From: an uncultured Alicyclobacillaceae bacterium
Lineage (GTDB): Bacteria > Bacillota > Bacilli > Alicyclobacillales > Alicyclobacillaceae
Assembly (NCBI GenBank): GCA_963788285.1
Contig: CAWBGB010000009.1
Span: 5,375-69,374, forward strand
DNA length: 64,000 nt
Direction: 5' to 3'
The position numbers and the translations under genes were made by a program. The notes beneath the pieces were generated by a model that was given only the letters and a program-made list of their open reading frames with translations, did no database searches and was not told the origin of the DNA. Of the stretch, positions 1 to 64,000 are shown piece after piece. The first letter of the stretch is position 1. Each line of letters begins with the position of its first letter.

Positions 1-15
1 TGTGGAAAGCGGGAT

Positions 16-1467
16 ATGACCCAGGCAAGGTCGCCCCGGACCACCGATCATGCATTGACTTACGGCGAGTTAGCCGAAGGTATTCGCCATGTTGGCCACA
101 CATTCCGCTCGCTTGGCGGCGAACCCGGCGACGTTGTCGCACTTCACCTGGAAAACAGTATCACCTACTTTGAATTGTTCCTCGGCCTGGCCATGCAGGG
201 TTTGTGGTGGCACCCATGAACCCGCGGGTCACTGCGGAGGAGAACGAAGCCATCCTGCAGCAGATGCGTCCTTGGCGCATGATCGTGGATGGTCATGACG
301 GCCTGTGGGTAACCAGCGGTCTCTCGCCGGCATCGGACGACATCTTGCTCGAGGAACTTCGTGGTCGCTGCCACACCGGTGCCGAGACATTCTCCCTCGA
401 CGACGGTTTGTCGGACGACGACCTGTTTTACCTCGGCTACTCGTCCGGCACGACAGGTACGCCCAAAAGATTGCTCCGCACGCACCGCTCCTGGACGGAG
501 AGTTTTTTTGGCATGACGCTGGAGTTCAATATGAACGAGTCAACCGTCCTCCTCGTTCCTGGCCCGTTCTGCTACTCCGCCTCCCTCATCTCGGCGCTTC
601 ACGTGCTATTCATCGGCGGCACGGTGGAACTTCAGCGCCGCTTCACTCCGGCGCTGACCGCCAAACGGATCAAGGAGTCCGACGTGAACGCCATCTTCAT
701 GGTCCCCGCCATGTACCGCTCGGTGTTGGACGTGTGTGAGAAGAATCCACACTGGGCGACGGACAAGCCGCTCACATGCGTGACTACAGGGGACAAGATG
801 CCCGTGCAAACCCGCCGCGCATGGGCAATCGGTGTACCCGAGCGCCCGCATGTACGAGTATTTTGGTTCCTCGGAGGTCGGCTTTGTTTCCGTCTGTCCA
901 CCATCAAACGACCCCAGCGTGTATGAGTCCGTAGGCCGTCCGTTCTTCCCTGCCCGCATACGAATCGTGGACGATGAAATTCAAGTGAAGAGCGCCATGG
1001 GCTTTGCAAGGTATACTGACGACGCAAATTTGCTCGAGCAGAACATTCGGCGCCCAGGCGGCTTCCTTGCCCCGGGGGATCTGGGCTATCTGGACGAACG
1101 AGGGTACCTCCACGTCACGGGCCGCGCTTCAGACCTCATCATTTGCGGCGGCGTGAACGTCTATCCCGCGGAAATTGAGCAGGTCGTCCTTCAATACGAA
1201 GGCGTGCGGGAGGTGTGCGCGTTTGGATTCCGGACGAACGGCTCGGTGAGGTGCCAGTGTGTGTCGTCGTTTGGGAACCAGGAATCGAGGCCTCCAACGC
1301 AGAATGTGGATTGCGCCAATACCTGAACCAGCACTTGGCCGGATATAAGCGCCCGCGCCGCTTGTGGAGTTGCAAGAAATTGCCCCGCAACGCGGGCGGG
1401 AAAAGTGGCGCGTCGAGAATTGCGCGCGTGGCTCAGCCATGACCTGGACAGCGAAAACTTAGATTGA
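16..1467 (+). pseudogene. AMP-dependent acyl-CoA synthetase/ligase, broken by four frameshifts
   Basis: Four consecutive + ORFs (16-219, 204-926, 832-1326, 1215-1442) read through one adenylate-forming enzyme. Motifs seen: YSSGTTGTPK, YEYFGSSE, GDLGYLDERGYLHVTGR, NVYPAEIE, IPDERLGEVP, LAGYKRPR. A further shift in gggaaaag (~1398) restores the usual GKVARRELRAWL tail, ending at TGA 1465-1467. Confidence 0.75.
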
Positions 1468-1581
1468 GAGCCTTTACACGAGAAAGCGGCGCTGCAACGT
1501 CAAGATCCCTGAACGAACCTTGACAGCGCTGCTCAAAGCTTTCACTGAAACGGTTGTAGCGCTATTTCAGGAGGCTCCTCG

Positions 1582-2403
1582 ATGAAACGGATGGCGCTAT
1601 CAGCAATGGCATTGGTATCGATTCTATCCCTTGTAGGTTGTTCCACGGGAACAACATCAACAGTTCCAAATGACACGGTGAATCGCCCGAGTTCACCCAC
1701 TGGGCAATCCAACAGCGTGTCCTCCGCGGAAATTGGCACAGGAAACACCGACCGTGGCTCTACGAACACCGGATCGGGATTGACCATGGGCACAGGCAAT
1801 CAAAATACGACGACCAAAGAGCAGGGTGGACCTCCGAAGACGCCACACACATCTAGCTTTCCTACCATCGTTAATATGGCGATGAACCGCCTCCCGAGTG
1901 ACGTGCGCAGCTGGGCGTATGCACCCACCATGTTTCCCCACACTGTTTTGCCTGGGGACACCCTGTTTTACCACACGATGGTCGATGCATCGTTTTCCAT
2001 GTCGTTCCCCGGGCGGAAGGTCGTGTACAATATCTGGTTTAACGATAAACGAGAAAAGATGGTGGCAGAATTCCAAGGTACCCAGTTCGACACTAAAGAT
2101 CATGCGAACAGTGCCATCCTTGGCGGATTCGGAGATGTGTTTGGCGTGAACGGACAGAAATCTGATATCAACCTGGACACTAGAATTTCGGGAACGGCCG
2201 TGGTCGATACAGCTGACAACGAGTCACACATTTTGTGGCGTGAAGGTCGTTGGAGAATCAACGTCACCGGCGTCGGCACGACGAAGCCTCCGGTTACAAC
2301 AGCAAACGAGGTTCATACACATTTCCTTCCGGTACCGAACACCTTGGGCGAAATTGCAGTGACGACCAACAACGGGACATCCACGATCATGATGACGTGG
2401 TAG
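1582..2403 (+). CDS. hypothetical lipoprotein
   Basis: 273-aa ORF with SD AGGAGG 6 nt upstream. Signal peptide with lipobox (SILSLVGC), then a Ser/Thr/Gly/Asn-rich linker and a globular C-terminal part. No family recognised. Confidence 0.6.
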   Translation: MKRMALSAMALVSILSLVGCSTGTTSTVPNDTVNRPSSPTGQSNSVSSAEIGTGNTDRGSTNTGSGLTMGTGNQNTTTKEQGGPPKTPHTSSFPTIVNMAMNRLPSDVRSWAYAPTMFPHTVLPGDTLFYHTMVDASFSMSFPGRKVVYNIWFNDKREKMVAEFQGTQFDTKDHANSAILGGFGDVFGVNGQKSDINLDTRISGTAVVDTADNESHILWREGRWRINVTGVGTTKPPVTTANEVHTHFLPVPNTLGEIAVTTNNGTSTIMMTW

Positions 2404-2442
2404 AAAGGTGGTTTGGTGTTTGCGGTTTCCACGGGTGAAGCG

Positions 2443-2486
2443 GTAAAACAACCGATGGAGACGGCCCTGGCCCTGGCCATCTCCAT
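2443..2486 (-). terminator. stem-loop downstream of the rRNA methyltransferase gene, possibly bidirectional
   Basis: Inverted repeat ATGGAGA-CGGCC...GGCC-A-TCTCCAT (2455-2486). On the minus strand it is followed by CGGTTGTTTTACC. Confidence 0.4.
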
Positions 2487-2570
2487 GAAGAAGTATCAGT
2501 GAAATGAGTTCTGGCTTTGTAGGTTACCCCACAAGAAGAGCATCAGATGTAGTCTGTATGCCCGAGATTG

Positions 2571-3929
2571 TTAGTCGACCCGATTTGCAGCCGCTACGCA
2601 CTCCACATGGCTCGTCTGCGGGAACATGTCCACAGGCTGTACCTTCTCTACTGCATATCCTGCGTCGGCGAGATACCGCAGGTCTCGGGCCAGTGTGACG
2701 TGGTTGCAGGACACGTAGACAATGCGCCGCGGGCGGGCTTCGGCTAGGACCGTGAGGACGTCTGGGTGGCAGCCTTTGCGGGGCGGATCGACTACAACAA
2801 CGTCAAAGCGTTCGCCTACGGCAACCCGGCGTGGCAGTACATGCTCCACTTCCCCGACCGTAAACTCGACGTTGTGAACGTGGTTATGATCCGCATTAGC
2901 TCGCGCGTCCCGTACGGCGGCCTCAATCACCTCAATGCCGAGCACCTGGTCTGCCCGCTCAGCGAATAACAGCGACATCGTGCCGGTGCCGCAGTACGCG
3001 TCAAGGACGCGGTCGCTCGGCCCGACGTTGGCGAACGCCAGTGCATGATTGTACAGAACTTCCGCCTGCACCGTGTTGACTTGGAAGAACGAGCGAGGCG
3101 AAATAAGAAATTCGAGATCGCCGATGCGTTCCACCAAGTGAGGCTTCCCGTGTAGGACACGTACGGTCTTGCCCCAAACCGGCCCGTGCGGCCGCGGTTG
3201 CACCGTCACAGCGACGCATACGACATGGGACAACCCGCCGATGGCATCCACGATGCGGGGAGTCACTGTGGCGTTATCTCGCACGCACAGAATGACCATC
3301 TGTTCGCCGTTGGTGAATGACTGGCGCACAATGACGTGGTGGACGGCGGATGACCTACGACCCAGCGTCGATTCCAGTGTTCGAACCACCTGGCGGATGG
3401 TCTCCTCCATCTCCGCCGGTTCGAGGTGGCAGCATTCGGTGGCGATGACGCGATGGCTGCCCGGACCGAAGAACCCCTGGACAAGACGACCGGATGATTC
3501 ATCGTAGTACAGCGGAACCTGAACCTGGTTTCGGTATGCCCACGGATGTTCCATGCCGAGGGTTGGCAGAACAGGCACGTCCGGTAGCTTCGCAAACCGC
3601 GCCAGCGCCTGAACCACCATCTCCCGCTTATGGCGGAGTTGCTCCGAATACGCCACGTGCTGGAACTGACAACCGCCACACGCACCGAAGACGTGACAAT
3701 GGGGAACCTCGCGGACGTGCGCCGTCCGCTGCAGTTCCCCTGTTACTTTGCCGCGTGCAAACCGCTTTTCGACGGCCGAGATGACGATGTTCGCCCGCTC
3801 CCCTGGCAAGAGTTGCGGTACAAATACGGTGAAACCGTCAACGGTAGCAACCCCTTCCCCGTCGTCGTTGAGACGCGTTGCCTCCACTTCGTAGGTTTGT
3901 CCAACTTGAACGGGAACTTGGGATTGCAT
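2571..3929 (-). CDS. rlmCD: 23S rRNA (uracil-5-)-methyltransferase, RumA/RlmCD family (TRAM + 4Fe-4S + SAM MTase)
   Basis: N-terminal TRAM-like domain (GQTYEVEATRLNDDGEGVA), Cys cluster (CHVFGACGGCQFQH), SAM motif (VLDAYCGTGT), catalytic VYVSCN. Start moved to ATG 3929 because of SD TGGAGGT 6 nt upstream; the track ORF starts at GTG 3950. Confidence 0.85.
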   Translation of the reverse strand: MQSQVPVQVGQTYEVEATRLNDDGEGVATVDGFTVFVPQLLPGERANIVISAVEKRFARGKVTGELQRTAHVREVPHCHVFGACGGCQFQHVAYSEQLRHKREMVVQALARFAKLPDVPVLPTLGMEHPWAYRNQVQVPLYYDESSGRLVQGFFGPGSHRVIATECCHLEPAEMEETIRQVVRTLESTLGRRSSAVHHVIVRQSFTNGEQMVILCVRDNATVTPRIVDAIGGLSHVVCVAVTVQPRPHGPVWGKTVRVLHGKPHLVERIGDLEFLISPRSFFQVNTVQAEVLYNHALAFANVGPSDRVLDAYCGTGTMSLLFAERADQVLGIEVIEAAVRDARANADHNHVHNVEFTVGEVEHVLPRRVAVGERFDVVVVDPPRKGCHPDVLTVLAEARPRRIVYVSCNHVTLARDLRYLADAGYAVEKVQPVDMFPQTSHVECVAAANRVD

Positions 3930-3986
3930 GTCGTACCTCCAACGTGCCACCAGGCCAGTTCGCCGCTGGCCCGGTCGTACTTTGTG

Positions 3987-5417
3987 TTAACCGCGAATCC
4001 GTTCCAAAATCATCTTGTTCACGACAGCCGGGTTGGCTTTGCCCTTGGTCGCCTTCATCACTTGCCCGACCAGTGCACCGAGCGCCTTTTCCTTGCCCGC
4101 CCGGTAGTCTTCCACCGATTTCGGGTTGTTTGCAATCGCCTCTTCAACAATGGCCACTAGAGCGCCTTCGTCGCTGATCTGCTCAAAGCCTTGCTCACGA
4201 ATGACGACTGCAGCATCCTTGCCCGTCTCACACATGATTTTGAACACGTCGCGGCCTTGTTTGATAGAAATCTTGCCGGACGCAATCTCCTGAATCAGCC
4301 CAGCCAGTTGCTCCGCCTTTACCGGGAACTGTTGAATCGTCAGCCCCTCTGCGTTGACATAGCCGAGGACGTCGCTCATTACCCAGTTGGAGGCCGATTT
4401 CGGATCGACCCCGGCTTGAACGACCGCCTCAAAGTAATTCGCGATGTCGATATCGCTGGTGAGCACGCCCGCGTCGTACGCCGGGAGTTGCAACTCTTTC
4501 ATGTACCGATCCCGCTTCTGCAACGGCAACTCGGGCAACGAGGCGCGTATCCTGTTCAGCCACTCGTCGTCCACGTGCAGCCGTACCAAGTCTGGCTCTG
4601 GGAAGTAGCGGTAATCGTGCGCTTCTTCCTTCGAGCGCATGGAGACGGTGGTCTGTGTCGCTTCGTCAAAGCGCCGCGTCTCTTGTACGACTGTGCCTCC
4701 GCTGCTCAAAATCTCCGCCTGGCGCTGGACTTCGTACTCCAGGCCTTTTTGAACGTTGCGGAACGAGTTCATGTTTTTCAACTCGGCCTTTTGCCCAAAC
4801 GCTTGTTGTCCGACCGGCCGAAGCGAGATGTTGGCGTCACAACGAAGTGATCCTTCCTCCATCCGACAGTCGGAAATACCGCAGTACTGCATGATGGACT
4901 TGATGCCCTCGAGATACAGCCGCGCTTCTTCCGGAGAGCGAATGTCTGGCTCTGACACAATTTCAATGAGGGGCACACCCGTCCGGTTGTAGTCGACGAG
5001 CGTATGGCTGCCATCTGCCGCGTGCATAGATTTGCCTGCGTCTTCTTCCAGATGAACGCGCACGATGCCAATGCGTTTGCGCTCGCCGTTTACGTCGATT
5101 TCGATGTAGCCGTGTTCGCCAATGGGTTGATCATACTGTGAAATTTGGTAGCCCTTCGGCAGATCCGGGTAGAAGTAGTTTTTCCGGTCAAACTTGCAAT
5201 CCTGGTTGATCTTGCAATTGAGCGCTGTCGCTGCGCGAAGCGCCAGCTCCACGGCTTCCTTGTTGAGAACCGGAAGCGTTCCAGGATGCCCGAGGCAGAT
5301 GGGGCAGACGTTGGTGTTCGGCGGTGCGCCAAAGTCCGTCTGACATCCGCAGAAAATCTTGCTCTTCGTCTTCAGCTCAACGTGCACTTCCAGCCCGATG
5401 ACCGTTTCGAACGCCAT
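3987..5417 (-). CDS. gatB: Asp-tRNA(Asn)/Glu-tRNA(Gln) amidotransferase subunit B
   Basis: [25 protein letters not shown]... is canonical GatB. ATG at 5417 lies 1 nt after the gatA stop. The upstream 57 codons of the track ORF overlap gatA and are spurious. Confidence 0.95.
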
Positions 5418-5418
5418 G

Positions 5419-6861
5419 TTATCCCTCCACCTTCGGCGCCGGCATAGCGAAGCCGCGCAGTTGTTCGTACGCATGTGCAACCCGGAGCAGCGTGCGTTCG
5501 TCGAACGCCCGCCCGACCATCTGCAGCCCAATCGGCAAACCGTCCGCGGACAGGCCGCAAGGCACGCTGATCCCAGGAAGTCCCGCAAGGTTGGCCGGAA
5601 TGGTGTACATGTCGTTCAAATACATCTGCAGTGGATTATCCACTTTTTCGCCAAATCGGAATGCCGGAGTCGGTGTTGTTGGCGTGACAATCACGTCGCA
5701 CTGTTTGAACGCTGCCTCGTAGTCTTGACGAATCAACGTCCGCATCTTTTGCGCGCGCAAGTAGAACGCGTCGTAATAGCCGGAAGACAGCGCGTAGGTT
5801 CCAATCATAATGCGGCGCTTCACTTCCATGCCGAACCCTTCACTGCGCGTGCGCTCGTACATCTCGATCAACGTCTCTCCTGCAGCTCGCTTGCCGTACC
5901 GCACACCATCGTACCGCGCCAGGTTTGACGACGCTTCGGCTGGGGCAATCAGGTAGTACGTGGCCACCGCGTATTGACTGTGCGGTAGCTGCACTTCCAC
6001 GACCTGAGCGCCGGCACTCCTCAGCGTCTCGACGGCCTTGTCTACCGCTGCCCGAACATCCGGGTGCAGTGCTTCCGAATCGATGTCCGTGACTACGCCA
6101 ATCTTCAGGCCTTTCACGTCTGCGCTAAGTCCCGAAACGAAGTCATCGACTTCGACGGGAGCCGAGGTGGAATCTAGCGGATCGTGTCCACTAATGGCCT
6201 GCATCACGTACGCCGCATCTTCCACCGTGCGCGTGAATGGCCCAATTTGATCCAGTGACGATGCAAAAGCAATCAGCCCGAATCGGGAGACGCGACCGTA
6301 CGTCGGTTTGAGTCCTACAACACCGCAGAACGCTGCCGGCTGCCGAATGGAGCCGCCAGTATCCGAGCCGAGCGCAAACGGCACCATACCTGCTGCTACA
6401 GCGGCCGCTGATCCGCCGCTCGATCCGCCCGGCACACAGTTCAAATGGTACGGATTCTTGGTCTTCTGGAACGCGGAGTTCTCCGTGGACGAGCCCATTG
6501 CGAATTCGTCCATGTTGGTCTTCCCAACCAGCACGCCGCCGGCCGACTCGAGTTTCTTGACGACGGTTGCAGAGTACGGTGGGATGTAATTCTCCAGAAT
6601 CCGGCTCGCAGCCGTGGTGCGGATGCCCTCCGTGCACAGGTTGTCCTTTAGCGCGTAGGGAACACCGAACAAGGAGGCGTTGCCGCTCTCGGCCAACGAC
6701 TTCGCGCGATTCATCGCGCCTTCTTCATCCACGTGCAAGAACGCTTGAACCTTGGAGTCGTGCTGACTGATTTCCTTCAAGCTGGCAGCTGTCCAATCGA
6801 CGGGGGTCGTTTCACCCCGTTTCAGGGACTCGACGATTTCCTTTACAGTATGTATCGGCAT
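5419..6861 (-). CDS. gatA: Glu-tRNA(Gln) amidotransferase subunit A
   Basis: Amidase signature ([25 protein letters not shown]). Start at [14 protein letters not shown] (ATG 6861), directly after gatC. Confidence 0.95.
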
Positions 6862-6868
6862 ATTCGAC

Positions 6869-7159
6869 TCAACCTTCCAACACCGCGGGTACGCGGACTT
6901 GTTCTCCATCTGTATCTGGGGCGTTCGCAAGGGCTTTTTCTCGCGGCAAACTTGGCCGGGGTTCATCCTCCCGGAGCGCGTTGTACAGTTCAAACGGGTG
7001 ACTGGTTGGCAACACGTCATCCAAGGCGATGGATTGCAACTGTTCGTTGTAATCCATGATGTCGCTCAACTGCGGAGCCAACTTGGCGACGTCTTCGTCG
7101 CTGACCGCCAATCGAGCCAGTTTCGCCACGTGACGAATGGTGTCCTCGGTAATCTTCAC
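6869..7159 (-). CDS. gatC: Glu-tRNA(Gln) amidotransferase subunit C
   Basis: 96-aa product [24 protein letters not shown]...; SD GAGGAGGA upstream; gatC-gatA-gatB order. Confidence 0.9.
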
Positions 7160-7226
7160 ACCATTTCCTCCTCACTGACTATGTCATGTCAAGTATGTTG
7201 ACGCACACTCAGTAACTTCTTCGGGG

Positions 7227-7235
7227 ATTATAGCA
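7227..7235 (-). promoter_or_regulatory. candidate extended -10 promoter (TGCTATAAT) for gatCAB
   Basis: Minus-strand TGcTATAAT about 70 nt upstream of the gatC start. No good -35. Confidence 0.3.
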
Positions 7236-7319
7236 TATGGGAAGGGGAGACCGCACATATTCGGTGCCGCTCGGAGTGCCAATGCCTCCGTGCGCAAAGT
7301 TTGGGTGGCTTCATCCACG

Positions 7320-7350
7320 AAAAAACTGGGGCTGTACAACACAGTCCCAG
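7320..7350 (-). terminator. intrinsic terminator after the GT4 transferase gene
   Basis: Minus strand CTGGGACTGT-gttgt-ACAGCCCCAG followed by TTTTTTCG. Confidence 0.6.
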
Positions 7351-7412
7351 TCCTTGACCCGTTGCACGACACGGATGAGAGTAGGGCCGTTTCGGTGCTG
7401 CTCCAGACTCGG

Positions 7413-8384
7413 TTATCGCACCACGAGGAGCACCACAATGGAGGCCAATGAAAAGCAGATGCCGAGCAAATATAGAAACGCGACCGTTTGTACCTGACTG
7501 AGGCCCGATTTCATCAACATGTGAAATGTGTGTCCTTTGTCTGCGACGTAAATCGGACGATTCTCGCGGAATCTCCGGATGATAACCCAAGTCGTGTCAA
7601 GGATGGGGACGCCAAGCGCCAGTACGGGAACCACCAGAGAGACCAAGGTTGCACTCTTGAAGGCACCACCGACCGCAATGGCGGCCAGGACGTAGCCTAA
7701 AAACGTAGCGCCGGCATCGCCCATAAAGATGCGGGCTGGGTGGAAATTGTGACGGAGGAAACCAAGCGCGCACCCGATGAGCACCACCGCAAACACAGCC
7801 ATCGAAGGTTGGCCCTTGAGCAGCGCGATAAAAAACAGCGTCGTCGCAGATATGGCGGTCAGTCCCGCTGCAAGGCCATCCACTCCGTCCAGAAAGTTCA
7901 TCATGTTGGTAATCGCGACAACCCACAAAATCGTGGTCAGTGCAGACAGCCAGAGCGGAAATGTGTAGAACGTCTGGTGAAATGGCAGACTGATACCGCC
8001 GATATTGACACCAAACACAACCAGGATGATGGCGGCCAAAATCTGCATGATGAACTTCGGCCACGCTTTAAAGTCCTTCCCGCGCGTCTTGTAGTAATCG
8101 TCAATCACGCCAATGCTGAAAATGAGCAGTCCACCGACGGCAATGCCCCAAAACGTTTTACCCCCGTCGCCAAAGATCCCTGCAGTTAATACAAAGCCCG
8201 CGTACAGCGGCAATCCACCGAGCAACGGAATCGGTTCCTTATGGATCTTTCGAGGATTTGGCCTATCGACAAATCCTAGCTTCATCGCCACCTTGCGGAT
8301 ATACGGGACGGACCCATACACGAAGACGAACGCAACGACGAAACTAAGAATGTAATACCAAGATGAATGCATACCCGACGACAT
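7413..8384 (-). CDS. undecaprenyl-phosphate GlcNAc-1-phosphate transferase-like protein (glycosyltransferase family 4, MraY/WecA/TagO)
   Basis: 323-aa polytopic membrane protein with GFVDRPNPRKIHKEPIPLLGG, NMMNFLDGVDGLAAG and FMGDAGATFLG motifs. Confidence 0.8.
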   Translation of the reverse strand: MSSGMHSSWYYILSFVVAFVFVYGSVPYIRKVAMKLGFVDRPNPRKIHKEPIPLLGGLPLYAGFVLTAGIFGDGGKTFWGIAVGGLLIFSIGVIDDYYKTRGKDFKAWPKFIMQILAAIILVVFGVNIGGISLPFHQTFYTFPLWLSALTTILWVVAITNMMNFLDGVDGLAAGLTAISATTLFFIALLKGQPSMAVFAVVLIGCALGFLRHNFHPARIFMGDAGATFLGYVLAAIAVGGAFKSATLVSLVVPVLALGVPILDTTWVIIRRFRENRPIYVADKGHTFHMLMKSGLSQVQTVAFLYLLGICFSLASIVVLLVVR

Positions 8385-8595
8385 CCTTCCTGACCAAACA
8401 GAGTCAGCATCATTATCATACGATTCGATGCGACCATGTCGTTTTTTGTCTGTCGCACGCTGTAACCATTATAGCAACAGTCCCCAACATGGGATAGGGT
8501 TCGTACGAGGTGGCACAAAACAAACAGTGCATGTTTGTCAGCCTCGTCACATACCCATGAACTAGGCACTCGCCATCCGTCACAACCACGTAGAA

Positions 8596-8757
8596 ATGGA
8601 GGGGATGACGTTGACGCAAAACGAAATCATACTGGCTTGTATTGTTGCGGTTCCGGCCATTTTTGCGCTGGGTAGGCTATCCACGCGGGTCGCTTGGTTT
8701 CACACGAAATCGGAAGAAAAGTACACGGTTCAGGAATTCATTCGCGGCCGCCAATAG
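8596..8757 (+). CDS. small hypothetical membrane protein (53 aa)
   Basis: ATG ORF below the track cutoff: MEGMTLTQNEIILACIVAVPAIFALGRLSTRVAWFHTKSEEKYTVQEFIRGRQ. One hydrophobic helix. Ends 8 nt before a perfect terminator hairpin. No clear SD. Confidence 0.35.
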   Translation: MEGMTLTQNEIILACIVAVPAIFALGRLSTRVAWFHTKSEEKYTVQEFIRGRQ

Positions 8758-8764
8758 CCTTTAC

Positions 8765-8792
8765 GAGAGCTTGGCCGATTCGCCAAGCTCTC
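8765..8792. terminator. bidirectional stem-loop between the small ORF and ligA
   Basis: Perfect 11-bp stem GAGAGCTTGGC / GCCAAGCTCTC with a 6-nt loop, between convergent genes. Confidence 0.7.
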
Positions 8793-8802
8793 GCTCTGTC
8801 AT

Positions 8803-10894
<2,092 letters not shown>

Positions 10895-10907
10895 TCATCC
10901 AGGCCAC

Positions 10908-13160
10908 TCACGCACTGACTTTTTTAATCGGTGCAAATTTCGCCAACAATTTCTTCACCCCCACCGGTGCAGGAAACGCGATGGTGAGTTCCATATCTTC
11001 GCCGTCGCCCTTCTTTTCAACAATCGTGCCAATGCCCCATTTACGGTGTTCTACCTTGTCGCCAACGCCGTACTCCACACTGAGATCCGCACCAAAAGAC
11101 GGCGGAATGTTGGAAATGGGCGCGCGCCCTGAGGAATCCGAGCGGGGCGTCCAAGCGGTCCGCTGGCGACTCATCCCGTCATCGCGTTCCAGGTACTCCT
11201 GAGGCATCTCTGCCAAAAAACGCGACGGCGTGGAGTGCCGAAATTGCCCGAAGATGGTTCTCGCGGTACACGTGGTCACGTACAATTTCTGCTTTGCCCG
11301 CGTAATCCCTACATAGCATAACCTGCGCTCTTCTTCCATTTCCGAATCCGAGTCCAGTGACCGGCTGTGTGGGAACAAACCTTCTTCAAACCCAGGCAGA
11401 AACACAATCGGAAACTCAAGGCCCTTGGCGCTGTGCAACGTCATCAGGACAACCTGGTTCCCCTCTCCGGATGGCGCAATTTCTTCCGGTTTTCCACCGT
11501 TCATATCCGTATCTGCGACCAAAGCCACTTCCGTGAGGAACGCGGTGAGTTCATCCTCGTCACTGGTTTGCCAACGCGCGTCGTACTCCCGTGTCACCGA
11601 GAGGAATTCCTGCAAGTTTTCAATGCGGGCATCCGCTTCGAGCGACCGCTCCGATCTCAACGCTTCAATATACCCGGTATGCTTCAAAATTTCCTCCGTC
11701 AATTCCGTGACACTGAGGAATTCCTTCATTTTCAGCAGGTTGTCCATCATCTGGACAAAACCGCTGAGGGCGCCCAGAGCCCGACCGCTGATGCCGGCTT
11801 GACTCGCTCGCTCCAGCGCCTGGTACAAAGATAATCCGTATTGGTTCGCTAACGTCTGCAACTTTTCAACCGTTCCGGCACCAATCCCACGCTTAGGCAC
11901 GTTGATGATGCGCTCCAAGCTGATATCGTCGTGCGGGTTCACCATCAGCCGCAAGTATGCCAGGATATCCTTGATTTCCTTTCGGTCATAGAACTTTAGT
12001 CCACCAAAAATGCGATACGGGATACCTGCCTGCAGAAACACTTCTTCAATAACTCGGGACTGCGCGTTGACGCGATACAACACTGCACAGTCATCGTAGC
12101 GGCCGCCGTTTTTCACATGCTCCTGGATCCGCTCGACAATATACCGCGCCTCCACTTTCTCATCCATCGCCTGAAACAGGACCGCTTTGTCCCCCTCCGG
12201 GTTTTCCGTCCACAGCGTCTTTTCTTTGCGCTGCACGTTGTTCTTGATGACGTGGTTGGCAATGTTGAGAATGGTCTTGGTCGACCGGTAATTTTGTTCC
12301 AGGCGGATGACTTTGGCATCGGGATAATCCCGTTCAAACTCTAGAAAGTTCTGGATGTCCGCCCCGCGCCAACTGTAAATGGATTGATCCGAATCACCGA
12401 CCACACATACGTTCTTCCGCTTCTCTGCCAGCAACTTCACAAGTCGGTACTGCGCGTGGTTGGTGTCCTGGTACTCATCTACGTGAATGTAGTGGAACTT
12501 ATTGTGATAAAACTGCAGCACATCCGGATGTTTTTCAAACAACTGCACCGTCTTCATAATCAGGTCGTCGAAGTCCAGCGCGTTGTTGGTCTTCAGGCGC
12601 CGCTCGTATTCCAGATATACGTCGCCTACCGTCACTTGCCATGGATTCCCGGCCATGTCGCGAACTTTACCTGCTGTCTTCAGTTCGTTTTTCGCGGAAT
12701 TGATGGCAGACTGAATCGCCCGTGGTTCAAAGCGTTTGGAATCAATGTTTAAATCGGACAGAATCCGCTTGATGGTCGCCAGTTGATCTCCGTCGTCGAG
12801 GATGGTAAACCCCCGCTGATAGCCGAGTTGCTCGATATCCCTGCGCAAAATCCGTACGCACATCGAGTGGAACGTCATCGCCCAAATGTCGTTGGCTGCC
12901 GGACCCACCAGTTGCTCAATCCGCTCCCGCATCTCCCGTGCCGCCTTATTGGTAAACGTGATGGCCAAGATACTCCATGGCGGCACGCGCCGTGCGGCCA
13001 TCAACCAGGCAATGCGCCGCGTCAGCACACTGGTCTTGCCGCTACCTGCCCCGGCGATGATCAGCAACGGGCCCTCCGTCGTTTCCACCGCCGTGCGCTG
13101 CTCTGGGTTGAGCCCAGACACAATGCGCTCCATCTCGGGCGTTACTGAAAACACGTCCAT
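10908..13160 (-). CDS. pcrA: ATP-dependent DNA helicase PcrA (UvrD/Rep family)
   Basis: GAGSGKT Walker A, VDEYQDTN, TLHSAKGLEF, VGITRAK motifs, plus a C-terminal KWGIGTIV Tudor-like tail. Start at ATG 13160 with SD AAAGGTGGA. Confidence 0.9.
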   Translation of the reverse strand: MDVFSVTPEMERIVSGLNPEQRTAVETTEGPLLIIAGAGSGKTSVLTRRIAWLMAARRVPPWSILAITFTNKAAREMRERIEQLVGPAANDIWAMTFHSMCVRILRRDIEQLGYQRGFTILDDGDQLATIKRILSDLNIDSKRFEPRAIQSAINSAKNELKTAGKVRDMAGNPWQVTVGDVYLEYERRLKTNNALDFDDLIMKTVQLFEKHPDVLQFYHNKFHYIHVDEYQDTNHAQYRLVKLLAEKRKNVCVVGDSDQSIYSWRGADIQNFLEFERDYPDAKVIRLEQNYRSTKTILNIANHVIKNNVQRKEKTLWTENPEGDKAVLFQAMDEKVEARYIVERIQEHVKNGGRYDDCAVLYRVNAQSRVIEEVFLQAGIPYRIFGGLKFYDRKEIKDILAYLRLMVNPHDDISLERIINVPKRGIGAGTVEKLQTLANQYGLSLYQALERASQAGISGRALGALSGFVQMMDNLLKMKEFLSVTELTEEILKHTGYIEALRSERSLEADARIENLQEFLSVTREYDARWQTSDEDELTAFLTEVALVADTDMNGGKPEEIAPSGEGNQVVLMTLHSAKGLEFPIVFLPGFEEGLFPHSRSLDSDSEMEEERRLCYVGITRAKQKLYVTTCTARTIFGQFRHSTPSRFLAEMPQEYLERDDGMSRQRTAWTPRSDSSGRAPISNIPPSFGADLSVEYGVGDKVEHRKWGIGTIVEKKGDGEDMELTIAFPAPVGVKKLLAKFAPIKKVSA

Positions 13161-13272
13161 TCCACCTTTCTCAAACGTCCACTCCATTATAGTACATACG
13201 TTCGCTTTCCTGAGCCGTAAATGAGTGAACTTCACAAAATGAGAAAAGCAAACATTTCCATGTATAGAGCGG

Positions 13273-13302
13273 TTGACGAAGGGTTTGGGAACGTGGTATA
13301 TT
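13273..13302 (+). promoter_or_regulatory. sigmaA-type promoter for tRNA-Pro
   Basis: TTGACG (13273-13278), 18-nt spacer, TGg-TATATT extended -10 (13294-13302), 22 nt before the tRNA 5' end. Confidence 0.5.
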
Positions 13303-13324
13303 ACCTCCTGTCGACTTCGCCTGA

Positions 13325-13400
13325 CGGAATGTAGCTCAGGTGGTAGAGCGCACGGTTCGGGACCGTGAGGCCGCAGGTTCGAGTCCTGTCATTCCGACCA
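13325..13400 (+). tRNA. tRNA-Pro (anticodon CGG), CCA encoded
   Basis: Hand-folded cloverleaf: acceptor CGGAATG/CATTCCG, D stem GCTC/GAGC, anticodon stem CACGG/CCGTG with loop TT-CGG-GA (G37), T arm GCAGG-TTCGAGT-CCTGT, discriminator A, CCA. Confidence 0.9.
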
Positions 13401-13410
13401 ACATTACGTG

Positions 13411-13466
13411 AAAAACCACTTGCTCTCGTACATCAAAGTACGGAAGGCAAGTGGTTTTTTGTTGTT
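13411..13466 (+). terminator. intrinsic terminator after tRNA-Pro
   Basis: AAAAACCACTTGC ... GCAAGTGGTTTTT stem followed by TTGTTGTT. Confidence 0.75.
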
Positions 13467-14160
13467 CTTTACCAAGGATTTTCCGTCGCACTCCTACCGT
13501 GTCACCGGATTTCCAAGAGCGATGAGGTGACGAACGATTCCCTCCTAGAACGGAGATGTAGGGCTAGAGCTCAACGTATGACTCGAATCACAATGAACGT
13601 ATCTCCTTCTTTGAAATATGCCTATTCCATTCGTAATACAGTATGCCCGACTTCGTATTACTCGATCAGGTACCGACGTCCAGCCATTCGCCGTGCCAGC
13701 GCTCCCTTTGGTCACTATCGCCCCCTTCCCCTGTTGTTGGGTCTTCCAGGTTGCTGGTGATTGAGATGATTCCTGTACATCGCAGAGTGGAGAGCGACCT
13801 GTATTTCCGATTTGCTGCACATGCTTGAACATCTCTTCAAAATAAATAAAATAAATAAAACGTGCACTGAATGACGAGTCACCGGTGCCGAACAAAATGA
13901 AGTTCTCCATTCATGTCGCCTTGTCAGTGAATTTGACAACATGTCTAATCCACAAAACAAGCATTAGCGTGAGCAGCTACCGTTTATTGCAAGGCCTTGA
14001 CGTCCCGGATGATTTCGTCAAAGTTAAGCGTTTTTGAATCTGTCCTTCACGGTTAATTAAGTAGAAACTTCGTCCGTGCATAATATCCCTCTATTGACGT
14101 CTCCCATTCACATTGGCAGACGACAACGATACGGGGTGCTACGGCGAGCAAATCTCAATG

Positions 14161-14194
14161 GCGTGAAGGCATCCTGTGTCGGATGCCTTCACGC
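14161..14194 (-). terminator. perfect 14-bp hairpin downstream of the YbjQ operon
   Basis: GCGTGAAGGCATCC-tgtgtc-GGATGCCTTCACGC. There is no strong T-tract on either strand, so function as a terminator is inferred from position only. Confidence 0.35.
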
Positions 14195-14260
14195 TAGTAA
14201 ATTGTCAAGTTGGCCCCTACATCCACGAACAGTGAGCTGCAAAGCTCTCTTACCTAGGAC

Positions 14261-14500
14261 CTACCTCTTGTCCACGGTTTCATAGAACCGTTCGCCCGTT
14301 TGCGGGTTGAACCAGACGTGCTGTGTGACGCCGGTGGTTGGATCGACAAAGACTTCATCCGTCCTGACAAATCCAATCGGCGGCTTCCCACTTTGCCGCG
14401 TCCGGCGGCGATAACGGATCCATAGCGTCGCCACAACCGAGAGACCCACAATCAAAACTTCAAAAACAAAGTAAGAAAGAATAAACTTAGGCACGTTCAT
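14261..14500 (-). CDS. small hypothetical membrane protein (79 aa)
   Basis: MNVPKFILSYFVFEVLIVGLSVVATLWIRYRRRTRQSGK... has one TM helix followed by a basic stretch. Overlaps the stop of the upstream YbjQ gene by 14 nt. The track ORF start at 14572 lies inside ybjQ. Confidence 0.45.
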   Translation of the reverse strand: MNVPKFILSYFVFEVLIVGLSVVATLWIRYRRRTRQSGKPPIGFVRTDEVFVDPTTGVTQHVWFNPQTGERFYETVDKR

Positions 14501-14816
14501 GCTCGTGAACCACGACGGCTGTGCCGTACGCGACAATTTCGGACATCGACTGCCCAATCTCACTCGAATCAAACCGCATCATGATGACGGCGTTCGCCCC
14601 CAAGGCGTGCGCGTTCTGTACCAAGCGGTCGATAGCAGATTTCCGGGCGTCTTCCAGCATTTCCGTGTACTCGACGATTTCTCCACCCTTGAGACTGCGA
14701 AGAGCAGCTGTAATGTTGCCACCAATGCCGCGACTACGCACAACCACACCGAATGCACTGCCGAGCACCTTTTCAACCTTGTATCCAGGAATGGATTCCG
14801 TCGTAACCACCATCAT
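14487..14816 (-). CDS. YbjQ/UPF0145 family protein
   Basis: 109 aa, MMVVTTESIPGYKVEKVLGSAFGVVVRSRGIGGNI...ANAVIMMRFDSSEI is typical UPF0145. Confidence 0.8.
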   Translation of the reverse strand: MMVVTTESIPGYKVEKVLGSAFGVVVRSRGIGGNITAALRSLKGGEIVEYTEMLEDARKSAIDRLVQNAHALGANAVIMMRFDSSEIGQSMSEIVAYGTAVVVHEHERA

Positions 14817-14980
14817 CGAAAACAGTCCTCCTCATGAAGTTGCATATCATCTGATAAATATGATTATTTTCAAATGATTATATTGCAGATTTTGTCAAGC
14901 GCAAGGTACAAAAAAACACCCCGCATGTTGCGCGGGGAGCGGTATACTGTGCCGTACTGCGGCAGCGACGTGTCCGTTCA

Positions 14981-15535
14981 CTAGTGCACAGCTGCGGGTT
15001 CTTGAACCGATTGGTACGTTTGATGCATCTTCTGTAACAAAGTACTCGCAGCCGGCTCCGAAGGATACCATCCGTGTTTCACCATGTACTCGGCGACTTC
15101 GAACGCGTGTCGCGAACACATCGTGAAGGCATCCTCAAGAAATTTTCGCAGCTGTGGATCCGAACATTCGAATGTGGCCCATGCGTAATCGCGGCCAGCG
15201 CGCTTCAACGTCAGTAGGTACGACGTAGCGATGGACCGGTCATCGAGTGCAGTCATCTCCGGATTCGGTGTCACCGCCTGCGGCAATTTGTTAGTCCCGC
15301 CCGACGTTTTCGAAGGCATTGACGGTACTTGCAGCTGCTGCGTACTGGTGCCTTTCGTCGCCCATTCCACTTTCATATTGTAGTCCTGAATGTGCGCGGC
15401 CATGTGCTTCTGAATGATCCCTTTCAACTCGGGGTCCTTCACTTGGCTGAGAAATAACCCCATGGAGTTAATGCTGTTGACACAACTCATGAGCAGCTCA
15501 TTCAGTTCACAGGCTTCATGGGTCAAGAGCGGCAT
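14981..15535 (-). CDS. spore coat protein, CotF-like
   Basis: Two Coat_F-like helical segments (HEACELNELLMSCVNSINSMGLFLSQVKDPELK; DRSIATSYLLTLKRAGRDYAWATFECSDPQLRKFLEDAF). SD GAAGGAGG. Confidence 0.7.
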   Translation of the reverse strand: MPLLTHEACELNELLMSCVNSINSMGLFLSQVKDPELKGIIQKHMAAHIQDYNMKVEWATKGTSTQQLQVPSMPSKTSGGTNKLPQAVTPNPEMTALDDRSIATSYLLTLKRAGRDYAWATFECSDPQLRKFLEDAFTMCSRHAFEVAEYMVKHGWYPSEPAASTLLQKMHQTYQSVQEPAAVH

Positions 15536-15730
15536 TCACAACGCCTCCTTCGAAGAATGATGCGAGACGGTTGTCAGCCTCACCACATTCGACCGCGCCC
15601 ATGCAAGTGATTTTTGCCATGCAAGGCATATGCAGACCATCTGAAACTTTAACTTTGCCAACGCTGACATGACGAAGCAGCTTCGTGCGTACACTAACCA
15701 AACGTCACAGTTGCAACAAGGGGTGAAGTC

Positions 15731-16114
15731 ATGGAGGTTCAGAACACGCCACAGGGCAAGATGGTCATTGTTACCAACGCACTGTACAAGCTCGCAGGGT
15801 ATGCGAGTGTACTGTTGATTGCCGATGTTCTGTTGCCTGGCCTGTACTCGTCCCTTGTCCCACTGTTTGTGACCGTGCTGGTTCTTACCGGCGTGGGGGT
15901 CATCGCTGATCTTGTCATCCTCCCCTTACTCGGAAATGTGATGTCACTTCTGATTGGAGCCCAAGGGTTTGTACTGATTCTCTACGTGACACCTCTGCTG
16001 TGGCCTGGATCGACCGTGACGCTCAGTCGAGCCATCGTACTGGCGCTGTGCATGGCGCCCTTAGAATTTGCCCTGCATCGATATGTCTTGCGTTGGTTGT
16101 TTCCGGACGGTTAA
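15731..16114 (+). CDS. small integral membrane protein (YndM/DUF2512-like)
   Basis: 127 aa with 3-4 hydrophobic helices. SD AAGGGGTGA. The family call rests on weak recollection only. Confidence 0.5.
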   Translation: MEVQNTPQGKMVIVTNALYKLAGYASVLLIADVLLPGLYSSLVPLFVTVLVLTGVGVIADLVILPLLGNVMSLLIGAQGFVLILYVTPLLWPGSTVTLSRAIVLALCMAPLEFALHRYVLRWLFPDG

Positions 16115-16277
16115 CACAAGCGATTTGCTAGATTCTACACCGCGACGAAAACCGCTAAAATATCAATTCTAACCGTCCCTTCTATGGTTCGAAAAAACCT
16201 AAAAAAGAGTGACAAAAAACTGAACATTCCCACGAAATTATAGATATCACGTTGTCGTCACTCGAGGGGGTATCCGT

Positions 16278-18656
16278 GTGAACCTGATAGACCTTTTGGA
16301 ACACAGTGTCCGTGCGCACGGAGGGAAGGAATGTCTCCGCTACAAACAAGGGGACCGATACGTCTCCATGACGTACGACGAATTCTGGAAGTCCATCTTG
16401 GCGTGCGTTGGCGGTCTGCGTCAGATTGGCGTCAAGGCGGGTGACAAGGTCGCTATCCTCGCGAACAACTGCCCGCAATGGGCCATCTCCGACTACGCCA
16501 TCCTGGCTATGGGCGCCGTGGTGGTCCCTGTGTATCCGACGCTACCCGCAGATCAGGTGGGGTACATTCTGGAAAACGCGGAAGTGTCCGTCTGTATCGT
16601 AGAGGATGAACAACAGTATGCAAAAATTCACTCGCAACGTTCTCCAAACCTGAAGCTGGCCGTGGTCATCCGGCACGAACACATGCATGACGTAGAGACC
16701 TCTGGTTTGCCTTGGCACCGATTCGATGAACTTATCGCACTCGGTCAGGAAGTCCCGTGGTCGAAAAAGTCCCCCGCAGATATTGATGCAGAAACACTCG
16801 CCACCATCGTTCACACTTCCGGGACGTCCGGCAAGCCAAAAGGCGTCATGCTGACCCATCGCAACGTCGTCTCCAACGTCACAGCGTGCCTCAGCGTGGC
16901 CCCTGTGTACGCCACCGATGTTTTGTTGTCCTATCTTCCGCTGTCTCATATTTTTGAACGGACCGTCGGTCAGTTTGCGGCACTGTCGGCAGGCAGTTGT
17001 ATTGCCTATGCTGAAAACATCGAGTCCATCCCGAAGAACATTCTGGAAGTTCGCCCAACCATTCTCGTCACCGTCCCTCGACTGTTGGAGAAAGTATACG
17101 GAAAGGTTATGGACACGGTGGCCAATTTGCCATCGCCTATCCGCTCCTTGCTGCAGTCTGGCATTCGTGAGGGCAAATCTTCGGGCTTGACCTACCGACT
17201 GGTCGACAGGCTGGTCTACAAAAAAATCCGCAACGGCCTTGGAGGCAGAATGCGCGTGGTGGTCTCCGGAGGGGCCGCACTATCTCCAGACGTAGCCAAT
17301 TTTCTCCTTCACGCCGGCGTTCCTGTGGTTGAAGGTTACGGAATGACGGAATCCGCTCCGGTCATTTGCGTGAACCCGCCGCACGACATCCGCCCCGGTA
17401 CAGTGGGGAAACCGGTGGAAGGCGTTACTGTCCGACTCGCCGAAGACGGAGAGCTACTCGTCAAAGGCCCCAATGTCATGGTCGGCTACTACCGAAATGA
17501 AGAGGCCACCCAGGAAGCGTTGGAAGGCGGTTGGCTGCGCACCGGTGACATTGCGGAGATTGAGGACGGGTACGTGAAGATTGTCGATAGAAAAAAGCAC
17601 ATCTTGGTCCTTGCGACTGGAAAAAATGTCGCCCCCGCCCCCATTGAAGGTGCCATCATGACAAGTTCCTACGTCTCGTCTGCCATTCTCATTGGAGATG
17701 GCCGTAAGTACGTGACCTGTCTATTGTCTCCCAGCATCCAAGAACTGCGCCCGGTGGCCGCCAAGTTGGATCTCCCAGACAATCCAGAAACCTGGGTCAC
17801 CCACCCTGAAATTCGCAATCTCTACGCACGCGAAGTGGAACAGAGAATCCGCGGCTTTGCACCGTTTGAACAGCCCAAGCGGGCGATTCTGATTGCAGAA
17901 GAACTGTCGGTCGAGTCTGGGGATTTAACACCGAGTCTGAAAGTCCGGAACAAGGTTGTCATGGCAAAATACGCGCGCCAAATTGAAGCTATGTATGAAG
18001 GTTCCGACTTTATTCCCTTGCTCAGCACTGGTCACGATGACGATGACAGCACCACACACAAAGATACACCGTCGGCACCGTCCATACTCACCGGGGATGG
18101 AGCCACAACTTCACCACCGAGACGAACACTCCGCCGCGGTCGGTATCTCCTAGCCGGTGGCATGGCCGCCGTGGTGCTGGCTGGCATTGTGGCTCTGAGT
18201 TCCCCTCACCTACCTAAGAATCTAGACATCCTGAGTATGGTGAAAGGCATCCACAATACGAACAGCAAGATCAATGATGAAAACAATCAAATTGTGTCTA
18301 GCCTACAGCACATCGACCAGTTGGCAGGTTCTACAAAAACGATGTCTGGGGATTTGCAGACACTGTCCGCTGGCGTCGGTACAGATACAGCCACGCTGTC
18401 TCACTTACAAGACCTGAGTCAACAGGAAGTCGACCTCAGTCAGCAGTTCTACGGACTGGCGCAGAAGTTGCAGACCGACATGGCTTCCCTAGGCGAGTCA
18501 TCCGGGAATCAAAACCAAAGTGCCAAAACCATGAACACGTCTGCACAGAGCATTTCTTCAACACTCTCGCAAATGATCAACGTCAACCATGAAATCTCGG
18601 GTCAATTGCAGACCGCAGACAGTAAAGCCAGAGTCATTGCGGGTGAAATGCCGTGA
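16278..18656 (+). CDS. long-chain acyl-CoA synthetase (COG1022/FAA1 type) fused to a C-terminal TM helix and a Q/S/T/N/L-rich helical module
   Basis: GTG start with SD GAGGGGG. Motifs TSGTSGKPKGVMLTHRN, GYGMTE, TGDIAE, DRKKHILVLATGKNVAPAPIE, LTPSLKVRNKV, and the usual enzyme end ...YARQIEAMYEG (~nt 18000). It then continues through an acidic/ST linker, PRRTLRRGR, a TM helix YLLAGGMAAVVLAGIVALS (~18144-18200) and ~150 aa of low-complexity helical sequence ending ...SKARVIAGEMP. Confidence 0.85.
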   Translation: MNLIDLLEHSVRAHGGKECLRYKQGDRYVSMTYDEFWKSILACVGGLRQIGVKAGDKVAILANNCPQWAISDYAILAMGAVVVPVYPTLPADQVGYILENAEVSVCIVEDEQQYAKIHSQRSPNLKLAVVIRHEHMHDVETSGLPWHRFDELIALGQEVPWSKKSPADIDAETLATIVHTSGTSGKPKGVMLTHRNVVSNVTACLSVAPVYATDVLLSYLPLSHIFERTVGQFAALSAGSCIAYAENIESIPKNILEVRPTILVTVPRLLEKVYGKVMDTVANLPSPIRSLLQSGIREGKSSGLTYRLVDRLVYKKIRNGLGGRMRVVVSGGAALSPDVANFLLHAGVPVVEGYGMTESAPVICVNPPHDIRPGTVGKPVEGVTVRLAEDGELLVKGPNVMVGYYRNEEATQEALEGGWLRTGDIAEIEDGYVKIVDRKKHILVLATGKNVAPAPIEGAIMTSSYVSSAILIGDGRKYVTCLLSPSIQELRPVAAKLDLPDNPETWVTHPEIRNLYAREVEQRIRGFAPFEQPKRAILIAEELSVESGDLTPSLKVRNKVVMAKYARQIEAMYEGSDFIPLLSTGHDDDDSTTHKDTPSAPSILTGDGATTSPPRRTLRRGRYLLAGGMAAVVLAGIVALSSPHLPKNLDILSMVKGIHNTNSKINDENNQIVSSLQHIDQLAGSTKTMSGDLQTLSAGVGTDTATLSHLQDLSQQEVDLSQQFYGLAQKLQTDMASLGESSGNQNQSAKTMNTSAQSISSTLSQMINVNHEISGQLQTADSKARVIAGEMP

Positions 18657-18673
18657 CGGGGGAGGGTTTGTAG

Positions 18674-19183
18674 ATGTGGAAAAAGTGGGTACTGTACATT
18701 GCCAATGTGATTGTTGTTGGCGTACTTGTACAACAGGTGATGACCACGACCTATCTAGCCAAAATTGACTATGGACTTCACTCTAGCCTTAATTCTACCA
18801 AACAGTTGGCGAGCATCGAGTCGTCCATCATTGAAAAAAACCATGCACTGCAAAGCATGGCGTCAACGACCAAATCCATGAGTGACCAACTGGGTTTGGT
18901 ATTGCAAGTGAACATGGCCATTGACAAGAACATCCACGCGATTGATGCGCTGAACCAGTCGACGCTCGATGTAAATCAAACCCTCGTCGGACTGGGCAAG
19001 CAGAGTCAGGTCAACCTCGCGTCCATCGCCAGGCAACTAGACCAATTAAACAGTGCTATCGGGCAGATGGGCGGTCAGCTCGGCCAACTCCAAGGAACGA
19101 TTCAACTCGATGCCTCCACGTTGAACGATATGAAAGCGCAAACAGACCAAATGAACTCGAAAGTTCCGGGGGTGACACCGTGA
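18674..19183 (+). CDS. single-pass membrane protein with Q/S/T/N/L-rich helical module (paralogue 1)
   Basis: 169 aa. SD GGGGGAGGG. MWKKW + TM helix VLYIANVIVVGVLV, then a Pro/Cys/Trp-free Q/S/N/L-rich sequence ending QMNSKVPGVTP. Confidence 0.7.
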   Translation: MWKKWVLYIANVIVVGVLVQQVMTTTYLAKIDYGLHSSLNSTKQLASIESSIIEKNHALQSMASTTKSMSDQLGLVLQVNMAIDKNIHAIDALNQSTLDVNQTLVGLGKQSQVNLASIARQLDQLNSAIGQMGGQLGQLQGTIQLDASTLNDMKAQTDQMNSKVPGVTP

Positions 19184-19698
19184 ACATACTGAAGGCGATT
19201 CAATGGCGCAAATGGATCTTTGTTGCAGGCCTCGTCGGGCTCGGAATCAACGGATTGGTTCAAGTCACTCTGCAACGGGATATGCGAGACAAGACATCCG
19301 TCCTTGCCTCGCAAGTGCAGCAAGCACAAACGCTGAGTGGGAAAATGACGGACAGTTTGTCGGGCCTGCCAGTGGTCGAACATCAGAGCGAAGCCATGGC
19401 CTCGTCACTCCAACAACTGTCTTCCCAGACGTCAGACATGGATCATGGTTTAGCCGTCCTGCAGCAGACCGTACAAGGCATCGCGAACGCGGTTCAATCG
19501 GTAGGAGCGAGCACCTCCACGAGCAGCACCTCCCTGACGCAGGCGCTGCACGCTGCGCAAGCGCTGCTGTCGACCCTGCAATCGATTCAGAACACAAATG
19601 GAAGCGTACTCGCCGACTTGAACCAGATGGAAACCGACCAGCAGGCTATCAACGCCGATTTGAATGCGATGAATCAAAAAATGGCATTGGTTCCATAA
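19180..19698 (+). CDS. single-pass membrane protein with Q/S/T/N/L-rich helical module (paralogue 2)
   Basis: 172 aa. GTG start overlaps the upstream stop (GTGA). WRKW + TM IFVAGLVGLGINGLV. Tail AMNQKMALVP. Confidence 0.7.
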   Translation: MNILKAIQWRKWIFVAGLVGLGINGLVQVTLQRDMRDKTSVLASQVQQAQTLSGKMTDSLSGLPVVEHQSEAMASSLQQLSSQTSDMDHGLAVLQQTVQGIANAVQSVGASTSTSSTSLTQALHAAQALLSTLQSIQNTNGSVLADLNQMETDQQAINADLNAMNQKMALVP

Positions 19699-19717
19699 AA
19701 ACAAAGGAGGAAGCCCT

Positions 19718-20518
19718 ATGCAACTGGGACTTGAATCGCGGAAACGAATCGGTATCCTGGCAGCGTTGGCTGTGGTCGTCGTGAGCGGTGGATACGCTGC
19801 TGTCAAGAACGTGAGCGGATGGACAGTTCCAAGGAACAACCTGTTTTCACTCATCGGAAACCTGAACACAACCACCAGCCAAGTGCTGAGCAATACTTCT
19901 GCCCTGCGCACACAAGTGAGTGGCGTTGCCAACCAGTTGGCAGAGCTGAACACACAGTCCAACATCCTGCAACAGCAATTGCAAACCAGCGACGACTTGG
20001 GGAGTCAACTCAACACGCAAGTGCAGCTGACAACTAACGCTGTCTCTCTCATGCGGCAGATTTTACAACGACAGATTCAAACGGAATCGTTGACAAACAC
20101 TCTCGCTTCCAAATCGAGTCAGCTACAAGGCACTGTGCAGCAAAGTGCCGAAACGTTGGGAGAGCTCCAAGGGGCAATTCAAGGAAGCTTGAACCAGTCC
20201 GTCGCGCTACACAACCAAATGGGAAGCTTGCTTAACGAAATGTCCGTGTCGGAAGACGAATTCAAGTTCTTCGGTCAAGTGAAGAATCTGTTGACTCTAC
20301 CTAGCAACGTGTTGCAGCAACTGCTGGGCTCCCTGTTCGGGAAAGCCCCCGCATCTGGCAGCGGAGCCAAGTCTTCTGGATCAATCTTATCCGGCGTTCC
20401 TTCCCAGGTGCTCGGTTCCAATCCAGTGACCGGCGCTGCAGGAAACTTGCTCGGTTCCAATCCAGTGACTGGCGCCGCAGGAAACTTGCTCGGTCCCGTC
20501 ACAAACCTGCTGCCATAG
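19718..20518 (+). CDS. single-pass membrane protein with Q/S/T/N/L-rich helical module plus Gly/Ser/Pro-rich repeat tail (paralogue 3)
   Basis: 266 aa. SD AAAGGAGGAAG. SRKR + TM IGILAALAVVVVSGG. Helical module, then FGKAPASGSGAKSSGS and a duplicated LGSNPVTGAAGNL, ending TNLLP. Confidence 0.7.
   Translation: MQLGLESRKRIGILAALAVVVVSGGYAAVKNVSGWTVPRNNLFSLIGNLNTTTSQVLSNTSALRTQVSGVANQLAELNTQSNILQQQLQTSDDLGSQLNTQVQLTTNAVSLMRQILQRQIQTESLTNTLASKSSQLQGTVQQSAETLGELQGAIQGSLNQSVALHNQMGSLLNEMSVSEDEFKFFGQVKNLLTLPSNVLQQLLGSLFGKAPASGSGAKSSGSILSGVPSQVLGSNPVTGAAGNLLGSNPVTGAAGNLLGPVTNLLP
20411..20488 (+). repeat. 2 x 39-nt in-frame tandem repeat inside paralogue 3
   Basis: ctcggttccaatccagtgacYggcgcYgcaggaaacttg occurs twice (20411-20449, 20450-20488). 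The two differences are both synonymous third positions. A degenerate third copy follows. Confidence 0.9.
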
Positions 20519-20554
20519 ACTCGCGAGCAACCTGTCGATGAAGGAGGCTACAAC

Positions 20555-21097
20555 GTGAACTCGACACGTATTCCATGGAAGATCAGTACCATCGTGGTTA
20601 CCCTGTTTTCGTTCGCGGGCGTTGCCGCGTTTGTCTATAGTCTGCTCCAGCTGACTGCCATCCAGGCGCAGATGGATCAGACGATGGAGGCTATCCGGAC
20701 GTCCGTAGGTACTACCAGCCAATTGGTCGGACAGACTTCCAAAGCGCTGCAACCGCTCACAAAAACAACACAGGCACTGTTGGCCATTGAACAAAACCAA
20801 CAAGACACAACGTCTCACCTGCGCTCGATGAACAACCACTTGCGCCAAACTGCTAACATTGAATCGGTTATTATCGAAAGGTTGGATTCGCTGAACGCTA
20901 GTACAAGCCAGATCAGTGAACAGCTGTCCAGTATGCAAAACACGAACGCCGAACTATTGTCGCAGAGTCGACAATCCGTTGCGCAAGCGAATCAGGAAAC
21001 AGCAGGCGTCGCAGATCTCAACGGCATGACGTCCACTTCCATTCAGGAGATGCATCAGTTGAACGGAAAGCTGAGTGTTTTACGCCTACTTCCGTAG
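20555..21097 (+). CDS. single-pass membrane protein with Q/S/T/N/L-rich helical module (paralogue 4)
   Basis: 180 aa. GTG start with SD GAAGGAGG. TM ISTIVVTLFSFAGVAAFVYSLL. Tail QLNGKLSVLRLLP. Confidence 0.7.
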   Translation: MNSTRIPWKISTIVVTLFSFAGVAAFVYSLLQLTAIQAQMDQTMEAIRTSVGTTSQLVGQTSKALQPLTKTTQALLAIEQNQQDTTSHLRSMNNHLRQTANIESVIIERLDSLNASTSQISEQLSSMQNTNAELLSQSRQSVAQANQETAGVADLNGMTSTSIQEMHQLNGKLSVLRLLP

Positions 21098-21198
21098 CAG
21101 CTGCCGCCATTGCGTTCTGATGCGTAGTTCTCCACCGTTTCGAACATACTAGCCTTGACTACGCTGTTTATGGAGCAGCGATAAAGGGGTAATGCACT

Positions 21199-21621
21199 TT
21201 GGCGATGATGTCTGACGAAGCCATGGCGGATCTTCTGTCCCATACTCGACTGATTGCATCGGTGGGGCTGGTCAACGACCCGAGTCGACCGAGCTACGAA
21301 GTCGCCAAATACCAACAGTCACAGGGGTACAAGGTCGTTCCTGTCAACCCAAACGAGGACTCTGTACTTGGACACAAGGCGGTAGACACCGTCAACCAGA
21401 TTGCTGAGCCGATTGACGTCGTCAACGTCTTTGTAAACGGCCGTGAGGCCCCAGCTATCGCGGAAGCGGCCGTTCGTGCGGGTGCTAAGGCGTTGTGGCT
21501 ACAGCCTGGTGTCGACAGTCCAGAAGCAGTGCAAACGGCCAGGGCCGGGGGATTGACCGTGGTTTCCAACAAGTGCTTTATGCGCGAGCACCAACGGTTG
21601 CTGTCTGACTTACCTATGTAG
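21199..21621 (+). CDS. CoA-binding domain protein (YccU/YneT-like)
   Basis: 140 aa. IASVGLVNDPSRPSYEVAKYQQSQGYKVVPVNPN...IDVVNVF is a typical CoA_binding_2 fold. TTG 21199 (SD AAAGGGG 8 nt upstream) or ATG 21205. Confidence 0.75.
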   Translation: MAMMSDEAMADLLSHTRLIASVGLVNDPSRPSYEVAKYQQSQGYKVVPVNPNEDSVLGHKAVDTVNQIAEPIDVVNVFVNGREAPAIAEAAVRAGAKALWLQPGVDSPEAVQTARAGGLTVVSNKCFMREHQRLLSDLPM

Positions 21622-21781
21622 ACACACGGAAGCGCGCGTCTGTGACAACTTGATGAACCCTTGTCAAGCCGACCGACTTTTCACGGGCGGCTTGTCCGTG
21701 TTGGATTGCGGTTTCCAGCCAGCTGCTGGTAGAATGCGAGAGAATAGAAGTTGGTACTCGGCCGCGAAAGGGGTTTTTGAA

Positions 21782-22240
21782 TTGGCACAAGCCTTGCCAT
21801 ACATCAATGAGGCATTCATTATACTAAGTGCGATTTCCATGGCCATCGGCTGGTACCTGATCCGCCAGCGCAGAGTGGAAGCGCATAAGCGTTTCATGCT
21901 CACCGGCTCCGTGCTCGCGGCGTTGTTCTTTATCAGTTATGTGGTGAAGACGGTCGTTTACGGGGACACCGCGTTTGGGGGGCCGGCCCAGTACAAGCTA
22001 CCGTACCAAATCTTCCTGCAAGCGCATTCCATTCTCGCGACTGTCGCTGCAGTCCTCGGAGTCATTACCCTTGTCTTTGCGTTCAAAGCGAATTTTGGAA
22101 AGCACCGGAAAATCGGGCCATGGACGGCTTCGATTTGGTTCGTCACAGCCGCTACTGGTTTGACCGTGTTCCTCATGTTGTATATCGTTTTCCCGCCCGG
22201 TCCAACGACCAACATGTTCCGCGCCTGGATTGGACACTAA
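21782..22240 (+). CDS. DUF420 family membrane protein
   Basis: LPYINEAFIILSAISMAIGWYLIRQRRVEAHKRFMLTGSVLAALFFISYVV is typical DUF420 with 4 TM helices. TTG 21782 preferred (SD GAAAGGGG 7 nt upstream). The track ORF from 21650 is probably over-extended; ATG 21734 is an alternative. Confidence 0.6.
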   Translation: MAQALPYINEAFIILSAISMAIGWYLIRQRRVEAHKRFMLTGSVLAALFFISYVVKTVVYGDTAFGGPAQYKLPYQIFLQAHSILATVAAVLGVITLVFAFKANFGKHRKIGPWTASIWFVTAATGLTVFLMLYIVFPPGPTTNMFRAWIGH

Positions 22241-22295
22241 GGAAAATCACAGAGGGGATGCCACTCATCACATGGGGCCCCTCTGTTCCCTCAAG

Positions 22296-23918
22296 TTACC
22301 AAGCGGCGATGGATCCGTCCGTGCGCGGCTCCGTTCCACCGGCAAGCACGCCCTCTCGGCTCCGCCAAATGATCTGTCCACGGCCGAAACCACCACTGTC
22401 GACGGCTATGCGAATGTCATGCCCCCTGCGTACCAGCGCAGAGACGATGTGTTCCGGAACGGATGGTTCAACTTCTATGGTCTTCCCTTCTATCCACTGC
22501 CACCGCGGCGCGTCCAAGCATGCCTGCGGATTCAGGTGAAAATCGACCGTATTCATGATGACCTGAACGTGCCCTTGCGGCTGCATGAATCCACCCATGA
22601 CGCCGAATGGCCCGACCGCCTCGCCGTCCTTAGTTAGGAACCCTGGGATGATGGTGTGGTATGTGCGCTTCCCGGGCTGCAACGAGTTGGCATCGTTTGG
22701 GTTAAGAGAGAACGTATACCCTCGGTTTTGCAATGCAATCCCTGTCCCTGGCACCACGAGACCTGAACCGAATCCCATGTAGTTGCTTTGGATGAAGGAG
22801 ACCATGTTTCCGTCTCCGTCTGCGGTCGCCAGATACACTGTACCGCCTCGCTGAGGCTTGCCTGATTCCGGTTTTATGGCCGTGTCTCCCATTCGCTGTC
22901 GGCGCTGTCTCGCGTAGTCGTCGGAAAGCAGCTCCTGGATGGACACAGACATGTGTTTCGAATCCGTAATGTACTGTTTACCATCTGCAAACGCCAACTT
23001 AATGGCTTCAATCTGCTTGTGGTAGCGGTCGGCGCTGTCATACTCGACAAACGAAAACCCTTTGAGAATGTTGAGTGCCATGAGGGCGACAATCCCCTGC
23101 CCATTGGGTGGAATTTCCCAGACGTCGTAGCCTCGATAGTTGACACACACGGGCCGCACCCATTCTGGCGTGAACGCTGCCAAGTCCGCCTTGCGCAGAT
23201 ATCCGCCATATTTCCGGGAGAACGTGTCTATCTTGTCCGCCAATTCTCCACGGTAGAACGCCTCCGCCCGGCTTTCGGCAATGGCGCGGAGCGTGTCCGC
23301 GTGTCCTTTGGATCTCCACATTTGTCCAGCAGCAGGTGCCTTTCCGCCAGGCGCAAACGTATCAAACCAGTGGGCGTACATCTGACCTCGCAACTGCGTG
23401 GTGAAGATACGCACAGCATTCGCCCAAGACTTCGCTAGTACAGGGGATAGTGGATAACCGTCTTCCGCGTATCGGATGGCTGGTTCCAGCACTGTGGTGA
23501 GCGGCAGCTTGCCGAACTTCCTGGACAACTCGGCCCAAGCCGCAGGCGCCCCAGGAACGGTGACCGGAGCCCAGCCAAAGCGGGGCATCTCGCTGATGCC
23601 CGCTTGTCGCAATGCGTCAATGGACAATGCCTGTGGCGCCGGCCCACTCGCGTTGAGACCGTGCAATTGGCCGTGGGTCCAGACCAGCGCAAAAGCATCA
23701 CCACCGATACCGTTGGATGTCGGCTCCACCACCGTCAGCGCAGCTGCCGTGGCAATCGCAGCGTCTACCGCGTTGCCACCTTGCTTCAGAATATCCAGAC
23801 CTACCTGTGCAGCCAGTGGTTGTGACGTGGCAACCATGCCATTTCGCGCGTAGACAGTCATTCTGCGGGAAGGAAAAGGATGGTATAAGTCGTCGTACAT
23901 GCGTGGCAACCGAAGCAT
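22296..23918 (-). CDS. ggt: gamma-glutamyltransferase, cytoplasmic YwrD-like (no signal peptide)
   Basis: GMVATSQPLAAQVGLDILKQGGNAVDAAIA, catalytic GGTVYLATAD Thr nucleophile, GGFMQPQGHVQV. The start is uncertain (ATG 23918, 23900 or 24032). Confidence 0.85.
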   Translation of the reverse strand: MLRLPRMYDDLYHPFPSRRMTVYARNGMVATSQPLAAQVGLDILKQGGNAVDAAIATAAALTVVEPTSNGIGGDAFALVWTHGQLHGLNASGPAPQALSIDALRQAGISEMPRFGWAPVTVPGAPAAWAELSRKFGKLPLTTVLEPAIRYAEDGYPLSPVLAKSWANAVRIFTTQLRGQMYAHWFDTFAPGGKAPAAGQMWRSKGHADTLRAIAESRAEAFYRGELADKIDTFSRKYGGYLRKADLAAFTPEWVRPVCVNYRGYDVWEIPPNGQGIVALMALNILKGFSFVEYDSADRYHKQIEAIKLAFADGKQYITDSKHMSVSIQELLSDDYARQRRQRMGDTAIKPESGKPQRGGTVYLATADGDGNMVSFIQSNYMGFGSGLVVPGTGIALQNRGYTFSLNPNDANSLQPGKRTYHTIIPGFLTKDGEAVGPFGVMGGFMQPQGHVQVIMNTVDFHLNPQACLDAPRWQWIEGKTIEVEPSVPEHIVSALVRRGHDIRIAVDSGGFGRGQIIWRSREGVLAGGTEPRTDGSIAAW

Positions 23919-24170
23919 CCCCTCTTCTTTGATTGAACGATGGAATGGGTGTCCACCTACGTCTTGTGACGAGTATATCACCGGTGCAGGCTGTGCTGGC
24001 CACAGAAAATTCTGTTGTGCAATCGTGGACATTCAACAGGATTTTCTTGGAATAAGCGAAAAGTACATATACACACAGAGACCGCGAACAGCGTGAACAT
24101 CCTGGCGCTCGTGTGATTCGCGCACGTTCTAACAAACTCCACATTTCTGATCGGGGGCGTCGTCCCGCGG

Positions 24171-24978
24171 GTGCTTGTGGCTCCGGTGACCGTTGTCCTC
24201 GTGGGTCGCTGGCCGAAGCGCCGTATCATGATGATCAGGGACATGGTTCGGTGCATCGTTGTGGCCTGGCAGCATCGGTCTTCACGCACACAGCCAATAT
24301 CCCCCGTCCTTGTCGTCTTTAGCATTGTGATGTCGTTATTCAGTACAGCCCGCATGCCGGGGCAAAGCGTGCTGCAACGGCACATCGTGGATGAGGGTCA
24401 ACTGTTGCAGGCCAACTTCCTGCTGCAGTCCTCTCTGAACATCTCACAGATGGCTCGTAGCCAACGTTTTGCACAGAGGTCCGGACGTCGAGGGTCTGCT
24501 TTGCGCCGTCATGGCGGTGGGCGAACTGGTCGGAAGTCTGCTGCTCTCCTTCGTCATAGCCAAGTTTAGACGAGAGCTCCTGTTAGTCAACATGGTCATC
24601 GCAGCACTGTGCTTGGCTGCCGTGTTTTTCTTCATTGCCGGATTCTGCATGAGTATGGTCAACGTGGTGTTCTTCACGAGCATTCAGGAGGCGGTTCCGC
24701 GCAAAGTTTGGGAGCCGTGTTCAGCATGCTGGGTTCCGTGTTTGGGGGGTCACACCAGTGGTCAACTGGTCATTGGCACTATCGCCGTGGCGCTGCCCGT
24801 CGGTGGTGTCATTACAATCATCGGCATCTGGGCGGCAATTGCAAGCTGCGGATTCCTGCTCACATCCTGCGGTCAAACAGCCGATGACTTCTGGAACCCA
24901 ATCGGCAGACATGTCCTAATGGACTTTGCCCTTAACAAAGCCCGGCGAATGGTCATGTCGCCGGGCTTTTCATATTGA
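24171..24978 (+). pseudogene. MFS transporter remnant (MFS_3/EntS-like), 5'-truncated and frameshifted
   Basis: Fragments in three frames: GRWPKRRIMMIRDMVRCIVVA...LLQANFLLQSSLNISQM; GELVGSLLLSFVIAKFRRELLL...FFTSIQEAVPRKVW; AVFSMLGSVFGG... . About 90 N-terminal codons, including the first TM helices, have no room upstream. Confidence 0.6.
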
Positions 24979-25039
24979 AGAAAGAGAAGAACGCGCCGCG
25001 AAAGTAGACACGGCGTGATAGGTACGGGGCGCAATCGGC

Positions 25040-25672
25040 CTATTGCCGGACCCTGGCAATCGCAAACCCATCGTGTACCGGCAGCAGAGTGGCCTCTAAA
25101 CGAAGGTCTGTCTGTAAGCGGAGATTAAATTCTCGCATGGCAGACGGACCTGGATGGGGATTTTCGGGATCTAACACCCTGTCCCCCAGTAACACGTTGT
25201 CCGCCACAATCAGCGCCCCGGGGTTCGCCAATCGAATGGCGTAATCCAGATACGTCGGATAGTTTGGCTTATCCGCGTCAATAAAGAACAGATCAAACTT
25301 CGCGCCTTCTCTCACCAGTTGCTCCAGGCTTTCTGCAGCCGGCCCCACGCGGTACTCCACTTTGTCTCCCAATCCGGCATCCACAAGATTACTGCGGGCG
25401 AATTCTGCAAACGTTTCGTTTAATTCCAGAGAAATCAGTTTTCCACCACTACCGAGGCCCCGAGCCAAACAGATGCCACTATAACCCCCAAGCGCTCCAA
25501 TCTCCAACACAGACGTAGCACCTTGAATTTTCACCAACAATGTGAGCAACTTACCAAGCTCTGGCGCCACAGAAATGGAAGGCATGTCGCGCTCCACGAT
25601 CTTGCGCCGTACCGCCCGTAACACTTCATCTTCTTGAATAAAGTTCAGAACATACTCTTCCCGTGTCGTCAT
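25040..25672 (-). CDS. class I SAM-dependent O-methyltransferase (caffeoyl-CoA OMT/YrrM-like)
   Basis: 210 aa. VLEIGALGGYSGICLA SAM motif, FDLFFIDADKPNYPTY, ALIVADNVL. Confidence 0.8.
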   Translation of the reverse strand: MTTREEYVLNFIQEDEVLRAVRRKIVERDMPSISVAPELGKLLTLLVKIQGATSVLEIGALGGYSGICLARGLGSGGKLISLELNETFAEFARSNLVDAGLGDKVEYRVGPAAESLEQLVREGAKFDLFFIDADKPNYPTYLDYAIRLANPGALIVADNVLLGDRVLDPENPHPGPSAMREFNLRLQTDLRLEATLLPVHDGFAIARVRQ

Positions 25673-25868
25673 CTACTCACCTTCACTCTCCATTGTGTAC
25701 CCGTTTCACCTCAAACCGCCGAAGGTTACCTGCAGTATATCACCACCGTGTCCATCCGTAGATAGTGGACGCGCCACAGACACGGAGGAATGAACAATCA
25801 AGCAGGGAATTGAATACATCAGGAGAACCGCTGCAACGTCCGCACTTTTTCGGAAAGGGTGACTCTTC

Positions 25869-27026
25869 TTGTTTACCTACCACATGGATACGCACATCGA
25901 ATTTGGCACGGGAAAGGTTTGTGAACTAGTCGACATTTTGAGACGCCACGATATCTCACCCAAGTTGCTGGTGGTGAGCGATCCAGGCGTTGTCCACGCG
26001 GGCCTGGTTCAGCCCATCCTCGATGACCTGTCCACTGGAGGCTACGCCTGTTCGCTGTTCACTGATGTACAACCCAATCCGCGAGACGAAGACTGCATGC
26101 TCGGAGCACGCCTGTTCGCAACAACTGGGGCTGCAGCCGTTTTGGCCATCGGCGGCGGGAGCGCTATGGACACCGCTAAAGCGATTGCCCTTCTGGCAGC
26201 ATCGGGTGGAACTCCCGCACAATACGCCGATGGGCATCTCCCCTATGCCGCTGTCCACCCCGTGGTGTGCATTCCCACCACCGCAGGTACAGGTTCAGAA
26301 GTGACCCGCTCTGCCGTCATCACAGAATCGAGCACCCACCGCAAAATGACCCTCAAACACGCCCGTCTTCGTCCACGGCTCGCGGTTCTCGATCCCCAAC
26401 TAACCCTGACAGTTCCTCCTTCTGTGACGGCAGCTACCGGCGTCGACGCCCTGGTACACGCGATTGAAGGGTATACCTGCACAGTATCCACCCCCATCTC
26501 GAAGGCGTTCGGGCAGGCTGCCATGCCAAAGATTGTGGCTGCGCTACCCACAGCTGTGTCGGATGGAAAAAACCTTCATGCACGAGAAGACATGCTGCTA
26601 GGTAGCCTGCTCGCGGGATTGTGTTTCGGAAACGCCGACGTCGCCGCAGTCCACTGCCTGGCAGAAGCACTCGGCGGGTTGTACGATACCCCTCACGGTG
26701 TCGCCAATGCGGTCTTCTTGCCGTATGTATTGCGGTATAACGCAGAAGGAGAACCCCGGTTGCACGCAAAGTTGGCGCGTCTCATGAAATTTGCCACCGA
26801 GGAGGATTCCGACGAGGAAGCGGTGGTCAAACTGGTGGATGGCGTTACGAGTTGGACGAGGGGACTCGGCATTCCCACTCTGCGCGAGCTCAAAGGCGTT
26901 CGCCGGGAGGATTTCGACCGGCTCGTAGAGTTGGCTTTCGCCAACGGATCCACCCCAAGCAACGTCCGTCCCATCGGGAAATCCGAATATCGAACCATCC
27001 TGGAGGACGCCTGGAACGACGAGTGA
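25869..27026 (+). CDS. iron-containing (group III) alcohol dehydrogenase
   Basis: 385 aa. GGGSAMDTAKAIA, TTAGTGSEVT, metal His motifs (DALVHAIEGY, HCLAEALGGLYDTPHGVANA). TTG start with SD AAAGGGTG. Confidence 0.85.
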   Translation: MFTYHMDTHIEFGTGKVCELVDILRRHDISPKLLVVSDPGVVHAGLVQPILDDLSTGGYACSLFTDVQPNPRDEDCMLGARLFATTGAAAVLAIGGGSAMDTAKAIALLAASGGTPAQYADGHLPYAAVHPVVCIPTTAGTGSEVTRSAVITESSTHRKMTLKHARLRPRLAVLDPQLTLTVPPSVTAATGVDALVHAIEGYTCTVSTPISKAFGQAAMPKIVAALPTAVSDGKNLHAREDMLLGSLLAGLCFGNADVAAVHCLAEALGGLYDTPHGVANAVFLPYVLRYNAEGEPRLHAKLARLMKFATEEDSDEEAVVKLVDGVTSWTRGLGIPTLRELKGVRREDFDRLVELAFANGSTPSNVRPIGKSEYRTILEDAWNDE

Positions 27027-27103
27027 GGTTTCGAGCCCATCGATTGGGGCTGGCCCGCAGCGATGTTGATCACCTTGAGACAGCCCCATTTGCAATGCTC
27101 TTC

Positions 27104-28282
27104 TTATCGCTGATAGACGGGCCGGCCTTCTACCCAAGTGCGGACCACGGAAAAGGATTCGTCCAACAGCACCAAATCGGCGTCCATGCCTACTTGAATA
27201 GCGCCTTTTTTGTCCGCCAGGCCGAGTTCCCGCGCTGGGTTTGCACTCGCCATGCGAACCGCGTCCGGAAGCGTGACGCCCACCTTTTGGACCATGTTGC
27301 GAACCGCCACATCCATGGTCAGCGTACTCCCGGCAATGTTGTGACCGTCTGTGAGGAAAGCTTTTCCGTTTTCGACAGTGACATCAAGCCCGCCGAGCGT
27401 GTAATGTCCGTCTGGGCGTCCAGCGGCGGCCATGGCATCTGTAATTAGGCAGACCCGTTCGGTGCCTTTCATTTTTAGCACCAGCTGGACAATTTCAGGC
27501 TCCAGGTGAATCAGGTCGACAATCAACTCCACGGTGACGTCATCTGACATCAACGAAGCACCGAGCACACCGGCTTCCCGATGGTGAAGTCCACGCATCC
27601 CGTTAAACAGGTGCGTTGCGTGGCAGTGCCCAAGTGCAATTGCGGCATTGGCCTCGGCCAATGTGGCGTCCGTATGGCCGAGAGACGGGGTGATGCCGCG
27701 ACGCTGCATCCACTCTATGACCTCGAGCGCGCCAGGCACCTCTGGCGCGATGGTCATTTTGCGAATCAAGTCTTCAGCTCCACCCGTCATTTGTTGAAAC
27801 GACGCGATAGACGGTTCAGTCACAAACGCTGGGTTCTGCGCACCGATGCGTTTGATGGAGAGAAACGGTCCTTCCAGGTGAACGCCGAGCGCTTTGGCCC
27901 CCGTGGGAACATCCTTTTGGAACGAGTCGACCGCCCGAACGGCTTTGGCAATGCGGTCGATGGGGGCCGTGAGTGTGGTCGGCAGCCAGCCTGTCGTACC
28001 GTGTGCAGCGTGAAATTGCGCAATGGTTTGCAGAGCGCGAACGGTGCCATCCATCACTTCGGCGCCGTCACCGCCGTGGATATGGATATCGATGAAACCT
28101 GGCAATAGCCACTGCCCGAGGCCGTCAATATACTCTACATCTGTGGACTGTGTTTGCACCGCTGACGGCACTTCACCCAGCCCAATTTCCTGGATTATGC
28201 CACCTGCAACTTTCATCCAGACCGCTTCCTGGATCCCGTCGGCGTTCACAACCCGGACGTTGCCGAGGTAAAACTCGTTCAT
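27104..28282 (-). CDS. nagA: N-acetylglucosamine-6-phosphate deacetylase
   Basis: LPGFIDIHIHGGDG, HLEGPFLS, TIAPE, GHTDAT, HLFNGM, ITDAMAAAG motifs. Start at ATG 28282 (MNEFYLGNVRVV). The 45 upstream codons of the track ORF are the tail of an EIIA remnant. Confidence 0.85.
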   Translation of the reverse strand: MNEFYLGNVRVVNADGIQEAVWMKVAGGIIQEIGLGEVPSAVQTQSTDVEYIDGLGQWLLPGFIDIHIHGGDGAEVMDGTVRALQTIAQFHAAHGTTGWLPTTLTAPIDRIAKAVRAVDSFQKDVPTGAKALGVHLEGPFLSIKRIGAQNPAFVTEPSIASFQQMTGGAEDLIRKMTIAPEVPGALEVIEWMQRRGITPSLGHTDATLAEANAAIALGHCHATHLFNGMRGLHHREAGVLGASLMSDDVTVELIVDLIHLEPEIVQLVLKMKGTERVCLITDAMAAAGRPDGHYTLGGLDVTVENGKAFLTDGHNIAGSTLTMDVAVRNMVQKVGVTLPDAVRMASANPARELGLADKKGAIQVGMDADLVLLDESFSVVRTWVEGRPVYQR

Positions 28283-28696
28283 CTTCCCCACCGCACTTTC
28301 TACTCGCGCTTGACCTTCACCTTGAACAGCCAGTCCTCGCCAGCTTTCACATGAGGCTGTTCGGTGATCAAACTCCTCAATCCGCGCCATGTTGGTTACG
28401 ACCACCGGTGTCACCACGGATGTCGCCGTCGTTCCAGGGTCTCCAGGTCCATTCGAATCAGCGGGGTCCCAGTTGTTACGCGCTGACCCTGTTCTGCCAA
28501 TTTTTCAAACCCTTGACCGTTAAGTTCGACGGTGTCCATGCCAATATGGATCAGAATTTCGATTCCCTGGCCTGGCAAGGACAGTGAGCCACGCTTGCTC
28601 GTCGGTTTGCCTTGCCGATCTGCGGTTCAAAATGCCAGGTTTACACCTTCTCCACCAGACCTACAACGAGGTCAAATTGTGCGTTTCGCACGAGGT
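28283..28696 (-). pseudogene. PTS EIIA(Glc)-domain (crr-like) remnant
   Basis: Minus-strand fragments in three frames: PQIGKANRRASVAH; KPTSKRGSLSLPGQGIEILIHIGMDTVELNGQGFEKLAEQGQRVTTGTPLIRMDLETLE; VTPVVVTNMARIEEF. These match the EIIA(Glc) core (...PTKHA...EILIHIGIDTV.L.G.GF...G..V..G..L...D) and its C-terminus. There are in-frame stops, and only ~138 codons of space. Confidence 0.55.
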
Positions 28697-30439
28697 TCAG
28701 CGCTGGCGCAGATACGTGCATACTTCTTCTGGACTGCTCAACTTCACCACTTCGTCGGCAAGTCGAGCCGCTGCGGCTCGTTCGGTGCCCTTAACTTTGC
28801 CCTTCACCGACGGGATGAAGGACGCGGACATGGACAGTTCCTGAAGACCAAGTCCCACGAGCAGTTCCGTGAATTCCGGATCTCCTGCGAACTCCCCACA
28901 CATCCCGACGGGAATTCCTGCGGCCTCGGCAGCCTTGCAGGTTTGGTGAATGAGGCGGAGTACTGCGGGGTGGGTCGGATGGTACAGATTGGCCACGGCA
29001 GCATTCCCACGGTCGGCAGCCAGCGTATATTGCGTCAAGTCGTTGGTACCGATGCTGAAGAAATCCGCCTCTTTGGCCAGGATGTCTGCTGTGACCGCAG
29101 CTGCTGGCGTTTCCACCATGATGCCGACTGGAATGTGCTCAGCCATAGCGTACCCTTCATTCGCCAATTGCTGACGGCACTCCTCCAAGTGCTTCCGTGC
29201 AGACCGCAGTTCATCCAACGTCTCGACCATGGGGAACATAATCCACAACGTACCGTGTGCACTGGCGCGAAGTAACGCGCGCAGCTGCGTGTGAAAGACT
29301 TCCACTTCTTGCAAGCAGTATCGGATGGCCCGCAGGCCAAGGAACGGATTTTCTTCACTTGGCAGCGCAGCGTAAGGCAGAGCCTTGTCACCGCCGATGT
29401 CGAGCGTCCGAATCACCACTGGTCGAGTCCCGAACGCCTCCAGGGCCTTGCGATAGACCTCGTACTGTTCCTCTTCCGTCGGCCAGTGGTCATTCTCCAA
29501 GTAGAGAAATTCGGTACGGAACAACCCAACGCCGTCTGCCCCATTGGCGAGGGCCGCGTCAAGGTCCTGCAGGCCGCCGATGTTCGCAAATACGTCAATC
29601 CGCACACCGTCGGTCGTTTCTACAGGTTGCTGCGCTGCCTCACGAGCGCGCCGCAGTTCTTCCCCTCTGAGGGCCGCTGCATCCATGGCCGCCTGAACAT
29701 CCTCGTCCAGGGGATGAACGACCACTGTTCCAGCATCACCGTTCACGATTACATTCTCATCTTCAGAAATCGCATGGATGGCATCACCCAACCCATACAC
29801 AGCAGGCAATCCAAGGGTGCGCGCCATGATGGCGGTGTGTGCGGTCTTGCTGCCCTTGGCGGTGATCAGACCGACCACATTTTTGGGCAACGCGGACAAA
29901 TCGGAAGGCATCAGCTCGTCCGCGACGAGAATGGTGTGAGTGGCCCTTCCAGAGACATCTTCCTGACCTGTTTCTCCTCCCATCAGACATTGCACCAGAC
30001 GTCGACCGACGTCGCGGATGTCGTCCGCCCTCGCTTGCAGGTACTCGCTGGGCAGTGACGCCAACATCTCTCGGGTCTGGTCTGTGACGTCCTGACAGGC
30101 AGCTTCCGCGTTGAGTCGTTCAGATTGAATCTTCCGCTCAATCTCGCCCACGTACGCGGGATCTTCCAGGAAGGACAGGTGCGCATCAAACACCTTGGCC
30201 TCTTCTTTGCCGATGTCGCGTTCCACCGATGCACGTACCTGTTCAATTTGCCGCTTCGTTTCAAGAACCGCCGCCTTAAAGCGATCCACTTCAGCAGTGA
30301 CCGCGCTACTATCAATCTCACGTCGTTCGATTACCGCGGCAGTCTCTTTGCGCATCCACATCGGTACACCAGCTGCTAGCCCCGGGGAAACGCCGATACC
30401 TTGCAACGTTACCGGAGCTGTTCTGATATGTTGACCCAT
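28697..30439 (-). CDS. ptsI: phosphoenolpyruvate-protein phosphotransferase (PTS enzyme I)
   Basis: 580 aa. GSKTAHTAIMARTLGLP (active-site His), GLFRTEFLY, IRTLDIGGDK, FFSIGTNDLTQY, GMCGE. Confidence 0.95.
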   Translation of the reverse strand: MGQHIRTAPVTLQGIGVSPGLAAGVPMWMRKETAAVIERREIDSSAVTAEVDRFKAAVLETKRQIEQVRASVERDIGKEEAKVFDAHLSFLEDPAYVGEIERKIQSERLNAEAACQDVTDQTREMLASLPSEYLQARADDIRDVGRRLVQCLMGGETGQEDVSGRATHTILVADELMPSDLSALPKNVVGLITAKGSKTAHTAIMARTLGLPAVYGLGDAIHAISEDENVIVNGDAGTVVVHPLDEDVQAAMDAAALRGEELRRAREAAQQPVETTDGVRIDVFANIGGLQDLDAALANGADGVGLFRTEFLYLENDHWPTEEEQYEVYRKALEAFGTRPVVIRTLDIGGDKALPYAALPSEENPFLGLRAIRYCLQEVEVFHTQLRALLRASAHGTLWIMFPMVETLDELRSARKHLEECRQQLANEGYAMAEHIPVGIMVETPAAAVTADILAKEADFFSIGTNDLTQYTLAADRGNAAVANLYHPTHPAVLRLIHQTCKAAEAAGIPVGMCGEFAGDPEFTELLVGLGLQELSMSASFIPSVKGKVKGTERAAAARLADEVVKLSSPEEVCTYLRQR

Positions 30440-30544
30440 TCTATATCCCTCGTTTCTACTTCGTACACTTCAAGAGGTTGTCCGAAAAAGTTCTAAGCTC
30501 TGATTGCGCAACCCCTTTCAGACACGCGCTACCAGTGATCATGT

Positions 30545-30811
30545 CTACGCTTCACCGAGACCGCTCTCAATCAACTGGGTGATGGCTTCCAATGCTTCTG
30601 TCTCACCTTGCCCATCGGTCTTAATGGTAATGGTGTCTCCATACGCCACAGCCAGCGACATGATGCCGAGGATACTCTTCGCGTCTACTTCCTTGTCCCC
30701 TTTGCGCACCCACACGTTGCACGGATGCTTGCCTGCTTCCTGTACCAGCAACGCCGCCGGTCGCGCGTGAAGTCCGCTCTTGTTCTGAATGGTGATGCTC
30801 TTTTCTACCAT
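30545..30811 (-). CDS. ptsH: phosphocarrier protein HPr
   Basis: 88 aa. GLHARPA (His15) and KSILGIMSL (Ser46). SD GGAGGTTGGAG. Confidence 0.95.
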   Translation of the reverse strand: MVEKSITIQNKSGLHARPAALLVQEAGKHPCNVWVRKGDKEVDAKSILGIMSLAVAYGDTITIKTDGQGETEALEAITQLIESGLGEA

Positions 30812-31048
30812 GAATACTCCAACCTCCGTCTTTCAAGCCAACTTGTTTGCTTGCAACCCAAATCTACATATCGGTTTATGTCTCACGATGAACCGATGTT
30901 GCCCATGCGCCGATACGCATAGCGAACGCCGCGAAGGGCGATGGATGCGGCCAGGCCACACCCATGTGATGATAAGCATGTCCGCGTCTTGAACCACCCC
31001 TGGGGGCTCCGACGAGGGTGCAAGCGCTTCCGTCACCGTCGTGAAACC

Positions 31049-31123
31049 ATAAAAAGGCAGACACGAGCCCTATTAAGCTCATGCCTGCCCGGTGCCAACA
31101 CGGTCAACACGGTAGTAACACGC
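31049..31123 (-). promoter_or_regulatory. GlcT-type RAT element overlapping an intrinsic terminator (antitermination switch)
   Basis: Minus strand GCGTGTTACT...CAGGCATGAG (31078-31123) resembles the B. subtilis ptsG RAT (CGTGTTACTGATTCGATCAGGCATGAG). Its 3' half is the 5' arm of the 13-bp terminator GGCAGGCATGAGC-ttaatagg-GCTCGTGTCTGCC, followed by TTTTTAT. Confidence 0.65.
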
Positions 31124-31152
31124 TTATCACGTATGTTATACCACTTCCGCTG

Positions 31153-32022
31153 TCACATCTCAACATCGTAATGTGAATCCCGCTCACCTATCAAGCGCGC
31201 TACGTGCAGTGCCAAATCAGCGATTTCATCTGTTGGAAACTTAGTCTTCAAACGCTGTTCCAACGCCTCGGTCACGGTCGTGGCGTAGGCATAACTCTGC
31301 GGAAGACGTTCTCGAATGGCAGATGCCAGCGGATTGACGATGCACTCTTGTTTCAGTACGCGCTGGATGGCAAAGCGCAAGTGCGTAACCAACCTCGCAT
31401 AATCCAGTGAATCTCTGGATATCGGACTACCAGTCTCCCGCTCCAACACATCGACCGCAACCCGAAGCGCGTCCGCAACGAGAGTAGTCTCGGACGGCCC
31501 ATCTCGATGCGCCGCGGCCTGAAGGTGCAGGGTTAAGAATCCAACCTCCGACTCAGGCATGGCGACATGGAAGCGCTTCTTAATCAATTCGGCTGCTGCT
31601 TCGGCTATCTCCCAAGCTTTCGGATACAGCGTGCGAATTTCCTCTAGAAACGGATTATCGATTTCCAGCCCCCCCTGAAGGCGGGTCAACGCGAACCCGA
31701 TGTGATCAGCCAGTGCTACGTGAATGTGTTCGTGCAGGGAGGTGCCAAGCCCTTTCACCGCTGCGGCAATGATCTCCTCTGATACGCCGATGACTTCCGG
31801 GCTCACCAACGAGTAGAGCTTACGAAATTTCTCTAGATTCTCCTCCGCCACCAGTGTGAAGCGTTTTTCAATCCGCTCATCATCCGAGTGAATTCTCGTG
31901 CCAGGCCGCACACCAAAGCCAAGCCCCTTGCCGACAAGAATCTCCTCTCTCCCATCATCGGTGCGAACAATCAATACGTTATTGTTCAACGCGCGTTCCA
32001 CGATGTATCTCCTGTCCGTCAT
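31153..32022 (-). CDS. glcT: BglG/SacY-family transcriptional antiterminator (CAT + PRD1 + PRD2), GlcT-like
   Basis: YIVERALNNNVLIVRTDDGREEILVGKGLGF is the CAT RNA-binding domain, followed by two PRDs with conserved His. ATG 32022 with SD GGTGAGGG 8 nt upstream. The symbol rests on the RAT similarity and the ptsHI context. Confidence 0.8.
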   Translation of the reverse strand: MTDRRYIVERALNNNVLIVRTDDGREEILVGKGLGFGVRPGTRIHSDDERIEKRFTLVAEENLEKFRKLYSLVSPEVIGVSEEIIAAAVKGLGTSLHEHIHVALADHIGFALTRLQGGLEIDNPFLEEIRTLYPKAWEIAEAAAELIKKRFHVAMPESEVGFLTLHLQAAAHRDGPSETTLVADALRVAVDVLERETGSPISRDSLDYARLVTHLRFAIQRVLKQECIVNPLASAIRERLPQSYAYATTVTEALEQRLKTKFPTDEIADLALHVARLIGERDSHYDVEM

Positions 32023-32315
32023 GACGCGTGCCCTCACCATCTACAGTGACCTATCCGAATCAGCCGTGAACCTTTCGGTCCCTTACTCGCCCTGCATATC
32101 GCTGTTCGACAAGGCGACGGCAAATCCTTTCTATTTCCAGCGACTTACCTGAACTTTCAAGTGGTGCTAGGGGAACCATGTATATGGCATTACATCGGTA
32201 TTATCGTCTCATGCACTGAAAGCATTGCGTAGTGGTACACTATTGCAGAGTGGTACACTCATGAAAACAACGAACGTAAGTCGCTTATTGTAGACTGCAG
32301 CCGAGGAGGCTCATT

Positions 32316-33029
32316 ATGCACCGCGTTTTGGTTGTGGACGATGAACCGTCCATCCGTCAATTGGTTCAGTACAACCTAACCCAGGCCGGGTTCGACGTGG
32401 TGACCGGCGAATCTGGAGACGAAGTGTTGCACCTGGTTCGGGACAAGCACCCGGACATACTCGTCCTCGACCTTATGCTTCCCGGAATGTCGGGAATGGA
32501 AGTATGCCAACAACTGCGGCGAGAGGGCATCACAACGCCCGTGATTATGCTCACCGCGAGAGACGATGAAATTGATCGGATTCTCGGGCTGGAGATGGGC
32601 GCGGACGACTATATCACAAAGCCGTTTTCACCCCGCGAATTGATTGCACGTATTCGAGCCGTGTTACGGCGGACGACCCCAGGGTCCGAATCCGCAGGGG
32701 GCGATGTATATCAAATTGGAAATATGCGCATTGACGTCACCAAGTATGAATTGACCATCGATGGCACACCCGTCGATTTGACGACGAGGGAGTTTGAACT
32801 GCTAGCACACCTCTGTCAAAACGCCAACCGTGTGCTCACCCGAGATCAACTCTTGGAAAACGTTTGGGGCTACGAATTTGCGGGTGACACCCGCATTGTG
32901 GATGTCCACATCTCGCACCTGCGAGAAAAAATCGAGAAAAATCCAAAAGCCCCTGAGTACATTAAAACGGTGCGCGGGGTCGGATACAAACTGGTCAAAG
33001 GAGAGGCAAGCCGTGGCGCGGATTCGTAA
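32316..33029 (+). CDS. phoP: OmpR-family response regulator, PhoP-like
   Basis: VLVVDDEPSI...DILVLDLMLPGMSGMEV...MLTARDDE...GADDYITKPFSPREL is the receiver domain, plus a winged-helix C-terminus. High similarity to my recollection of B. subtilis PhoP. Confidence 0.7.
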   Translation: MHRVLVVDDEPSIRQLVQYNLTQAGFDVVTGESGDEVLHLVRDKHPDILVLDLMLPGMSGMEVCQQLRREGITTPVIMLTARDDEIDRILGLEMGADDYITKPFSPRELIARIRAVLRRTTPGSESAGGDVYQIGNMRIDVTKYELTIDGTPVDLTTREFELLAHLCQNANRVLTRDQLLENVWGYEFAGDTRIVDVHISHLREKIEKNPKAPEYIKTVRGVGYKLVKGEASRGADS

Positions 33030-34791
33030 TCGCATCACCCTCACAGTGATGGCAGTGATCACTGCCGCGCTATTCTCTGCTGCCCTGCTCGCCCTAGAAT
33101 CCATGGAAAACAATCAAATGCAGCACCTCGGTGACAGCCTACTCGGGGAAGCCCGACTGATGGCTTCGGAGCTTACTGCGACTACCTCCAATGCCCAACC
33201 TCAAATGGCACGTCAGTCGGCAGTGGTATTAGGTCGGTGGGTCTTCATTCTCTCCCATGACAATCATGTGCTGGCTTCTGCCACCCCTACAGGACAGGTT
33301 GAGCGAGATGTTCCATGGCCCTTTGACCATCCAGCTCCCACTACGGGACAAGCCAACGAGTTCCAAGCTGCTCTGCACGGACAAAACATGATCCTCGCTG
33401 CCGCTCCTGTGTCGGGCAACCCTACAGTACACACGGTGGTCATCGCTACGCCGCTGGAACCGGAATACGCCCTTTTATTAACCGACTGGTGCTGGCTTGC
33501 GGTTGAGTTCGCAGGTGTCGGTGTCGTGTTCATCCTCATGAGCTACCTTTGGGCGCGACGAATCGCTTCTCCGTTGGAACACATCGCAGCGACAACCGAG
33601 CAGATTGCCGCGGGCGACGTGCGCAAGCGCGTACCCTATTGGGGCCAGGATGAGTACGGCAGAATTAGCACGGCCATCAATTCCTTAACGAGTAGACTGC
33701 TGGAACAGATGGACGACTTGTCACAAGAAAAAAGCAAGGTTGAAGGCATCATCGCGCACATGGGTTCTGGCGTGTTGGTGGTCGACCGCTCTGGTGTCAT
33801 CCTGGTCGCGAACGAAATCGCCACCGCCATGCTGGGTGGGTCCCACGCGCAGTTAGTAGGCCAGACACACTGGGTGGCGACAACCTCTCTGCGCATTTCT
33901 GAACTCATTGACACCGTACTACTCAAGGGCCATCCACAGCGTAAAGAGGTGGTTGTGGGTAATGACATCAACGTGGAGTTGTTCGTCACACCCATCTTCG
34001 GGGCCAAAGAGGAAGTCGTAGGTGCCGTCGCCGTCCTACACGACGTCACACAGTTCCGACGTGTGGAGCGAATGCGCACGGAGTTCGTCGCCAACGTTTC
34101 CCACGAGTTGCGCACTCCAATTACAGCCGTGAAAGGATTCGCGGAAACGTTGCTGGACGGCGCATTGGAAAATCCTGATTTGTGCCGACAATTTGTACAA
34201 ATTATTTACGACGAGTCGGAACGATTGAGCCACCTGGTTCAGGATTTGCTGGAGTTGTCAAAGATAGAGTCTGGCCACTCGGTGTTCCGCTTTTCTCGTG
34301 AAAATATCTCGGAACTCGTCGACACGGCGGCAGGGCGTCTACAAAATCAGGCGGCACAAAACGGAATTGATCTGTTTGTCCATACACCAAGGTCTCCTGT
34401 TTTCGCCGACGTTGCGCCCGACCGAATCACACAAGTCTTGATCAATCTAATTGGCAACGCCATCGCGTACACCCCCGCCCCAGGGCGCATTGACATCTCC
34501 GTACTGGATGCGGACGAGGAAGTGACCGTGGAGGTGGCGGATACAGGAATTGGGATCCCGGAAGAGGACATACCGCGTATTTTCGAACGCTTTTATCGAG
34601 TCGACAAGGACAGGAGCCGCCGCACGGGTGGAACAGGACTAGGATTGGCGATTGTCAAGCATATTCTGGAAGCGCACCGCGGAAGGATCAAGGTAACGAG
34701 TAAGGTTGGATGCGGATCGACCTTCTCGTTTACACTACCCAAGCATCAAACAGGACGCAATCAGGACGGCACGTCCAATAGCAGCCAATGA
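33013..34791 (+). CDS. phoR: sensor histidine kinase, PhoR-like (2 TM, HAMP, PAS, HisKA, HATPase)
   Basis: GTG 33013 with SD AAGGAGAGG. Overlaps the phoP stop by 17 nt. HELRTPITAVKGFAETLLDGAL...ESERLSHLVQDLLELSKIES is the H-box; N, G1 (DTGIGI) and G2 (GGTGLGLAIV) boxes are present. Confidence 0.7.
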   Translation: MARIRNRITLTVMAVITAALFSAALLALESMENNQMQHLGDSLLGEARLMASELTATTSNAQPQMARQSAVVLGRWVFILSHDNHVLASATPTGQVERDVPWPFDHPAPTTGQANEFQAALHGQNMILAAAPVSGNPTVHTVVIATPLEPEYALLLTDWCWLAVEFAGVGVVFILMSYLWARRIASPLEHIAATTEQIAAGDVRKRVPYWGQDEYGRISTAINSLTSRLLEQMDDLSQEKSKVEGIIAHMGSGVLVVDRSGVILVANEIATAMLGGSHAQLVGQTHWVATTSLRISELIDTVLLKGHPQRKEVVVGNDINVELFVTPIFGAKEEVVGAVAVLHDVTQFRRVERMRTEFVANVSHELRTPITAVKGFAETLLDGALENPDLCRQFVQIIYDESERLSHLVQDLLELSKIESGHSVFRFSRENISELVDTAAGRLQNQAAQNGIDLFVHTPRSPVFADVAPDRITQVLINLIGNAIAYTPAPGRIDISVLDADEEVTVEVADTGIGIPEEDIPRIFERFYRVDKDRSRRTGGTGLGLAIVKHILEAHRGRIKVTSKVGCGSTFSFTLPKHQTGRNQDGTSNSSQ

Positions 34792-34861
34792 CTCGGATTT
34801 GCCGTCCAAACGTGGCAAGGAATTTCACTTACAAAAATGAAGCAACTATGTTACTATAAGA

Positions 34862-35188
34862 GTGGTGATGAACATGGACGAACTGCACCTTTGTCCAAAG
34901 TTTGAAACGGCTTTTCAAATTCTAGGCAAGCGCTGGACAGGATTGATTATTCGCTGTCTGATGAATGGTCCAATGCGGTTTAAAGACATCTCCGAGCTGA
35001 TTCCAAACATGAGCGACCGCATGCTTGCGGAACGCTTTCGGGAACTGGAAGCGGCCGGTATTGTCGTACGCAACGTGTACCCAGAAACTCCAGTCCGCAT
35101 TGAGTATGAATTAACACCCAAAGGACGGGCGCTGGGTCCAGTGATGGACGCGCTGCAAGCGTGGGCGGACGAGTGGGTCAAGGTCTGA
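34862..35188 (+). CDS. HxlR-family transcriptional regulator
   Basis: 108 aa. CPKFETAFQILGKRWTGLIIRCLMNGPMRFKDISELIPNMSDRMLAERFRELEAAGIV...YELTPKGRAL. Confidence 0.8.
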   Translation: MVMNMDELHLCPKFETAFQILGKRWTGLIIRCLMNGPMRFKDISELIPNMSDRMLAERFRELEAAGIVVRNVYPETPVRIEYELTPKGRALGPVMDALQAWADEWVKV

Positions 35189-35292
35189 TTCTACCGTTGC
35201 CCGCGCTGTTGCATACTCCGTTTGCTTGCGTAGAACAAGGAAGAATTCACCATGACAGGTTGGATCATCTGGAATCTCATCGTGATATGTGT

Positions 35293-35344
35293 GAAGGGGG
35301 CGTCCCAAAAGGGTACTTGAGGTACCCCTAGGGACGCCCCCTTC
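35293..35344. other. nested perfect hairpin between convergent genes
   Basis: Outer 14-bp stem GAAGGGGGCGTCCC / GGGACGCCCCCTTC enclosing an inner stem GGGTAC-ttgag-GTACCC. No flanking T-tract. Confidence 0.5.
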
Positions 35345-35402
35345 GAGCATACTGATGGCGCTCAGGAACATGTCGTATTCATCAACCCTCAACACAAGGA
35401 CA

Positions 35403-36779
35403 TCATTGCGAGACTTGCCGTACCTTGTATTCCGGGTATTCCGGGAGAATTGCATCCGTTACGTCGCTACTTTTTTGATGCATGTATAGATAAAACGGAA
35501 CACCTGCAAGCATCAATAAGAAGCCATACATCACGGTTTGTGCCCCTGAACCATAAATCGTCCAACCTGCGTAGAGAAAACCAAGGAGTGGCACAAACGA
35601 CATCTTAACGAACTGAAATACATTGATTTTTTTGTCCATCTTTTTCATCAACAGAATCTCAGATGCGGCAGTCATTGCGTACACGGGCAAGTACGATAGT
35701 GTCGCAAGTTCTGTCACAAAGTTAAACGCTGCGTTAAAGCTTTTCGTGTAATTCATCAAGAGAAGAATGTTGGCAAGAACGGATCCAATAATCAATGCCA
35801 TATAGGGTGTTTGATATTTCGGATGTACCTTTGCAAAGGCTTTTGGAAACATACCATCTTCACCCGCTGCGAAGGCGATGCGGGCAGTAGATAACAACCA
35901 ACCCACGGTTGTCCCCAGAATACTAATCACGGCGCCCATCGTAATGAACTTCCCAATACCGCTTCCGAGAAAACTGCTCAGGATATCCGAAATGGGTGCA
36001 GTACTGTTCGCTAAATGACTGGGGCTCATCGCACCCATCGCGAAGAAGTCAATGGCGATATACATCACGGTCGCAATGGAAATGCCGAGAATGGTGCTGC
36101 GAGGAATGTTCTTTTCAGGATTGCGAATCTCCCCTCCAGCAACCGTAGCACTTTCCAGTCCAATAAACGCCCATAGCGTAGAGGATGCAGCAAGAGACAT
36201 CGTACCTATTCCCTTGCCTTTGGGAAACAGAGGTGTGATGTTCCCGGCATTAAAATGCATTGCGGAAACCACAACAAACCCTAAGAACAGTAGAATTTCG
36301 AAGACTGTGATGGTTGTTTGGACTTTACCAGCCAACCGAACGCCTAAAATGTTAATTACAGTAAAAATCCAGAGGATTAGGCTCGTAAAGATAAAGGCGA
36401 CCAAATGATTATTCGTCAAGATGGGGAATAATCCACCCGCATAACTGGCAATTGCGATAATGACCGCAACATTTCCTATCCATGAACCATTCCAATACAG
36501 CCACGCGTTGAGAAAACCAGTGAAATTCCCAAAAGCCTGTCTTGAAAATTCATAGGGTCCGCCGGTTCTCGGATACTTGGCCCCGAGTTTCGCAAAGGAC
36601 AGAGCCAAGAAAATGGAACCGAGTCCTGTCATAATCCAAGCTAAAAGAATCGCCCCTGGACCTGATTTTTGTTCCAAAGTTGCAGGTAGCATAAATATGC
36701 CGGATCCCATCATGTTTCCAGTCACGAGGGCAGTTGCAATAAACAATCCGATGCCTTTTTTCAGGCGTATTTGTTCCAA
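35403..36779 (-). CDS. APC-family amino acid permease
   Basis: About 12 TM helices, with GLFIATALVTGNMMGSGIFMLP signature. TTG 36779 preferred (SD GAAAGGAGA upstream). The track ORF begins at TTG 36836. Confidence 0.8.
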   Translation of the reverse strand: MEQIRLKKGIGLFIATALVTGNMMGSGIFMLPATLEQKSGPGAILLAWIMTGLGSIFLALSFAKLGAKYPRTGGPYEFSRQAFGNFTGFLNAWLYWNGSWIGNVAVIIAIASYAGGLFPILTNNHLVAFIFTSLILWIFTVINILGVRLAGKVQTTITVFEILLFLGFVVVSAMHFNAGNITPLFPKGKGIGTMSLAASSTLWAFIGLESATVAGGEIRNPEKNIPRSTILGISIATVMYIAIDFFAMGAMSPSHLANSTAPISDILSSFLGSGIGKFITMGAVISILGTTVGWLLSTARIAFAAGEDGMFPKAFAKVHPKYQTPYMALIIGSVLANILLLMNYTKSFNAAFNFVTELATLSYLPVYAMTAASEILLMKKMDKKINVFQFVKMSFVPLLGFLYAGWTIYGSGAQTVMYGFLLMLAGVPFYLYMHQKSSDVTDAILPEYPEYKVRQVSQ

Positions 36780-37057
36780 CTGAATACATCTCCTTTCGAC
36801 TGCATAATTATGCAACTTTAGAACAAATGGCGTCAACGGTACTTTATTCCACTACACCATGAAAGCTGAATCCCTACCGCCTCTTCCCATTCGAACACAC
36901 CACGGCGGGCGAGTACACACTGACCCGCGCGCCGTCTTTCTCCTATCGCTGCTGATTTTTGGCGCGTCCTTGGAATGGCCCAGTCATATCTTCTCACCCC
37001 TCATAATACTGTAGGAACGTTTCCGCAAAATGTACTACGACAAGAGAAGGTGCTGAC

Positions 37058-38017
37058 ATGCAGCGCTTGCGAAGAATCGTTCTGACTTTACTCCTTTCTG
37101 CGACGTTTGCATGCGGATGCGCTCCAGGACAATCGCTCAGTTCAGGCAAGCACACGGCGCAGCCGATAACGGCCGCTCCCCAACCTGGAGCAGGCGACCA
37201 TCCAAGTGGTTCTCCATCCCCGACGCATGGGAACACGAGCCACCCCTCGGCGAAAGTGTCTCTATCCGCGCCAAAGTCAGCACCTCCCAAGTTTCCGGTA
37301 CTCAGCGTGGGTAACACCGGAGCAAGCGTGCTGCGACTACAACAACTGTTAGCCGTGGAAGGATACCTGCCGTTGACATGGCACCCGAAAAACACAGGCA
37401 GCGCCTCCATCGGTGCTTCGTCGGTCGCTGTGTCCACACTACAGTCGCCCCCTGACGGAACTTGGACGTGGCAGTATACAAACGTGCCTTCCTGGGTGCA
37501 GTCTCAGTGGAAGCCCGGCAGTTACACGATCCTCGTCCGCGGTGCCGTCATGACCTATCAACAGGCTCACCACCTGACTGCGGACGGCGTCGTAGGCCTA
37601 CAAGTCTGGAACTCCCTCCTTGCCACCGCAGGGAAGAGTCAAAACCCGTACGGCCTGACCTACGTTCAAGTCACCCTGAAGCAGCCGCAAACGCTGACCG
37701 TCTGGTGGAACGGCAAACAGGTCTTGCAGACGCTGGTCAATACTGGCATTCCGCAGTCACCGACCGTGACCGGAACCTACGCTGTCTATCTGCAATTCTA
37801 TTCACAACGCATGTCTGGGACGGATCCCTGGGGAAACCACTATGACGATCCAAACGTGCCCTACGTCAGCTACTTCTACAAAGGCGAAGCGATTCACGGG
37901 TTTGTCCGCGCGCACTACGGATATCCGCAAAGCCTTGGCTGCGTCGAATTGCCTGTGAACAACGCCAAAGTGGCCTGGACATACATCCACTACGGATCGC
38001 TCGTTCAATTGCAGTAA
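37058..38017 (+). CDS. L,D-transpeptidase (YkuD domain) with peptidoglycan-binding domains, probable lipoprotein
   Basis: Signal/lipobox LLLSATFACGC. Two PG_binding-like segments (GASVLRLQQLLAVEGYL; MTYQQAHHLTADGVVG). Catalytic HGFVRAHYGYPQSLGCVEL. Confidence 0.8.
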   Translation: MQRLRRIVLTLLLSATFACGCAPGQSLSSGKHTAQPITAAPQPGAGDHPSGSPSPTHGNTSHPSAKVSLSAPKSAPPKFPVLSVGNTGASVLRLQQLLAVEGYLPLTWHPKNTGSASIGASSVAVSTLQSPPDGTWTWQYTNVPSWVQSQWKPGSYTILVRGAVMTYQQAHHLTADGVVGLQVWNSLLATAGKSQNPYGLTYVQVTLKQPQTLTVWWNGKQVLQTLVNTGIPQSPTVTGTYAVYLQFYSQRMSGTDPWGNHYDDPNVPYVSYFYKGEAIHGFVRAHYGYPQSLGCVELPVNNAKVAWTYIHYGSLVQLQ

Positions 38018-38281
38018 GGGCTGCGTGCCTACAGGGATTGGAAATGAGAAACGGGACCAGCAAAAGGATGACGACCCTACCAGTCAGAGGAGTACCGAAA
38101 AATGAGAACTGTCAACGCAAAACAGTCGGATGCTGATATCCCAGACGGTCTCGAAAACGCGGACAGCCAATCCGACAACCTCAACCGAGGAACGGACTGA
38201 CTGCCACAACACTTCAACTGGTTGCGCTGGTTCTATCCAAAGCCTCTGTCTACTGAAAACGGACAGGGGCATGAAAGTTAC

Positions 38282-38657
38282 TCATTCACGACGTGTACCT
38301 GCCATCATATCGTGCAAAGCTTGCTTCTGTTGTGTTAATGCAGCCATGATGAATCCAATTAATAGAATGATGGCGGAAAGGAGTTTCGCCCAGTATCGCC
38401 CCGTTGCACGACCGAAGCCAATGCGTTGCCAATCTAAATCAGTAACTTTCACCTTCAAGAGCTTTTTACCAAGGGTGGCCTGTAGTCTCGAGGATTCCAT
38501 CCCCGCAAATTAAAACAATCACGTCCATGGCCGATTTATCGTCAATGACAAGTGACAAACCCCAGATGACGACATCCAGAAGGATGGAATCAATGAAAAA
38601 GCGACAAAACGTTTCCAAAAGCCTACATACATTTTCGCTAGTCCCCTTAATGGACAA
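38282..38657 (-). pseudogene. RDD-family membrane protein, frameshifted
   Basis: Two overlapping minus ORFs: RLLETFCRFFIDSILLDVVIWGL... and ...ATLGKKLLKVKVTDLD...RYWAKLLSAIILLIGFIMAALTQQKQALHDMMAGT. Together they make one RDD domain. Confidence 0.55.
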
Positions 38658-38829
38658 ATGTATTAATCTATAATTAATATTCCTAAAATTATTTTCAATT
38701 TGTCAAGTAACCGCCCTGGTGGAGTGCACAGCCTGGATGAACGTATAAAAGCACCTCCGCGAACCATCTCTGGATTACTCGGGGAGGTACTCCGTACATG
38801 TTCATCCATCCAATGTGCGCCTTCGTCCG

Positions 38830-39273
38830 TCATTTCTCGAATGACACTGAATTTCGTACAATGACATCGTCAATCAAACCGTATTTCTTGGCAGCATGGG
38901 CGTCCATAAGGAAGTCTCGGTCCATGTGTCCATGTCCGGCTCCAGTTTCTCGTACGGCTTGCAGCATGCGTCCGCAAGCATTTTCGTCAAGCGGCGTTTG
39001 TCGCGCAGTATCTTCTCCGCCTGAATCTGAATGTCGGAGGCTTGCCCGCGTGCGCCGCCCCACGGATGGTGAATCATGACTTCGCTGTTTGGAAGGGCGT
39101 AACGTTTGCCTTTGGCACCCCCTGCGAGCAACACTGCGCCCATACTGGCGGCGAGCCCCACGCACATCGTGGATGGTCGCCCTCCGTTCTCCGATGCGAT
39201 ACAAATACAGAGTTTCCAATAAAAGGTACATACCATGCGAAACCCCACCGTTCTCCGGTGGGGTTATGTACAA
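38830..39273 (-). pseudogene. clpP: ClpP protease remnant (5'-truncated, frameshifted)
   Basis: [56 protein letters not shown] (Ser nucleophile and His regions) continues in another frame as [21 protein letters not shown]. The first ~85 codons are absent because the pit gene abuts. Confidence 0.7.
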
Positions 39274-39282
39274 CGTGCATGA

Positions 39283-40269
39283 CTACATTCTCAGAAAGAT
39301 GTTCACAATCAGCGATGCTAATAGGCCACTGACGGGAATGGTGATAATCCAGGCGGCCACAATTTGCCCTGCAACCCCCCAGTTCACCTGGTGGAACCGC
39401 TTGGCTGCACCGGTGCCCATGATGGCCGATGAGATAACGTGGGTGGAACTGACGGGGAGTTTCATGAGCGTGGCTGTCAAAATCACGGTCGCCGACGTCA
39501 AGTCAGATGCAAATCCGTTAATCGGCTCCAACTTAATGATTTTAGATCCGACCGTTTTAATAATACGCCATCCCCCGGTGGCAGTACCTAGCCCCATGGC
39601 TGTAGCGCAGACCAGTTTGACCCAGAAAGGAATGTCCATCGTGTTCTGATAGTTTCCTGCAATTAAGGCGAACGTGATGATACCCATGGTTTTCTGTGCA
39701 TCATTGGTACCGTGCATGAACGCCTGATAGGCGGCGGTTAGGATTTGCAGAGACCTGAACACCCGGTTGGCCTTATGTGGAGACGTCCCAGCAAATAGGA
39801 GTTTCAGGACTGTCATCAGCAAATACCCAACAATCAGTGCCGCAATCGGGGACATGATAAGTCCTTGAACAATACTTGTGAAACCTGCGTAATTGATGCC
39901 ATGGACCCCTGCCGCTCCGACCACGGCTCCGGCCAGTGAACCAATCAGGGCGTGTGATGAAGAAGAAGGCATACCAAAGTACCAGGTGAGTAGGTTCCAT
40001 GCAATGGCTGCCACAAGGGCTGCCAGCACAATCACGGTACCATGCTGAATTTTAGACGGATCCGCGATTTTTCCGCCAATCGTCTGGGCGACACCCGTAA
40101 ACGTCAGCGCTCCGAAAAAGTTGAGTACCCCCGCCATCAGCACAGCCTTGCGTGGTGACAGCGCCCGTGTCGACACGGTCGTGGCGATGGCATTCGCGGT
40201 GTCGTGAAATCCGTTCGTGAAATCAAACGCCAGGGCCAAAGTTACGACGAGTACAATCAGGACAGTCAT
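39283..40269 (-). CDS. pit: inorganic phosphate transporter, PiT family
   Basis: 328 aa. FDFTNGFHDTANAIAT and GTNDAQKTMGII PHO4 repeats. Confidence 0.9.
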   Translation of the reverse strand: MTVLIVLVVTLALAFDFTNGFHDTANAIATTVSTRALSPRKAVLMAGVLNFFGALTFTGVAQTIGGKIADPSKIQHGTVIVLAALVAAIAWNLLTWYFGMPSSSSHALIGSLAGAVVGAAGVHGINYAGFTSIVQGLIMSPIAALIVGYLLMTVLKLLFAGTSPHKANRVFRSLQILTAAYQAFMHGTNDAQKTMGIITFALIAGNYQNTMDIPFWVKLVCATAMGLGTATGGWRIIKTVGSKIIKLEPINGFASDLTSATVILTATLMKLPVSSTHVISSAIMGTGAAKRFHQVNWGVAGQIVAAWIITIPVSGLLASLIVNIFLRM

Positions 40270-40281
40270 ACGGCACCTTCT

Positions 40282-40896
40282 TTACGCGTTTTTCACTATG
40301 ACGGAGTCTAGCACGTCTGCAACATCCTCGCATTTGTCAGTAATGCCTTCGAGGATTTCGTAAATCTCCTTGAACTTGATGACATGCAAAACATCCGTCT
40401 CCTGTGTAAATAGGGTCCGTAACGCTGTCCGCAACAGGCTGTCCCCGCCCTTTTCCAATTGGTTAAGGCGCTGTGTGTGCTGACGCAGGTCAAGCAGTTT
40501 ACGAGCTTCAAGTTTTTTCATGGCCGTGAGTACTTCTTTGGCACTCTCAGCGATATTGCGCGCAAACTCCACCATTACAGGCGTTGTTTCGTGAATCCCG
40601 TACAAGTCAAAGCGCACAGAGCAAGCTTCAAGTCCATCCACGATATCGTCCATTTTGATGGCAAGTTCCAGAAAGTCCTCGCGTTCGAGCGGAGTAATAT
40701 AAGTAGCGTTGAGCAGTGTCACCAATTCGCCCGTCAATTCGTCTCCACGCGTTTCATATTGCTTGATGGACGCCGCGAATTGTGCAGGGTTCGAGATATC
40801 TTCTTTCAGACCCTGCAAGAAGAACAAGCTAGCCTCCTCCAAGTTGGTCGCAATTTGAACCAGTAGGTGAAACAGTTGTCGGTTCCGCTTTGACAC
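40282..40896 (-). CDS. DUF47/PhoU-like Pit accessory protein (YkaA-like)
   Basis: 204 aa helical protein (FAASIKQYETRGDELTGELVTLLNATYITPLEREDFLELAIKMDDIVD). GTG start with SD AGGGAGA. Immediately upstream of pit. Confidence 0.85.
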   Translation of the reverse strand: MSKRNRQLFHLLVQIATNLEEASLFFLQGLKEDISNPAQFAASIKQYETRGDELTGELVTLLNATYITPLEREDFLELAIKMDDIVDGLEACSVRFDLYGIHETTPVMVEFARNIAESAKEVLTAMKKLEARKLLDLRQHTQRLNQLEKGGDSLLRTALRTLFTQETDVLHVIKFKEIYEILEGITDKCEDVADVLDSVIVKNA

Positions 40897-41083
40897 AAAA
40901 GCATCTCCCTTCAGTCTTGTCTCCCAGTTCGGGACTGACCGTGTCCGACATTAAACAATACTTTTATTTTGTAAACGTATCGTATTCATTGTGTAAAGAG
41001 TACGTAAAATATGTGTGATAAATTCAAACAAACCGTGAACCTTTGGATATTAGGATAGCTATTTCCTCCTCACCCATCCGTGC

Positions 41084-41116
41084 AAAAAGGCGGACCTGCT
41101 TCTCACAGGTTCCGCC
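41084..41116 (-). terminator. orphan terminator-like hairpin in the pit-operon/ktr intergenic region
   Basis: Minus strand GGCGGAACCTG-tgagaag-CAGGTCCGCC followed by TTTTTGCA. No intact minus-strand gene lies upstream of it. Confidence 0.45.
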
Positions 41117-41223
41117 CTTCCGTGGCAGCCCAGCCTACCGAGTTAACAGTTACACCAGCCCATCGGCTCAGGGCACGCACTGCTACTACCAAATTCGTGT
41201 ATAATCCCAAGTATATTTCGTCC

Positions 41224-42100
41224 ATGAAGAGACGTTTGGTCGCACCTGGACGCACTTGAGCCCTTCGCAACGCATTGCCCTCAGTTACCTGGTCGTGATG
41301 CTGCTCGGGGCGCTTGTTCTCATGCTGCCTTTCTGTAGACAGACGAATGTCAGCTTTACCGACGCATGCTTCACATCGGCGAGTGCGTTGTACGTTACGG
41401 GACTATCCTCGGTCGTTACGAAGACGACGTGGACACCGGTGGGTGACTTTGTCATCACGCTCCTGATTCAGATTGGGGGCGGGTATCACGCTGGTTACCA
41501 CATCGATTTACCTCGTCGCGGGTCATAAAACCACGCTCGGCGATAGAATATTCATCGGAGAGGACGAAAATTTTACATTACGCGGCGTCATACGGCTGAT
41601 GAAGAGCATTCTTTACTTGAGCTTGGCCATTGAAGGTACATCGACAGTGCTGTTTGCACTGTATTTTCATTCATCTACCACTACGCATGGCTGAAAACGT
41701 TGGCCATTAGCGCGTTTCACTCGGTCTCATGCCTTTAATAACGCTAGGTTCGATGTCTGGGGTAAAACTTGGAAGGATTCCAAAACGACGCGTTCGTCCT
41801 GCTTCTGACCAGCCTACTGAATTATCCTCGGCGGTATCGGCTTTCTCGTCCTTGTGAAGAAGTGTTCATGATGGAATTGGCAGCGTCCGGGGAGTTGCTG
41901 AACAGATATCTGGTGAAGCTGAACTTACCAAAGCGCTTCGGCGTACAAGTGGTGATGATTATCCGCGGAAAGACCAAGGTATTCCCCGTGACCGTGCACG
42001 ACGGGATACAGCCGGAGGACAGCCTCGTCCTGGTGAGACCTCAGCATCCCTGCAACAAGTGGCGAATCTGGCACAGGAATAGCCGACGCACTTCGTCTTC
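41224..42100 (+). pseudogene. KtrB/TrkH-type K+ transporter remnant fused to an RCK_C (KtrA/TrkA C-terminal) remnant
   Basis: Fragments: MKRRLVAPGRT / LSPSQRIALSYLVVMLLGALVLMLP...DACFTSASALYVTGLS...LLIQIGG / GITLVTTSIYLVAGHKTTLGDRIFIGE...LSLAIEG / SAFHSVS.. NNA.FDVWG / [10 protein letters not shown], then [48 protein letters not shown]. There are several frame changes and stops. The last piece runs in frame into the queC ORF of the track. Confidence 0.65.
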
Positions 42101-42188
42101 GATCAGCGTGTGCGGCTGCTTGCCGCCTGCGTCTACGCGTTGCGATAACATGGAAACAAAGAAGTCCAATGAAACCGGGGGAGAGAAC

Positions 42189-42854
42189 ATGGTTAGTCAA
42201 GAAAAAGCGGTGGTTGTATTCAGCGGCGGACAGGATAGCACCACCTGCCTGGCGTGGGCGCTTCGTACATTTCGCGAGGTTGAGGCGGTCACATTTAACT
42301 ACAACCAACGCCACGAAAAAGAAATTGAATGCGCGAAAAACATTGCCGACAAGTTCGGTGTCCGACATCACGTGTTAGACATGGCCTTGCTGAACCAACT
42401 GGCGCCCAGTGCACTAACGCGCTCGGACATTGCCGTCGAAGCCGGGAAGGACGGGTCCTTACCGTCTACCTTTGTCCCAGGCAGAAACCTGGTATTCCTT
42501 GCATTCGCCGGTATCCTCGCCAGCCAGGTTGGGGCAAAGCACATCGTGACGGGCGTCTGCCAGACCGACTTCAGCGGTTACCCGGATTGCCGGGATGTGT
42601 TCGTCAAATCACTGAACGTAACGCTCAACCTGGCCATGGATGCGGAATTTGTCATCCACACACCGCTCATGTGGCTGGACAAGAAGCAGACGTGGGCGCT
42701 TGCCGATGAACTCGGATGTTTTGACCTCGTTCGCGAGGAAACCCTGACCTGCTACGAAGGAATTATCGGAGACGGATGTGGGAAATGCCCAGCTTGCGTG
42801 CTCCGCAACAACGGACTGCAAGCGTATCTCATGGAACGCAACACCATCGACTGA
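42189..42854 (+). CDS. queC: 7-cyano-7-deazaguanine synthase
   Basis: [19 protein letters not shown]-loop and C-terminal [10 protein letters not shown] zinc site. ATG 42189 with SD GGGGGAGAG. Confidence 0.9.
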
Positions 42855-42877
42855 AATTGCGAGTCGTCCGCTAGAAT

Positions 42878-42924
42878 GAAAACAGCCGCCTGTAGCGAGT
42901 AACGCCACACAGACGGCTGTTTTC
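42878..42924. terminator. bidirectional terminator between queC and queE
   Basis: GAAAACAGCCG ... CGGCTGTTTTC, an 11-bp stem with A/T runs on both sides and a 25-nt loop. Confidence 0.6.
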
Positions 42925-42936
42925 ATAAGGGGGAGT

Positions 42937-43650
42937 TTACACGCCTCGCTTGTTCCCCCACAACAACACGTGCAGCTGCGGCAACACGCGGACATCGTTC
43001 ATCTCTGGATCTGCAATGATCTTGTCCGTGAGCCACGCCAACTTCTGGAGCAGGCGTCCCGATACGTCTCCTTCTGACGTGGTGTCGTCGTTGCCCACCG
43101 AGAGGTAGAACGGAACGTCTGGCCACCGCCGGTGGACTTCCTTTGCATATTCGTAATCCACGTCATCAAACACAACCACTTTCAGAGACGCGTGAATGTT
43201 CTCCGCCTCCACCCTACGAAGGATGTCGGCCAACACATTCCAGTCTGTCTCCATGCCAGAACTCGGTGGTTTGGGGCTGAGCGTCAAGTCGTCAATCGCG
43301 GAAAACCAGTCCCGCCAGATACTTCCCTGTGTCTCCAAACCAGTTCGGATTCCATTTTTCCGCAACAGGTCCAGAAACTCAGCCATAGCATCCTTGAGCA
43401 GGGCCGGATTTCCACCCGAGATGGTGACGTAATCGAAGTTCCCACGGGCGAGGCGGTACAATTCCTCCCAAACCTCTTGCGGCGTCATGGGCTTCGCCTT
43501 GGAGGAACCGTCCCATGTAAACTTCGAATCGCACCAGCGACAGTGGTAGTCACACCCTGCGGTTCGAACAAACATCGTCTTACGGCCAATCGCCATACCT
43601 TCCCCTTGGATGGTGGGGCCGAATATCTCCATCACTGGTAACGTGGCCAT
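42937..43650 (-). CDS. queE: 7-carboxy-7-deazaguanine synthase (radical SAM)
   Basis: EIFGPTIQGEGMAIGRKTMFVRTAGCDYHCRWCDS. ATG 43650 overlaps the queD stop (TGATG). Confidence 0.9.
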   Translation of the reverse strand: MATLPVMEIFGPTIQGEGMAIGRKTMFVRTAGCDYHCRWCDSKFTWDGSSKAKPMTPQEVWEELYRLARGNFDYVTISGGNPALLKDAMAEFLDLLRKNGIRTGLETQGSIWRDWFSAIDDLTLSPKPPSSGMETDWNVLADILRRVEAENIHASLKVVVFDDVDYEYAKEVHRRWPDVPFYLSVGNDDTTSEGDVSGRLLQKLAWLTDKIIADPEMNDVRVLPQLHVLLWGNKRGV

Positions 43651-44087
43651 CAGTAGTCGACTCCCTTTTTCGGCCGAAAGACCACGTAGCTTGTGGGCGT
43701 CTCCCGGACTACCACCTGAACGCAAACCGGCTTATTCGGCTTGCTGTCCAGGACCTCCTGCACCATTTCCCAAACCTTGCGTGCCACCACTTCCGTGGTC
43801 GGAAAGTGGTTGCCATCGGTAGCGGAAAACAACGGATCGTCATTCAACAGCCGATGATCCCAACGCTCATGCACGAGCTCTTTAAGCACTTTGAAGTTGA
43901 TGAGAAATCCGGAACTATCCAGTTCGTCACCAGCAACGGTCACGTTGATAAAGTAGGTATGACCGTGGACGCGCTGGCAGACACCCGCCCCTTCATCGGG
44001 GATAAAGTGTGCTGTGGACAAGTGCATGTCCTTGTTCAATTCGTAGCGAAAGTCATGTTGCACCTGCGGGTAGAATTGTTGCAGCAT
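43650..44087 (-). CDS. queD: 6-carboxy-5,6,7,8-tetrahydropterin synthase
   Basis: 145 aa. STAHFIP...CQRVHGHTY Zn/catalytic motif. SD GGAAAGGAGGG. Confidence 0.9.
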   Translation of the reverse strand: MLQQFYPQVQHDFRYELNKDMHLSTAHFIPDEGAGVCQRVHGHTYFINVTVAGDELDSSGFLINFKVLKELVHERWDHRLLNDDPLFSATDGNHFPTTEVVARKVWEMVQEVLDSKPNKPVCVQVVVRETPTSYVVFRPKKGVDY

Positions 44088-44457
44088 TCACAGCCCTCCT
44101 TTCCTCCATCGTAGAACCGAGCAATTTGTCAACATTGAAATGGTAGTATACGCGATGGAACTACGCAATCAAAGCCCGCCAGTCGGCGGGCTCCCAATCG
44201 AGCGATTTCAAAAATTCCACTATAGTGGTTCCCTCGCGGCTCAGCCACATTAGGCAAAACCTTCATCCGGTAATGCCTGTTAACCCAGTTGCGTCTCTCG
44301 ACGTTTGCGGGCAGTGGCGTGTGATCTATGCAGAAGCCTCACCTAACAAAGAAACCTATATGCAATTCCATGATGTCAAGCTACATCTATACAATAGCGG
44401 CTTTCCTCGAACAATCAAGACAAGTCAGTGTTACAATGTCCGCGAGGAGGTCTGGTT

Positions 44458-45144
44458 ATGGGATATGAAGAGCTATTTCGACACACGATGGAACTACTTT
44501 CCACTAAGTATGAAGTAAAAGATATTCTGCTGCCGACATCCGACTGCATCTTTCTCCTCGAGTCGCCGCACGTTCAGGAATTGAAGTTCGGCGCCCCCGT
44601 CTCCGGCACTTCCGGACAGACGATGACCCGTCACTTGTTTGGCGAGGAATTCTCGAAGTTCCCGCTGGGCCGGCTCGTGAAAAAGAACGCAGATGAACAC
44701 CTGAACCGGCCTCGACTGAATCGCATCGGCCTAGTCAACGTTTGCAACATCCCGATGCAGTCCAGTGCCTACGCACCCGCGGATAGGCAACCATATCAGC
44801 AATGGTTGCGAGCCATGGAGCAGGTTCGAACCGCAAATCACAAAGACGACCTCCATGATGACCTATTAAACGCAGTTCAGAGTACGTTGGTCGCTTCCCT
44901 AAGACACAAGTTGCAGCAATTGCAGGACTGCCCAGCCTTCATCATTCCATGTGGCCGGTTTGCACAAAAATTCTTTCGCCTGGCCCAAGTATCGTCGGCG
45001 AATTGGACTGTCATTGATGGTGTACCGCACCCTTCCTACAATTCGTGGGACAAACCTCGGTATAGGGAGGTTGTAGCGCAAGTCCAACGCGCCCTCTCCA
45101 CGCCGGTTCACAGTATCCACGGCTCTGAGTTAAGCGGCGCTTAA
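44458..45144 (+). CDS. uracil-DNA-glycosylase-superfamily-like protein with divergent motifs
   Basis: FLLESPHVQELKFGAPVSGTSGQTM aligns by eye with family-4 UDG motif A (GEAPG..E...G.PF.G.aG..L). GVPHPSYNSW aligns with motif B (HPS). ATG 44458 with SD AGGAGG 7 nt upstream. Confidence 0.45.
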   Translation: MGYEELFRHTMELLSTKYEVKDILLPTSDCIFLLESPHVQELKFGAPVSGTSGQTMTRHLFGEEFSKFPLGRLVKKNADEHLNRPRLNRIGLVNVCNIPMQSSAYAPADRQPYQQWLRAMEQVRTANHKDDLHDDLLNAVQSTLVASLRHKLQQLQDCPAFIIPCGRFAQKFFRLAQVSSANWTVIDGVPHPSYNSWDKPRYREVVAQVQRALSTPVHSIHGSELSGA

Positions 45145-45276
45145 GACGATGTCTGTTACTGTTCCGAAAACTTGGCCCTTCGTTTCAATGGATGCACTAT
45201 CGGTATAGATATCACTGTGATACTCGATACTAACTGGTGAAGGATTTGGAATCCGAACGGTATACGGAGGATCTCA

Positions 45277-46242
45277 GTGAAACACATCGAGGTTCAGCAA
45301 ATCGTGGACAAGTTCGATCTAGAAGTGGTTGCAGGGGAAACAGGATTACGTCGGCACATCGAGAGTGACGATATTCATCGTCCCGGATTGGAGTTCACGG
45401 GGTATCTCGAATATTTCCCTCAAGAACGAATCCAGATTTTAGGAAGAACCGAAATAACATACCTTCATTCTCTGCCCCTCGCCGAAAGAGACTTACGCAT
45501 TGGTCAGGTCGTGGCACGAGAACCTCCCTGTTTCATTATCACCCGTGGTCAGCACGGGCTCGACTTTTTCTCGAAGCACTGTGACCACCATCACATACCG
45601 CTTCTACGCACGACGAGAAAATCTACGCGGTTTATTAGCCTACTCAGCAACTTTCTCGAGCGTGAACTGGCAGAAGAGGCGTCCATCCACGGTGTCTGCA
45701 TGAATATTTTTGGTGTCGGCGTAATCTTGCGAGGGGTCAGCGGGATTGGTAAAAGCGAGTTGGCATTGACGCTCATCGAGCGTGGGCATCGCCTCATCTC
45801 AGACGACATTGTCATCGTCAAGCAAATCGGGCCAGAAACACTAATTGGCACACACAACGTAAACAACCGCGAGCTGTTGCACCTTCGCGGGATTGGATTT
45901 ATTGATGTGACCCGACTGTTTGGATCCGGCGCGTTCCAAGACGAAACGCATGTAGATCTGGAAATTCAGCTGATCCATTGGGATGACCATGTAGATACGG
46001 AGTTGCTGGTACTAGGGTCAGAGGCTGAAGACGTTGAATACCTGGGCGTCTCGATTCCCCAAATTGACATTCCAGTACGTCCCGGACGAGATATCGCATC
46101 ATTGGTGGAGGTAGCGTGCAAGAACTGGCGTTTAAAGCTCGCAGGATATGATGCCCTGAAAGTGTATCAGCAGCGAATTTGGATGACCGATTCAACGTCA
46201 GATTCAGAGAAGTCGTCGACCAGCAATGGGGCTGCCCCGTGA
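45277..46242 (+). CDS. hprK: HPr kinase/phosphorylase
   Basis: IHGVCMNIFGVGVILRGVSGIGKSELALTLIERGHRLISDD (Walker A) and LHLRGIGFIDV. GTG start with SD GGAGG. Confidence 0.9.
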   Translation: MKHIEVQQIVDKFDLEVVAGETGLRRHIESDDIHRPGLEFTGYLEYFPQERIQILGRTEITYLHSLPLAERDLRIGQVVAREPPCFIITRGQHGLDFFSKHCDHHHIPLLRTTRKSTRFISLLSNFLERELAEEASIHGVCMNIFGVGVILRGVSGIGKSELALTLIERGHRLISDDIVIVKQIGPETLIGTHNVNNRELLHLRGIGFIDVTRLFGSGAFQDETHVDLEIQLIHWDDHVDTELLVLGSEAEDVEYLGVSIPQIDIPVRPGRDIASLVEVACKNWRLKLAGYDALKVYQQRIWMTDSTSDSEKSSTSNGAAP

Positions 46243-46347
46243 GTAAGTGTTGTCACCCTTAGTCAGGCAGCCCCATCAGATCCTTCAACGAACCCTTCCG
46301 CGGCCAATACATCGTCATGTCCGGTGATTTATTTTGGCAGCGCACCC

Positions 46348-46734
46348 TTAGTGTGTTGCATGCTGACAATCCTTACACAGACCGTGGAAAGTCAGGTGGT
46401 GGCGTTGAATCAAAAATCCTGTTTCCCGAGCCACGTCTTCCAGGAAGTCTCCAGGCAATTCGGTGAAAACCTCCACCATTTTGCCGCACTTGTCACAGAC
46501 CGCGTGATGATGCTCTTCCATCCTTCCGTCGTACCTGGAGACGCCACCCGTAATATGTAGTTCCTTGATCAAGCCCTGCTCAACCAAGTACTTCAGAGAA
46601 TTGTATACCGTCGCGTATGCGAATTTGTACTGCTTTTCACGAAGTCTATCCATAATGTCGGCGGCGGTCGGATGGTCATGCGATTCCTTCACAACTTCCA
46701 GAACAGCTCGTCGCTGCTTTGTGAGATTCGCCAT
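46348..46734 (-). CDS. Fur-family metalloregulator (PerR/Fur-like)
   Basis: 128 aa. HPTAADIMDRL...YATVYNSLKYLVEQGLIKEL winged helix, HHHAVCDKCGKMVEV and HGLCKDCQ CxxC pairs. ATG 46734 with SD AGGTGGAG. Confidence 0.8.
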   Translation of the reverse strand: MANLTKQRRAVLEVVKESHDHPTAADIMDRLREKQYKFAYATVYNSLKYLVEQGLIKELHITGGVSRYDGRMEEHHHAVCDKCGKMVEVFTELPGDFLEDVARETGFLIQRHHLTFHGLCKDCQHATH

Positions 46735-46870
46735 GATTCTCCACCTCTCCGCTCGAAATGATACTTTAACCATTGTAAAGGTTCCGCCTGCAATGAGCAA
46801 CGCAACCCCTGCCTGCCTCAGTGGAGACGACGTCTCAGAAAAGACAACGACGCGGTCAATCCAGTCGAAG

Positions 46871-46918
46871 TCATACAAAATGGCGTGTCGAACCGAATTC
46901 GCACGCTATTTTGTATGA
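46871..46918. other. 17-bp hairpin between aceA and the Fur-family gene
   Basis: TCATACAAAATGGCGTG - 14-nt loop - CACGCTATTTTGTATGA (one G-T pair). Confidence 0.5.
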
Positions 46919-47164
46919 GCGATTTGCAAAATGCCACTAGAGTGGTTCAGCACGACTAGATGTTGTGTTGCCCTAATGCCGGAAACACTATATATTGTGC
47001 TGAACCCATTGTTCGTCGCTATTTTTCCAATCGTTGGTGTGTCAAGTTTCTCTTTTGAAAAAATTCATTTGATTCAATTCGGTCTTTATTCAATCCCGAA
47101 TTACTTTCATGTCTCCTAGAGCCAATCGAGGGCTTTCCGCCCCTGCACATCCAACTTTCGTACC

Positions 47165-48448
47165 TCAAACAAACTGTTCTTCTTCGGTCGATCCGGTCAG
47201 GGCGGTTGTCGAAGCGGAACCAGCGGCAATCACCTGTGCCACTTCGTCGAAGTAGCCCGTACCGACTTCCCGCTGATGGCGGGTTGCGGTGTAGCCGTAC
47301 TGTTCGCTCGCGAACTCCGCCTGCTGCAAGTCGGAGTACGCTGCCATACCACGTCGGTTGTAGTCCCACGCCAATTGGAACATGCTGTGGTTCAGCGTGT
47401 GGAATCCAGCCAGCGTGACGAACTGGAACTTATAGCCCATATGTCCGAGCATCGTCTGGAACTCCGCAATCGTCTTTTCATCCAGTTTCTTTCGCCAGTT
47501 GAACGACGGAGAGCAGTTGTACGCCAGCAACTTGCCCGGGAATTCCGAGTGAATCGCCTCTGCGAACTTGCGCGCTTCTTCGATGTTCGGCTCGGAGGTC
47601 TCACACCAGACCAAGTCGCAGTACGGCGCGTACGCCAGTCCCCGTGCGATAGCCGCATCGATACCGCCCCTCATTCGGAAGAATCCTTCCGGCGTGCGTT
47701 CTCCCGTTAGGAATTTCTGATCCCGCTCGTCAATGTCACTCGTAATCAGGAACGCACCGTTTGCATCCGTACGGGCCACCAGGATGGTTGGTACACCGAG
47801 GACGTCCGCTGCCAGGCGAGCCGCCGTGAGGTTGCGAATGGCGTGGGACGTCGGGATCAACACTTTGCCGCCCATGTGTCCGCACTTTTTCTCGGAGGCA
47901 AGCTGGTCTTCAAAGTGGACACCAGCGGCCCCGGCTTCAATCATCTGCTTCATCAGCTCGAAGACATTCAACGGACCGCCAAACCCGGCTTCGGCGTCTG
48001 CCACAATCGGAGCCAACCAGTGTACGTTCCCTGTTCCTTCCACGTGCTGAATCTGATCCGCACGGAGCAGCGCCTGGTTAATGCGTTTCACGACGTTGGG
48101 CACGCTGTTCGCAGGGTACAAGCTTTGGTCCGGGTACATGTGACCCGATAAGTTGGCGTCCGCAGCCACTTGCCAACCACTGAGATAAATGGCTTTCAAG
48201 CCCGCTTTCACCTGCTGAACCGCCTGGTTCCCCGTTAGTGCGCCGAGTGCGCGCACAAAGTCCTCCGTGTGCAGCAGATTCCACAAGCGTTCGGCCCCCA
48301 GCTTCGCCAAGGTATATTCAATGTGGACCGATCCGCGCAGTCGAAGCACATCTTCTGCGCTATACGGCCGCTCGACTCCCTTCCACCGGCTGTCCGTCTC
48401 CCAGTACTTCTTCAGCGCTTCCGCAGTTTCAAAATGGCTCATCTCCAT
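47165..48448 (-). CDS. aceA: isocitrate lyase
   Basis: 427 aa. [11 protein letters not shown] active-site motif and the typical N-terminus ([19 protein letters not shown]). Confidence 0.95.
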
Positions 48449-48463
48449 CTTCCTCCTCTATGA

Positions 48464-50071
48464 TTAGTCCAAATAGGTGTATCCGGGCAGCGTGAGAAAC
48501 TCGACGAATTCGTCGTTTGCAGTCAGGCTCAAGAACAGTTCGCTGGCTTGCCGATACCGTCCGCCTGTGAAATGCTCCTGCCCAACTTGCTCGCGAATCT
48601 TGGCCAGTTCATCGGCCAGCAGTTCCTTCACGAGGGCGAAGGTCACCTTGCGGCCGTCGTTCAGTATGCCGTGCGGATGGCGGATCCACTGCCACACTTG
48701 TGTGCGGGAGATTTCCGCCGTTGCGGCGTCCTCCATGAGATTGAAAATCGGTACCGCTCCCACGCCGCGCAGCCAGGCCTCAATGTACTGAACCGCGACG
48801 CTGATGTTGTTTCGTAAGCCATGCTCGCTGATGCCCCCTTCCGGCACCTCAAGCAGGTCCGCCGCCGTGACGTGAACGTCTTCGCGCTTGCGGTGGATTT
48901 GGTTTGGCGTCGGCATATGCTCATTGAACGCCTCCATCGCTACAGGGACCAACGCAGGGTGCGCGACCCACGTGCCGTCGTGTCCATCCGAGGCTTCCCG
49001 GACTTTGTCCATGCGTACCTTTTTCAACGCTTCCTCGTTGGCGATGGGATCGTTCTTGACCGGAATTTGAGCAGCCATGCCGCCAATGGCGTGCGCGTTT
49101 CGCTTGTGGCATGTCTGGATGGCGAGCAGTGAGTACGCCCGCATGCAAGGCGACGTCATCGTCACAAGCGCCCGGTCCGGTAACAGGAACTGCTTGTGGT
49201 TCCGAAACTTCTTGATGTAGCTGAAAATGTAGTCCCATCGTCCGCAGTTCAGACCCGCGGCGTGATCTCGCAATTCGTAGAGGATTTCGTCCATTTCAAA
49301 CGCCGCGAGGATGGTCTCAATCAGCACGGTGGCTTTGATGGTGCCGTGTGGGATGTCCAATCTCCGTTCGGTATACGTGAACACATCATTCCAAAGGCGC
49401 GCTTCCAGGTGACTCTCCATTTTCGGCAGGTAAAAGTACGGCCCGGTTCCGTTCTCAAGTAGTTGCTTGGTGTTGTGGAAGACGTAGAGCGCAAAGTCAA
49501 ACAGTCCGCCAGACACCGGCGCTCCGTCCACGAGGATGTGTTTCTCCTCGAGATGCCAACCACGGGGACGCACCACAAGTGTCGCGATGTTTTCGTGGAG
49601 CTGATACGACTTGCCTTCGGGACTCACGTAGTCAATTGAACGACGAATGGCATCCCGGAGGTTCAGTTGCCCCTGCACGGTGTTCTCCCAAGTCGGAGAA
49701 TTGGCATCTTCGAAGTCGGCCATAAACACTTTGGCGCCGGAGTTCAAGGCGTTGATCACCATCTTCCGATCACCGGCCGGTCCCGTGATTTCCACACGCC
49801 GGTCTTGCAAGTCCTCAGGCACCGGCGCAATTTGCCAATCTCCGTTCCGAATGTGTGCTGTTTCTGGCAGAAAGTCTGGGAGTTTTCCGGCATCAATTTC
49901 TGCCTGGCGCGCTTCGCGTCGCTGTAACAGCTCCTTGCGTCGCAGCCCAAACGTTCGCTCCAGTTCGGCTACAAACTCCAGTGCTTCCGTGGTCAGGACC
50001 TCCGCGAACTGAGGACTGGTGGGCACCGTCACACTTACGCCTGCGGGAAGCCATCCAATCGCCGTTGACAT
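48464..50071 (-). CDS. aceB: malate synthase A
   Basis: About 535 aa. [43 protein letters not shown] motifs. ATG 50071 is preferred over 50080 on SD spacing. Confidence 0.9.
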
Positions 50072-50105
50072 ACCATTCATCCACCTCTTTCAACTTTGTA
50101 AAACA

Positions 50106-50264
50106 TTATGAGTATTGCGAGCATTCATCTTGGATGTTGACACAGCGCTCACAGATCACGGCGTACGACGGGGCTTGTTCTTCAAACTCTCTGCCACAGT
50201 AACAACACTGTTTTCGCGGTTCATCGAGAGGCAAATCGTCATGCCATGGGGCCACCGAAGTCAT
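50106..50264 (-). CDS. small zinc-ribbon-like protein (52 aa) leading the glyoxylate-shunt operon
   Basis: Hand translation: MTSVAPWHDDLPLDEPRKQCCYCGREFEEQAPSYAVICERCVNIQDECSQYS. It has CxxC...CxxC and SD AAAGGAGGA 7 nt upstream. It is below the track size cutoff. Confidence 0.5.
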   Translation of the reverse strand: MTSVAPWHDDLPLDEPRKQCCYCGREFEEQAPSYAVICERCVNIQDECSQYS

Positions 50265-50556
50265 GGTAGATTCCTCCTTTGTTCTTATGTTGGTACTGTA
50301 CTACAACATCAATATGTCTGTAAACCTGTTATGATACAGTTCATTTTGAAAATTTTTTGTCATCAATAACAACTGTACGACCAACTCCACAAAAAAGCCG
50401 TCAAAGTCGGGGAGATTGTAGGTCACAGCCTTGTGTTATATACAGAAACCGGAGAAATAACAGGAATTTGTGCTGGTGGACGAGACGGGAATGTGATGTG
50501 GGCTTACTGTGTAAATGGACGCAGGTTGTTTCGTAAGGCATCTGTATTATAACAAG

Positions 50557-50583
50557 AATGGTCAGGAACCGCGCTCCTGACCA
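50557..50583 (-). terminator. intrinsic terminator after folA
   Basis: Perfect 10-bp stem ATGGTCAGGA / TCCTGACCAT. On the minus strand it is followed by TCTTGTTATAAT. Confidence 0.65.
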
Positions 50584-50590
50584 TCCCTCA

Positions 50591-51061
50591 TTAATGAATC
50601 CTTTGATATACCTGGAACGTGTGAGGTACGACGTCCCCTGGGCCGGGTTGGCTCTCCACGAGTTCCCACCGGCCCTCCAACTCCGGAAAGTGGGCGTCTC
50701 CGTCGTAGTCCCGGTGAATCACCGTCTGATACACCCGATCTGCGTATGGGAGGAACAGCTTGTACACCTCCGCACCGCCGATGACAAACACCTCTTGCGA
50801 CTTTGCGAGTTCTAAAATCGGAAGAATCTCGTGCACCACGTGACAACCCTCCGCCACGTAGTTGGGGTTTCGCGTCACGATGTAGTTCGGCCGACCAGGT
50901 AAAGGCTTGCCGATGGATTCATATGTCTTGCGCCCCATCACAATCGGATGTCCCATCGTCACGCGTTTGAAGTACGCCAGTTCACCAGGAATACGCCACG
51001 GAATTTTGCCTTCGGCGCCGATTGTGCGATTCTCTGCCATCGCCACAATCAAGCAGATCAT
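50591..51061 (-). CDS. folA: dihydrofolate reductase
   Basis: 156 aa. [27 protein letters not shown]. The start overlaps the thyA stop (ATGA). Confidence 0.9.
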
Positions 51062-51939
51062 ACGGACACTTCCCCTTTGATGTGCGGATGCGCTTGGTAA
51101 CCGACCAGCTCGATATCTTCCAGCGTGAAGTCAAACAAACTCCGCACGCTCGGATTGAGCCTGACCTGTGGCAGCGGATACGGTTCGCGCGTCAACTGCA
51201 GCTTACACTGTTCGATGTGGTTGTTGTAAATGTGCGCATCGCCAAGTGTGTGAATGAACTCTCCGGGTTCGAGCCCTGTGACATGAGCAATCATGAGGGT
51301 CAAGAGCGCGTAACTGGCGATGTTGAACGGGACGCCGAGAAAAATGTCTGCTGATCTTTGATACAGTTGGCAAGACAGCTTCCCGTCGGCCACGTAGAAC
51401 TGGAACAAGGAATGGCACGGAGGCAGCGCCATGTCGTCCACCTCGCCAGGATTGTACGCCACAACCAACAGCCGACGCGAGTTCGGATTGGTCTTGATTT
51501 GCTCCACCACATTGGCAAGTTGATCAATGGTTCGCCCATCTGCAGCCTGCCAACTGCGCCACTGCTTTCCGTACACCGGCCCAAGGTCCCCCCATTTGCT
51601 AGCAAAAGCAGGGTCACGCTTGATCTTCTCTGCGAACTGTTCCATGGTTTCGCCGCCGTACTCAGGGCTTTTCTTGTAGGCCTCAAACGGCCAATCGTCC
51701 CAGATGTGGTTGTTGTGCTCCACCAAGTAGCGAATGTTGGTATCACCAGCGATGAACCACAGTAATTCTGTCACAATCAAGCGAAAGGTGAGCTTTTTGG
51801 TAGTCAGAAGCGGAAAGCCATCCGCAAGGTTGAACCGCATTTGATAGCCAAACGTGGACAGGGTACCCGTACCCGTCCTGTCGTCCTTTTGCGTTCCATG
51901 TTCCAATACATGACGTACGAGATCCAGGTATTGTTTCAA
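51058..51939 (-). CDS. thyA: thymidylate synthase (ThyA)
   Basis: [39 protein letters not shown] (catalytic Cys), DLGPVYG. TTG 51939 corresponds to the canonical MKQYL start. The track ORF is over-extended. Confidence 0.9.
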
Positions 51940-52246
51940 CCCGTTCCCCCCTCTCCTACAAGCTAACCAGTCGCGATAAGGCGACATACACCGCAACCCG
52001 TGGCTTTACGCAAGACATCGTCAGAACCGACCCTAAGGCCGATAACTGTTCAGTGGCTGATCCGCTTGTATCATCATATCATACAGACCTCAGGTACCGG
52101 CTGCAGGAGAGAATGGACGTGCTGTCACGGCCGTCCGTCCCGATAAAGGGGCTGATTGAAGGCTTCCTCGGGCAGTTGAAATTCCCTCGCGCCGTCAGTA
52201 TGATTTGGACAACAATCCTTGCCAGTTACGAATGATTTGAAGGGCG

Positions 52247-52930
52247 GTGTTTCGATTGAGCGTCACGGTAAAACTATTTGCGGGTCTCGCGGAGCGAATC
52301 GGAAAGCGAGAAATCGTTGTCGACGGTGATCACCGGATGACGGTACTCGAACTCAAACAAGCCGTCATCCAAGTCTATCCACAATTTGCGGACGAAATCG
52401 GCCGTTGCCTTGTAGCTGTCAACCGTGAATACGCTCCAGACGACGCTCTGATTCAAAACACGGACGAAATAGCGTTCATCCCCCCTGTAGGCGGTGGAAG
52501 CTGTGACGAGCTCGATTCGTGCCGAGTTGTGGATGAACCACTTGACGTGTCTTCGGCATTTGCGCAATTGGAAAGTGTGTATTGTGGTGGGACCGTTCTG
52601 TTTGTCGGCACCGTCCGCGAGTGGACCAAGGGAAGGCAAACCGTATCGTTGCAGTATGAGGCGTATGTAGATATGGCGATTGAGCATATGCGGCGCATAG
52701 AAGCGGATGTCAAGCAGAAATACCCGGGCACAATCACGTTGCAATGGCACCGCATTGGTACTCTGAAACCGACGGAGATTGCCGTCATTTGCGCAGCTGC
52801 TTCACCCCACCGAGATGTGGCGTTCGAGGCGGCTCGGATGCTGATTGAGCGATTGAAGAAGGAAGTGCCGATTTGGAAACGGGAGAACTACAAGGACGGA
52901 GAAACGGTTTGGCAGGCCAATGAGGCGTGA
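52247..52930 (+). CDS. molybdopterin synthase MoaD-MoaE fusion protein
   Basis: Residues 1-84 are MoaD-like (VKLFAGLAERIGK...IAFIPPVGGG, Gly-Gly at nt 52490-52498). The remainder is MoaE-like (GTVLFVGTVREWTKG...LQYEAY..MA...PIWKRE). Confidence 0.8.
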   Translation: MFRLSVTVKLFAGLAERIGKREIVVDGDHRMTVLELKQAVIQVYPQFADEIGRCLVAVNREYAPDDALIQNTDEIAFIPPVGGGSCDELDSCRVVDEPLDVSSAFAQLESVYCGGTVLFVGTVREWTKGRQTVSLQYEAYVDMAIEHMRRIEADVKQKYPGTITLQWHRIGTLKPTEIAVICAAASPHRDVAFEAARMLIERLKKEVPIWKRENYKDGETVWQANEA

Positions 52931-53050
52931 ATCCGGCATTGATTGTGCACTGACTGCAAACGAATAATTCCACCCCTGCCCTCGGATACATGTCCAATGA
53001 ATCGTCGCAAGATGGTCATACATTGGGATTGATCTGAGTTCATTAGGAGG

Positions 53051-53236
53051 GTGGAAAATTTGAAGGTGAATACCATTATCAAGCTGGGATCCATGGCTTT
53101 CAATGTCGCCGAGGACGAAAAAGTGCGCGAGCTGGTGACGATGCTTCACAAGGGGGCCAAGCGCCGGGGCCTACTGTCTCCTCCGCCGATGCCCCCGCAC
53201 CCATACGCCCCCTATGGCTGGCGATGGAACCGGTAA
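53051..53236 (+). CDS. small hypothetical protein with Pro-rich C-terminus
   Basis: 58-61 aa. SD AGGAGGGTGG, with the start probably TTG 53060. No family recognised. Confidence 0.35.
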   Translation: MENLKVNTIIKLGSMAFNVAEDEKVRELVTMLHKGAKRRGLLSPPPMPPHPYAPYGWRWNR

Positions 53237-53388
53237 TCCTGTCTTGAGTGGAACAATGGGGTGTCGTTGTCTTGGTCCTCTCCCACGGGGGGTTACTCGT
53301 GCACAACGGTACTGTGTATGGAGGCGATAACCTAGGGGTGATGGAGCCCGCCGCAAACCACCTATCCACAACATGATGGCTCTTACAA

Positions 53389-53429
53389 ATCTGCTAGGTT
53401 TGTAGGAGCTGTTTATTTACCACTCATTT
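53389..53429 (+). terminator. intrinsic terminator
   Basis: GCTCTTACAAA-tctgctagg-TTTGTAGGAGC followed by TGTTTATTT. Confidence 0.6.
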
Positions 53430-53568
53430 CAAGAATATCCAACATCGATTCACTGGTGTCACGTTTTCTGCGTTCATGGTGACAATCGCTCACCTCTTAA
53501 TGACAGCTCTTACTTCCCCGACACCTGTTAGGCGAACTCAGAAGAAACTCCCTGCCAGGCCTTCACAT

Positions 53569-54318
53569 TCAAGCACCAACACAAAGAAACACGTACCACC
53601 CTACCCATTCCATGATTTCGTTTAACGCGCCATACGTGTCTCCTGTCGTTCCGCCAAAGCGATGCACCATCCAACCGGTAAAGAGAGTCACCGTTAGGAT
53701 GGAATAGAGCAGCGTCCAGAGCCACTGTTGAAACGGTAGGACCAGCCCACAGACACCTACACACAGACAGGTCGCGACAGCGACTGCCCATCTTGGAATC
53801 TTCTGTGCGAACATGGCGCCAAGACCTTCATTCCGAGCCGACGGAGCAATGACCATCGACCAAATCATACCCAAGCGTGACATCATTGGGACAACCACAA
53901 AGGGCTCCCAATGGTCGGAGGAGATACTCGAGATGACTGACCATTTACCCAGGATGGCGAAGAGACCGACTACAACGCCCATCGCCCCCACGCGGCTGTC
54001 TTTCATAATTTCGAGCGCCGCCTCTCGCGGACGTCTACTGCCCATCGCATCGGCAGTATCCATGAGTCCATCTAAATGAAGAGCCCCCGTGGCGAGTGTG
54101 TAGATGGATAGAGAGACCACACTTGCCGCAAAGGACGGCATGTGGCGGACAAAAACGGATTGGAATACCCACAGTACTAAACCGAGCAACATTCCAATCA
54201 CCGGAAACCACACCACGCTGCAACGAAAATCTCGTTCCGTGGCGGTCCGGACGGATGGCGCGGGAAGTATGGTTGCGAATTGTAGGGCGAGAATAAACCA
54301 TCTGATTGGAGCAAACAC
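53569..54318 (-). CDS. cobS: adenosylcobinamide-GDP ribazoletransferase (cobalamin synthase)
   Basis: LQFATILP, HLDGLMDTADAMGS, TGDTYGALNE; polytopic membrane protein. GTG start. Confidence 0.9.
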   Translation of the reverse strand: MFAPIRWFILALQFATILPAPSVRTATERDFRCSVVWFPVIGMLLGLVLWVFQSVFVRHMPSFAASVVSLSIYTLATGALHLDGLMDTADAMGSRRPREAALEIMKDSRVGAMGVVVGLFAILGKWSVISSISSDHWEPFVVVPMMSRLGMIWSMVIAPSARNEGLGAMFAQKIPRWAVAVATCLCVGVCGLVLPFQQWLWTLLYSILTVTLFTGWMVHRFGGTTGDTYGALNEIMEWVGWYVFLCVGA

Positions 54319-54502
54319 GATTCTTCCCCCAGTACAACCAAGAATCCGCGAAAACGTTCGGCCTCCGACTTCCCTGATCTATGCTGAGCCGCCCATTTGC
54401 CCATGAAGTCCACTTCCCGATGAGCACCACAGGATGCGGATAGCAAGCGGATCGCTGAGGCACGGTCGAGGACGATGCCAGGCCTTGCGCTCCCAAACTG
54501 GA

Positions 54503-55060
54503 TCATGGCAATTCTACCTGTATTTTTTTGAGGTCAACCGGAATTCCAGCGACCACCCAAATCACCGATTCAGCCTGTTTGGCGACAGATTGGTTAAGCA
54601 GTCCTAACCAATCCCGATACTGTCTGGATAACGGATCGCCAGGGACGATACCCTGCCCTACCTCATTACTGACGACGACGATGGGATACACAGATTGAGA
54701 GATTGCTGCTACCAACTGCTCCATCCTGGCAAAAAACTGACGCTCAGAACACTGTTCGACAAACATCCAGTTATTGAGTAAGAGAGAGAGGCAGTCAAGA
54801 AGAATCACCGTTGGTTCGCTCTGCTTCATTATCCAGTCTGCTACATCCAGCGGTTCTTCCACCGTCAGCCAATCCTTCGGTCGTTGATGACGGTGACGAA
54901 GGATTCTTTCTTCCATCTCGTTATCGCTGGGTTGTGCTGTGGCAACGTAGGTAACAGGTAGTGAATGAAGCTCTGATAAGCGCCCCGCCCACTGTTCTGC
55001 AAAGGTGCTCTTTCCACTCCGCGCTCCACCGAGAACAAACGTGTACCCCACCTTCGCCAC
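54503..55060 (-). CDS. cobU: bifunctional adenosylcobinamide kinase / adenosylcobinamide-phosphate guanylyltransferase
   Basis: FVLGGARSGKSTFAE P-loop, VVSNEVGQGIVP. The start is GTG 55060 or GTG 55051. Confidence 0.9.
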   Translation of the reverse strand: MAKVGYTFVLGGARSGKSTFAEQWAGRLSELHSLPVTYVATAQPSDNEMEERILRHRHQRPKDWLTVEEPLDVADWIMKQSEPTVILLDCLSLLLNNWMFVEQCSERQFFARMEQLVAAISQSVYPIVVVSNEVGQGIVPGDPLSRQYRDWLGLLNQSVAKQAESVIWVVAGIPVDLKKIQVELP

Positions 55061-55080
55061 TCCCTCCTTTGATCACGCTA

Positions 55081-55860
55081 TCACGATGGATAACTGACGC
55101 GCAAAAAACCGTCATAAGGGTCTGAGTACGTCTTTGCCGGAACCTGAAACACATCGAGTAACGCTCGCTCGGTTAATACGTCATTTGGTGAGCTATGGGC
55201 GTAGACTCTCCCGTGATTCAATAGAACCAACCCGGTACAATAGCGAGCAGCAAGTTCCAGGTTATGAATCGCTGTCACAATAAGATACCCCTCATGGGCA
55301 AGGCGTTGCAGACGTCTGAGAATGTCCACTTGATAATACAAATCCAAGCTGGATATGGGCTCATCCAATAGGATGATGGGGCTCCCTTGAGCAATACAAC
55401 GAGCAATGCCTGCACGTTGCCGCTCCCCACCGGATAGACGTTCCAGATGCACGCCTCGGTAATCAAGTAAATTCAATGTTTTCAGAGCACTAGCCACCGC
55501 TTCCTTGCTCTCGCGCCCCAAATTTCCCCATGGTGTTCGGTACGCATAACGCCCCATCTCTACGTATTGTTCGACGGTAAACGTCACGTTCTCAGGCATT
55601 TGTTGCGGCAAATAGGCAATCTCCTTGGCGCGTTGACGGGCAGACATGTCACTCAATACCTTGCCATTGAGGTAAACGCTGCCCGTCGTAGGGCGCCAAA
55701 TGCCTGCAAGTATCCGTAACAGGGTGGACTTGCCTGCTCCATTAGGACCAATCAGCCCGATAAATTGCCCGCGCGACCACGCCAAATTCACATCGTGCAA
55801 GATCCCACGATACGAGACGTTCTCAAGCTGAAGCAATGCGCAACTTTGATCCACCGACAT
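55081..55860 (-). CDS. btuD: ABC transporter ATP-binding protein (FecE/BtuD type), corrinoid uptake by context
   Basis: GPNGAGKSTLL, LSGGERQR, ILLDEP. ATG 55860 overlaps the permease stop. Sits downstream of a cobalamin riboswitch. Confidence 0.8.
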   Translation of the reverse strand: MSVDQSCALLQLENVSYRGILHDVNLAWSRGQFIGLIGPNGAGKSTLLRILAGIWRPTTGSVYLNGKVLSDMSARQRAKEIAYLPQQMPENVTFTVEQYVEMGRYAYRTPWGNLGRESKEAVASALKTLNLLDYRGVHLERLSGGERQRAGIARCIAQGSPIILLDEPISSLDLYYQVDILRRLQRLAHEGYLIVTAIHNLELAARYCTGLVLLNHGRVYAHSSPNDVLTERALLDVFQVPAKTYSDPYDGFLRVSYPS

Positions 55861-56876
55861 CACCCCCGATGCATTGTTGATTCCTGCCGCCTCAATAAAA
55901 ACAAGAAAAATGGTGCGCCTAGGCACGATGTAACAATGCCGACATTCAGTTCAATCGGGAGCAGGATCATCCTTGCCACGAGATCAGACAACAGCATGAG
56001 AAGCGCCCCTCCGATTGCGGATGCCACAATGAGATTCCGATGCGAAGGACCAATCCACAAACGCAGGAGATGGGGTACGACGAGTCCAACAAACCCAATC
56101 ACGCCGGTGGAACTGACACAAGCGCCAACCACAAAGGCAGCCGTTGCTAGCGTAATTTGCTTGGTGTACTGGAGCGATACGCCAACGCCTTCAGCTTGCT
56201 CTTCCCCGATGGAAATCACATCCAGTGCGTGCGCCTGAAGGAGATAAATGATAAATCCAGCACTGACAAACACCGCCAGTATGAAAAACTCGCTCCAGGT
56301 ACTCCCATCGAGCCCCCCCATCAACCAAAACAACATCTGCTGCATCGTTTCCAATGGGGCCAGTGACAACACGAGTGTGACGACGGAACTACAAAACGAG
56401 CTGATGGCAACACCTGAAAGGAGCAACGAATAAATGGACGTTCTACCCCTTACGGTGGCGAGACGATAGATTACAAAGACGACGATAAGTCCCGACGCAA
56501 ACGCACCCAGTGGCGTATACCACTGGGATAGTTGCGACAGTCCGAATTGGATGGTTAACACGGCCCCAAGCGATCCGCCGCTTGACACTCCAATAATGGC
56601 CGGATCTGCCATTGGGTTGCGAAATATCGCTTGCAACACGGCGCCCGTACTTGCAAGCCCTGCTCCAACCACGGCCGCCACGAGAAGACGAGGCAATCGA
56701 ATGTCGCCGAGGACGACCTGATCCGTACCGCTTCCGCCGTGTAGAAAGCTCCAAATGTCCGATGGAATTCTTGCCATCGGAATCATAATGGGACCGATTG
56801 ACAATTCAAGCATGGCGGCAATGCCAAGCGCGATGCCGAGGGTGACAAACGCCCATCGAATACGACTTGTACTCAT
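55860..56876 (-). CDS. btuC: FecCD-family ABC permease, corrinoid uptake by context
   Basis: About 338 aa, polytopic, with RLPRLLVAAVVGAGLASTGAVLQAIFRNPMADP signature. ATGA overlap with the binding-protein gene. Confidence 0.8.
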   Translation of the reverse strand: MSTSRIRWAFVTLGIALGIAAMLELSIGPIMIPMARIPSDIWSFLHGGSGTDQVVLGDIRLPRLLVAAVVGAGLASTGAVLQAIFRNPMADPAIIGVSSGGSLGAVLTIQFGLSQLSQWYTPLGAFASGLIVVFVIYRLATVRGRTSIYSLLLSGVAISSFCSSVVTLVLSLAPLETMQQMLFWLMGGLDGSTWSEFFILAVFVSAGFIIYLLQAHALDVISIGEEQAEGVGVSLQYTKQITLATAAFVVGACVSSTGVIGFVGLVVPHLLRLWIGPSHRNLIVASAIGGALLMLLSDLVARMILLPIELNVGIVTSCLGAPFFLFLLRRQESTMHRG

Positions 56877-57829
56877 TGTCCAATCTGGGCGGTTGGATAC
56901 AACAACTTGGCCACATCCCAAACCCCTTGGGTAATGTATTGTGAGACGCTCGACAAATCAGCTCCCTTGACGAGGTACACGCGGTGATTCTTTACCGCGG
57001 ACACCGTCTGCAGTTTGGGATCCGAAAGAATTTTTTGAACGAATCCTTTGTCATCGTCTGCGTCGATGATGACGTCCGGGTTGAGCTTCACAATTTCTTC
57101 GTCGGTAATTTTCTGCCATCCTTGGAGCTGCGCTGCGGCGTTAATGCCCCCGGCATCTACAATAATGTCGTTCACAGTGGTTGATGTACCTGCAGCATAT
57201 CCAAAAGAACTGTAATCTAATACCTTCAGTTTCTTTTCGTCTTTGACTGCCTTCTCAACGGCTTGAATTTTTTCTTGCATGCTGTGAACCAGATTTTGTG
57301 CGCCTGCTTCATTTCCGACAAGCCTCCCGATGACCTCAATGTTTCGTTCAATGTCGCTGATGGAGTTAAAGTCGTTAAACTCATAGACTGGAATGTGGGC
57401 TTGTTCTATCTGATTTATGACCCCTTGATTTGTATAAGAAGCCGTCAAAACAAGATCTGGTTTAGCGGCAAGAATTTGCTCGGCATTGGCCTGTTGAATG
57501 GCGGGAATGCCTTTGACAAAGGAAGTGATATTGGAATACGACGGATCGCTAGAGAACGTGGTGACGAGTACAATGTCCTTTTTCGGAACGAGTGCAGACA
57601 GGATTTCGTCGGTACCTTCCGTAGTGGAGGCAATTCGCTCTGGACGTTTCGAAACCGTCACTGTATGACCCGTATCATCCTTCAATGTCACGGGGAATGC
57701 GGTTTGTTGCGATGCGTTTGTTGCCGTCGCCTGATTCGACGAAGACGAGGTGTTCGCCCCACACCCTGTGATCCCAATGGTAGCAAGGGCCAGAACAGCT
57801 ACGGGAATTGCAACTACTGATTTTTTCAT
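56873..57829 (-). CDS. btuF: ABC substrate-binding lipoprotein (periplasmic binding protein type 8), corrinoid uptake by context
   Basis: Lipobox GITGC. PERIASTTEGTDEIL / KPDLVLTAS cluster-A SBP pattern. First gene after the riboswitch. Confidence 0.75.
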   Translation of the reverse strand: MKKSVVAIPVAVLALATIGITGCGANTSSSSNQATATNASQQTAFPVTLKDDTGHTVTVSKRPERIASTTEGTDEILSALVPKKDIVLVTTFSSDPSYSNITSFVKGIPAIQQANAEQILAAKPDLVLTASYTNQGVINQIEQAHIPVYEFNDFNSISDIERNIEVIGRLVGNEAGAQNLVHSMQEKIQAVEKAVKDEKKLKVLDYSSFGYAAGTSTTVNDIIVDAGGINAAAQLQGWQKITDEEIVKLNPDVIIDADDDKGFVQKILSDPKLQTVSAVKNHRVYLVKGADLSSVSQYITQGVWDVAKLLYPTAQIGQ

Positions 57830-57851
57830 CGAGATACCTCCTGATGTTCTA

Positions 57852-58108
57852 ACAGAAAATCCCTGCCCATTGGCAGAGAGTGGTTGTGGTCGGAAGTTGA
57901 TGAGAATTCCTCCAACGCAACCTCTCCTCGAAGGTTTCGTTCTACCTCTTCAGGCAGGTCTCCTGACTCTCAGCTCATGGAACCCATCAAACGCCTTCCC
58001 ACGAAAACGCAGTGACGTTGATCCATAAATCGCTGATTACAGTGGCGGGACCGTACCGGACTTTCACCGGTTTCCCTATTATCTCTGTAAACCAGAGCAC
58101 CTGAAGAG
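57852..58108 (-). promoter_or_regulatory. cobalamin (AdoCbl) riboswitch with terminator, controlling btuFCD-cobU-cobS
   Basis: Minus strand: P1 CTCTTCAGG...CCTGAAGAG. Core AATAGGGAAACCGGTGAAAGTCCGGTACGGTCCCGCCACTGTA. B12 box AGTCAGGAGACCTGCC. Terminator CTCTGCC-aatg-GGCAGGG + ATTTTCTGTT. Confidence 0.85.
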
Positions 58109-58218
58109 CTTTTCAATTTCGTTTGCATCATAGTGAATCGACGGAACAATGTCAATCGCCTTGGTCAGATAGCCACGAACGATGACGACGATATTTATGG
58201 TCCCTGGTCTCCAACCCA

Positions 58219-58800
58219 TCAACCTTTGCGCTTGCCATCCCGAAACACATCGGTACTGTTTTCGTAGAGTACATCCTTCTGCCGTCTCCGAGCATTCACT
58301 GCCCTTGCCAAGACAAAGAGCAAATCAGACAAACGGTTGAGATACTTCAAAGTGGGCGGATAAATCTCTTCTTCCTGCATAAGCGACACAACGCGGCGCT
58401 CCGCGCGGCGTACCACAGTACAGGCAACGTGCAGATAAGCGGCAGCTTGGTCTCCGCCCCGCAAGATAAATTTCGTGACCTTGTCAGCTTCCTCTTTGTA
58501 CCTGTCGATGAAAGGTTCCAGACTTGCAGCCGCATCCTCTTTGGTACGGAACGTGTATTCTGCGCCAGGTACGGCAGCTAAGTCTGCACCGACATCCCAC
58601 AACGTCTGCTGAACTTGATACAAGAGGTCCATCATGTCTCTTTCAGACACTTCATCAAGATGACTGAGTACGAGTCCAATAAACGCCCCCGCCTCATCTA
58701 CCGTGCCGTAAGCCTCCACTCGTGCATCACTCTTGTAGCGCCGTTGTCCTCCGATGAGCGCAGTCTGTCCCTTGTCTCCACCGCGGGTATAGATTCTCAT
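58219..58800 (-). CDS. pduO: ATP:cob(I)alamin adenosyltransferase, PduO type
   Basis: MRIYTRGGDKGQTAL...YGTVDEAGAFIG...RGGDQAAAYLHVACTVVRRAER. ATGA overlap with the upstream cobT-bluB gene. Confidence 0.85.
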   Translation of the reverse strand: MRIYTRGGDKGQTALIGGQRRYKSDARVEAYGTVDEAGAFIGLVLSHLDEVSERDMMDLLYQVQQTLWDVGADLAAVPGAEYTFRTKEDAAASLEPFIDRYKEEADKVTKFILRGGDQAAAYLHVACTVVRRAERRVVSLMQEEEIYPPTLKYLNRLSDLLFVLARAVNARRRQKDVLYENSTDVFRDGKRKG

Positions 58801-60596
58801 CCCTTCGATTCCTCCTGGTTCCCCCACATGTCGTGGTATATCAAAGTTTGTAAATCGAGGCGACTTCTCCATCCAACACGCTCCAGTAACGGAATTTCTG
58901 GAAAGTGTGCCGTGTACCCGATGGACAGTAACGCAACAGGGTCGATGTGGTCAGGGATGTTGAGAATCTGCCGAATATCCTCTTTCTTGTAAATGCTGAC
59001 CCATCCCATTCCAACACCTTCGGCCCGCGCTGCTAACCACATATTTTCAATGGCACAGGACGTAGACATTAAATCCGTTTCGGGAATGGTGTTCCGACCG
59101 AGCACGTGCGGTCCACCACGACTGGGATCGTTCGTCACGCATATTGTGACGGGCGCTTGTAACAGACCTTCGACCTTTAGCCGAAGATAATACTCTTGCT
59201 TGAGATCCTGATAATTCTCTGAAGCTCGGACCCGTTCTCGCTCAACGACCTGTTGGATTTGCTTTAGGCGCTCTCTGTCCCGAATTAAGATAAAGTTCCA
59301 CGGTTGCATGTATCCGACCGAAGGCGCATGATGTGCGGCGATAAGAATTCTTTCCAGCACATCGTCAGGAATCGGGTCCGACAGAAAAGACCGTATGTCA
59401 CGCCGTGCCAGAATCGCTTTGTACACGGCATCTCGTTCCGCATCGTCAAAATCCCGTACAACGGGACTCTTCAAAGTTTCTGCTTCTTGCTTTGACGGAA
59501 GGCCCTGTGCGTCTGAATCCGCCTTGTGGGGATTCGACACCCTTGCATCCTCAAAAGTTGCAGTCTCCGCCATGACCTTGCAGGCATTCTGAATTACAGG
59601 GAGAACAAACAAGGCTCCTGACCCTTCCCCAAGATGCATCCCCCAATCGACAAGGGGAGACAATCCTAACTCCTGCAGCACATATTGATGTGCAGGTTCC
59701 GTAGAGCGGTGAGAGGCAATTAAGTAGTTCCGGACATGCGGATTCAAACGGTTTGCCAAAAGTGCTGCCGTGCTCGTAATCACTCCGTCCAAAATGACAG
59801 GAACCCGATGGCTTGCACACGCGATAAGCGCGCCTACCATGGCTCCGATTTCGAATCCTCCGACTTTCACTAACACATCCCAAGGGTCGTTAAAATTCGG
59901 TTGGTGTAGTTGGAGTGCTTTGGTAATTAACTCCGTCTTTGTCCGTTTCCGATCCTCAGATATGCCGGTCCCTACCCCAACAAGTTCTTCAACGGGTAAG
60001 CGAAGAAGACTGGCAATCATCGCGGTGCTTGCGGTTGTATTCCCAATCCCCATTTCACCAATGACAGCAATGTCTGCCCCTGCGCGAATCGACTCTTCAG
60101 CGATATCAAAACCAATTTCCACGGCCTGATAGGCTTGCTCCAAGGTCATGGCAGGCTCCAGGGCAAAGTTTTTGGTGCCAGGTGCGACCTTGCGGACAAT
60201 CACGTTGGGATGGCGAACCCGCGATCGAACACCGACGTCAACCACTTTTAACTTCACATGCTGGGCACGCGAAAGAACACTGCTGACGGCACTGCCCATA
60301 CACATATTGACTACCATTTCTTCAGTCACCTGGCTGCCATACGCAGAAACACCCTGTTCACTTACGCCATGGTCAGCCGCAAAGAGAAGGGCAACAGGCT
60401 TGTGAAAAGAAGGAATAACCTGTCCAGTCATGGCAGCAAGGTGGGCAATCACGTCTTCCAAGACTCCGAGACTACCGAGCGGCTTCGTCAGGTCATCCAG
60501 CCGATTGCGTGCCTTCTGCATCACGTCGATATACAGTTGAGGAATTCTCGCACACCGTTCAACAATGCTGGATAGCAACACTACGTCCCCTATCAA
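58797..60596 (-). CDS. fusion of nicotinate-nucleotide:DMB phosphoribosyltransferase (CobT) and 5,6-dimethylbenzimidazole synthase (BluB)
   Basis: The N-terminal ~355 aa are CobT (LTKPLGSLGVLE, GEMGIGNTTAS, LGEGSGA). The C-terminal ~230 aa are a nitroreductase-fold BluB (RRDIRSF, AAHHAPSVGYMQPW, GWVS). Junction about nt 59480-59540. The start is uncertain (TTG 60596 or TTG 60578). Confidence 0.85.
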   Translation of the reverse strand: MIGDVVLLSSIVERCARIPQLYIDVMQKARNRLDDLTKPLGSLGVLEDVIAHLAAMTGQVIPSFHKPVALLFAADHGVSEQGVSAYGSQVTEEMVVNMCMGSAVSSVLSRAQHVKLKVVDVGVRSRVRHPNVIVRKVAPGTKNFALEPAMTLEQAYQAVEIGFDIAEESIRAGADIAVIGEMGIGNTTASTAMIASLLRLPVEELVGVGTGISEDRKRTKTELITKALQLHQPNFNDPWDVLVKVGGFEIGAMVGALIACASHRVPVILDGVITSTAALLANRLNPHVRNYLIASHRSTEPAHQYVLQELGLSPLVDWGMHLGEGSGALFVLPVIQNACKVMAETATFEDARVSNPHKADSDAQGLPSKQEAETLKSPVVRDFDDAERDAVYKAILARRDIRSFLSDPIPDDVLERILIAAHHAPSVGYMQPWNFILIRDRERLKQIQQVVERERVRASENYQDLKQEYYLRLKVEGLLQAPVTICVTNDPSRGGPHVLGRNTIPETDLMSTSCAIENMWLAARAEGVGMGWVSIYKKEDIRQILNIPDHIDPVALLSIGYTAHFPEIPLLERVGWRSRLDLQTLIYHDMWGNQEESKG

Positions 60597-60662
60597 CAGA
60601 TAAATTCAGCGATGAGTAAAATACGATGAATGGCTTACTCCGATAGAGTTTGAAAATACTGT

Positions 60663-60922
60663 AAACAAAAGAAGCTACCTGCCTAAAGCAGATAGCTGTC
60701 ATTGCACATTCGTGCAGCGACACCGACCTATCGACCGTAGGTACAGGGTGTACAAGAAAGGCAGGTCTCCTGGCTCGGGGTCGTCACCTGCGATTCACCT
60801 TCCCAAGCGCTTGTGCACTCAGTGGTATCGAGAATCGAGGCTCACCCATACAGTGGCGGGACCGCACCGGACTTTCACCGGTTTCCCTATTATGTCACTC
60901 AGCGAAGTGAACACCTTTCTTG
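60663..60922 (-). promoter_or_regulatory. cobalamin (AdoCbl) riboswitch with terminator, controlling cobT-bluB/pduO
   Basis: Minus strand: P1 CAAGAAAGG...CCTTTCTTG. Core AATAGGGAAACCGGTGAAAGTCCGGTGCGGTCCCGCCACTGTA. B12 box AGCCAGGAGACCTGCC. Terminator AGCTATCTGC-tttag-GCAGGTAGCT + TCTTTTGTTT. Confidence 0.85.
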
Positions 60923-61159
60923 AATGTTTCGTTGTAAATCGCCTATCTACGCTTTGCGCTTAACAGAATACATAGTAATGCCAATGAGGGGTGATGTCCA
61001 GCTTTCGTACCACAGCCTCAATCTAGTTTCTCATGCGTTGTGGCCGCCAAAGAATCTCTGCCACTCAACTCCCCCTAACATAGTCTCTAATCGAGGCGTA
61101 GTTGCCTTAATCCTGTAGTAGGATTGCTCAATGCGACAACGCATTGCCCACGCCGTCGT

Positions 61160-61589
61160 CCTTTGGATGTAGAGGGAGTCCAATAATTCTGTGAAAGAAC
61201 ACAGACATGAATTAGTCATTTATCAGGGCTCAGGTAGGCAATTTCGTGATCACATTACAATGGTTGGCTCTGAACTGTACCGATAATCAAAGCATAGCAT
61301 GTTGCCTGTGCCACCCTTTGCGAATGGATAGAAAGTCTATCGCTGATATGGTGATATACATTGACGATATAGTCTGGTTTTTCCGGATGGAAACTAAGCA
61401 ACGCACCAAACCCAGTTGTTTCCGTACCATTGTAACTCTCGTAGTCAAACGCATCCGGTTCAGGCTGCCCCCCATTGTTGACTCTTGCACACTCAACATA
61501 GTCCCTTGGATTAATTCGAAATCTGTCAATCTCCTCAATGCTTTCGGTTCGACCTCACTATGCGGCCTGTACCAGCTGATTTTTTCCAT
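61160..61589 (-). pseudogene. SMI1/KNR4 (SUKH-1)-like immunity protein remnant
   Basis: ATG 61589 with SD GGTGGGAGG gives MEKISWYRPHSEVEPKA. After a frame change: SIEEIDRFRINPRDYVECARVNNGGQPEP...ISDRL. Then a stop. Then CDHEIAYL and, in a third frame, SFTELLDSL. The pattern (I..aE..l...lP.dY..f....NGG ... dHE ... sF.efl) recalls SUKH domains. Confidence 0.4.
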
Positions 61590-61862
61590 TCCTGAGTCCT
61601 CCCACCTTGACGCGCCTCGCTTGCCATTCGAGACGGTCATCACAATCCGGACAAGCCTCTTATAATGTATCAACTTACCATAGATGGAATAGTTTTAAAA
61701 TGGATGCCAAACAGGCGGGTCTCAGCTTGTCCCGTCAAACGGCACACCCCCTGCAAGTGTTCTATGCCCCCTATTGAATTCGTGGATAAGGACGGTCGAA
61801 GGACACGGAACAAGGAGACAGGTGAACGTACCACCTATCTCCCAAGATGCGAATTGATACAT

Positions 61863-63291
61863 TTACAAAAATCTGCGCTGTGTCTTCTTACCATCGTGTG
61901 TGAACACCACTTCGCGGCCTTCGACCACCGTTTGCAAGTGGCAGTTGCGCCCCCACATCTGGTACAGGTAGGGGAGCGTCTTCTCCAGGTGCTTCACATC
62001 CAATTCCATGCCTTCATAGGCGTGTCGAATGTAGAGCTCTCCGTTGCGATTGTGGTCTCCGTCCTCAACGTACAGTACCGGGATGCCGCCATTCACACGA
62101 GACGCGCACAATTGGTCGCGTACGTGTTCCCATTCTTTATCCACAACGCGCCAGTCGTTGCCAACCTTTTGAAACAGGTACAAGTCCAGCTCCTGTGCAA
62201 GTTCCTTCGTCAGGTAGTTGCGCAGGAAAGAGATGTCGTTTTCCATCTCTCGCACTTCAAACATCTTCTCGCGGCCCTTTCCTGGCTCGCGCCCAAACCG
62301 CTTTCGCTCTTCTTCCGTCGGCTCGTTCCATCGCTTCTCAATGTTCTCCCAGATGGCAAGCCCGAGGTGGTACGGGTTTATGGAGGTTCGGGACGGAAGC
62401 ACGACGCCCGAGTGCATTTTGGCAAACTCAATGGCGTCTGCCTCGTTGAGATCGAGGTCACGCATAATCCGCAAATGCCAGTACGTGGCCCAACCTTCGT
62501 TCATGATCTTCGTCTCTAGCTGCGGCCAGAAGTACAGCATCTCCTCGCGCAGGACGGACAGTACGTCGCGTTCCCACTCTTCGAGCACGGAACTGTGCTC
62601 AATCAGGAACAACATGATGTCCTTGGTCGGCAGCCCGGCAAAGCGTGCAGGGACTTCCTTCGTCCGGTTCCTGCGACGCGCCCGGATCCGTCCAAAGCCC
62701 AAAGGTCATCGTAGGGCAATGCACTCCTTCTCCCGCCGACGTCGTGTCTTCTCCTGCTGTCCTGCTACGCATCTTCCGCTCCCGCTCCACGTATCCAGAT
62801 GCGTCGACATGCTCCTGCAGAGCCATGCCGGCGTCGAGGAGGGATTCCACGCGGGATCGTCCGTATTCCATTTCGTATGCGTGCAATCGCTGCGCATTGG
62901 ACGCCATTCTATCGACCATGTCTCGCGACGTGCGCGAGAACGAACTGTTGTTTTTGAAAAAGTCGCAATGCGCGAGTACGTGGGCACAGACGGTCATGTT
63001 TTGCAGCAGTGTGTTGCCGTCGAGCAAGAATGCATAGCATGGATCCGAGTTGATGACCAATTCGTAAATGCGGCTGAGGCCCAAGTCGTACTCCAACTTC
63101 ATTCGGTGGTACGACTTCCCAAACGACCAATGCGTGTACCGCGTAGGCATACCATATGCGCCGAACGTGTACAGGACCTCTGCTGGACACACCTCGTACC
63201 GCATGGGATAAAAATCGAGCCCGTATCCACGGGCAATCTCCATCATCTGGTCAATGCTCTTTTCCAGCTCAACCATTTCTGCCTGGTTCAT
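61863..63291 (-). pseudogene. spoVR: stage V sporulation protein R (SpoVR/YcgB family), one frameshift
   Basis: The N-terminal ORF 62599-63291 ([32 protein letters not shown]...) and the C-terminal ORF 61863-62702 ([11 protein letters not shown]...[21 protein letters not shown]...) overlap in different frames. The total span, 1429 nt, is not a multiple of 3. Confidence 0.8.
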
Positions 63292-64000
63292 GCTGGCTTC
63301 ACCTCGCCCGCTCGTTGGGAGAAGAAGTGCCGCAATGCACTGTAGACGGCTGACTTCTCGCGAATGACAAAGTTGCGGAAGTTAGGATGGCGATACTTGG
63401 AATACGCGTTCATCAAGGTGGAACTTCGATTGTACTGATACAATCCGACATGATGTAACCAACAAGGCCCTCGCTAACGTGGGGGTCCTTTCTTAAACTT
63501 GTATCAGATGGTATGTCGTTGGCGAGTAGATGTCTCCCAACACTTGGCGACTGCCCGGACAATATCTTTATGCCGTCGTTTCCATTTTTAGTAAGTCAAT
63601 GGACCTGGCCAGTAAATCTCGATTGTGGTCATTGCCACCTTGTAGGCCTATATTCGGCTTACGTTTTTCCGATCGACGAATGGGATTCGCCATGACACAC
63701 CTACTGTGTAAGCCTATGAGATTCATTACCGATGTTATCTGTGCAAATAAAAAGGCCTGCACAAACACAAACGCGCGGGCCAAATGTATCACTTCCGTCC
63801 GCTTCGAGTGCTCTCATTAACTTCGGTATATGCATGCCCACTCCATTGTCTGGATTGTAAATTGGAAGAACGTATATAAATGCTAAGTGAAATAAATGTA
63901 ACCATACAGTGAGGGTGAAAGTATGAAGACAAAGAACGCGTGGGTTACCGATATCTCAATCAGAGTTGTAGTGTGTGCTTAGGAGGTTATTGATGCATTA
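63288..64000 (-). pseudogene. YhbH/YeaH (DUF444, vWA-like) remnant, multiply frameshifted, runs off the window
   Basis: The in-frame tail [44 protein letters not shown] (ATGA overlap with spoVR) matches the YhbH C-terminus. Upstream pieces lie in other frames: LEADGSDTFG (MIDAS-like), HLARAFVFVQAFL, LQGGNDHNRDLLARSIDLL. Confidence 0.5.

Follow-up and report, generated by a model that had tools for sequence, protein, structure and literature searches.

What do five tightly packed genes build, when the first of them runs on from an acyl-CoA synthetase into a membrane helix and the four others encode little more than such a helix and the same kind of sequence? The question is raised by positions 16278-21097 of a 64,000-nt stretch of DNA from an uncultured Alicyclobacillaceae bacterium, here called the window. 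All five genes lie on the + strand. The open reading frames and spacers given in the preliminary description were confirmed: 16278-18656 (792 aa), 18674-19183 (169 aa), 19180-19698 (172 aa), 19718-20518 (266 aa) and 20555-21097 (180 aa), separated by 17, -4, 19 and 36 nt and with a GGAGG-type Shine-Dalgarno sequence or a GTGA overlap at every start. The features are listed below.

16208..16245, + strand: upstream block GTGACAAAAAACTGAACATTCCCACGAAATTATAG, candidate promoter/operator of the operon
16278..18005, + strand: long-chain acyl-CoA synthetase domain, residues 1-576 of the 792-aa fusion (Pfam)
18006..18119, + strand: acidic, Ser/Thr/Pro-rich linker, residues 577-614 (read from the sequence)
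18120..18200, + strand: Arg patch (615-622) and single TM helix (~623-641) of module 1 (hydropathy, charges)
18201..18656, + strand: outer domain of module 1, residues 642-792, heptad coiled coil, ending in ...DSKARVIAGEMP
18674..19183, + strand: module 2, 169 aa, with short basic N-terminus, TM helix and ~145-aa coiled coil, ending in MNSKVPGVTP
19180..19698, + strand: module 3, 172 aa, its start overlapping the stop of module 2 (GTGA), ending in MNQKMALVP
19718..20518, + strand: module 4, 266 aa, with TM helix, ~145-aa coiled coil up to EFKFFGQ and a variable Gly/Ser/Pro-rich tail
20408-20494: 39-bp tandem repeat in the tail of module 4
20555..21097, + strand: module 5, 180 aa, with TM helix, ~149-aa coiled coil and a near-invariant ALxPL motif, ending in LNGKLSVLRLLP
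21199..21621, + strand: CoA_binding_2, a neighbouring gene of uncertain affiliation to the unit

The block at 16208-16245 is the sole upstream stretch which is conserved among the window, A. pomorum and the JGI relative L028; a sigma-70 scan upstream of the operon revealed nothing above chance. The CoA_binding_2 gene is found 3' of the cassette in the window and in A. pomorum and directly 3' of an unfused ligase gene in A. shizuokensis, and it is missing from the units of strain SO9, the MAG and Effusibacillus. In comparison to A. pomorum, dN/dS amounts to 0.09-0.23 for the five modules (0.23 for the outer domain of module 1) and to 0.11 for the ligase domain. The linker, which differs in length among lineages, is together with the TM segment almost neutral (0.73). 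The five genes are real and under purifying constraint.

The modules had been described as helical and rich in Q/S/T/N/L. That composition holds in the window, where these residues make up ~47-55% of the five modules, with 0 Cys, 0-1% Trp and 1-3% Pro, but it is no hallmark of the module, as the orthologues of the high-GC relatives are A/R/L/E-rich. The module is neither a helical repeat nor a folded bundle domain. AF2, periodicity and indel-free alignments point instead to one continuous heptad coiled-coil helix. For module 5, all five AF2 models contain a single helix over residues 8-176 with pLDDT values of 80-90 (90.3 with 52 sequences, 81.5 with 8 sequences). The hydropathy of all five families has a period of 3.5 residues with a power of 86-123 (module 1: 100) versus a mean of 7, a strong oligomerisation signal of the kind the preliminary description had proposed to look for. 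L, I, V, M and F account for 65% of the heptad a and d positions; the e and g positions are Asn/Ala-rich and 15-22% charged, unlike the charged e/g positions of classic two- or three-stranded coils. Module 3 comprises ~16 unbroken heptads, and no indel interrupts the alignment of the outer domains from 11 loci. The modules have the canonical features of left-handed coiled coils.

The median lengths of the outer domains of modules 1, 2, 3 and 5 are 152, 145, 145 and 149 residues. A common C-terminal cap, N-x-K...P, served as the point from which the heptad register was measured, and when the hydropathy profiles of these four modules are anchored on the C-terminal Lys, lag 0 is best in five of the six pairs. 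The placement of the modules outside the cell (N-in/C-out), as first suggested, is supported by a bias in K+R (of 96 sequences, 75 have more of these residues on the N-flank and three have fewer) and by the cytoplasmic ligase N-terminal of the TM helix. Each product is a predicted type II single-pass protein with a short basic cytoplasmic N-terminus, a TM helix and an outer helix of ~21 nm, a length comparable to the inner wall zone of Gram-positive cells.

The assumption of five paralogues was compared with orthologue profiles by hhalign and stands for modules 1, 2, 3 and 5, with values of 88-98% (3 versus 5, 98.4%, E 9e-15, full length and in register; 1 versus 3, 96%; 2 versus 5, 92%; 1 versus 2, 88%), while module 4 is more distant and reaches only 28-81% with the others. 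Module 2 has one-to-one orthologues at 11 of 11 loci. The module 4 gene is the fourth and longest at every locus, its tail being Trp-rich in the high-GC relatives, and each module family retains its own C-terminal motif. The outer domain of module 1 aligns indel-free with standalone orthologues of 177-184 aa at L029, L030, L034, L038 and L039, five loci which represent four or five lineages.

A synteny survey revealed the same five genes in the same order at 11 loci, with one-to-one best matches. The genes of modules 2 and 3 overlap by 4 nt at eight of the 11 loci, all four junctions overlap in L029, and the spacers are tiny everywhere. No plasmid copy of the cassette was found. In Marininema and three uncultured lineages (L029/L030 and L034 among the loci) the cassette occurs alone, without ligase, so that its core function does not require the ligase. 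An exhaustive profile search for module 5 in 1.84 billion proteins gave 48 cluster representatives, of which 46 are 163-204 aa long and match over nearly the full length and two are shorter fragments. The search ends sharply there, with no tail of larger families, and all named members that were looked up are annotated as "hypothetical".

In the first gene product Pfam recognizes AMP-binding at residues 7-405 (E 3.5e-83; 280 bits, cut-off 29.9) and AMP-binding_C_3 at residues 442-575 (42.9 bits, cut-off 20.8). The core motifs are intact in the translation (P-loop TSGTSGKPKG, GYGMTE, TGD, DRKK and the C-terminal Lys). None of the NCBIfam equivalogs reaches its cut-off, the best being FadD11 with 311 bits versus 950, and the nearest solved structures are remote (<=127 bits). 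Domains and motifs assign the putative ligase to the ANL superfamily as a COG1022-type long-chain acyl-CoA synthetase. The layout is as originally reported: the intact synthetase is followed by the linker, the Arg patch RRTLRRGR, one TM helix (hydropathy windows of 1.7-2.1 with starts at residues 621-625) and 151 residues.

The link to the ligase goes beyond an accident of one genome. Independent assemblies of the window lineage, A. pomorum, A. contaminans, L028, strain SO9 and the MAG carry the fusion, which spans five Alicyclobacillus lineages and three different, unrelated neighbourhoods. In Effusibacillus a 616-aa ligase with the hydrophobic tail IWLYAAAGIIFGIIIRILV is encoded 26 nt upstream of five standalone genes. 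A. shizuokensis has kept the ligase, and the cassette is absent. In A. contaminans an IS3-family element splits the ligase part and the modules are intact, which indicates that the ligase is an add-on and not the core. An architecture of ligase and outer coiled coil like this one did not come up in Pfam, NCBIfam or 22 ligase loci of other phyla. In the Alicyclobacillaceae a long-chain acyl-CoA synthetase is tied to the cassette, either tail-anchored upstream of it or fused via a flexible linker to subunit 1; the five genes themselves appear to be the older cassette.

We also looked for known families. Searches of Pfam, NCBIfam, PADLOC, PHROGs and the PDB with the modules gave coiled-coil noise only, with no confident match to a characterised family, and by these comparisons the five-gene set appears to fit no described family and to be of an undescribed kind. 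The look-alikes named at the outset (DUF948, YtxH, apolipoproteins) turned out to be sub-threshold coiled-coil noise: DUF948 reaches 21 bits (cut-off 37.2), and DUF1664 at best 27.8 bits (cut-off 34.6) with one orthologue. The MCP signalling domain was rejected as well, since PF00015 gives E 0.69, the AF2 helix is straight without a turn, and neither a conserved loop nor an indel occurs in the outer domains. Inspection of the five N-termini revealed no G/F-x-x-x-E site of type IV pilins or pseudopilins (e.g. ComGC-GG), and no pilus ATPase or platform genes are located near the window cassette. As to anti-phage and phage proteins, PADLOC and PHROGs yielded coiled-coil noise with E 1.8e-4 or weaker.

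The best PDB profile matches are sc-apCC-6 (E 5e-8) and coronavirus HR1 (E 1.5e-4), those to Lpp and autotransporter stalks being weaker. The modules share with HR1, autotransporter stalks, designed helical barrels and Lpp, a known spacer between envelope layers, the Leu/Ile-core heptads and the Gln/Asn/Ser/Thr/Ala-rich flanks. This likeness to polar coiled-coil stalks is one of composition and periodicity, not of descent. The HR1, autotransporter and Lpp stalks are homo-oligomers, whereas here a set of five distinct chains is conserved, every one of which carries a TM anchor.

The parallel to the mycobacterial Mce1 system drawn in the preliminary description is an analogy only. Mce1 comprises fadD5, yrbE1A/B and mce1A-F, and the helices of the different paralogues are thought to form a hetero-oligomeric needle. 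Both systems have tandem paralogous, N-terminally anchored envelope proteins beside a FadD-type ligase, and here too the long helices of different paralogues are proposed to form one needle across the envelope. Unlike Mce1, the locus contains neither an MCE (MlaD) domain, for which the five modules and 11 module 3 orthologues were searched with Pfam, nor a YrbE permease or Mkl ATPase; the gene tables of all loci are devoid of a YrbE/MlaE permease or ATPase. TIGR00996 (Mce) matches the helical tail only, with 18.4 and 16.1 bits versus a cut-off of 140.5 (E 1e-3 and 5e-3), and Mce chains appear in the structure profile search with sub-threshold E values of 0.09-0.4. In place of six paralogues there are five, each consisting only of a TM helix and one helix, the ligase is covalently fused or tail-anchored, and the host is a monoderm. 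In vectorial acylation (E. coli FadL-FadD, cyanobacterial Aas, eukaryotic ACSL/FATP) activation traps fatty acids inside. Like the membrane-tethered synthetases, the ANL long-chain ligase described here would sit at the cytoplasmic membrane face, where free fatty acids arrive; unlike them it has a C-terminal anchor, and the fusion runs into a 150-residue outer coiled coil with four paralogous partners.

Because of the same anchoring, the indel-free equal length, the shared heptad register and the translationally coupled genes, the five chains most likely assemble side by side. They would run in parallel and form one stalk from the membrane into the cell wall, to the far tip of which module 4 may add its variable tail. 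The overlap of the genes, their constant order and one-to-one retention, and the matching lengths and registers of the products point indirectly to a hetero-oligomer. We tentatively propose that the chains form a hetero-oligomeric, parallel stalk on the outer side of the membrane, that the ligase is docked at its cytoplasmic base, and that the complex would handle fatty acids or similar compounds. ATP-driven fatty-acid activation would be located at that base, which is the least secure step of the model. The complex might handle free fatty acids or related hydrophobic carboxylates where membrane and wall meet, by capture, hand-over or recycling, and the ligase would give this handling its direction. 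It is only the fusion and the adjacency of the ligase that suggest a role with fatty acids; nothing in the sequence points specifically to lipid binding. Besides the cassettes without ligase, the ligase without cassette and the split ligase of A. contaminans, it weighs against the model that modules 2-5 are without a cytoplasmic domain and that the hydrophobic stripe limited to a and d also fits separate dimers or trimers. A more specific version is unlikely, in which monoderm Bacilli have a hitherto unrecognised passive conduit through the wall, independent of Mce: a parallel coiled-coil tube of five single-pass proteins, derived from an envelope stalk that once stood free, would take free fatty acids or other hydrophobic acids from outside to the tethered acyl-CoA synthetase. 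The original interpretation is thus partly supported. The paralogy of modules 1, 2, 3 and 5, the topology, the oligomerisation signal and the ligase link stand; the Mce parallel and the look-alikes do not, and its wall-spanning lipid capture is speculative.

It is somewhat doubtful that the cassette is instead an envelope scaffold or spacer without any lipid role, which sets or senses the membrane-wall distance or tethers wall material via the tail of module 4, and that the ligase merely borrowed subunit 1 as an anchor. The constant indel-free helix length would be expected of a ruler, the cassette stands alone in four lineages, and peptidoglycan enzymes, which are consistent with a wall-related role, are encoded close by in three independent settings (Peptidase_S66 immediately upstream in L029/L030, LysM-M23 and a PBP in L034, NlpC/P60 and YkuD in L036). 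However, none of these neighbours is conserved, and Bacilli commonly carry genes of this sort. Since the Effusibacillus ligase brings a tail anchor of its own, membrane localisation as such seems to be selected. A bare TM helix would be enough for that, yet the fusion to a full subunit was kept in five lineages (module 5 identity 37%), and ligase and cassette moved as one unit into three neighbourhoods.

That there is no single complex, and that diverged duplicates each homo-oligomerise, e.g. as trimers, and act separately, perhaps as surface fibres, stress proteins or sporulation-stage envelope proteins, is improbable. The a/d-only stripe and the profile likeness to trimeric coiled coils (coronavirus HR1, autotransporter stalks, Lpp) would fit; furthermore all identified carriers are endospore formers, and spore genes are located nearby (CotF in the window, spo0A and YutH in L029, gerP in L038). 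On the other side, all five genes are kept one-to-one in fixed order with 4-nt overlaps, none being lost or duplicated at any locus, and the families have C-terminal motifs of their own at equal lengths and register, which are hallmarks of obligate hetero-oligomers. It is very improbable that the modules belong to a known helical family (Mce needle, MCP hairpin, DUF948/YtxH/DUF1664 or apolipoprotein-like) and have diverged so far that sequence searches miss the relationship. The weak matches to TIGR00996, DUF1664, Mce chains and, with the module 3 profile, the MCP structure 2ch7 (E 2e-7) are below curated cut-offs, partial, and accompanied by dozens of coiled coils without any relationship, designed proteins among them. 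Such a family would also have to do without MCE domain and permease and with a straight AF2 helix in place of the MCP-type hairpin, and the module 5 search stops sharply at representatives that are nearly all full-length small proteins.

If the five chains form the one stalk that is preferred here, they would constitute a new type of bacterial envelope assembly, made of TM-anchored coiled coils only, within a narrow taxonomic range (48 sequence clusters). Standalone cassette, neighbouring tail-anchored ligase and in-frame fusion form a natural series, a hint at function of the textbook gene-fusion kind. It connects an orphan complex with fatty-acid activation in a way that can be tested, and the type strains A. 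pomorum DSM 14955 and Effusibacillus consociatus can be obtained for experiments. Free fatty acids are toxic uncouplers for acidophiles, and how hydrophobic molecules cross the wall of monoderms to reach the membrane is poorly understood. If the conduit were true, it would represent a Gram-positive route of vectorial acylation without Mce.

The cassette comprises five genes, whose coordinates and spacers in the ORF list exactly reproduce those of the preliminary description:

16278-18656, + strand, fusion gene, 792 aa
18674-19183, + strand, module 2 gene, 169 aa
19180-19698, + strand, module 3 gene, 172 aa
19718-20518, + strand, module 4 gene, 266 aa
20555-21097, + strand, module 5 gene, 180 aa

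The gaps between them are 17, -4, 19 and 36 nt, and every start is provided with a GGAGG-type ribosome-binding site or a GTGA overlap. In the fusion protein Pfam assigns residues 7-405 to AMP-binding and 442-575 to AMP-binding_C_3, and the core motifs of the ligase are unbroken in the window translation. Past residue 576 follow an S/T/P-rich acidic linker, an RRTLRRGR patch (615-622), a single hydrophobic helix (approximately 623-641) and 151 further residues, which together with the products of the other genes show the Q/S/T/N/L-type composition already described for the five tails in the window. Comparison with A. pomorum shows that the five genes are under purifying selection: the ligase domain has a dN/dS of 0.11 and the five modules have values of 0.09-0.23, the linker with the TM segment having 0.73.

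Within the tail of module 4 a tandem repeat (20408-20494, 39 bp, 2.2 copies) encodes LGSNPVTGAAGNL. In a comparison with L003:11441-12205 and L001:11045-11866, A. pomorum has one copy fewer than the window, and on the ENA metagenome contig the stretch is read in another frame, yielding a 273-aa product, which could reflect length variation or an assembly error. Rfam gave no match in the cassette region, a scan for sigma-70 promoters and terminators was not better than shuffled sequence, and no sporulation or ECF sigma motif could be assigned by eye to the conserved upstream block. Elsewhere the window contains two cobalamin riboswitches (57936-58119 and 60743-60933) and an M-box magnesium riboswitch (44187-44357), all on the - strand, and a tRNA-Pro(CGG) gene (13325-13400, +), which are unrelated to the cassette.

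An exact look-up of the fusion protein returned no matching record, and a word-index homology search with its C-terminal 202 aa no match. A close relative of the window source, A. pomorum DSM 14955, encodes a fusion of 90% identity followed by the same four genes, and two metagenome contigs contain the same cluster. Homologues of module 5 with 53-59% identity are found in A. contaminans and metagenomes, again on contigs with the fusion and four genes. Related genomes with the fusion and cluster include A. pomorum, A. contaminans, Alicyclobacillus sp. SO9 and an Alicyclobacillus MAG. A frameshift or assembly artefact as the origin of the fusion is rejected in view of its recurrence in independent assemblies.

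The family is small. When 1.84 billion cluster representatives were searched exhaustively by HMMER with a profile of module 5, only 48 matches were obtained, without a tail of coiled-coil noise; two of these are short fragments, and the others are 163-204 aa long and aligned over nearly the full length. All named members looked up are annotated as "hypothetical protein"; they originate from A. tolerans, A. mengziensis, A. curvatus and Alicyclobacillus sp. SO9, and from Effusibacillus consociatus, Marininema halotolerans and Melghirimyces profundicolus. A repeat profile search found only 6 proteins, one metagenome scan only two short contigs, and a tblastn search of plasmids no cassette match. 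The five-gene set is conserved and occurs in three genomic states.

Genomic states of the cassette
State (i), standalone set of five genes, no ligase visible: Marininema (L038), 184/169/178/211/172 aa
State (i), standalone set of five genes, no ligase visible: JGI contig L034, 180/169/202/202/184 aa
State (i), standalone set of five genes, no ligase visible: Logan contig L029, 177/168/170/204/171 aa
State (i), standalone set of five genes, no ligase visible: Logan contig L030, 180/168/177/239/174 aa
State (ii), unfused ligase ahead of a standalone set of five genes: Effusibacillus consociatus (L039), 181/166/178/224/172 aa
State (iii), in-frame fusion and four genes: window clade
State (iii), in-frame fusion and four genes: Alicyclobacillus sp. 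SO9, 816-aa fusion
State (iii), in-frame fusion and four genes: Alicyclobacillus MAG, 805-aa fusion

The cassette predates the fusion. Its genes are one-to-one orthologous across the lineages, since every window module has a separate orthologue that occupies the same position in distant cassettes (BLAST E values of 3e-14, 1.5e-16, 2e-15, 5e-9 and 2e-7). These distant orthologues are rich in A/R/L/E; therefore the Q/S/T/N bias, which was regarded as a property of the module, holds for the window and is limited to its lineage. Two similar two-TM ORFs of 55 and 57 aa, located immediately 3' of the cassettes of Marininema and Effusibacillus (L038:5000-5167 and L039:10614-10787) and absent from the window, might provide certain lineages with a sixth component.

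Both adjacency and fusion link the ligase to the cassette. In L039 a ligase of 616 aa (L039:5819-7669) lies 26 nt upstream of the first standalone gene. It ends ...KSKQRPIWLYAAAGIIFGIIIRILV, with a basic patch and a hydrophobic tail of its own (KSKQRP-IWLYAAAGIIFGIIIRILV), and looks like a tail-anchored enzyme. Module 1 of that locus carries a TM helix separate from this tail, so that the arrangement did not simply arise by splitting the fusion. The fused groups (window clade, SO9 and MAG) lie in three mutually unrelated neighbourhoods. A. shizuokensis contains an orthologue of the ligase (52-53% identity) with the neighbours that it has in the window, in the order CotF, DUF2512, ligase, CoA_binding_2, DUF420; this ligase ends approximately 30 aa past the catalytic domain, and the modules are absent. 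The fused SO9 and MAG ligases and this unfused one are each about 50-55% identical to the window ligase, which is consistent with a single orthologous ligase having acquired the cassette and secondarily lost it in places. Downstream of 20 ligase homologues from other phyla nothing comparable is present, and a scan of 22 ligase-homologue loci from other phyla revealed no comparable small ORFs.

In A. contaminans (L025:4466-8171, L026:1-1513) an IS3-family element (HTH_Tnp_1 and rve genes) is inserted into the ligase part of the fusion; despite this insertion a C-terminal ORF of 365 aa and the four small genes are unbroken. The CoA_binding_2 gene, located immediately after the A. shizuokensis ligase (L004:9879-10298) and after the cassette in the window (21199-21621), is missing from the A. 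contaminans locus; at the window locus this gene may have been associated with the ligase for longer. A. pomorum and A. contaminans are listed without omega-alicyclic fatty acids and A. shizuokensis with omega-cycloheptane acids (PMC5023266); in these three species the two carriers of the cassette are those without such acids and the non-carrier has them.

The assumed paralogy of the five modules is well supported for modules 1, 2, 3 and 5 and weaker for module 4. Pairwise BLAST between the window modules is weak (best E value 5e-5), their direct alignment is poor, and shallow profiles reached module-module probabilities of only 40-77%. Only profiles based on the 11 loci carrying the five-gene cassette made the paralogy clear. 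By hhalign, modules 3 and 5 match over the full length and in register (98.4%, E value 9e-15), followed by modules 1 and 3 (96.2%), 2 and 5 (92%) and 1 and 2 (88%), while module 4 scores 28-81% against the others. Modules 1, 2, 3 and 5 share a C-terminal cap consisting of D/N-x-K, a few hydrophobic residues and Pro, in family-specific versions (...IAxEMP, MNxKxPGV, MNQKTAxLP, LNxKLxxLRLLP). Hydropathy profiles anchored on the cap Lys correlate best at zero lag in five of the six pairs.

All five products are predicted as single-pass proteins, each having one long helix. AlphaFold2 modelled module 5 as a single helix of residues 8-178 with 8 sequences (pLDDT 81.5) and 8-176 with 52 sequences (pLDDT 90.3; five models at 80-90). 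A folded helical-repeat or four-helix-bundle module is thereby rejected, and a hairpin likewise, since neither a conserved turn or indel nor a turn in the model exists. The coiled-coil signal asked for in the preliminary description is strong: in all five families the mean hydropathy oscillates predominantly with a period of exactly 3.5 residues (power 86-123, background 7), and the longest unbroken heptad runs comprise about 16 heptads. In the pooled heptads 65% of the residues at a and d are L/I/V/M/F, e contains 20% Asn and only 15% charged residues, and g is 22% charged compared to 25-28% at b, c and f. In two- or three-stranded coiled coils the e and g positions are classically charged; the wider, uncharged flank of the modules would presumably fit a wider helix interface. 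The outer domains are free of indels down to approximately 20% identity (11-locus alignments for modules 1-4, 52 sequences for module 5) and comprise 152, 145, 145 and 149 residues in modules 1, 2, 3 and 5, which at about 0.15 nm per residue gives a predicted helix of about 21-22 nm. Module 4 has a coil of comparable length, followed by a variable tail.

All products have an N-in, C-out topology. Among 96 sequences, K+R residues are more numerous on the N-terminal flank of the TM helix in 75 and less numerous there in three. As the TM helix of the fusion is preceded by an enzyme that depends on ATP and CoA, the coil of subunit 1 must be outside, and the suggested location of the modules outside the cell is thus upheld by both lines of evidence. 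Since all five are straight helices anchored at the N-terminus, any co-assembly has to be parallel.

The modules could not be assigned to a known family. Pfam and NCBIfam gave only sub-threshold coiled-coil matches, among them TIGR00996 (Mce) with 16-18 bits (cut-off 140.5), DUF1664 with 27.8 bits for one orthologue (cut-off 34.6) and DUF948; PADLOC and PHROGs gave only coiled-coil noise, and a Foldseek search of the PDB with the single-helix model gave 0 matches. PDB profile searches returned designed helical barrels, the MCP cytoplasmic domain, coronavirus HR1, tropomyosin, autotransporter stalks and Lpp, with Mce chains at E values of 0.09-0.4; judged by sequence, this is likeness in composition and not family membership. 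The suspected MCP-like and DUF948-like resemblances amount to sub-threshold coiled-coil matches, and a confident match to a characterised family did not arise in Pfam, NCBIfam or the PDB profiles. As every match is sub-threshold, membership in Mce, MCP or DUF1664 is rejected. No cassette locus has an MCE domain, permease, ATPase, pilus gene or phage gene alongside. Mce is a useful analogy, but the cassette fails every test of Mce membership. A literature search found nothing describing the cassette.

From the strict co-retention of five genes, their fixed order and overlaps, the equal length and register of the helices and the family-specific caps we infer that the five chains would form one parallel hetero-oligomeric stalk. 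That such a complex is concerned with fatty acids is suggested more weakly, the only functional clue being the series from standalone cassette to neighbouring tail-anchored ligase to fusion. The standalone cassettes indicate that the ligase is not needed for the core function. Nearly as likely as a stalk concerned with fatty acids is a scaffold or spacer, for which peptidoglycan enzymes near the cassette in three contexts offer some support; a Peptidase_S66 gene immediately precedes the cassettes of L029 and L030. The enzymes at L029:6781-7707, L030:516-1442, L034:11391-14249 and the locus L036:1990-3150 and 11119-11952 are a Peptidase_S66 LD-carboxypeptidase, a LysM-M23 peptidase and PBP, NlpC/P60 and YkuD; these contexts are unrelated, and their proximity could be due to chance.

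Altogether the original observation is confirmed and its interpretation supported in part. The locus is better described as a five-gene coiled-coil envelope cassette that occurs, with a narrow distribution, in spore-forming Bacilli and was previously undescribed; in the Alicyclobacillaceae it has captured a long-chain acyl-CoA synthetase.
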